In this document: positions 1-24,233 of the stretch, one piece after another
Position numbering within the stretch: the first letter of the stretch is position 1
How the letters are laid out: each line of letters opens with the position of its first letter
Assembly (NCBI GenBank): GCA_964510585.1
Contig: CAZECW010000032.1
Location: 1-24,233, forward strand
Direction of reading: 5' to 3'
Source of the DNA: an uncultured archaeon
GTDB taxonomy: Archaea > Asgardarchaeota > Jordiarchaeia > Jordiarchaeales > Jordiarchaeaceae
Length of the DNA: 24,233 nucleotides
Program-made: the position numbers and the translations under genes
Notes under the pieces: model-generated
What the model saw: the letters and a program-made list of their open reading frames with translations, nothing else
Told to the model about the DNA's origin: nothing
Databases searched by the model: none

Positions 1-134
1 GCGTCTTGTTTAGCCTCTTAAGCCCAAGCCAAACCCTTCAGCTACCAACAACTATTTATATACCATACTTTCAAATAAACTTTCTGGCGATTCATCCCCA
101 CGACTAAAGTCGGGGGCTTTCTCGCCAAGGTTTT
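1..134 (-). mobile_element. Left end of an IS200/IS605-family (IS608-like) element; body lies beyond the window start
   Basis: Minus strand reads TTAC (135-138) | AAAACCTTGGCGAG AAAG (117-120) CCCCCGACT-TT-AGTCG-T-GGGG (96-116). Target tetranucleotide, AAAG guide and bulged hairpin follow the IS608 left-end layout as recalled. A related end is at 13335-13379. Confidence 0.8.
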
Positions 135-440
135 GTAAGAAGATTCGGCCTCTAAAAGCAAGTTCAAATACCCCCGAAAAAGATACGGCAAAGTAACCAT
201 TCTGATTCCAATTTTCAAACGAGAATAAAAGCATCATAGCAAAGGCATTTACCTAAAACATGCAATTGATTGTTGTCACTTAGACCTATTTTTATTACTA
301 CTTGCTGTCCCATTTCCCTAAAAACCAATTACATTTATTAATTCCAACTACTTTCATCATGTAGTACACCCTAAATCCTAACTAAATCATTGGATGTAGG
401 GGTACGGAGTTTAGGTGTAACTAAGAGGAGGTTATGTAAA

Positions 441-812
441 TTGTCGGAGGAGTTTTCTCTAGTTAAAATCAATAGAGTGAAGGATCCCAAAAAATTGACG
501 GATATGGAAAAGAAACATACTCCAGTAATTAATGCGCCGGACAGCGTGAAGTCTAAAGAGCCTTTCACAGTTTCGATTAAGATTGGAGGAATCGACGGCG
601 TTGAGCACCCCAATATTCTCGGCCACTGGATAAACTGGCTGGAGCTATACGCAGGAGAAAGATTTTTGGGAAGAACGGAGTTTGCACCCACAGTTTCCAC
701 TCCAGAAACAACGTTCCACATAATTCTGGAGGGCCCTGCCGAACTAAGGGTAATCGAGTACTGTAATCTTCACGGCCTATGGGAGTCAAAGAAAAAAATT
801 GATGTAAAGTAA
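441..812 (+). CDS. sor: Superoxide reductase (1Fe-SOR / neelaredoxin, class II SORL)
   Basis: Iron ligands present: EKKH, HP-x4-H (EHPNILGHW), CNLHG. Start moved from 390 to TTG at 441 because GAGGAGG lies at 425-431. Confidence 0.93.
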   Translation: MSEEFSLVKINRVKDPKKLTDMEKKHTPVINAPDSVKSKEPFTVSIKIGGIDGVEHPNILGHWINWLELYAGERFLGRTEFAPTVSTPETTFHIILEGPAELRVIEYCNLHGLWESKKKIDVK

Positions 813-960
813 TACAAAACCCTTAGAGGAATAACAAAGTTTTTTTATCTCACTTTTTTCTACATTTTTAGTACCTTTAATTGGGAAAAGACAGATCCCT
901 TCGTTATAATTCATAGATGGTGATTATTATTTATTTTATGGTTGCTCTGGTTCTGCTGTC

Positions 961-2298
961 TTAAAGATTTACTGAATATTTCTGGAGTTGTTGTTCAGTT
1001 ATCATATTTCTTTTTATAATGTTTCGGTAGAGGTAGGCGCTAGGTCTTGGTATTCTTTCCAAAGTGTTGTAGTTGACTTCTACGAGTCCGAATCTCTTTG
1101 CGAAGCCCTCAGCCCACTCAAAGTTATCCATCAGAGACCAGTATATATATCCCTTAACCTCTAATCCGTCGCGGATTGCTCTGTGTAGTTGGTAGAGGTG
1201 CCTTATAATGTATCGACAGCGCTGTTCATCGTTCAGTGTGGCTATGCCGTTCTCAGTTACGTAGACTGGTTTTTTGTATTTTTTAACGGACATTAGGCTA
1301 TGATAGAAGCCTTCTGGGTAAACCTCCCAGCCCATATCCGTGGTTTCTGCTCCCTCGGGAATAAATTGTGTCAGTGTTGCCTGTTCATCTTCCTTAAGTT
1401 CAACTTGGGGGGTTGCCAGTATTCTTGTGTACCAGTTTACTCCAATGAAGTCCCACGAATTTTCCAGGTAATCCAGTTTTTCACCATTCCCGAAGGGTGG
1501 CGCAACAACACCTGTGTGGATTCCTTCAAGATACCAGCGGTTGACAATATCATCCATGAGTTTAGCCTGTTTAACATCCTCCTCTGAATTAGGGTTTAAT
1601 GGAGCAAAATAGGGAATCTGCTTCACTATTCCAACCTGAGGCTTAATCTTGAACCCTCTATCCTCCACAGTTTCGTGTATTGCACGGTAACATTTTCCAT
1701 GGGCCATAAGCAGGTGTTTTCCCACCGTGAAAAATTCAGCCAAATCTCTTTTGCATGGAGGATGAATTCCCAAAAGATATCCCATCACTGCGACCATCAT
1801 GGGCTCATTAATGGTGTTATAGAAGGGTATCAAATCTCCCAAGGTTTCCACCACAGTTCTAGTATACCGCTCAAATAGATCTACAGACTTTGGATTGAGC
1901 CAGCCTCCCTTATCCTGCATCCAAATAGGATTAGTGAAGTGGTGCAGAGTAACCATGGGAGTAATTTTACGGTCTAAAAGAGCCTCAACCACATTGCGGT
2001 AGTGTTCTATTTCTTTCTCGCTCCAAATGCCCTCCTTGGGCTCTATGCGGCTCCACTCTATGGAGAAGCGGTGAACGTTGTGGCCCAGCTCTCTGACTAG
2101 CTCGAAGTCCTTTTCATACAGATTATAATGGTCGCAGGCACGTCCAGAAACTGAACCATCTTTGATATGTCCACCTTCCTGCTCCCAAGCCCACCAGTGA
2201 TTATTAGTGTTGTTGCCCTCGACCTGGTGAGCCGATGTCGCAGCGCCCCAAAGGAAACCCTGAGGAAACACAATTTCTTTTAAATCCTTCTTAGACAT
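961..2298 (-). CDS. Glycoside hydrolase family 1 (beta-glucosidase/galactosidase)
   Basis: FLWGAATSAHQVEG N-terminus, TINEP acid/base, VTENG nucleophile, WSLMDNFEWAEG and RFGL motifs; 445 aa. Confidence 0.96.
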   Translation of the reverse strand: MSKKDLKEIVFPQGFLWGAATSAHQVEGNNTNNHWWAWEQEGGHIKDGSVSGRACDHYNLYEKDFELVRELGHNVHRFSIEWSRIEPKEGIWSEKEIEHYRNVVEALLDRKITPMVTLHHFTNPIWMQDKGGWLNPKSVDLFERYTRTVVETLGDLIPFYNTINEPMMVAVMGYLLGIHPPCKRDLAEFFTVGKHLLMAHGKCYRAIHETVEDRGFKIKPQVGIVKQIPYFAPLNPNSEEDVKQAKLMDDIVNRWYLEGIHTGVVAPPFGNGEKLDYLENSWDFIGVNWYTRILATPQVELKEDEQATLTQFIPEGAETTDMGWEVYPEGFYHSLMSVKKYKKPVYVTENGIATLNDEQRCRYIIRHLYQLHRAIRDGLEVKGYIYWSLMDNFEWAEGFAKRFGLVEVNYNTLERIPRPSAYLYRNIIKRNMITEQQLQKYSVNL

Positions 2299-2568
2299 CT
2301 TAATTCCACCATTTAGCGTAAAGGTTACTGTAAGCCGTCAAACTCGACTTCTGGAGGGTATGATAATTTGACAATAGGCAAATTTAAATTTTTAGTCTAC
2401 TCATAACTCGGTTTCTAATTTTTTAAAACTTCCCAATTGAAGGAAGGAAGGTCTTCAAAGTTATGTAGAGATAGTAGAAAATTAAGGAGGGAGAAGAAAA
2501 TGTAGAGACAAAAATTGCCGAAGTGGTGTCACTAGTTTGACTGTGGATTCATTTTTAGAGGTTGGGAT

Positions 2569-3426
2569 TTAGCGTTGGTTCTCAGATTTTGTTCTTAGGT
2601 GTGGTAGATTCCAGTAGGGAGTGTGCATGTATTGTTTGTAGTTTTCTCTTTTTAGAAAGTTGATTGACATTTTGGTGAGAGTCTCTATTGTGTATTTTAG
2701 CATTAGTTTACCGAGTTGTTTTGATGATTGGGCGGGATAGCCAAAGTGTCCTAATCCTTTTCCGTATTTGTCAGCTGCTTTTCGGTCTAAGAGTTTAATT
2801 ACATCCACCTCTACTGGTTCACATTTTCTATAATCCTTGACTAATTCTGGATTAATGTTTAGCATCATTGAAGTTTCCATATAACCGGCATGCCAGTCCT
2901 TTGGAAACCTTCCCACCATTTGTAGTATTTCTTCTGGTGCGTCTTGAGTACGGGAGCTAAATATTTGCGATAAACAGTATCCCATCGGGGGGAAGATGAT
3001 GTCCCCATACTTCTTGTTTAATTCTTCGCAGGCTTCTTCGATTGCCACAGCGAAGGTTGGAGCTCCATGGCACCCGAAGACTATTATGTGCTTGAAACCA
3101 TAGATGGCTAGGGATTCACCTAACTCGAAAATTATGTTCTTAACTGTCTCCTGCCCGAACTCAACAGTGCCCGTCTTATCCATAGTGCCTGTCCCTACAG
3201 GTATGGGAGGATACCTCAGAACATTGAGATCAGCAATATTCTCTTTTATTTTTTTACCGACACTCTCCACTATAAATATGCACTCGAAAAAGTCGGTACC
3301 CAGAGGCAGGTGGTGCCCGTGCTGCTCTATTGGTGCCACAGCCACTAGTATAACTGTTTTATCCCTATCAAGGGAGTTCAGCTCTACCCAAGTCATGTTC
3401 TCGTATGGAATAATTATGGATGACAT
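2569..3426 (-). CDS. Creatininase-family amidohydrolase (creatininase/ArfB/MftE fold), substrate unknown
   Basis: Metal and catalytic motifs EQHG, LPLGTD, GCHG and HAGYMETS; 285 aa. Confidence 0.9.
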   Translation of the reverse strand: MSSIIIPYENMTWVELNSLDRDKTVILVAVAPIEQHGHHLPLGTDFFECIFIVESVGKKIKENIADLNVLRYPPIPVGTGTMDKTGTVEFGQETVKNIIFELGESLAIYGFKHIIVFGCHGAPTFAVAIEEACEELNKKYGDIIFPPMGYCLSQIFSSRTQDAPEEILQMVGRFPKDWHAGYMETSMMLNINPELVKDYRKCEPVEVDVIKLLDRKAADKYGKGLGHFGYPAQSSKQLGKLMLKYTIETLTKMSINFLKRENYKQYMHTPYWNLPHLRTKSENQR

Positions 3427-3871
3427 AAATCTCGAGAAACAACAAATTTACTTATTCTTTTCCCCATTTGGAGCACAATTTAGCAGGAATTATTTCTGAT
3501 TAAGCTAGCAAGGAATGTTTTATTCAAATTTCATAATAGATTCCTTGGTGGTAGAATAATATCTTTGGGGTATCCTTGTTGTAATCGAAAAACAGAACAC
3601 ATAACACACCAAAAGGTATGACTAACATATATGACTGAAGTGAGGTGATATTAGAAATTTTTGGGTAGTGTTCCGATTACGAATCACAAGAATGAGGTTC
3701 GGACTTAGCGACACCTTTTTGAATGAATTTCCGTTTCGAGGAGCTGTTTTTCCATTTGGTTGGTGGTGGGTACCATAAAAAATTCTGTATCACTTTAGGT
3801 GTTTATTGTTAGGTTTCTACAAGTAAAGGAAAAAAATGTCTAATATCTAGAGGAGGTTGGCTCTTGGAGCT

Positions 3872-4312
3872 TTAAAATCCTCCGGGTCTTATTATGGCCG
3901 TTGTTACTACTTTTCCAACCAGTGTGTCATCTTGTTTTTTTATTGGTATGTCGAACACCATAAAGAGCATATTGTTCTTTATGTAAATGTCTATCACTTC
4001 TACTTGGGATACAAGGACATCTCCGGGTTTTATTGGTTGATAGTACTCGTATCTCTGACCACCGTGAAGAAGCTTTGTCAAATCTTTTATTATCCCCTCT
4101 TCGGCCAGTTTCCCAGCCCCGTAGAATGAAGGAAGGAAAATCACGGAGAGAAAGGAGGGTGGTGCAATAATCTTTGAATCGTCAGGGTCCGTGTATTCCG
4201 GCTTGAGGTCACCGGTTGCTTTAGCATAGGCCCTTATTGCCTCTGCCGTTACTTCATACTTTTGAGGCGCGAACCTGTAACCGATAAACTTCTTATATTT
4301 ATCTTCGCTCAA
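3872..4312 (-). CDS. MaoC/FAS1-like hotdog-fold dehydratase N-terminal-type protein
   Basis: AIRAYAKATGD, IAPPSF and LLHGGQRYEYYQPIKPGD motifs; TTG start preceded by GGTGA. Confidence 0.85.
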   Translation of the reverse strand: MSEDKYKKFIGYRFAPQKYEVTAEAIRAYAKATGDLKPEYTDPDDSKIIAPPSFLSVIFLPSFYGAGKLAEEGIIKDLTKLLHGGQRYEYYQPIKPGDVLVSQVEVIDIYIKNNMLFMVFDIPIKKQDDTLVGKVVTTAIIRPGGF

Positions 4313-4831
4313 AAAATCACCTATTTCCTTTTTTTAAATTTTCTATATAAAAAGTTTTTTGGAATTTAAAGGATCGGATAGTAGTGGGTTTTGTTTTTTA
4401 CGTAGACTAAATTTGATTCTCCTATTGAGATTCCCCGTGGCTCTAGGTCTAATGTGATTAAGTTAAGACGCTGGAGTGGCGTATTTTTTGTTGGTTTTTC
4501 ACCTCCGGGGAGGAAACTTTTAACAGAGCCTCCTTTTAGAGTTGTAACCTAAAAATGGGGGATAAAAATCTATACCCTACACCCCTTCGCATGTATAAGA
4601 AAAGAATTAGGACATAACTTAATGACATTGGTTTTTATGTTGGAGGATTCTTTGAAGCTCATATTTTTGAGCCTGCAATGGATGTTATCATCACTCAGTT
4701 TGTGTGCTCTCCATTATTGAGACGACACATACATTTTAGGGATAATGGTTTTGGTGTCGAATGCCTTTTCATCGTTCCAACAAGGATACCTATAAGTTTA
4801 TTAGCACATCATCTTATTTCAGGTTCCTTTG

Positions 4832-4865
4832 GTGACTCACCGCCTAACTGAAGTTAGGGGTTATC
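4832..4865 (-). mobile_element. Probable decayed solo right end of an IS200/IS605-type element
   Basis: Minus strand GATAA CCCCTAAC-TTCA-GTTAGG CGG TGAG TCAC parallels the right end at 13043-13076 (same loop type, compensatory stem, terminal TCAN). The guide tetranucleotide is not canonical and no left end was found. Confidence 0.4.
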
Positions 4866-4973
4866 TCATCAAACCAACACACGCTTGAAGTGTTTCAGAT
4901 AAATTATGAAGGTACATTTTAATAGTAAATATTTTAAAAAGACTCTAGCAAAATGTTTTTGAGGTGTATTATT

Positions 4974-5264
4974 GTGAAGGGAGAAATTGGTTTCCCTCTA
5001 CTTGTTGGAACAATAGTTATTTTGGGATTAACAACCATCCTCTGCCTTATCCTCGTGCAAAACGTCCAAATAGTAACCTTCCTAGTATATTTGGAAACAG
5101 TGTCTGGAATAGGCTTGCAAGACCTCCTTGCAAGCTCAAACATTGTAAATACTTTGAATGCCTTCGGCGGGCCGTTATCTCTGGGAATAAGTCTTTTGGA
5201 CGTGTTCTCACCTTACTGGTGGCTCAAGTACCACATTATAGTCTACCTACTACTCACCCTATGA
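4974..5264 (+). CDS. Small hypothetical membrane protein (about 96 aa)
   Basis: Hydrophobic ORF; GAGGTG at 4961-4966 before GTG 4974; followed by a CTCCCTTATCTTTTTT terminator-like tract. No family recognised. Confidence 0.5.
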   Translation: MKGEIGFPLLVGTIVILGLTTILCLILVQNVQIVTFLVYLETVSGIGLQDLLASSNIVNTLNAFGGPLSLGISLLDVFSPYWWLKYHIIVYLLLTL

Positions 5265-5280
5265 AAACGTAAAAAATCAA

Positions 5281-5296
5281 CTCCCTTATCTTTTTT
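5281..5296 (+). terminator. C-rich plus T-tract terminator
   Basis: CTCCCTTATCTTTTTT just after the stop at 5264; same style as other gene ends here. Confidence 0.45.
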
Positions 5297-5411
5297 GAAC
5301 CAATCACTTTGAAAAAATTCTACACAAAGTTTCAGAATTCTATGTGACAAGATTTTCTCTTAGCTTCCTTCGGCCCATTAATTTCTCTGTTAACTTTTTA
5401 AAAATAGTTTA

Positions 5412-5441
5412 TCCTTATTCGAAAAATTTTGGGAATAAGGA
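5412..5441. promoter_or_regulatory. Inverted repeat, candidate operator upstream of the acyl-CoA ligase
   Basis: TCCTTATTC-(GAAAAATTTTGG)-GAATAAGGA: perfect 9-bp arms, about 40 bp upstream of TATA-like TTTAATATA (5479-5487). Confidence 0.4.
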
Positions 5442-5536
5442 CTTCTGAACTCCATCATTTTGGGATTCTAACAGACAATTTAATATATGAGTTTATCAAA
5501 TAAATTTGTAAAAAATCTAAAAATGGGAGTGGTTTT

Positions 5537-7159
5537 ATGGCATATAAGTATCCCCTACTATATAAGCACATACTGGAAAACTGTTCAAAAGTATATCCTA
5601 ACTCCGAAATTGTGTATAGGGACACCCTCAGATTCACTTACAAGGAGATGGACAGGAGGGCAAGAAAAACTTCAAACATGCTGGCAGAACTAGGAGTAAA
5701 AGAGGGAGACAAAGTAGTATGTTTTGACTGGAATACTTACCAGTTCTTTGATCTTTATTGGGGCGTCCCATGTATGGGCGCTGTTCTACATGAGGGAAAC
5801 CCCAGACTCTCCATAGCAGAAGCCGAATACGTAGTAAACCACGCAGAAGACAAAGTACTACTCTTCAACCAGGACTTCCTACCATTAATAGAAGCAATAG
5901 CTCCCAAACTGAAAACTGTTGAACACTACATAGTCATAAACGACACCAAAGAAATTCCAGAAACCAAACTTGAACCCATATACAACTACAATGAACTCCA
6001 TCAATCCGCATCGGCGGATTACGAGTATCCCGACCTAGACGAAAACACAATAGCCACCATGTGTTACACAACAGGAACCACAGGCCTGCCGAAAGGCTGC
6101 GTCTTCTCACAAAGGCAAGGAGTGTTACATACTCTTGTACAATCCGCCGCTTCGGGAGCCTACTGGGGCATAGGGATGGAAGACGTTCTGCTACACGTAA
6201 CTCCACTATTCCACGCACACGCTTGGGGATTACCCTATTCATGTGCACTCTTCGGAATGAAACAAGTACTCCCAGGAAGATACGATCCCGCAATGATGGT
6301 AAACCTAATAGTAAAAGAGAAATGCACCGTATCGGCATTCGTACCAACACTACTTGTGCTTATGATGTGGGCGCCCAACTTTAAAGAAGCCATACCCCAA
6401 CTAAAGGGATTCAAATGCTTCATTGGAGGATCAGCTCTACCCAGAGGACTTGCAGAACAAGGTTGGGAATACGGAATGAAAATATTCGCCGCATATGGCC
6501 TAACAGAAAGCTTCCCACTACTCACAGAAGCATTCATCAGGCCCGAACATAAAGATTTACCCAAAGATGAAAAAATCACAAGATGGATCACAGCCGGGTT
6601 ACCAGTGCCACTAGTTCACCTTAGAGTTGTGGATGAGAATATGAATGATGTCCCAGCCGACAACAAAACAATGGGCGAAATAGTGGTAAGAGCACCCTGG
6701 CTTACCATGGAATACTACAAGGAGCCTGAAAAAACAGCGGAGCTGTGGAGAGGAGGATGGATGCACACCGGAGACATAGCCACCATCGATAGTGAAGGCT
6801 ACATTCACATAAGGGACAGAACCAAAGACGTAATAAAAAGCGGAGGCGAATGGATATCCACACTCACCCTAGAGGACGTAGCCAGCCTACACCCAGCCGT
6901 AATGGAGGCCTGCGTCGTAGGAGTCAAACACCCAAAGTGGGACGAGAGACCACTTGTCATAATTGTACCAAAACCAGAGTACAAAGGCAAAGTAACTGAA
7001 CAAGAAATTCTAGAGCACTTCAAGAAGTACCCTGAAAGAGTGCCGAAATGGTGGCTTCCCGACAAGGTCATATTCGTGGACTCGCTTCCAAAAACCAGTG
7101 TGGGCAAATTCAACAAGAAAGTTCTAAGAGACCAGTATAAGGACATTCTCATGGGCTAA
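5537..7159 (+). CDS. Medium/long-chain fatty acid-CoA ligase (AlkK/DmdB-like adenylate-forming enzyme)
   Basis: YTTGTTGLPKG AMP-binding loop, AYGLTE, WMHTGD, IRDRTKDVIKSGGEW and LPKTSVGK (A10 Lys); 540 aa. Confidence 0.95.
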   Translation: MAYKYPLLYKHILENCSKVYPNSEIVYRDTLRFTYKEMDRRARKTSNMLAELGVKEGDKVVCFDWNTYQFFDLYWGVPCMGAVLHEGNPRLSIAEAEYVVNHAEDKVLLFNQDFLPLIEAIAPKLKTVEHYIVINDTKEIPETKLEPIYNYNELHQSASADYEYPDLDENTIATMCYTTGTTGLPKGCVFSQRQGVLHTLVQSAASGAYWGIGMEDVLLHVTPLFHAHAWGLPYSCALFGMKQVLPGRYDPAMMVNLIVKEKCTVSAFVPTLLVLMMWAPNFKEAIPQLKGFKCFIGGSALPRGLAEQGWEYGMKIFAAYGLTESFPLLTEAFIRPEHKDLPKDEKITRWITAGLPVPLVHLRVVDENMNDVPADNKTMGEIVVRAPWLTMEYYKEPEKTAELWRGGWMHTGDIATIDSEGYIHIRDRTKDVIKSGGEWISTLTLEDVASLHPAVMEACVVGVKHPKWDERPLVIIVPKPEYKGKVTEQEILEHFKKYPERVPKWWLPDKVIFVDSLPKTSVGKFNKKVLRDQYKDILMG

Positions 7160-7167
7160 AAGCCATC

Positions 7168-7188
7168 ACCCTCAATTTTTCTTTTTTT
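7168..7188 (+). terminator. C-rich plus T-tract terminator
   Basis: ACCCTCAATTTTTCTTTTTTT immediately after the ligase stop. Confidence 0.55.
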
Positions 7189-7290
7189 AAACTCATTTTA
7201 GCCAACTAGCTCATTCCCAAGGATCTTAATGGAAACATATTTTCAGATCCTGAAAATTCGAAATTTATTAATGTACGGGAGAAACAAAAA

Positions 7291-7905
7291 ATGGCTGCTG
7301 GCGAGGGAGTAAGGGACATTGCCAACCAAAAGAGGGAGCTGGAGAAGAAATATTTTATTTCAGGGATTTTGTTTTACTTCCCCTTCACCGCCGTAACTTT
7401 AACCGTGATAGTTTTGTCGACTATTATTTCAAACTTGGTTTATGGAAATCCATTGATAAACCACATATTGTATGGAGAGATCTGGGGAAAAATTCTTTCT
7501 TCCATAATTTTAATAGCGTCCATAATTGGAGCATTCTTATGTGGACTCGTAAAATATCGGAAGAGGATATTCTGGAAAACCCCGCCCTATGTGAGCAAAA
7601 AGTTAAACGCAGTTTTTAATGTTGGTTTAGTTTGGATGTTTATGAGTGGGGTATACTTTATAACACATTTTTTGAATTTTCTTTCCGATTTCGGCACATA
7701 CACTAGTTATAGCCTGTTTAACGGCTATGCCCACTATTTAACAGGAGATTTTGGGTTTGCACTTAATTATTCCATTACTTTCCCCATGGTGCAGTCAGAA
7801 GTGGGAAATTGGGCGCTCTGGCTGTACGGGATGATTCTACCCCTTTTTGTAGTGTCGATCCTTATGGTAATGGGAGTTTTAGTATATGTGAAATACAAAA
7901 AGTAA
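7291..7905 (+). CDS. Hypothetical integral membrane protein
   Basis: 204-aa ORF with about 4 hydrophobic segments and a basic C-terminus; no family recognised. Confidence 0.7.
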   Translation: MAAGEGVRDIANQKRELEKKYFISGILFYFPFTAVTLTVIVLSTIISNLVYGNPLINHILYGEIWGKILSSIILIASIIGAFLCGLVKYRKRIFWKTPPYVSKKLNAVFNVGLVWMFMSGVYFITHFLNFLSDFGTYTSYSLFNGYAHYLTGDFGFALNYSITFPMVQSEVGNWALWLYGMILPLFVVSILMVMGVLVYVKYKK

Positions 7906-7950
7906 TGTGTTATGTAGGATGGGATTTTTGGTGAATGGAGGTTTGGTGAA

Positions 7951-8637
7951 TTGTTGATTGGTGACGATTTGGATTTGCAGAAAGCATACAGGAGAATCAT
8001 CATTGCATCCGCCCCCATTGGGGCGCTTTGTATCTCTGTTTATTTAATTTATGTGTGGTTGGCGTTTCTAACTCTTTTTAAAATTCCGATAGGTTGCATT
8101 CCTTACTTTTTTGGCACGCCGCTTGGACTCACAAACCCCCTAGGGATACTGTGGCGTATTGAAATCAAAAATTTCTTTGTGGGACTCTACATCTCACCAT
8201 TTACTTATCCAATAGTTTTGTTTAGGGTGAATACCACAATGGAGTTCGTATTGTTAGCACTGTTTTTTGTTACTTTTGCCCTGCTTTTAATTAGGTGGCC
8301 GGTTAATTTCCTAATTTTTCGCTTGGCGAAGGAGGCAGAATTTAGTACATTAATGGTCACTTTTAGGAGCTGGAGGCTGCCTCCCTCCAACCGTTACAAG
8401 ACCTATGGTGAAGCGAAAAACAGAATAAGACAGATAATCAAGAATGGCTCAATAAAAGAGAAGTCAGCGGTTTTCATGATGTACGCATGTGGTTTCCTCT
8501 TTTTCATTTTTTTAGTAGTGTATTTGTTTAACCTATCTGGGATTTTGCCTATTAGCCTGAGTTTCAACTTTGTTCTCATATCCGTCCTTCTGTTTTTACT
8601 GTTCTGCCAATGGTTTGTTTGGAAAACCATTAGATGA
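7951..8637 (+). CDS. Hypothetical integral membrane protein
   Basis: 228-aa ORF with several hydrophobic segments; GGAGGT at 7937-7942 before a TTG start; no family recognised. Confidence 0.7.
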   Translation: MLIGDDLDLQKAYRRIIIASAPIGALCISVYLIYVWLAFLTLFKIPIGCIPYFFGTPLGLTNPLGILWRIEIKNFFVGLYISPFTYPIVLFRVNTTMEFVLLALFFVTFALLLIRWPVNFLIFRLAKEAEFSTLMVTFRSWRLPPSNRYKTYGEAKNRIRQIIKNGSIKEKSAVFMMYACGFLFFIFLVVYLFNLSGILPISLSFNFVLISVLLFLLFCQWFVWKTIR

Positions 8638-8655
8638 GACACAGATGACGTCTTT

Positions 8656-9423
8656 TTATGGTTCCCTTTTTATTTCTTGAACAATTCTTGTTAGTATTTC
8701 TGAGGCGTTTCCATTGATTACTATGTCAGAGTTTTCGTCGAACCAGGTTTTTTCTAGGTTAATTATGGCTACTTTTTTTCCTCGTTTTTTGACCATTTCT
8801 GGGAAGCTTCCTGATGGCTCCACGAGGAGTGTTGAGCCCACCACTATTAAAAGGTCGCATTCATCGAGTTCGTGTAGGCACTGTTGGTAGAGCTGTTGGG
8901 GAATTTCCTCAAAGAATAGTGTGGCGTCAGGCTTTAATATGTGGCCGCACCACATACATCTGGGCACTAGGGAGCACATGGGAACCATCTGGGTCATAAC
9001 ATATTCAAAAGAGTACTTTCTTCCGCAGTTGACGCACACCGATCTCCAAGCAGTTCCATGCAGCTCTATTACGTTCCTACTGCCCGCCTTTTGGTGTAGC
9101 CCATCAATGTTTTGAGTAATGATGCAGGATACATACCCCAGTTTCTCCAGTTCTGCTAATGATTGGTGTACAGGGTTGGGCTCCGCCCGCAGGAGGGGAC
9201 CAGCAAATTGGGCGGCGAAGAACCAGAACTGGTGGGGCTTTAGCACAAAGCTACTGGCAGTTGATATTTCCGGGTCATACTTTTTCCAAGTTCCCTCCGG
9301 TCCCCTAAAATCGGGAATACCACTCTCAACAGAGGCTCCTGCACCCGTTAAAACAACACACTTACTTGACTGTCTCAGCAGCTTAACCAGTTCCTGTACC
9401 TTACCGTCTAAATCTTGAGTCAA
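8656..9423 (-). CDS. cobB: NAD-dependent protein deacylase (Sir2 family)
   Basis: TGAGASVESGIPDFRG, ITQNIDGLH, ELHG catalytic His, CxxC...CxxC zinc module, IINLEKT; TTG start after GAGG. Confidence 0.93.
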   Translation of the reverse strand: MTQDLDGKVQELVKLLRQSSKCVVLTGAGASVESGIPDFRGPEGTWKKYDPEISTASSFVLKPHQFWFFAAQFAGPLLRAEPNPVHQSLAELEKLGYVSCIITQNIDGLHQKAGSRNVIELHGTAWRSVCVNCGRKYSFEYVMTQMVPMCSLVPRCMWCGHILKPDATLFFEEIPQQLYQQCLHELDECDLLIVVGSTLLVEPSGSFPEMVKKRGKKVAIINLEKTWFDENSDIVINGNASEILTRIVQEIKREP

Positions 9424-9944
9424 TTTACCTCTTCACCCAAATCGAATCAATTTGTACATCACGCTGTGACTGTTATTAGAATCGGAGTATATTCAGAATA
9501 TATATTTTTCTTGAGGATATCAGTGATTTTTATGATACTTCAGTTTACGTCTTGGTTTTTATTCCTTTTCTTATTTGCTGTGAGCTCCTACTGGCGGTGA
9601 AAACGCGTCTAGATTTGGATTTTTTGTTAATGGATAACTTGTTCCATGTTTTAAAAACAATGCTCTTTTAAAAGTTAGAGTTCTGTACATAATTAATGTT
9701 TCTATTTTTCGGGTTGATTCCAATGTTTAAAGCCACCTAAAAATCCTAAAAAAACATCATCACGCATGTAACAACACAATTCTAGAGCAAGAAACACCCA
9801 TTAAGATGATAAAAATAAGCAACCGAGGGGATAGAAGTAGAAAAGAAGTGAACAAAACGATACATCCATCGAAAAGGATAAGCCCAAAAAAGTAACAAGA
9901 GAGAAAGAGGAAACAAGAAAGAGGGAGGGCACTACAAAAATAAG

Positions 9945-10788
9945 AACAGCTGGCAATAATGCGACCAGAAACTGGCAAAAGAGGCAAGATGTATGACTCA
10001 CTAGACTCCCCAAAATTTTGGAAAAGAAACGAAAACCGTAAACCAAAAACATCATCCCTCACTAGTATCTAGAATACCCTAATGATCCTCCTAGGCTTCA
10101 CCTAAATAGTTTTAGGGTCAGCCGCAGAGAACTTGGCTTCCTCAACAAAGTCTCCGCAATTTCATACCACATGCAGATCCGAAGAGGAGTGGGAAAATGC
10201 GGAACTAAAGATAATAAAGAACATCCCACTAAACAGAGACGCAGTCATCCCCCTAAACTGCTCTAGAATAAAGTTTCCAAAAACGCGGGAAGCGGATAAA
10301 TGAAAAGGGGAAAGTGAAGAGAGGCGGCATAAAAGTCCACATAGCACTACGAGACGGAACGAAAAATGTAATACGGGTAACAGAGGAAAACGTTAAGGGT
10401 TCCCAGAAGCTCAAACCTCTCACTTAGAGGCTGGCAGAAAACATTAAGTTGAAGCAGGTGAATGTTGACGGCAAATACAAACTAGGGGAGATTTTACAAT
10501 AGATAGTATAGGGGTAAAGCCAAATATAGGATGCGGAAGGAAGCCAGCAAGGGGGGAGAGTTTTCTTGAGTAAGAAGGAGTTTTAGAAGTACAGAAAGTT
10601 TAGTTATGAGGAGTGGAGGGATAATTACTTTTACTGTCAGTGATGGTGTGGTTAATGGGACTCTCTCAACTGTGAGTAGGATTGGAAGTGTGTTCGGGCG
10701 AATTTAGAACATGTTTCAAGAGTTGGAAAAGAAGCCTCCCTTTTGCAACATTGTCTTGAAGTTCTACGCCGTAGAGGAGCTATACTAG
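9945..10788 (+). pseudogene. Decayed IS5-family (archaeal IS903/ISC1058-like) DDE transposase
   Basis: Stitching plus frames across stops and frameshifts gives ordered fragments W..QKLAKRG, LMILLGF, RRELGFL, VIPLNCSRIK (first Asp now Asn, 10256-10258), KRGGIKVHIA (KVHIA 10332-10346), VTEENV, VNVDGKY (Asp 10467), YEEWRD, STVSRI and MFQE (10711). Total span is about 280 codons. Terminal inverted repeats not identified. Confidence 0.8.
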
Positions 10789-10868
10789 CGACTGTCAGTT
10801 AAAAATAAATATGTGAAACGCTATCTCAAGCCAAAAAGGGTGTATCGTGAAAATGTAACAAAAAGTAG

Positions 10869-10876
10869 TATAAATT
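10869..10876 (+). promoter_or_regulatory. TATA box of the corrinoid protein operon
   Basis: TATAAATT preceded by a purine-rich BRE-like AAAAGTAG; spacing fits a start at 10913. Confidence 0.5.
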
Positions 10877-10912
10877 AAGAGTTTGAAAAAATCATTTCGG
10901 ATGGTGTTTATT

Positions 10913-11539
10913 TTGAATGATTTGGTGGATTTGATAGTAAGTCTCGATGAAAAGGGTGCGGTGGAACTAGTTAGGAGTATGATTGAGAAGGACGTAGACC
11001 CCTTAAAAATTTTAGAACAAGTGAGAACCGCCATGGCTAAAGTGGGAGAAAAATTTGAGAAGAATGAATTTTTTCTTCCAGACCTAATCATGTCCGGCGA
11101 GATTTTGAGACAAATAACCGAAATTGTAAAACCAAAAATCAAATCCAATGCTAATATCAAGACTTTGGGGAAGGTGGTTCTAGGGACAGTCAGTGGGGAT
11201 ATTCACGATATAGGAAAGGACATTGTGAAATTCATGCTAGACGCCAACGGTTTCGAAGTCATCGACTTAGGTGTGGATGTAGCCAAAGAAAAATTCGTGG
11301 AAAAAATCAAGGAATCGGATGCTAAAATCCTAGCCCTCAGCGGTTTCCTCACGTTGTCCTATGACTCAATGAAGGAAACCATAGCGGAAATCAAGAGAGC
11401 GGGATTAAGAGATAAGATTAAGATAATGATTGGTGGCGGACAGGTGGATGAAAACATAAGAAGGTATGTGGAGGCAGATGCCTACGGTAAAGACGCCGTA
11501 GAAGCCGTAGCATTAGCTAAGAAGTGGGCAGGTGCTTAA
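10913..11539 (+). CDS. Methyltransferase corrinoid (B12-binding) protein
   Basis: N-terminal cap domain (FFLPDLIMSGE), DIHDIGK base-off/His-on motif, LSGFLT and IGGG. Start moved from 10883 to TTG 10913 (GGTG upstream, TATA position). Confidence 0.94.
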   Translation: MNDLVDLIVSLDEKGAVELVRSMIEKDVDPLKILEQVRTAMAKVGEKFEKNEFFLPDLIMSGEILRQITEIVKPKIKSNANIKTLGKVVLGTVSGDIHDIGKDIVKFMLDANGFEVIDLGVDVAKEKFVEKIKESDAKILALSGFLTLSYDSMKETIAEIKRAGLRDKIKIMIGGGQVDENIRRYVEADAYGKDAVEAVALAKKWAGA

Positions 11540-11540
11540 A

Positions 11541-12794
11541 ATGTCAAAGACGCCTGAAGAATTGTATAAGGAGAGAGAGCAGAGGTGGAACGACACCGTA
11601 GCTCTCAAGGAGCCGGATAGGGTTCCTCTATGTCCATTCGTCAATTTTTGGCCTGCGCGTTATAAAGGGTTAAGCTTTAAGGAAGCAATGTTTGACCACC
11701 CTAGGGCTGCGAACGCCTTTAAAGAAACAGTCTTAGAATTTGATTGGGATATGGCGCCTTCAATGCTACCTATGTTTTCAGGGAACGTTTTCAAGAATTT
11801 GAAGTTAAGGATTTTAAAGGTTCCCGGAATAGACCTCCCAGATAATGTAAACTTCCAAGCCGTTGAAATAGAGCATATGAAGGCAGAAGATTACAAGGAA
11901 TTCTTTGCCAATCCCGCAGATTTTGTAATAAGAAAGTATCTTCCCAGTGTTTTCGGAATATTCGAATTCCTAAAAACAATTCCCGAAATTAATTCATTTA
12001 TGGGCTTGGGTGGAGTTTTAACAATCCCCTTGACTGCGGTTTCTCCAGATTTTGCACAGGCTATGGAGAATCTGAAAAAAGCGGGCGAGGCTCTCTTACA
12101 GTGGATGGGAGTACAAATGAGTTATGAAACAGAGATGAAAAATCTTGGCTATCCCATACAGGTGAACGCCTTTGCACAGTCCCCCTTCGACGTGGTTTCT
12201 GACTACGTGAGAGGAATGCGGGGCACAATGCTTGACATGTACCGAAATCCCGAAGAACTAAAACACTTAATACGATTAATTGAACCATACCAAGCACAGG
12301 CGGCTATATCTATGGCTAAAACTTATGGAAACCCCCGCGTTTTCATCCCCCTCCACCGCGGAGCGGGGGGATTCATGAATAACGATCAATTTGCAGAATT
12401 CTATTGGCCAAGCTTAAAAAAACTGTTGCTTGACCTTGTTGATGCGGGACTACAACCTATGCCCTTCTTTGAAGGCGATTATACCCCCCGTCTAGAGTTC
12501 TTAAAAGAGCTTCCCAAAGGAAAAATCATAGCATGGATGGACAAAGCTGACATTTTCAAGGCAAAGAAGGAAATCGGAGACAGAATCTGCCTCAAGGGAA
12601 ATATACCGGCATCACTATTCATAGCTGGAACACCCACCCAGATGGAGGAGTATTGCAAAAAACTAATCGACGAGGTAGGTGAGGGCGGAGGATTCATGAT
12701 TGATGGAGCCCTGGGCATACCTGACGAGGCAAAACCAGAAAATGTTAGAACAATGACCGAAGTAACCAAGAAATACGGTGTATACAGAAAATAA
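11541..12794 (+). CDS. Uroporphyrinogen decarboxylase (UroD/MtaA-CmuA) family protein, probable corrinoid-dependent methyltransferase
   Basis: EPDRVP N-terminal motif, PFDVVSDYVRG, FIPLHRG, QFAEFYWP, CLKGNIP and GGGFMI; starts 2 nt after the corrinoid gene stop. Confidence 0.85.
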   Translation: MSKTPEELYKEREQRWNDTVALKEPDRVPLCPFVNFWPARYKGLSFKEAMFDHPRAANAFKETVLEFDWDMAPSMLPMFSGNVFKNLKLRILKVPGIDLPDNVNFQAVEIEHMKAEDYKEFFANPADFVIRKYLPSVFGIFEFLKTIPEINSFMGLGGVLTIPLTAVSPDFAQAMENLKKAGEALLQWMGVQMSYETEMKNLGYPIQVNAFAQSPFDVVSDYVRGMRGTMLDMYRNPEELKHLIRLIEPYQAQAAISMAKTYGNPRVFIPLHRGAGGFMNNDQFAEFYWPSLKKLLLDLVDAGLQPMPFFEGDYTPRLEFLKELPKGKIIAWMDKADIFKAKKEIGDRICLKGNIPASLFIAGTPTQMEEYCKKLIDEVGEGGGFMIDGALGIPDEAKPENVRTMTEVTKKYGVYRK

Positions 12795-12810
12795 CGACTT
12801 AGCACTCACG

Positions 12811-12839
12811 ACTCCTACCCCACCACTCTTCTATTTTTT
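12811..12839 (+). terminator. C-rich plus T-tract terminator
   Basis: ACTCCTACCCCACCACTCTTCTATTTTTT after the stop at 12794. Confidence 0.5.
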
Positions 12840-13042
12840 CATAAAACTCAGACTCTACCTGTTTTAACGGTAATTTAAAGTTCAAAGTAGTCTCTTTAAA
12901 TAATAGATTTTTGAATAGTTACAACCTTTTCTTAAAATTCTGAGAAACAGTATATGTGAGGAGAAGGCAGATACCTAATATCCAATCTTTAAGATACTAA
13001 ATAATGGAAGACTTATCTACGGACGGAAGACAACTTAAGGGA

Positions 13043-13200
13043 TTGACACTTCCCTCGACTGAGGTCGGGGGGATTCTTGCACACAGCCTCCTCAACACTC
13101 GGGGATACATTCGTTTAAGCGTTCATCCCTTCACAGCTTAAGCGGCTATCTGCAATGGGTGTACCACCACCCAGTTAACGCAGCCTCCGTTGAGGTGGCC
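13043..13200 (-). ncRNA. Putative TnpB omegaRNA (reRNA)-like scaffold
   Basis: Nested complementarities upstream of the right end: CCTCAAC/GTTGAGG (13189-13195 with 13090-13096), TGGGTG/CACCCA, GGGAT/ATCCC. Position matches where TnpB guide scaffolds are encoded. Expression not shown. Confidence 0.45.
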
Positions 13201-13375
13201 TGTATTTAATATTTATTTCTGTGCTCGAATCTTCTCTGTCTGTTTCGGCTTGGAGCCTTATTTGAGCCTTTGGTCATCCAGGCCACATTCAACAGTGGGT
13301 GCCGGAGAACCCTTTAAATCTTCTGTCCATTCATTCCCGCGATTAAAGTCTGGGGCTTTCTGGGCACCTGTATTT
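13043..13375 (-). mobile_element. 333-bp non-autonomous IS200/IS605 (IS608-like) element with both ends
   Basis: Left end on minus: TTAC (13376-13379) | 16 nt | AAAG (13356-13359) CCCCAGACTTTAATCGCGGGA. Right end: GAAT (13073-13076) CCCCCCGAC-CTCA-GTCGAGGGAAGTG TCAA (13043-13046). No tnpA or tnpB ORF inside. Confidence 0.85.
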
Positions 13376-13694
13376 GTAAAATTTTCAGAATATAACCGAA
13401 TATTTTTGAATAAAGCAAAATTTTGTAATTAAAAATGGTAGTAATAAAAAAATATTGAAAATAAGTGTGTCGGGAGGGGGATTTGGTATATTTACTGTGT
13501 CTTTTAATGTTTGTTGTGTATTTTTGTAACTTTATGTTTGGAGATTGATTTTTTAAGTGTAAATGCCGATTTTAAGGTTTTAAGGGGTGGGATTGAGGCG
13601 GTCTCCACACAAATCTGAACCTGTTTGGAATAGATAACGCTAATTAATTGTATCGATGGCTTACGTTTTTGGTTGAGGTAGTGGTGCAGAGAGT

Positions 13695-14114
13695 TTAGGT
13701 TATGTCTATGATTTTTATTTTGAAGTTTAGGGTTTGCCCGGCTAGTGGGTGGTTTAAGTCAATAGTTACTTCTTCGTCTGTTACTTCTGCTATTTCTGCT
13801 GGTATTTGTGCTCCTTCTGGGGTTCTTAGTATAAGTATCATTCCCACATCTGCTTCTGGGGGAAGTTTCTCTCTTGGAATTCTTCTTAGTAACTCGGGAT
13901 CGTATTCTCCATAAGCGTCTTTTGGCTCAACGCTGAACTCTTTTTCTTCTCCTTTTTCCATCCCTATGACTGCTTGATCAAAACCCTTTATGATTCTCCC
14001 GGAACCAACTTCAAACTCTAATGGCTCCCTTCCTTCAGATGAATCAAAAATGGTTCCATCCTCTAACATTCCAGTATATTCAACTTTTACTATATCTCCT
14101 TTCTTAATTGGCAT
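13695..14114 (-). CDS. FKBP-type peptidyl-prolyl isomerase (short archaeal/SlyD-like with IF domain, no His-rich tail)
   Basis: VKVEYTGMLEDGTIFDSS, GFDQAVIGM, AYGEYD and DLNHPLAGQTLNF; AGGAG before the ATG. Confidence 0.96.
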   Translation of the reverse strand: MPIKKGDIVKVEYTGMLEDGTIFDSSEGREPLEFEVGSGRIIKGFDQAVIGMEKGEEKEFSVEPKDAYGEYDPELLRRIPREKLPPEADVGMILILRTPEGAQIPAEIAEVTDEEVTIDLNHPLAGQTLNFKIKIIDIT

Positions 14115-14420
14115 AAGTATAAACTCCTACATTTTGAAAATAAGCAAAAAAAGCGTATAGGAACGACTTTTCAGCTTATTTATAATTCAAAATAATATCT
14201 AGGACTTTTAAATGTTTTTTGTTCTTTTCCGCCCTGTTTTGGAGAAATCTGAAAAAATATTTACATGATGCTAAAATAGGAAAATAAAAAGGGGCCAAAT
14301 TTTCCTAACAAGGAGGGAGTTAGTTAATTTGCTTGTTGTAGTAATATTTATATAGTAAATAAAATTTATAACGGTGTTAACCCCTAAGGGGCATATAAGT
14401 GAAAGTTTGAGGTTGAAGTA

Positions 14421-15566
14421 ATGACCAAAAAGTGGAATATGATTATAACTGAAACGGACATTGCTGACTGGTGTGGGGCTTATATTCCAGCTCTTTTAAG
14501 GGCAAGCGCTGAGGGAAAAATTCCCGACACTGTCATATTTTATTATATAAATAAGCCGGCGGTTTTTATACAGCGTTACTGCGATGCTTTGAGAGACATA
14601 AATTACGACGCATGCATAAAGCACAACATTAAAATCACTAGGGGCCTTGCAGCGGGAGGAGGAGTGATGTATAATGAGCCCGGTACTGAGCCCGCCATGA
14701 CCATAATTTGGAACAAGGACAAGAACCCAGATTTGCCCGGAACAATAGACTTAATCTTAATGAAGTTTATGGGAACCTTCGCAGACGTTATTAGTGAGAA
14801 GTATCGGGTGCCTATGAGGTACCGACCTTTAAACGATATGGAGCTTTGGGACCCCAAAATGAAAGTGTGGAGAAAAATGATGGGAACTGGAGCATCAGGG
14901 CTTTTCAGTGCTGTGGGAATAGGGATAGCACCTCACTCAACTAAGACCACCGATCTTATAGATGAGATACTGAAAGTGCCTGCAGAAAAGTTTTCGGATA
15001 AGGTTTTAAAGGATGTAAAAACAAGAAACTGGAACTTCCAAGAAGCAGGCGTCTTTCCTAAGGGGCTAAAAGAAATCGACAGAATAAGAAAAGACTGGAT
15101 AGAAATAACCCTTCAGACACTAAAAAAGGCCTTCAACGTAGAAGTGGAAGAAGGAGAAATGCCAGAAATAGTCATGCAATATGTTAACGAATTCAAAAAG
15201 CAATTCCACTCAGAACCATGGATATTCGCCAGATCCGCTGAAAAGAAATTCCAAGAAATTCCTCCCGGAACAAGTCTGGGTAAAACTTTTATGAAGGTTA
15301 CAGCCGGACCTCTAATCAGAGCCTATGTTCTCAGAGAAGGGGACACCATAAAGGACATGATGTTTACCGGCACAATGCACATGACCCCGGCCGATGCACT
15401 AGAAAAACTTGAAAAACAACTTATAGGTCTAAAAATAGACGAGAACACAATTAGAGCCAAAGTAAAAGAGTGGGCCACCAAGGACATACAGATAGGCATG
15501 CTTGAACCCAGCCAGATCGCAGAAGTGGTCATTGGAGCATGCAAACAAAGCTACGAAAAAGCATAA
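14421..15566 (+). CDS. Divergent lipoate-protein ligase A family protein with C-terminal LplB-like domain
   Basis: PAVFI, GGGVMYNE (RRxSGGG-like), LND...RKMMG (conserved Lys region), C-terminal LIRAYV...DMMFTG...P...LEKLE..LIG. Confidence 0.75.
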   Translation: MTKKWNMIITETDIADWCGAYIPALLRASAEGKIPDTVIFYYINKPAVFIQRYCDALRDINYDACIKHNIKITRGLAAGGGVMYNEPGTEPAMTIIWNKDKNPDLPGTIDLILMKFMGTFADVISEKYRVPMRYRPLNDMELWDPKMKVWRKMMGTGASGLFSAVGIGIAPHSTKTTDLIDEILKVPAEKFSDKVLKDVKTRNWNFQEAGVFPKGLKEIDRIRKDWIEITLQTLKKAFNVEVEEGEMPEIVMQYVNEFKKQFHSEPWIFARSAEKKFQEIPPGTSLGKTFMKVTAGPLIRAYVLREGDTIKDMMFTGTMHMTPADALEKLEKQLIGLKIDENTIRAKVKEWATKDIQIGMLEPSQIAEVVIGACKQSYEKA

Positions 15567-15581
15567 AGGGGTTAAATGGTA

Positions 15582-15602
15582 ACTCCTTCTCCACTCTTTT
15601 TT
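15582..15602 (+). terminator. C-rich plus T-tract terminator
   Basis: ACTCCTTCTCCACTCTTTTTT after the stop at 15566. Confidence 0.55.
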
Positions 15603-15849
15603 ATCATCATTCATCACTTGGAAAACTGTTTTAGATTGCCCCAGTCACATACGCTCCTGCGAAAAATTTTTTGACAGAAGAGGAGGCAAACAGGAGCCAA
15701 GGCCACTCAAAAATCATTTTCATCTCCCTAAATATGTATTGCCTAGAAATATGGGAGCCCTTAATTTACTCTAAAAAGCCTGTGAAAATATAGATTTAAA
15801 TACTTTGGGGGGAAATTAATTCTTCAAAATATGGAGGGAGAATATCCAT

Positions 15850-17619
15850 ATGGTTGTTGTTAATGGAGCTCAGCTCATAGTTAGGGCTCTCAAGAATCAG
15901 AATGTGAAGGTTATTTTTACCCTCTGCGGCGACGACGACCTGATTTATAACTACTGTGAGGATGCAGGTATCCGCCTCATAGACTTTAGACACGAGCAAG
16001 CTACCGGTCATGCAGCTCAAGGTTGGTTCATTGCCACGGGCGAGGTTGGCGTATGTCTGGTGCAGTCGGGTCCCGGAGTAACTGATCTTGCTCCATCGAT
16101 TACCGTAGCTTATCAGGAGTGCATTCCAGTTGTGGCTCTAGCTACACACCCCCCTCTCATGAGTGTTGAGAAGTGTACTGTAAACGAGTTTGACGCAGCG
16201 AAAATGTATAGCTCCTTTACCAAGTGGAGCGGATTCTGCTACGAGACCGCCCGGCTACCCGAATACATTAACATGTGTTTCCGAATAGCCGCTGGCGGTA
16301 GACCGGGGCCAGTGCTTCTGAATATTCCCGTGGATGTGATGGTTAAAGAGTGTGACGACCGTTTAGAATGTGTGCAAAACTGTTTCCAACCCATGGAGAA
16401 AAACAGGACGCTGATTCGGCCGCATGGAGACCCAGAAGCTATCAGGAAGGCTCTCAAACTTTTGCTTAACGCTAAGAGGCCCATAATTATGCTGGGCAGT
16501 GGGGCTGGGTTCGCCAACGCTGGTGAAGAGGCCAGAAAGTTTGTGGAGTTAACAAAGATTCCAGTGGGTGCCTGGGGTTGGGGCCAAGGGCTAATCCCAG
16601 ATGATCACCCTCTATGCTTCGGCTTGGCGAGCATTATGGAGGGGCCAGGTCAGGTAATGCTTCCAGTAGCGGATGTGGCTTTAGTGGTGGGTTTAAGGTA
16701 CACCGACCTTTTTGGATACGGCCAACCACCGTTTTTCGCGCCTGACGTCAAAATTATACAGGTAGACATATGTGCTGAAGAAATTGGAAGAAATAGACCC
16801 GTGGAGATTGGCATTGTGGGGGACGCCAAAGCAGTTCTATCACAGTTCTACCAGCAGGCTAAAGAAATTCTCAAGGAGCCACGACCCGAAACTGATTGGG
16901 TGGAAAAAATGCGGGTGGAGAAGCAGAAATTTGAGGAAAGAATAGCCAAGGATGGTTCCAGTGATGATATTCCAATTAAACCCCAAAGGTTGGCTAAGGA
17001 GATTAGGGAATTTATGCCAAGGGATGGCATTATAATTCTGGATGGGGGCGATACCACAGTTTGGGGATTGATGTATCTTAGAGCCTACTATCCCAAACAC
17101 TTATACTTTTCAGGCGGCCTCTATATTCAACACTTGGGCGGCGGAGTACCTATGGCAATAGCGGCAAAGGCAGCAAACCCAGAAAAAAAGGTTCTAGTTT
17201 ACACGGGTGATGGATCCTTCCTATTTAACGGGAAGGAGATAGACACTGCAAGAAGGCACGACCTCCCCTTCGTCACAGTTATCCATAATGATTGCCAGTG
17301 GGGAATGGTGGCCCGAATCCAAAGGTTAGCCCACGGACCCAAGTTCTACGGGCTAGGGTCAAAACTCAGTTCTAAAACCCGCTATGACAAGTACGCTGAA
17401 GCCTTCGATTGCTACGGGGAACTGGTCACAGACCCCAAAGAGATTAAACCCGCACTAAAAAGAGCTTTTGACTCCGGGGTACCAGCAATTGTTGATGTAC
17501 GCATTGACCCAGACGTGGAAACAATTCTAGATTATCTGTGGGCGGGTGCCTACAATCCCGCTACATACGAAAGAACAGTCCCCGAAAAACCACCAGAAGC
17601 CATTACCCCTGTACGGTAA
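15850..17619 (+). CDS. Thiamine diphosphate-dependent enzyme (acetolactate synthase large subunit / 2-hydroxyacyl-CoA lyase / benzaldehyde lyase superfamily)
   Basis: RHEQ catalytic Glu, SGPG, GRPGPVLL, DGGD, GDGSF-x(n)-HND ThDP/Mg motif and WGMV; 589 aa. Confidence 0.92.
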   Translation: MVVVNGAQLIVRALKNQNVKVIFTLCGDDDLIYNYCEDAGIRLIDFRHEQATGHAAQGWFIATGEVGVCLVQSGPGVTDLAPSITVAYQECIPVVALATHPPLMSVEKCTVNEFDAAKMYSSFTKWSGFCYETARLPEYINMCFRIAAGGRPGPVLLNIPVDVMVKECDDRLECVQNCFQPMEKNRTLIRPHGDPEAIRKALKLLLNAKRPIIMLGSGAGFANAGEEARKFVELTKIPVGAWGWGQGLIPDDHPLCFGLASIMEGPGQVMLPVADVALVVGLRYTDLFGYGQPPFFAPDVKIIQVDICAEEIGRNRPVEIGIVGDAKAVLSQFYQQAKEILKEPRPETDWVEKMRVEKQKFEERIAKDGSSDDIPIKPQRLAKEIREFMPRDGIIILDGGDTTVWGLMYLRAYYPKHLYFSGGLYIQHLGGGVPMAIAAKAANPEKKVLVYTGDGSFLFNGKEIDTARRHDLPFVTVIHNDCQWGMVARIQRLAHGPKFYGLGSKLSSKTRYDKYAEAFDCYGELVTDPKEIKPALKRAFDSGVPAIVDVRIDPDVETILDYLWAGAYNPATYERTVPEKPPEAITPVR

Positions 17620-17620
17620 T

Positions 17621-17643
17621 TCTCCTACTTTTCTTCTTTTTTT
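17621..17643 (+). terminator. C-rich plus T-tract terminator
   Basis: TCTCCTACTTTTCTTCTTTTTTT immediately after the stop at 17619. Confidence 0.55.
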
Positions 17644-17762
17644 GAGGTGACTCTTTAAATTTGTATATTTTTTCGAAGTGATGTTTAATATTTAGCCTAA
17701 TAATGTTTAAATAATTTTTAATAGAATTTAAATTGAATTTACTAATTTTTGGGGTGGTTTGT

Positions 17763-19223
17763 TTGGAGGAATTTGGAGAGTTGAAGGGAATTGTTGGTGT
17801 CGAAAATGTAGTTGAAGATCCAGAAATACTGGATAATTACTCTAGGGATTATAGCTTTGTTCCGCAGAGAAAGCCCATGTGTGTGGTTTTTCCCAAGGAT
17901 GTTTTTGAGATTCAGAAGATTGTCAAATGGTCAAATGAGCAAGGAATTCCGTTGACGCCTATTAGTTCTCCCGGTGGTCCGAGGTTGCGTGGGGACACTA
18001 TTCCGAGCCTTGGAGGTATGATTGTAAATCTGTGTAGAATGAACAGAATTTTGAGAATTGACAGACGAAACAAGGTGGCTATGATTGAGCCGGGAGTGAC
18101 TTTTGATCAACTCAGAAGTGAACTGGAGAAGTATGGCTTGAGGCCCTATACGCCGCTATTGCCACGTTCTACAAAGTCTGTGTTGACCAGCTATCTTGAG
18201 AGGGAACCCATCACCATACCAAAAGATCACTGGGATATGCTTGACCCTCTATTTTGTATAGAGGTGGTTTTTGGAACTTGTGACATTTTAAGAACGGGCG
18301 AGGCTTCGGGTCCAGGAACGGTGGAGGATCTTTTGGCTGCGGGTTCCGCACTGAAGAGTGCGATGGGGCCGGGTGGTTTTGACCCCGTTAGGCTTGTTCA
18401 GGGTGCTCAGGGGACGCTGGGTATTGTTTCTTGGGCAACTGTGGGGGTTGGGTTACTGCCGAGTCTTGAGAGGCTTTTCTTTGTATCTTCAGACAGTATT
18501 GAGAGTCTGATTGAGTTTGCGTACCGTGTCTTAAGGCGGCGCCTGGGCGAAGAATTATTCCTGGTAAACAACTTCTATCTAGCCAATATGGTTGCTGAGA
18601 AATCGGAGGAGATAGCGAAGCTTTCCAGCGATTTGCCAAAATGGGTGCTTATTCTTAATATTTCCGGGTTTGACAAGTTCGCTGAGGAGAGGGTGGAGTA
18701 TCAGGAGAAGGATTCTAGGGAAATTGCTCAGCAACTTGGGTTAGAGCTTCAGACATCAATTTCGGGAATTAGTGGTGATGAGGTACTCAAAGTTTTGAGA
18801 AGTTCTTCCCGAGAATATTGGAAATTCAGGTACAAAGGGTGTTGCCAGGAAATATTCTTCTTAACCATGTTAAATAGAACAGTGAATTTCATTGAGGCAA
18901 TGTACAAGATGGCTGAAGCGGACGAATATCCCAAAACTGAACTCGGAGTATACATACAACCGCTAATGCAGGGTGTGGGGTGCCACTGTGAATTCGACCT
19001 AATGTATAACCCAACTGATGGGGAAGAGAGGGAAAGGATTAAGGGATTGTTTATTCGGGCTAGTGAGAACTTGATAAGTTCGGGGGCGTTTTTCAGCAGA
19101 CCTTATGGTCCCTGGGCGGATATGGTTTACAGTAGGGATGCTGAAACCACTATAGCTCTTAGGAAAGTTAAGGAGCTATTTGATCCAAAGGGAATAATGA
19201 ATCCGGGTAAATTGTGTTTTTAG
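17763..19223 (+). CDS. FAD-binding oxidoreductase (VAO/PCMH-type FAD-binding fold), subunit 1
   Basis: MNRILRID...IEPGVT, IEVV..T.DILRTG, GTLGIV and C-terminal KELFDPKGIMNPGK. Start moved to TTG 17763 (GGGGTGG upstream). Confidence 0.88.
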   Translation: MEEFGELKGIVGVENVVEDPEILDNYSRDYSFVPQRKPMCVVFPKDVFEIQKIVKWSNEQGIPLTPISSPGGPRLRGDTIPSLGGMIVNLCRMNRILRIDRRNKVAMIEPGVTFDQLRSELEKYGLRPYTPLLPRSTKSVLTSYLEREPITIPKDHWDMLDPLFCIEVVFGTCDILRTGEASGPGTVEDLLAAGSALKSAMGPGGFDPVRLVQGAQGTLGIVSWATVGVGLLPSLERLFFVSSDSIESLIEFAYRVLRRRLGEELFLVNNFYLANMVAEKSEEIAKLSSDLPKWVLILNISGFDKFAEERVEYQEKDSREIAQQLGLELQTSISGISGDEVLKVLRSSSREYWKFRYKGCCQEIFFLTMLNRTVNFIEAMYKMAEADEYPKTELGVYIQPLMQGVGCHCEFDLMYNPTDGEERERIKGLFIRASENLISSGAFFSRPYGPWADMVYSRDAETTIALRKVKELFDPKGIMNPGKLCF

Positions 19224-19233
19224 GAGGGATTGG

Positions 19234-20532
19234 ATGAGTTTGGAAAAATATCATGTTCAGACGTTAAGGTGCAATAGGTGCTCTTTGTGCAAATGGGTTC
19301 CCCAACCGAAAATTGCCAGCTGGAGATTCTCCGCCGCCTGTCCCAGCATCCAGAAGTACAATTTCCACGCTTACTCCGGAGGAGGCCGAATAATTATAGC
19401 TTGTGCCCTTTTGGAGAACAAAATAGATTATACAGATGAGCTAGTCAAAATCGTTTATACGTGTAGTATGTGTGGTGCCTGCGATGTTTCTTGCAAAATG
19501 AACTATGGGGGAAACTTGGAGCCTCTTGAGATAATGCATGCGCTTAGGGTTAAGTGTGTGGAAAAGGGAAGGATTCCAACAAGACATAAGACCCTGCTAG
19601 AAGACATTAGAGAATATGATAATCCCTATAGGGAGCCGAGGAAGAAACGGGGGGAATGGGCAGAGGGAATGGGCATTAAAGACCTGTCTCATGAAACAGC
19701 AGAGGTACTATATTATGTGGGATGCACCTCGGCCTATCGACTTCCAGGTTTAGCCAGAACCACGGCCACCATCCTTCAGAATGCGGGAGTAGATTTTGGA
19801 ATCTTGGGAAAAGATGAACTATGCTGTGCAAGCACTGCATACAAAATTGGAGACGAAGCACTAATGGAAGAATACGCTAAAAATAATATTGAGAAATTCA
19901 ACAACCTCGGTGTAAAAGAGGTAGTAACTTCCTGTGCCGGTTGCTATCACATGTTTAAATCCTATTATCCGCTAATAGGAGAAATGAATTTCGATGTCTT
20001 TCACATTACAGAGTACATTGAGCGACTTATGAGGGATGGCAGGATAAAACTCTCAAAAAAGATTCCCATTAAGGCTACCTACCATGATCCTTGCCACTTG
20101 GGCAGACTAGCGGAGCCCCGTGTGCCCTGGAATGGTGTGGAAAAGAAGGTTATGGGACAATTGATAATAACTGATCCACCTAAAGAAGTCAGATTCGGAG
20201 TTAAAGGCGTTTTCGATCCACCCAGAAACATACTAAAAGGTATTCCAGGGCTAGAATTTGTGGAAATGGAGAGAATCAGAGAGTATTCCTGGTGTTGCGG
20301 TTCAGGCGGGGGAGTAAAAGCAGCATTCCCCGAGCTCGCCTCTTTTGCTGCCGCTGAAAGAATAGAGGAAGCAAATGCAACTGGGGCAGAAGCACTGGTC
20401 ACGGCTTGCCCCTTCTGTGAAATAAATCTAGGAGACGCCATAAGAGAGCGTAGAGAGAAAATTAAATTGTATGATATAGTAGAGCTGGTACTTGAGGCGA
20501 TGCATGAAGAGGGAGTTAAAGGAGGGCAATAA
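19234..20532 (+). CDS. Fe-S oxidoreductase, HdrD/GlpC/GlcF-like (two 4Fe-4S motifs plus two CCG domains)
   Basis: CNRCSLC...CP, CSMCGACDVSC, GC...CCAS...CAGC and HDPCHLG...CCGSGGG...CPFC. Confidence 0.92.
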   Translation: MSLEKYHVQTLRCNRCSLCKWVPQPKIASWRFSAACPSIQKYNFHAYSGGGRIIIACALLENKIDYTDELVKIVYTCSMCGACDVSCKMNYGGNLEPLEIMHALRVKCVEKGRIPTRHKTLLEDIREYDNPYREPRKKRGEWAEGMGIKDLSHETAEVLYYVGCTSAYRLPGLARTTATILQNAGVDFGILGKDELCCASTAYKIGDEALMEEYAKNNIEKFNNLGVKEVVTSCAGCYHMFKSYYPLIGEMNFDVFHITEYIERLMRDGRIKLSKKIPIKATYHDPCHLGRLAEPRVPWNGVEKKVMGQLIITDPPKEVRFGVKGVFDPPRNILKGIPGLEFVEMERIREYSWCCGSGGGVKAAFPELASFAAAERIEEANATGAEALVTACPFCEINLGDAIRERREKIKLYDIVELVLEAMHEEGVKGGQ

Positions 20533-20533
20533 G

Positions 20534-22114
20534 ATGGTTTTGGAGAAAAAGGTTTACAAAATGTTGGAGTCAGTTGTGGGACCTGAGAACATTTCGGATG
20601 ATCCAATAATAACAACGGTGTACTCCTATCAATACTTGGCGGATTTAGCGAATCCCGACTCAGCTAAGTGGATGCCCGCGAAACCCGAGGCTGTGATTTT
20701 ACCAGGAAGCACCGAGGAGATTCAGGAAATAGTGAGAATATGTAACAAGCATAATGTGAAGATAAAGCCACACAGCACCGGTTGGGGTTTTTGGAGCGGC
20801 ATTGTAACTTCGGGCGTCATACAGATGGATTTGAGAAGAATGAATAGGATAATTGAGATTGATGAGAAAAACATGTACGCGGTGGTAGAACCATACGTTA
20901 CGGCTATGCAGCTTCAAATTGAGGCTATGAAGAGGGGGCTGGACTGCGCCATAATAGGCGCCGGACCCAACCACTCCGTTTTAGCTTCTTGCACAGCAAT
21001 GATGGGATACGGGGATAAAGGTTACCACACCAGCATGAACAATCGGAACCTATTGGGAGTAGAATGGGTTACTCCTACAGGTGAAGTTCTAAGACTGGGT
21101 TCGCTGGGTAGCGGAGCAGGCTGGTTCTGCGGTGACGGCCCAGGACCCAGCCTCAGAGGTCTACTAAGAGGATGGCATGGAACAATGGGGGGACTGGGAA
21201 TATTCACCAAGTGCGCCACCAAACTCTATCCTTGGGCTGGCCCAAAGAAACCAGAAATTATGGGTGAAAATCCCCAGTACGGGATGGTGGTTCCAGAGAA
21301 CTTCAAAATATATACTATTTACTGGGAAAATTGGGAGCAGCAGGCTGATGCCATGTATAAGGTTAGTGAGTCCGAAATTGGCTACATTATTTGGAGAGCC
21401 TGTACACCAATGATGATACCACTATTACTGGGAAAAACAAACAATGAGTACTACGAAATGATGAAAGGAATTTACGATATGATAGAAGCCTACAGATACT
21501 ACTTTACTGTCGTTCTAGCCTCTGAATCCAAGCGGGAGTTAGAGTATCAGGAGAAGGTTTTAAAGAGCATAGTGGACGAAACAAATGGGAAATTCTTCGA
21601 ATTTATACTAAGCGAGAATGCGCCTCTAATCCTTCTAGCCATAGTTACCCAGTGTTACAATTCCAGAATTTTTAGGCCCACCGGACAGTTCCACACCTCC
21701 TTTGGAGCAGCCACATCTTGGGACATGTCAGTGAAAGGAGCAAAAATAGGAGAACAAATCAGAAGGAAATATATTGAGGAGGAAGTGTTTCATGACGACG
21801 GCTGCGGGGAAAACTTCTGGGGAGGCCCATACGAACACAACAAATTCTCTCACTTTGAGGGACTATTTGAATACGACCCCATCGACCCAGAATCCAGAAA
21901 AGCTGCACGCAAATATATAGAAGAAGCCACCATGGCAGTAATTGAAAATAAGATCGGAGTACCAATAGGACCAGGACCGGAATTAGCCCAAATATTTGGG
22001 CCGATCTACGGAAACTTCCACTCATGGCTGGGCAAAATCAAGAAATCCTTTGACCCCAAAAATGTATCAGACCACGCATTCTACGCGGCGCCAGAAGAAA
22101 AAACAAAAGACTAA
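20534..22114 (+). CDS. FAD-binding oxidoreductase (VAO/PCMH-type FAD-binding fold), subunit 2
   Basis: PEAVILPGSTEEIQ, HSTG, DLRRMNRIIEID...VEPYVT, GVEWVTPTGEVLRLG and KKSFDPKN. ATG at 20534 lies 1 nt after the Fe-S gene stop. Confidence 0.88.
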   Translation: MVLEKKVYKMLESVVGPENISDDPIITTVYSYQYLADLANPDSAKWMPAKPEAVILPGSTEEIQEIVRICNKHNVKIKPHSTGWGFWSGIVTSGVIQMDLRRMNRIIEIDEKNMYAVVEPYVTAMQLQIEAMKRGLDCAIIGAGPNHSVLASCTAMMGYGDKGYHTSMNNRNLLGVEWVTPTGEVLRLGSLGSGAGWFCGDGPGPSLRGLLRGWHGTMGGLGIFTKCATKLYPWAGPKKPEIMGENPQYGMVVPENFKIYTIYWENWEQQADAMYKVSESEIGYIIWRACTPMMIPLLLGKTNNEYYEMMKGIYDMIEAYRYYFTVVLASESKRELEYQEKVLKSIVDETNGKFFEFILSENAPLILLAIVTQCYNSRIFRPTGQFHTSFGAATSWDMSVKGAKIGEQIRRKYIEEEVFHDDGCGENFWGGPYEHNKFSHFEGLFEYDPIDPESRKAARKYIEEATMAVIENKIGVPIGPGPELAQIFGPIYGNFHSWLGKIKKSFDPKNVSDHAFYAAPEEKTKD

Positions 22115-22145
22115 AAATCAAAGGAAAAAGTTCAAGAAAGTTGTA

Positions 22146-22165
22146 CCTCACTTTTCTCCTTTTTT
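22146..22165 (+). terminator. C-rich plus T-tract terminator
   Basis: CCTCACTTTTCTCCTTTTTT after the three-gene operon. Confidence 0.5.
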
Positions 22166-22310
22166 AATTTTTTAAAAATATTAGCTCACAAGTCAATTCA
22201 AAGGTAGTTAGTAAATGTGAACCCATAAGAAGTTTTTTAAGTTAGGTGAGCTTCGCGTATTAGATAATTTTTGAAAATTGTTTCATAGCATTAGAGGAGC
22301 GAGTTTGGCA

Positions 22311-22781
22311 ATGATTGAGTTCCAAGTTCCGGGAATGGGCAAAGTGGAGATAAAAAATGTGGTTTTTGATCTTAACGGAACCCTATCTATGAATGGCACA
22401 ATCTCCCAAGATGTTGAGAAAAAAATTCGCCAGTTGTCCCAAAGGGTAAACGTTTTTATATTATCTTCAGATACCAGAGGCAACCTAAAAGAGTTGGCAG
22501 AGAAGCTGGGAGTAAATTATCGCCGTGTGTCCTCATCACCCGAAAGCGCTGCTAAGGAAAAATTTGTTGAAGAGTTGGGCTCAGAAAACACCATCGCAGT
22601 TGGAAACGGAAAAAACGACGAACTCATGCTGAAAAAGGCAAAACTGGGAATAGCAGTAGTCGGAGAAGAGGGGGCATGTTCCTCTGCAATCCTAAACGCA
22701 GACATAATCGTAATTAACCCCCTCCACGCCCTAGAACTAATCATGGACCCCCAGAAAATAGTTGCCACATTACGCTGCTAA
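22311..22781 (+). CDS. HAD-superfamily hydrolase, soluble P-type ATPase-like (COG4087-type)
   Basis: FDLNGTL motif I, LSSDT motif II, GNGKND motif IV; ATG 22311 after GAGGAG. Confidence 0.85.
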   Translation: MIEFQVPGMGKVEIKNVVFDLNGTLSMNGTISQDVEKKIRQLSQRVNVFILSSDTRGNLKELAEKLGVNYRRVSSSPESAAKEKFVEELGSENTIAVGNGKNDELMLKKAKLGIAVVGEEGACSSAILNADIIVINPLHALELIMDPQKIVATLRC

Positions 22782-22997
22782 AACACATTGTCAAAAAACT
22801 GAATCCACCAGTTACCTTGGTTAAAAGTAGTAAGAAAAGAGTAGTAAGCCACAGAGGCATTCCACTCCCCAAAGCCTGGCTCACCACCAATAGAAAAAGG
22901 CTTCAGAGGCTACATGAATAATTAAGTTTGTTAGGCACCAACTTGCCTGTTTATGTCTTGGTCATCTTCTTTGGGGCCTTTTGAGTCTTTCTGAAAC

Positions 22998-23023
22998 AAA
23001 AAAAGAGGGAGGGGAAGGTTGAG
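22998..23023 (-). terminator. C-rich plus T-tract terminator
   Basis: Minus strand CTCAACCTTCCCCTCCCTCTTTTTTT directly after the ADH stop. Confidence 0.55.
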
Positions 23024-23024
23024 T

Positions 23025-24116
23025 TTAGAAGTATTTGAATGCCACTTTTGTGGATTTGTACTTTTTCTTGTCCAGTTGTGCCTGGAACGCTTCCTTCCAC
23101 TGTTCGAGTTTATAGGTGTGTGAAAGTAGGGGTTTGTTATTTACTTTTCCCTTTTCCTCCCATTCCAGCGCAATGTCAAACGGGGAACGGGCGACTTCTG
23201 CTTTGAATGGGTAACCATATATTCCGTGAATTGTGAGCTCCTTTATGTTTATCATGGTGAAGTCTATTTTAGCCTCTCCCATCATGCCCACAAATATGAT
23301 GTGTCCTCCCTGCTTCGTTATGGCAATGGCGTCCCTGAGAGTCTGCTCGCTTCCCACACCCTCATAAGTCTGGTCTACACCCTTACCGCTATCCACAGTT
23401 ATTCCCAGTGTGGGCAAATCTCCTCTCTCAAGGCAGTATACTTTATCTGCGCCAAGTTGCTCTGCTAGTTTAGCTTGATACTCAAACTCGGTTGCAACGT
23501 AGATTCTATCCGCACCCATCAACCTGTTCGCCTGTAGGAGCTGCAAACCTATGGTTCCCGCACCAATCACAGCGACCTTTTTACCGGAGGGGTTCCCCTT
23601 AAAACAGGAATGTATCCCTGTAGCTAATGGCTCCGTTAATAGGGCGTCTTCGTCCGAAACATTGTCCGGAATTTTGTAAACCTTAGACTTGTGAGCCAGA
23701 AAATATTCCGCAAAGCCTCCGCCATTTAGCTGACTGTACCCCACACCGCCACCAGTAACCGCCTGATTGTAACACAGGTTGTAAAGGCCAATCTTACACA
23801 TATCGCAGGGCTCAAGACCCAACTCAGCACAGCCACCAGCAGCATCCACGGTAACCCGATCTCCCTCTTTTAAATGTTCTACTCCCTCGCCCACCTCGTC
23901 AACGATTCCGACTATTTCATGCCCGAAAATTAAAGGCTTGGGAAGAAAATCCGCCAAGAAAGCCATCTTCCTCTTAATAATTCCAATATCGGAGCCACAT
24001 ATCCCACACAGCTTAGTCCTAATGGAAACCCAGTTCTTCCCCGGAGACTTCTTCTCAACATCCCTTATCTGGAAACCCTCAGGATAAGGACCACCATCCC
24101 AAACAAGAGCCTTCAA
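23025..24116 (-). CDS. Zinc-dependent alcohol dehydrogenase (MDR superfamily, threonine/sorbitol dehydrogenase-like)
   Basis: CGICGSD and GHE catalytic Zn motifs, C...CDMC...NLC structural Zn, GAGTIG Rossmann loop. Start taken as TTG 24116, because the GTG at 24125 overlaps the GAGGTG ribosome-binding site. Confidence 0.92.
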   Translation of the reverse strand: MKALVWDGGPYPEGFQIRDVEKKSPGKNWVSIRTKLCGICGSDIGIIKRKMAFLADFLPKPLIFGHEIVGIVDEVGEGVEHLKEGDRVTVDAAGGCAELGLEPCDMCKIGLYNLCYNQAVTGGGVGYSQLNGGGFAEYFLAHKSKVYKIPDNVSDEDALLTEPLATGIHSCFKGNPSGKKVAVIGAGTIGLQLLQANRLMGADRIYVATEFEYQAKLAEQLGADKVYCLERGDLPTLGITVDSGKGVDQTYEGVGSEQTLRDAIAITKQGGHIIFVGMMGEAKIDFTMINIKELTIHGIYGYPFKAEVARSPFDIALEWEEKGKVNNKPLLSHTYKLEQWKEAFQAQLDKKKYKSTKVAFKYF

Positions 24117-24233
24117 AACTTCCACCTCAAAACAATTTCAAACCAAAATATGGTTAAAGTAATTAATTGCATTGCATATAAATACATTTCTTCCAAAAAG
24201 ATGGAGGAAAAGAGTTGACCAATATTTGAAGAA

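Follow-up and report, generated by a model that had tools for sequence, protein, structure and literature searches.

An Asgard archaeon from the genus Freyarchaeum has in its genome a pair of adjacent genes, one encoding a corrinoid protein and the other a methyltransferase of the UroD fold (here called MT1), which most likely strips methyl groups from a compound and thereby feeds the acetyl-CoA pathway. The type of system is already known and ordinary, and the branch of enzymes to which MT1 belongs is unstudied. On balance we favour a reading of the pair as the substrate-specific front end of a corrinoid methyl-transfer chain, with a polar O-methyl compound as the guessed methyl donor.

The gene pair and its neighbourhood

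Both genes are located on the forward strand of the window, by which we mean the whole stretch of 24,233 nucleotides that was analysed. The corrinoid protein gene (10901..11539, 212 aa) encodes a cap helix bundle and a Rossmann B12 domain with the His-on motif DIHDIG (DxHxxG). The protein is matched by the Pfam models B12-binding_2 (PF02607, E 5e-17) and B12-binding (PF02310, E 1e-23), scores 169.8 bits with TIGR02370, for which the model cut-off is 215.3, and is one of approximately 16 paralogs in the genome. The ATG at 10901 is preferred as the start of this gene, the in-frame alternatives being TTG at 10883 and TTG at 10913, the latter the start chosen in the first-pass annotation. The MT1 gene (11541..12794, 417 aa) starts with an ATG one base past the TAA of the corrinoid protein gene (11537-11539), and an SD-like AGGTG is found 8 nt upstream of this ATG. 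The first-pass annotation had described the two genes as a coupled pair, and the coupling is real: besides the 1-nt gap, a corrinoid protein is encoded directly upstream of MT1 in all nine loci of our synteny sample, each from an Asgard genome, and the orthologs found at this position in relatives are 55-77% identical to the corrinoid protein studied here. Since the tight order is kept in every one of these loci it is not due to chance, and the gene pair is a genuine unit.

The pair had also been credited with a TATA box and a terminator of its own. Both signals are present, but as candidates that were read by eye. A TATA-like box TATAAATT (10869..10876, forward strand) with an A-rich stretch just 5' of it is situated 32 nt upstream of the ATG at 10901 and is a candidate archaeal promoter by consensus match only, and a T6 run (12834..12839, forward strand) located 40 nt past the MT1 stop is a candidate archaeal terminator. 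A scan for bacterial-type terminators gave no hairpin on the forward strand near the T6 run, Rfam gave zero matches across the whole window, scans for repeats and for bacterial-type promoters yielded nothing informative, and no decayed second copy of MT1 was found in the spacer 12795-13691.

In two of the Asgard relatives (G056 and G209) a single corrinoid protein is shared by 2 or 4 tandem MT1s, as is also the case in Mto and O-demethylase clusters, and in G224 the pair adjoins a RamA gene. Solute transporters adjoin the pair in other relatives, namely two MFS_2 proteins in G209 and CitMHS in G278, and therefore an imported polar substrate fits better than a gas. A neighbour of the pair that is conserved within the genus is an AMP-forming acyl-CoA ligase gene (5537..7159, forward strand; PF00501 and PF13193; 566 bits with NF004837, above cut-off). 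In G038, a complete Freyarchaeum genome, an ortholog of 77% identity directly precedes the pair on the same strand, and in G056 one of 97% identity is located near the pair. The model matches of the ligase point to a fatty-acid or methylthiopropionate enzyme more than to one for aromatic acids. The window also contains a GH1 gene at 961-2298.

Fold and phylogenetic position of MT1

The AF2 model of MT1 (pLDDT 95.1) has the UroD fold. Among the fold libraries compared by VIA-align, which contained no CdmB (PDB 9RUI), the top structural match was MtaA (4ay7; Z 26.8, rmsd 3.2 Å, 317 residues aligned), and UroD structures matched with Z 25-25.7 and rmsd 3.3-4.1 Å over 307-321 aligned residues. The sequence identity of MT1 is 14-16% to the UroD structures and 15% to MtaA. 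The PF01208 match covers only the C-terminal half of the protein (residues 201-412, E 2e-23), and the cut-off was reached neither by TIGR01464 (HemE; 29.8 bits, cut-off 302.95) nor by TIGR01463 (MtaA/CmuA; 22.8 bits, cut-off 235.4). The best sequence match in the PDB is CdmB (9rui, E 1e-43), and when the PDB was searched with a profile of the MT1 family, CdmB scored 241 bits and UroD at most 32 bits, and MtaA was not matched. In BLASTP comparisons MT1 is 32.5% identical to MtvB (217 bits), which is its highest identity to any assayed enzyme, 30% identical to an MtoB-like paralog and 27% identical to CdmB. Judged by these comparisons of sequence, MT1, one of approximately 17 UroD-family proteins encoded in the genome, is neither HemE nor MtaA, but a member of the long zinc-free group of MtvB, MtoB and CdmB. 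The O-demethylase MtgB from Bathyarchaeia was considered as a relative and rejected, being an unrelated protein of approximately 300 aa (PMC10989822).

Contigs were scanned with one IUPAC pattern uniting MtoB, MtvB and CdmB, and among the resulting 59 loci were an ortholog of CdmB (L004) as well as MtvB-like proteins. The scan was non-exhaustive, since no reference isolates were returned though the pattern matches the Moorella mtvB DNA. CdmB is represented in the tree by a protein identical to 9rui (P0131) and MtvB by L093, which contains three peptides identical to those of MtvB in the supplement of the paper, while the anchor for MtoB is a paralog from the same genome as MT1 (contig C62), which is MtoB-like by its motifs and not an authentic MtoB. 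In a quick tree the long-form group of 85 rows was supported by an SH-aLRT of 99. In a careful maximum likelihood tree, with three long-branched paralogs of the same genome as outgroup, the group received 92/94, which is below the star threshold, and contained MtvB, the MtoB-like protein and CdmB. A grouping with true HemE or MtaA, the outcome that the first-pass annotation had set against its own reading, was not obtained, and MT1 nests in the long zinc-free group, apart from short UroD proteins of the MtaA/HemE-like kind.

The careful tree is divided into three clades, each with support of at least 99/99. MT1 is found in clade C (99/99), apart from clade B (99/99), which consists of MtvB and its 57-75% relatives without MT1, and apart from the clade of MtoB-like proteins and CdmB; a grouping of clades A and C had a support of only 75/51. 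Clade C comprises proteins from Asgard archaea, Chloroflexota, Actinomycetota and Desulfobacterota and amounts to 363 cluster representatives at E <= 1e-30, and no assayed member of it was found. Loci of 8 kb around bacterial members of the clade yielded nothing informative on gene context.

The zinc site and the active-site residues

The first-pass annotation had placed LHRG and IDGA at the positions where MtaA-type enzymes carry the H-x-C...C zinc site. In an alignment with the H-x-C-bearing UroD paralogs of the genome, IDGA is indeed found at the third zinc Cys, which corresponds to A390, but the assignment of LHRG is wrong, and the H-x-C position is instead occupied by F309-F310-E311 within FFEGD (309-313). 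The spacing between the FFEGD and IDGA positions is approximately 80 residues, as in MtaA. The zinc-ligand positions of MT1 hold F309, E311 and A390, and the earlier conclusion that MT1 has no Cys-based zinc site holds in this alignment. Zinc-free MT1s have been documented before in the form of MtvB and CdmB (PMC13222342).

Glu311, which is located at the exact position of the zinc Cys of H-x-C in the MtaA-type paralogs, is conserved along with His272 in 25 of 25 clade C proteins, and likewise in the MtvB-like proxies, the Planctomycetota sister and the MtoB-like rows. The two residues are replaced by Trp and Gln in all eleven proteins of the CdmB clade, Asgard relatives included. They belong to a set of invariant or nearly invariant polar residues in clade C (E109, E111, D221, H272, R273, E311 and R317), and at the same positions the CdmB clade has K/R, T/P, A/S, W, Y, Q and L/H, respectively. 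The invariance of His272 and Glu311 on the catalytic face of the barrel suggests that they may help an oxygen leaving group to depart.

E109, E111 and LHRGA are common to MT1 and MtvB-type proteins only, and the LHRGA and AEG motifs of MT1 can also be read in the printed sequence of MtvB. MtvB, the vanillate/guaiacol MT1 of the Moorella thermoacetica MtvABC system, is likewise a long-form zinc-free UroD-fold protein with a separate corrinoid partner, and shares with MT1 the motifs KxPGI...FQ..E.E.M..EDY..F.ANP, PLHRGA and FYWPSLK as well as the Glu at the H-x-C position. MT1 differs from MtvB by an additional stretch of about 25 residues between helices (139-200) and by R317, N354 and D388, which are invariant residues of clade C's own, where the MtvB type has Y, G/N/A and D/A. 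The MtoB-like paralog (PLDLIGD, PLHLN, HLETILELP), which groups with CdmB, has an insertion of about 25 residues after the FDxD motif that is absent from MT1. CdmB from Acetobacterium dehalogenans provides the only solved structure of the long zinc-free group (PDB 9RUI) and follows the same three-component logic, but it belongs to another clade, has Trp/Gln in place of His/Glu, and several further polar residues of its cavity are lost. The MtaA/MtbA-type enzymes (PDB 4AY7) share the UroD TIM-barrel with MT1, but are approximately 80 residues shorter and are MT2 and not MT1 proteins.

The methyl donor and the proposed pathway

According to the first-pass annotation the pair would be a substrate-specific front end loading a methyl group onto the corrinoid, with the acceptor transferase and the reductive activator encoded elsewhere. 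No MT2 or activator gene is found within the window, and outside it the genome carries four full MtrH-type MT2 genes and two RACo/RamA-type activators, together with CODH/ACS (CdhC) and Mch from the Wood-Ljungdahl pathway; McrA was looked for in the genome and not found. Together with the family placement of MT1, these genes support the front-end role.

As we infer the direction of transfer and the partner, MT1 would bind the methylated substrate and present the methyl group to the Co(I) of B12 on the adjacent corrinoid protein, so that methyl-Co(III) forms there. One of the MtrH-type MT2s from elsewhere in the genome would then hand the methyl group to tetrahydromethanopterin, after which it would join the archaeal Wood-Ljungdahl pathway leading to acetyl-CoA/acetate or to oxidation, and a RamA-type activator would re-reduce any accidentally oxidised Co(II). 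The MT2 of the MtvB system uses tetrahydrofolate, whereas the candidate MT2s here are of the MtrH type (H4MPT). In this respect the system resembles Mto, which in Methermicoccus shengliensis and Archaeoglobus fulgidus consists of a corrinoid protein, MtoB1/MtoB2, MtoA and MtoD, and which in A. fulgidus delivers methyl-H4MPT to the Wood-Ljungdahl pathway without methanogenesis (PMC8359953, PMC8630106). The likeness comprises an archaeal corrinoid protein with a zinc-free UroD-fold MT1, an MtrH-type MT2 and a RamA-type activator, and the difference is that no MtrH or RamA gene is adjacent to the pair studied here.

As the substrate we would guess first at a polar O-methyl (methoxy) compound, for example an aromatic acid or a phenol with methoxy groups, and the first-pass label of candidate O-demethylase is still the best available guess. 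The substrate class cannot be read from kinship to O-demethylases, as the work on CdmB has made clear: close O-demethylase relatives can use haloalkanes instead (PMC13222342), and methoxylated aromatics are not converted by CdmB (Nat Commun 2026, PMC13222342).

A real, if unlikely, possibility is that MT1 serves another donor with the same downstream chemistry, namely an S-methyl compound (methylmercaptopropionate, dimethylsulfide or methanethiol), an N-methyl compound, or a sugar or uronic acid with O-methyl groups. The separation of the clade from all assayed O-demethylases speaks for this, as do the second-best model of the neighbouring ligase (3-(methylthio)propionyl-CoA ligase, 503 bits, below the cut-off of 822), the GH20, esterase and glycoside/hexuronide-type MFS_2 genes flanking the array in G209 and G281, and the presence of GH1 in the window. 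Such context links are however loose and vary between lineages, and the active-site signature of MT1 is closest to that of MtvB. Furthermore, MtsA and MtpA, the S-methyl enzymes of the same fold, are reportedly of the zinc type, and MT1 is without the Cys ligands, while the N-methyl MT1s known to us (MttB, MtmB and MtbB) have other folds. Rather doubtful is the idea that clade C, as a third deep branch among the zinc-free MT1s of the UroD fold, has a substrate class of its own, different from simple methoxyphenols and halomethanes; examples could be sugar or uronic acid methyl ethers, aglycones of phenolic glycosides, or carboxylated methyl ethers entering via MFS_2 or CitMHS.

We consider it very unlikely that MT1 acts on haloalkanes (chloromethane) in the manner of CdmB, in which a passive hydrophobic scaffold channels CH3Cl to Co(I). 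CdmB is the best sequence match among solved structures and CdmB homologues have been reported in Asgard archaea (PMC13222342), but the identity to CdmB is low, the true Asgard CdmB-like proteins cluster with CdmB and leave MT1 outside, and the solute transporters beside the pair in relatives do not point to such a substrate. In addition, the seven polar residues of clade C are replaced in the CdmB clade, and the cavity of CdmB is aromatic and metal-free (PMC13222342).

Very unlikely too is a reverse or second step, in which MT1 would act as an MT2-like enzyme that methylates an acceptor (coenzyme M in the case of MtaA) or as a biosynthetic methylase. In principle a methyl transfer by corrinoids can run both ways, and MtaA is the top structural match, but the zinc ligands for thiol activation are absent, the MtaA/CmuA model is far under its cut-off, the family profile misses MtaA in the PDB, the genome is already equipped with four MT2s of the MtrH type, and in the tree MT1 falls among known MT1s. 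The reading as a true uroporphyrinogen decarboxylase (HemE), suggested by the fold match to UroD and by the source name of the relatives ('uroporphyrinogen decarboxylase family protein'), can be dismissed in view of the HemE model score, the low identity to UroD structures, the PF01208 match limited to the C-terminal half and the translational coupling to a corrinoid protein gene in every relative examined.

Published accounts of Freyarchaeia/Jordarchaeia describe methyltransferases of the MttB, MtrH and pyrrolysine types and not UroD-type MT1s (PMC11291895, PMC9723677). With the numbers of corrinoid and UroD-family proteins given above, the scavenging of methyl groups seems to be one of the main occupations of the Freyarchaeum lineage. 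For the enzyme family, His/Glu as opposed to Trp/Gln would be a simple marker that separates ether-cleaving MT1s from haloalkane MT1s, and since clade C is large and no assayed member was found, the outcome of a single enzyme assay would provide an annotation for thousands of genes in genomes of Chloroflexota, Actinomycetota, Desulfobacterota and Asgard archaea from sediments and the subsurface. If clade C does have a substrate class of its own, it would represent a hitherto undescribed route by which methyl groups of plant origin enter the Wood-Ljungdahl pathway in Asgard archaea, Dehalococcoidia and Actinomycetota.

The gene pair and its family

Two genes are arranged head to tail on the + strand of the window, one encoding a corrinoid protein (212 aa, 10901-11539, stop TAA at 11537-11539) and one encoding a UroD-family protein (417 aa, 11541-12794). 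For the former, TTG 10883 and TTG 10913 are alternative in-frame starts, the latter being the choice of the first-pass annotation. The coupled pair which that annotation described was borne out, with a single base between the TAA and ATG 11541, and an AGGTG is located 8 nt 5' of this ATG. The TATAAATT box at 10869-10876 and the T6 run at 12834-12839, 40 nt past the second stop, are consensus matches only. The corrinoid protein contains the Pfam domains B12-binding_2 and B12-binding as well as the His-on motif DIHDIG, and the URO-D match of the second protein, the candidate methyltransferase I (MT1, transferring from substrate to corrinoid), is confined to residues 201-412.

Assignment of MT1 to the HemE and MtaA/CmuA families could be rejected, as it scored 30 bits with the HemE equivalog model (cut-off 303), 23 bits with the MtaA/CmuA model (cut-off 235) and 18 bits with MtaA_Meth (cut-off 400). 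The sole strong match among PDB sequences was CdmB (9rui, E 1e-43), which serves Acetobacterium dehalogenans as chloromethane:corrinoid methyltransferase I and was described in 2026 (PMC13222342). A profile built from 76 family members gave 241 bits to CdmB and at most 32 bits to UroD, and no match at all to MtaA in the PDB sequences. The AF2 model (pLDDT 95.1, pTM 0.92) is a UroD/MtaA barrel, with VIA-align Z values of 26.8 to MtaA (4ay7) and 25-25.7 to UroD at 14-16% identity, in a comparison that covered MtaA and UroD structures and left out 9RUI. A comparable similarity, Z 26.4, has been reported between CdmB and human UroD (PMC13222342).

Placement, zinc site and active-site residues

A word-indexed search returned more than 2,500 homologs of MT1, and an exhaustive search gave 3,450 cluster representatives at E <= 1e-3, of which 363 reached E <= 1e-30. 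The closest, at 70-88% identity, belong to MAGs of Freyarchaeota and Lokiarchaeia, with Ca. Freyarchaeum deiterrae at 70%, and those at 45-49% are from Helarchaeota, Promethearchaeota, Chloroflexota/Dehalococcoidia and Deltaproteobacteria. In BLASTP, identity was 32.5% with the O-demethylase MtvB and 30% with an MtoB-like paralog; CdmB gave 27%, and the CdmB-like proteins of Asgard archaea 26-28%.

The trees were anchored with CdmB itself (P0131, identical to 9rui) and with MtvB itself (L093, 389 aa, encoded in a 2.5-Mb genome of one contig), which contains three exact MtvB peptides and whose first 60 and last 30 residues match the MtvB sequence printed in the paper supplement. Authentic MtoB was outside the tree, its stand-in being the MtoB-like paralog on contig C62 of the same genome (PLDLIGD, PLHLN, HLETILELP). 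In the careful tree (IQ-TREE, 64 rows, LG+C20 PMSF) clade A comprised MtoB-like proteins and CdmB (support 100/99), clade B Bacillota MtvB-like proxies and Planctomycetota proteins (99/99), and clade C the pair's MT1 with Asgard, Chloroflexota, Actinomycetota and Desulfobacterota proteins (99/99), including all 19 extra representatives; the grouping of A with C had a support of only 75/51. Two quick trees, of 100 and of 65 rows, were consistent with this three-clade picture; the smaller one included MtvB, which fell in clade B. No assayed protein was found within clade C. An IUPAC-type pattern scan of genome contigs gave 59 loci and missed Moorella mtvB, although the pattern matches its DNA (L093), so an empty scan result is no proof of absence.

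MT1 had been described as devoid of the thiolate zinc site, with LHRG and IDGA in place of H-x-C...C. In an alignment with short UroD paralogs of the same genome bearing this site, the H-x-C aligned with F309-F310-E311 of the motif FFEGD and the last Cys with A390 of IDGA, in agreement with the ~80-residue spacing and the match coordinates of the NCBIfam MtaA model. The conclusion that the thiolate zinc site is absent was thus right, F309, E311 and A390 occupying the ligand positions; LHRG sits one strand earlier, and its assignment is the one part of the original observation that fails. CdmB and MtvB are stated to contain no zinc, in contrast to OdmB-type enzymes (PMC13222342).

At the C-terminal ends of the barrel strands, located from the secondary structure of the AF2 model, the polar residues E109, E111, D217, D221, R224, H272, R273, E311, R317, N354 and D388 are invariant or nearly so in clade C. 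His272 and Glu311 are retained also by the MtvB-like, MtoB-like and Planctomycetota proteins. In the CdmB clade, all 11 proteins (Bacillota and Asgard) have Trp and Gln in their place; there D221 is replaced by A/S, R273 by Y, R317 by L/H and D388 by T/S. The CdmB cavity has been described as aromatic and the enzyme as a passive scaffold (PMC13222342). The printed MtvB sequence resembles the pair's MT1 in FQYMEEEYM, LHRGA and FFAEG. From these residues we tentatively infer that His272 and Glu311 would assist the departure of an oxygen leaving group, and that the pair's MT1 may be of the ether-cleaving and not the haloalkane type.

Five proteins from Lokiarchaeota, Hermodarchaeota and Promethearchaeota MAGs (P0205, P0216, P0217, P0221, P0223) share 51-52% identity with a CdmB ortholog. 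Those four that are in the residue table, plus P0226, carry the Trp/Gln signature of CdmB, which agrees with the published Asgard CdmB homologues and marks a lineage distinct from the pair's MT1.

Gene neighbourhoods

MT1 matches at E <= 1e-60 occurred in 31 genomes of a sample of 301 from Asgard archaea (300 plus that of the window), with 3/5 for the other members of the genus and 0/5 for the sister family. The corrinoid protein gene lay directly upstream of MT1 in 9/9 loci examined, and a single such gene precedes tandem MT1s, two in G056 (same genus) and four in G209. Among the neighbours are an AMP-forming acyl-CoA ligase in Freyarchaeum-genus loci (directly adjacent in G038, a complete genome of the same genus), a divergent RamA gene in G224, an upstream CitMHS transporter in G278 and, in G209 and G281, two MFS_2 transporters on the upstream side, with genes for ADP-forming acyl-CoA synthetase, esterase and GH20 on the downstream side. 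The transporters argue for an imported solute as substrate; the other neighbours are weak evidence. The array of G209, which belongs to a different Asgard family (locus L078, G209:C3:334000-353999), consists of clade-C MT1s 43-44% identical to the pair's MT1; the two MFS_2 transporters precede it, and 3' of it lie the convergent synthetase gene, the esterase (HSL-type, weak BD-FAE match), GH20 and a phosphodiesterase, a layout common to G281.

In the window, the 900 bp between MT1 and the FKBP gene (12795-13691) contain no ORF of at least 100 aa. G056 has its second tandem MT1, 78% identical to the pair's MT1, at the corresponding position, and no protein-level remnant of such a copy was found in 12795-13691. 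The G056 contig is otherwise colinear with the window, except that it lacks 7480-8601 and 9417-10893. The ORFs there, at 7291-7905 (in part), 7951-8637 and 9760-10062, have no Pfam or NCBIfam match, and since the acyl-CoA ligase gene abuts the corrinoid protein gene in G038, both segments look like insertions. Further downstream, a three-gene run at 17733-22114 (two FAD_binding_4 oxidases on either side of a CCG/4Fe-4S protein, with the second and third frames overlapping at 20492-20532) resembles a GlcD/GlcF-type glycolate or D-lactate dehydrogenase; upstream of it lie genes for a divergent LplA-like protein (14421-15566) and an acetolactate-synthase-like TPP enzyme (15850-17619).

Genome complement and pathway

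The window is the whole of contig C32 (24,233 bases) in a genome of 3.78 Mb, 217 contigs and 41.7% GC, estimated to be ~96% complete, which encodes 16 corrinoid-protein paralogs and ~17 UroD-family paralogs. The nearest paralogous pair (L084, C62:51646-53835) combines a corrinoid protein 49% identical to that of the window with the MtoB-like MT1, which shares 30% identity with the pair's MT1 and 38% with CdmB. Behind this C62 pair lies an MtrH fragment of 55 residues that contains an in-frame TAG, and the pair and two AMP-binding ligase genes face each other.

Mto homologues have been known in Lokiarchaeota and Helarchaeota since 2021 (PMC8359953) and CdmB homologues were reported in Asgard archaea in 2026 (PMC13222342); UroD-type MT1s are unmentioned in the Freyarchaeia and Jordarchaeia genome papers (PMC11291895, PMC9723677). 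Our data support, as far as sequence evidence reaches, the earlier interpretation of the pair as a corrinoid and UroD-fold front end, a known kind of system in a clade where we found no assayed member. The acceptor and activator genes expected elsewhere are indeed on other contigs, with four full MtrH genes (C29, C208, C99, C71), besides the fragment at the C62 pair, and two RamA/RACo genes (C99, C33); CdhC and Mch are encoded on C58, and McrA was not found in the ~96% complete genome. This complement fits non-methanogenic methylotrophy via the H4MPT Wood-Ljungdahl pathway, which has been shown for A. fulgidus (PMC8359953) and suggested for Freyarchaeia and Jordarchaeia (PMC11291895, PMC9723677).

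Follow-up and report, generated by a model that had tools for sequence, protein, structure and literature searches.

A conserved flavoprotein/iron-sulfur/flavoprotein gene triplet from an Asgard archaeon and its possible role in the oxidation of aromatic alcohols

The genes for the GlcDEF enzyme of Escherichia coli form one operon, in the order D-E-F, and encode two FAD_binding_4 flavoproteins and a soluble protein that combines a 2x[4Fe-4S] ferredoxin domain with two CCG motifs. A combination of two different alpha subunits is also found in the PCMH of Geobacter. In a 2026 paper, a FAD/Fe-S/FAD trimer designated 'Magic' #24-26 was described as the three most abundant proteins of the benzene degrader ORM2a during methanogenic benzene degradation, and AlphaFold 3 predicted a GlcDEF-like trimer with an identity to GlcDEF of at most 23% (PMC13101534). 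In addition, the retention of HdrD/GlcD units in non-methanogens has been termed 'puzzling', and other heterodisulfides have been suggested (PMC10667645, PMC6783470).

Here, we analyzed a gene triplet from a hot-spring Asgard archaeon that is located in a window of 24,233 nucleotides, by which we mean the whole stretch of DNA analyzed. Three co-oriented open reading frames, genes A, B, and C, lie on the forward strand. Gene A (17763..19223) encodes a 486-aa VAO-fold flavoprotein (Pfam FAD_binding_4 with a weak FAD-oxidase_C tail), gene B (19234..20532) a 432-aa HdrD-like Fe-S protein (Fer4_8 and two CCG domains), and gene C (20534..22114) a 526-aa VAO-fold flavoprotein matching FAD_binding_4 over the full profile, 1-139. 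The TTG start of gene A at 17763 agrees with the N-terminus of the family and with an upstream GGGGTGG, a ribosome-binding motif. For gene A, a longer frame starting from 17733 is open as well. Gene A ends with TAG (19221-19223), followed by a 10-nt gap and the ATG of gene B at 19234; gene B ends with TAA (20530-20532), followed by a 1-nt gap and the ATG of gene C at 20534. Both gaps match those given in an earlier note on this DNA, which had described three tightly coupled genes. As read directly from the letters, the AT-rich intergenic region at 17620..17762 (forward strand), with its TATA-like stretches and the GGGGTGG motif, is probably the operon's own putative promoter region. The single terminator proposed previously may correspond to a T-rich tract 3' of the stop codon of gene C (approximately 22150..22177, forward strand), a plausible archaeal terminator from direct reading, although a scan for bacterial-type stem-loops found none there.

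Relatives of A are present in at least 577 species genomes. Clustering at 50% identity gives 303 clusters with E<=1e-30, and the genome studied here contains four A-B-C-type sets in total. In 54 of the 83 related loci, the genes stand in the order A-B-C, with representatives in Dehalococcoidia, Desulfobacterota, Bacillota, Hadarchaeota, Bathyarchaeia, and Asgard archaea; this order also occurs in a basal clade and on the Agrobacterium vitis plasmid pAtS4e. Among the other loci, ten end at contig edges and the remainder are rearranged (e.g., A-Etf-B-C or A-C-B). The family is commonest in bacteria, namely Dehalococcoidia and Desulfobacterota, and this distribution over several bacterial and archaeal phyla bears out the guess that such triplets are widespread in anaerobes. 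The complex had further been called cytochrome-free and anaerobic. The first attribute is in line with the lack of CxxCH motifs in every open frame of at least 60 aa in the window, whereas the second is too narrow for the family, as aerobic Agrobacterium has a member.

That the three genes encode one complex, as had been proposed, is very probable: the synteny is conserved, A and C occur as natural fusions, and the prediction of an A-C dimer passed its controls. The fusions are represented by four distinct proteins of 1066-1072 aa with a mutual identity of 71-79%; one is encoded in an Odinarchaeota MAG, where the gene for B lies upstream and overlaps that of the fusion. The predicted A-C dimer scored 0.94, which may partly be owed to solved VAO-family homodimers, against 0.00 for the best of three controls; 58 of 80 solved complexes attained that mark, as did 2 of 110 mismatched pairs. 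Dimer runs agreed in at least 95% of contacts with a partner pLDDT of at least 87, and the AF2 models of A and C have pLDDT values of 89.5 and 89, respectively.

In the phylogenetic tree, A and C each form a clade with a support of 100, the two clades are sisters (support 88), and E. coli GlcD and GlcE fall with other paralogues of this genome, apart from A and C. NCBIfam scores of A and C are far below the cut-offs (75 and 63 versus 568 for glcD; 18 versus 284 for GlcE). The motifs HxGDGNxH and EHG are both present in E. coli GlcD and in five other paralogues of this genome, and are found in neither A nor C. Thus, tree, profile scores, and motifs alike give no nesting of A or C within the GlcD or GlcE clades. 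Judged from sequence, the A-B-C family is separate from glycolate oxidase and clearly not that enzyme; it is biochemically uncharacterized. Subunit A, with a mean column identity of 63% across the family, is the more conserved flavoprotein and the presumed catalytic subunit, and its less conserved sister paralogue C is presumably a GlcE-like partner subunit. In place of EHG, both flavoproteins were said to share an H-x-E motif, with which our motif check and profile-profile alignment agree: H408-C-E410 of A (18984..18992, forward strand), inside the nearly invariant C407-H-C-E-F411, lines up with H440-F-E442 of C (21851..21859, forward strand), and both families conserve the motif to at least 90%. 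In mouse LDHD, the counterpart of H408 in the alignment is the His of 'FHC'.

These comparisons bear on the possibility that the triplet encodes a divergent D-2-hydroxy-acid dehydrogenase (for lactate, glycolate, mandelate, phenyllactate, or 2-hydroxyglutarate), an analogue of GlcDEF or LctD that would feed B or ETF. The subunit make-up is that of GlcDEF, the best fold matches of C are LDHD, and the fold matches include the Ldh-EtfAB structure 7qh2. ETF genes adjoin the triplet in 28 loci, and LctD and D-2-hydroxyglutarate dehydrogenase typically have ETF partners. TRAP carboxylate transporters are neighbors in 6 loci, and a ThDP enzyme resembling 2-oxo-acid decarboxylases or acetolactate synthase lies directly upstream in the window. 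Nevertheless, we consider a hydroxy-acid substrate unlikely. Not only are the metal and catalytic motifs missing in A and C, but the position of the E-H pair of LDHD is taken in A by the invariant P447-Y448. Moreover, the five motif-bearing paralogues cluster with E. coli GlcD, and the hydroxy-acid function thus appears to be already covered in this genome.

The earlier note had also pointed to a likeness of the flavoproteins to VAO/PCMH enzymes. The 4-phenol oxidizers compared (VAO, PchF, eugenol oxidase, vanillyl-alcohol dehydrogenase 8s7p, and 4-ethylphenol oxidase 7pbg) have the same two-domain fold (TM up to 0.84 for A) and the top PDB profile scores (107 and 109 bits), with an identity of just 18-21% or so. 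For A, they exceed D-lactate dehydrogenase only marginally (107 versus 93 bits; TM 0.80-0.84 versus 0.75-0.77), and for C the two sets of scores are about equal, so that the likeness is not closer than that to D-lactate dehydrogenase. More specifically, GAFFSRPYGPWAD of A lines up with GYGEYRTHIRYMD of the VAO-type vanillyl-alcohol dehydrogenase, and GPGPSLRG of C was aligned with QLGPSIEG of 4-ethylphenol oxidase. The observation that this segment of A keeps the Arg and not the phenolate Tyr held up, with an invariant R446 and with S445 at the Tyr position. The Tyr-Tyr-Arg phenolate site (Tyr108/Tyr503 of VAO/PCMH) is complete in neither protein: A has both phenolate-binding Tyr positions replaced (R76 and S445) and retains the Arg alone, and C lacks all three residues of the triad. 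Since the Tyr pair is missing in A and C, there is no indication of a PCMH-like quinone-methide mechanism.

Gene neighborhoods offer a further view of the substrate. ETF or FixC is found beside the triplet in 34 of the 83 loci, an aldehyde dehydrogenase or AOR in 14, UbiD in 8, UbiX in 5, and a pyrogallol-transhydroxylase-like enzyme in 7. The window itself contains a URO-D-family gene (11532..12794, forward strand) next to a corrinoid protein gene (10883-11539); BLAST gives 35-41% identity to neighbors of A-B-C in eight bacterial loci (L050, L055, L056, L068, L082, L087, L096, and L098). Two of these, both from Dehalococcoidaceae (L055 and L096), have the order DctP-like protein (so labeled from BLAST cluster membership), URO-D, UbiD, A, B, C, and ALDH. 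In Thermincola (L073), the order is IclR, A, B, C, EtfB, EtfA, ALDH, CoA ligase, and thiolase. The triplet of a Syntrophorhabdales locus is preceded by genes for acetophenone-carboxylase-like hydantoinases and followed by one for a thiolase, and the A. vitis triplet is accompanied by a P450 system, MarR, and ALDH. Aromatic-type neighbors are present in only 24 of the 83 loci by raw count. In the window, the triplet has as its immediate neighbors the ThDP enzyme and an LplA-like protein, neither of which recurs in the other loci, and a HAD hydrolase and a Zn-ADH, which recur only in two near-identical loci (L022 and L023). Taken together, the ETF/FixCX, ALDH or AOR, UbiD/UbiX, and URO-D methyltransferase neighbors point to aldehyde-forming oxidation in anaerobic aromatic catabolism as the possible role, and aldehyde-oxidizing neighbors would suit an aldehyde product better than the 2-oxo acid of a hydroxy-acid dehydrogenase. 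The suggestion that the enzyme oxidizes an alkylphenol or aryl alcohol gains from the neighborhoods and loses from the absent phenolate Tyr pair.

Subunit B contains eight Cys for two [4Fe-4S] clusters in its ferredoxin domain and two complete 5-Cys CCG motifs, and has no hydrophobic stretch of membrane-spanning length. It scores under every NCBIfam cut-off (193 versus 385 for TfrB, the best match; 47 versus 333 for GlcF). The insertion of about 30 aa reported in its second CCG domain measures 33-34 aa or so in our alignments (residues 293-326; 20110..20211, forward strand). The alignment comprised 72 sequences, namely 69 B subunits of the family, B of the window, that of A. vitis, and E. coli GlcF; 70 of these have the insertion, which is lacking in E. 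coli GlcF and in the remaining HdrD-like proteins encoded by this genome. The CCG motifs, which hold the disulfide-reducing clusters in HdrB, raise the question of whether the triplet is an 'HdrD/GlcD' module, of the kind known from uncultured archaea, that reduces a heterodisulfide or other disulfide carrier from a small organic donor, and thereby serves energy metabolism and not aromatic catabolism. The absence of a membrane segment in B and of a quinone-linked partner encoded nearby would fit such a module, as would the roughly 15 pairs of a FAD_binding_4 protein and an HdrD-like protein in this genome. This role seems decidedly doubtful for a family that is centered on bacteria and reaches aerobic Agrobacterium, whose A. 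vitis B has lost the cysteines of the first CCG motif, and whose triplets are part of catabolic operons that also encode regulators and transporters. With respect to the acceptor, it is compatible with the explanation we favor.

We propose that A-B-C is a soluble heterotrimeric dehydrogenase of GlcDEF architecture, belonging to a separate family, that oxidizes an aromatic alcohol or benzylic group, and give this reading a probability of about one half. The paralogous VAO-fold flavoproteins A and C are predicted to form a tight heterodimer, with the substrate site most likely on A, the more conserved subunit. The predicted FAD of A would take two electrons from a C-H adjacent to oxygen, and these would then flow, perhaps via the FAD of C, to the two cubane and two CCG clusters of B. 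The final acceptor may be a disulfide or thiol, or the EtfAB/FixCX system in many bacterial relatives. The likeliest substrate would be the alcohol or benzylic group of a lignin-derived or phenolic aromatic, converted to the aldehyde.

As such, the A-B-C architecture is not unprecedented, and the statement that no characterized complex has this make-up does not stand. GlcDEF has the same architecture; it differs from A-B-C, where the Fe-S gene is central, in gene order, in the size of GlcE (350 aa versus 526 aa for C), in a GlcF without the 34-aa insertion, and in the motifs of GlcD described above. VAO/PCMH enzymes have the Arg of the ...YR... motif in common with A, but the cytochrome c subunit of the PCMH type is without a counterpart in the window, and in A-B-C the role of redox partner falls to an HdrD-like Fe-S protein. 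The identity, as given above, is low. HdrD, HdrB, and TfrB share the N-terminal ferredoxin domain and both CCG motifs with B, whose PDB matches are HdrB, but B differs from them in its sub-threshold scores, its family-specific insertion, its flavoprotein partners, and the lack of a nearby gene for an HdrE-like membrane partner. A further counterpart by gene order and description is ORM2a 'Magic' #24-26, with the same order of FAD-binding oxidoreductase, (Fe-S) HdrD-like protein, and FAD-binding oxidoreductase (PMC13101534). A relative of that trimer might attack an unactivated aromatic or hydrocarbon by unusual chemistry instead of carrying out a simple dehydrogenation, and Thermincola L073, an isolate with 'NRBC' in its name, does have a member of the window's family. 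We find this highly improbable here: protein #25 has 2 of 5 Cys in the second CCG motif, which is intact in the window B and, across the alignment of 72 sequences, in 71-72; the type III CoA-transferases and MaoC from the flanks of the 'Magic' cluster, where an AMP-ligase is also encoded, are not among the recurrent neighbor clusters examined; and the mechanism offered for ORM2a is itself only speculative (PMC13101534). The aromatic-alcohol dehydrogenase proposed for A-B-C and the ORM2a trimer share their gene order and an uncharacterized biochemistry, the latter trimer coming from an anaerobic degrader of aromatics.

The three genes of the A-B-C operon all lie on the forward strand, with spacers of only 10 nt between A and B and 1 nt between B and C. 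By Pfam assignment, gene A (17763-19223) encodes a 486-aa FAD_binding_4 protein, gene B (19234-20532) a 432-aa protein with Fer4_8 and two CCG domains, and gene C (20534-22114) a 526-aa FAD_binding_4 protein; in A, the FAD_binding_4 match is limited to profile positions 1-87 and accompanied by a weak FAD-oxidase_C tail. A GGAGGG motif overlaps the stop codon of A, a 140-nt AT-rich spacer separates A from a ThDP-enzyme gene, and a T-rich tract follows C, where a bacterial-type scan found no stem-loop terminator. Matches to sigma-70 promoters are without meaning, as the host is an archaeon. Membrane-like hydrophobic stretches occur in none of the three proteins, and no open frame of at least 60 aa across the 24-kb window contains a haem-c CxxCH motif. 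The observation made in the earlier note, that of three coupled genes with these domains and motifs, was confirmed. The upstream ThDP enzyme (15850-17619) scored at best 372 bits versus 866, below all acetolactate-synthase and oxalyl-CoA-decarboxylase cut-offs, and relatives of it were found next to A-B-C in none of the other 83 loci surveyed. The HAD and Zn-ADH neighbours of the operon recur only in two near-identical Jordarchaeia loci (L022 and L023).

Synteny, gene fusion, paralogy and dimer prediction are four lines of evidence that agree on a complex. The strict order A-B-C was found in 54 of the 83 comparison loci from genomes and metagenomes, and it is also kept in a basal clade; ten loci are interrupted by contig ends and the remainder are variants such as A-Etf-B-C, A-C-B, and A-x-C. 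Four diverged natural A-C fusion proteins of 1066-1072 aa (71-79% mutually identical) were present in the databases, and in the Odinarchaeota MAG JBHLPY010000044.1 (L106:2246-6711) B overlaps the start of a 1071-aa A-C fusion gene by 4 nt. A and C are sister paralogues. Complex prediction, run on the A-C pair, gave a dimer score of 0.94 (best of three controls, 0.00), although this score may be partly owed to solved VAO-family homodimers; of 80 solved complexes 58 score that high, as do 2 of 110 mismatched pairs. Contacts agreed by at least 95% between runs, with a partner pLDDT of at least 87. The predicted interface includes the conserved A stretches 402-406 and 441-447 and a conserved C loop (184-217), the latter being of low confidence when C is modelled alone. 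We conclude that A, B, and C very probably make up a genuine flavoenzyme complex of alpha/alpha'/beta type that is conserved, lacks a cytochrome, and belongs to a family of its own, the A-C dimer itself being a predicted one.

The cluster-binding cysteines of subunit B are complete (18 of 18) and match the motifs of HdrD/HdrB-type proteins, namely an 8-Cys ferredoxin domain (residues 13, 16, 19, 36, 77, 80, 83, and 87) and two CCG motifs of five cysteines each (164, 197, 198, 234, and 237 in the first; 287, 354, 355, 392, and 395 in the second). Within the B family, Asp replaces Cys80 in 28% and Cys87 in 15% of the proteins (window 19471-19473 and 19492-19494), which suggests that an Asp-ligated cluster or a 3Fe cluster may be present in part of the family. 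By alignment, the family is marked out by an extra segment of about 34 aa within the second CCG domain: 70 of the 72 sequences compared have it, and neither GlcF nor any other HdrD-like protein of the same genome does. B carries no hydrophobic segment, and no membrane protein, HdrE-like or otherwise, adjoins it.

Relatives of A occur in at least 577 species-representative genomes, mostly of Dehalococcoidia. Clustered at 50% identity, the family comprises 303 clusters (E<=1e-30). Other hosts include Desulfobacterota (among them Syntrophorhabdales), Bacillota (among them Thermincola), Hadarchaeota, Bathyarchaeia, and Asgard archaea. A tblastn search aimed at pchF instead brought up a 38% identical triplet on plasmid pAtS4e of Agrobacterium vitis S4 (L102:8854-13348, AVI_RS28390-28380), which is neighboured by a P450 with its ferredoxin and reductase, MarR, a porin, an MFS transporter, and an aldehyde dehydrogenase. 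All cysteines of the first CCG motif are lost in its B subunit. A. vitis S4 is an aerobic and cultured carrier of the triplet, and its plasmid copy offers a cultured host for functional tests.

The proteins nearest to those of the window are 92% identical and are named Candidatus Freyarchaeota or Jordarchaeum (Asgard archaea), and the window DNA was found again in hot-spring metagenomes from several studies, all of the sequencing runs listed being of DNA. The 3.78-Mb genome (G000) shows a large expansion of FAD_binding_4 proteins, with about 25 frames, some 15 of which adjoin an HdrD-like Fer4/CCG gene; the expansion spans contigs C3, C9, C37, C45, C60, C113, C114, C122, C155, C162, C170, C181, C193, C198, C204, and C212. 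Four A/B/C sets are present together with about eleven more flavoprotein/HdrD-like pairs. The first set is that of the window (contig C32, A-B-C), the second lies on C162 (A-C-B, 18590-22966), and the third and fourth lie on C212 (A-B-C and C-A-B). The genome has a single EtfAB, on C150, and its FixCX pair shares a contig (C162) with the A-C-B set. FixC and FixX homologues and a second FixC-like gene are located at C162:4028-5704 and 13000-14367, and this FixC and FixX are 68% and 64% identical to those adjoining a Bathyarchaeia triplet (L001).

ETF or FixCX genes adjoin the triplet in 34 of the 83 loci (EtfB in 28, EtfA in 16, FixC-like genes in 14, and a FixX-like ferredoxin in 6), which suggests that electrons are exchanged with an ETF system in many bacteria. 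Aldehyde dehydrogenase, UbiD, and URO-D family genes were each found in 8 loci, pyrogallol-transhydroxylase-like genes in 7, AOR and TRAP transporters in 6 each, UbiX in 5, HpaB-like and acyl-CoA ligase genes in 4 each, and PEP-utilising (phenylphosphate-synthase-like) and HGD-D genes in 3 each; by raw count, aromatic or aldehyde-type neighbours are limited to 24 of the 83 loci. The URO-D neighbours of the triplets belong to one subfamily with the window gene at 11532-12794 (35-41% identity). A CoA-transferase and MaoC neighbourhood was found in none of the three deeper A clades sampled by context.

Entire operons are informative. Two Dehalococcoidaceae loci (L055 and L096) have the order DctP-like protein (assigned by BLAST cluster membership), URO-D, UbiD, A, B, C, and aldehyde dehydrogenase, while a Thermincola locus (L073) reads IclR, A, B, C, EtfB, EtfA, aldehyde dehydrogenase, CoA ligase, and thiolase. 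In the latter (Thermincola sp. NRBC_bin_10V2, L073:1396-20708), the region 5' of IclR holds a glycyl-radical enzyme with its activase, a PrpD-like protein, and an MFS transporter. A Syntrophorhabdales MAG (L049:1472-15666) carries a PEP-utilising gene, UPF0261, and three hydantoinase/acetone-carboxylase-type (acetophenone-carboxylase-like) genes ahead of A, B, C, and a thiolase-like gene, a gene order that recalls acetophenone or 4-ethylphenol pathways. At locus L004, UPF0261, Phenol_MetA_deg, and PPDK/PEP-utiliser genes occur together with additional copies of A and C. Judged by association, these contexts fit an aldehyde-producing enzyme in anaerobic aromatic catabolism. A coherent pathway would lead from vanillyl alcohol or creosol to vanillin, vanillate, protocatechuate, and finally catechol. 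An aromatic alcohol or alkyl compound is our best guess for the substrate, at a probability of perhaps 35-40%.

Few redox modules of uncultured sediment and hot-spring archaea and of Dehalococcoidia have expanded as much, and are as poorly understood, as the pairs of FAD_binding_4 and HdrD-like proteins, which in metabolic reconstructions mostly go under the name of "glycolate oxidase" or "D-lactate dehydrogenase". Units termed "HdrD/GlcD" are known from genomes of Methanomethylicia (formerly Verstraetearchaeota), Bathyarchaeia, and Korarchaeia, for which lactate-driven heterodisulfide reduction has been proposed and whose conservation has been termed puzzling (PMC6783470, PMC10667645). The A-B-C family, found in at least 577 species genomes with a fixed make-up and natural A-C fusions, can now be set apart by diagnostic markers: no EHG, an H-x-E common to A and C, RPY in A, and the 34-aa insertion in B. 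Judged by gene context, lactate and glycolate are not the likely substrates. Should the substrate prove aromatic, the flow of carbon from lignin-derived compounds through anoxic sediments would have to be modelled differently.

Among known systems, GlcDEF has this architecture: the E. coli glcDEF locus likewise joins two FAD_binding_4 proteins and a Fer4/2xCCG protein (Pfam) in a single operon. The claim of the earlier note that no complex of such make-up had been characterised therefore fails. The proteins themselves differ: A and C score 75.1 and 62.8 with the NCBIfam glcD model TIGR00387 (cut-off 567.9), and the scores with the GlcE and GlcF models are 18.3 bits (cut-off 284) and 47.2 bits (cut-off 333). 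On these profile scores, A, B, and C are not GlcD, GlcE, or GlcF. A regex scan for HxGDGNxH and EHG, the canonical metal and catalytic motifs of GlcD/LDHD-type D-2-hydroxy-acid dehydrogenases, detected the two in E. coli GlcD as well as five further G000 paralogues, but neither of them in any A or C protein of the four G000 sets or at the aligned position in other scanned A/C family members; in an alignment with mouse LDHD, the E-H pair of LDHD falls opposite P447-Y448 of A, both of them invariant. In a maximum-likelihood tree computed from 54 sequences (G000 paralogues, A and C family members, the A. vitis proteins, and GlcD and GlcE of E. coli), A and C fell into separate clades (support 100 each) that are sisters (support 88). 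E. coli GlcD and GlcE, the latter on a long branch, clustered with other G000 paralogues apart from both clades, and the nesting with GlcD and GlcE that the earlier note had named as evidence against its reading was not found. A 2-hydroxy acid ranks second among substrate classes, after the aromatic alcohol or alkyl compound, and appears quite unlikely.

Likeness to the VAO/PCMH-type phenol oxidases is only loose. Placement relative to the 4-phenol oxidases (VAO, PchF, PcmI/J, and EUGO) comes from profile and fold scores. Family profiles gave 107 (A) and 109 bits (C) against vanillyl-alcohol dehydrogenase/4-ethylphenol oxidase, compared with 93 and 79 bits against LDHD. The AF2 models (pLDDT 89.5 for A and 89 for C) have the two-domain VAO fold, with Foldseek TM scores to VAO-type enzymes of 0.78-0.84 (A) and 0.67-0.73 (C), about equal to those for LDHD (0.75-0.77 and 0.69-0.70). 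The proposed alignment of GAFFSRPYGPWAD with ...EYRTH... was reproduced with an invariant R446, but the Tyr position is occupied by S445 (family pattern [SYG]). In HMMER alignments with 8s7t/7pbg, the phenolate-binding triad of VAO (Tyr108, Tyr503, and Arg504 in VAO numbering) corresponds to R76, S445, and R446 in A, and in C to a gap at the first position with neither Tyr nor Arg at the remaining two. With the triad Tyr missing from both proteins, a PCMH-like quinone-methide mechanism is not indicated by the alignments. At aligned positions, A and C have in common a conserved H-x-E-(4)-Y-[DN]-P motif. Covalent flavinylation of A at H408 or at C407/C409 is conceivable. PCMH, a flavocytochrome c, moreover has a cytochrome c subunit, whereas the window has no CxxCH frame. 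The interpretation first put forward is partly borne out: the architecture was already known from GlcDEF, and the active site bears little resemblance to that of PCMH.

A comparable gene trio, encoding in this order an FAD-binding oxidoreductase, an (Fe-S)-binding HdrD-like protein, and an FAD-binding oxidoreductase, was reported in 2026 from the benzene-degrading Desulfobacterota ORM2a, where the three products outrank all other proteins in abundance. They were predicted with AlphaFold 3 to assemble into a trimer resembling GlcDEF, and the study suggests that they help to activate benzene (PMC13101534). A rather unlikely possibility is that A-B-C represents a widespread O2- and cytochrome-independent enzyme with which strict anaerobes (Asgard, Bathyarchaeia, and Dehalococcoidia) would oxidise benzylic or aryl-alcohol groups of lignin-derived aromatics, passing high-potential electrons to a CCG-type disulfide site or a confurcating EtfAB/FixCX, with the "Magic" trimer of ORM2a as a specialised offshoot. 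The comparison of "Magic" #24-26 (WAC08368, WAC08369, and WAC08370) with A-B-C covers gene order and cysteine patterns only: the second CCG motif of the ORM2a Fe-S subunit has only two of its five cysteines (PMC13101534), whereas B of the window keeps them all.
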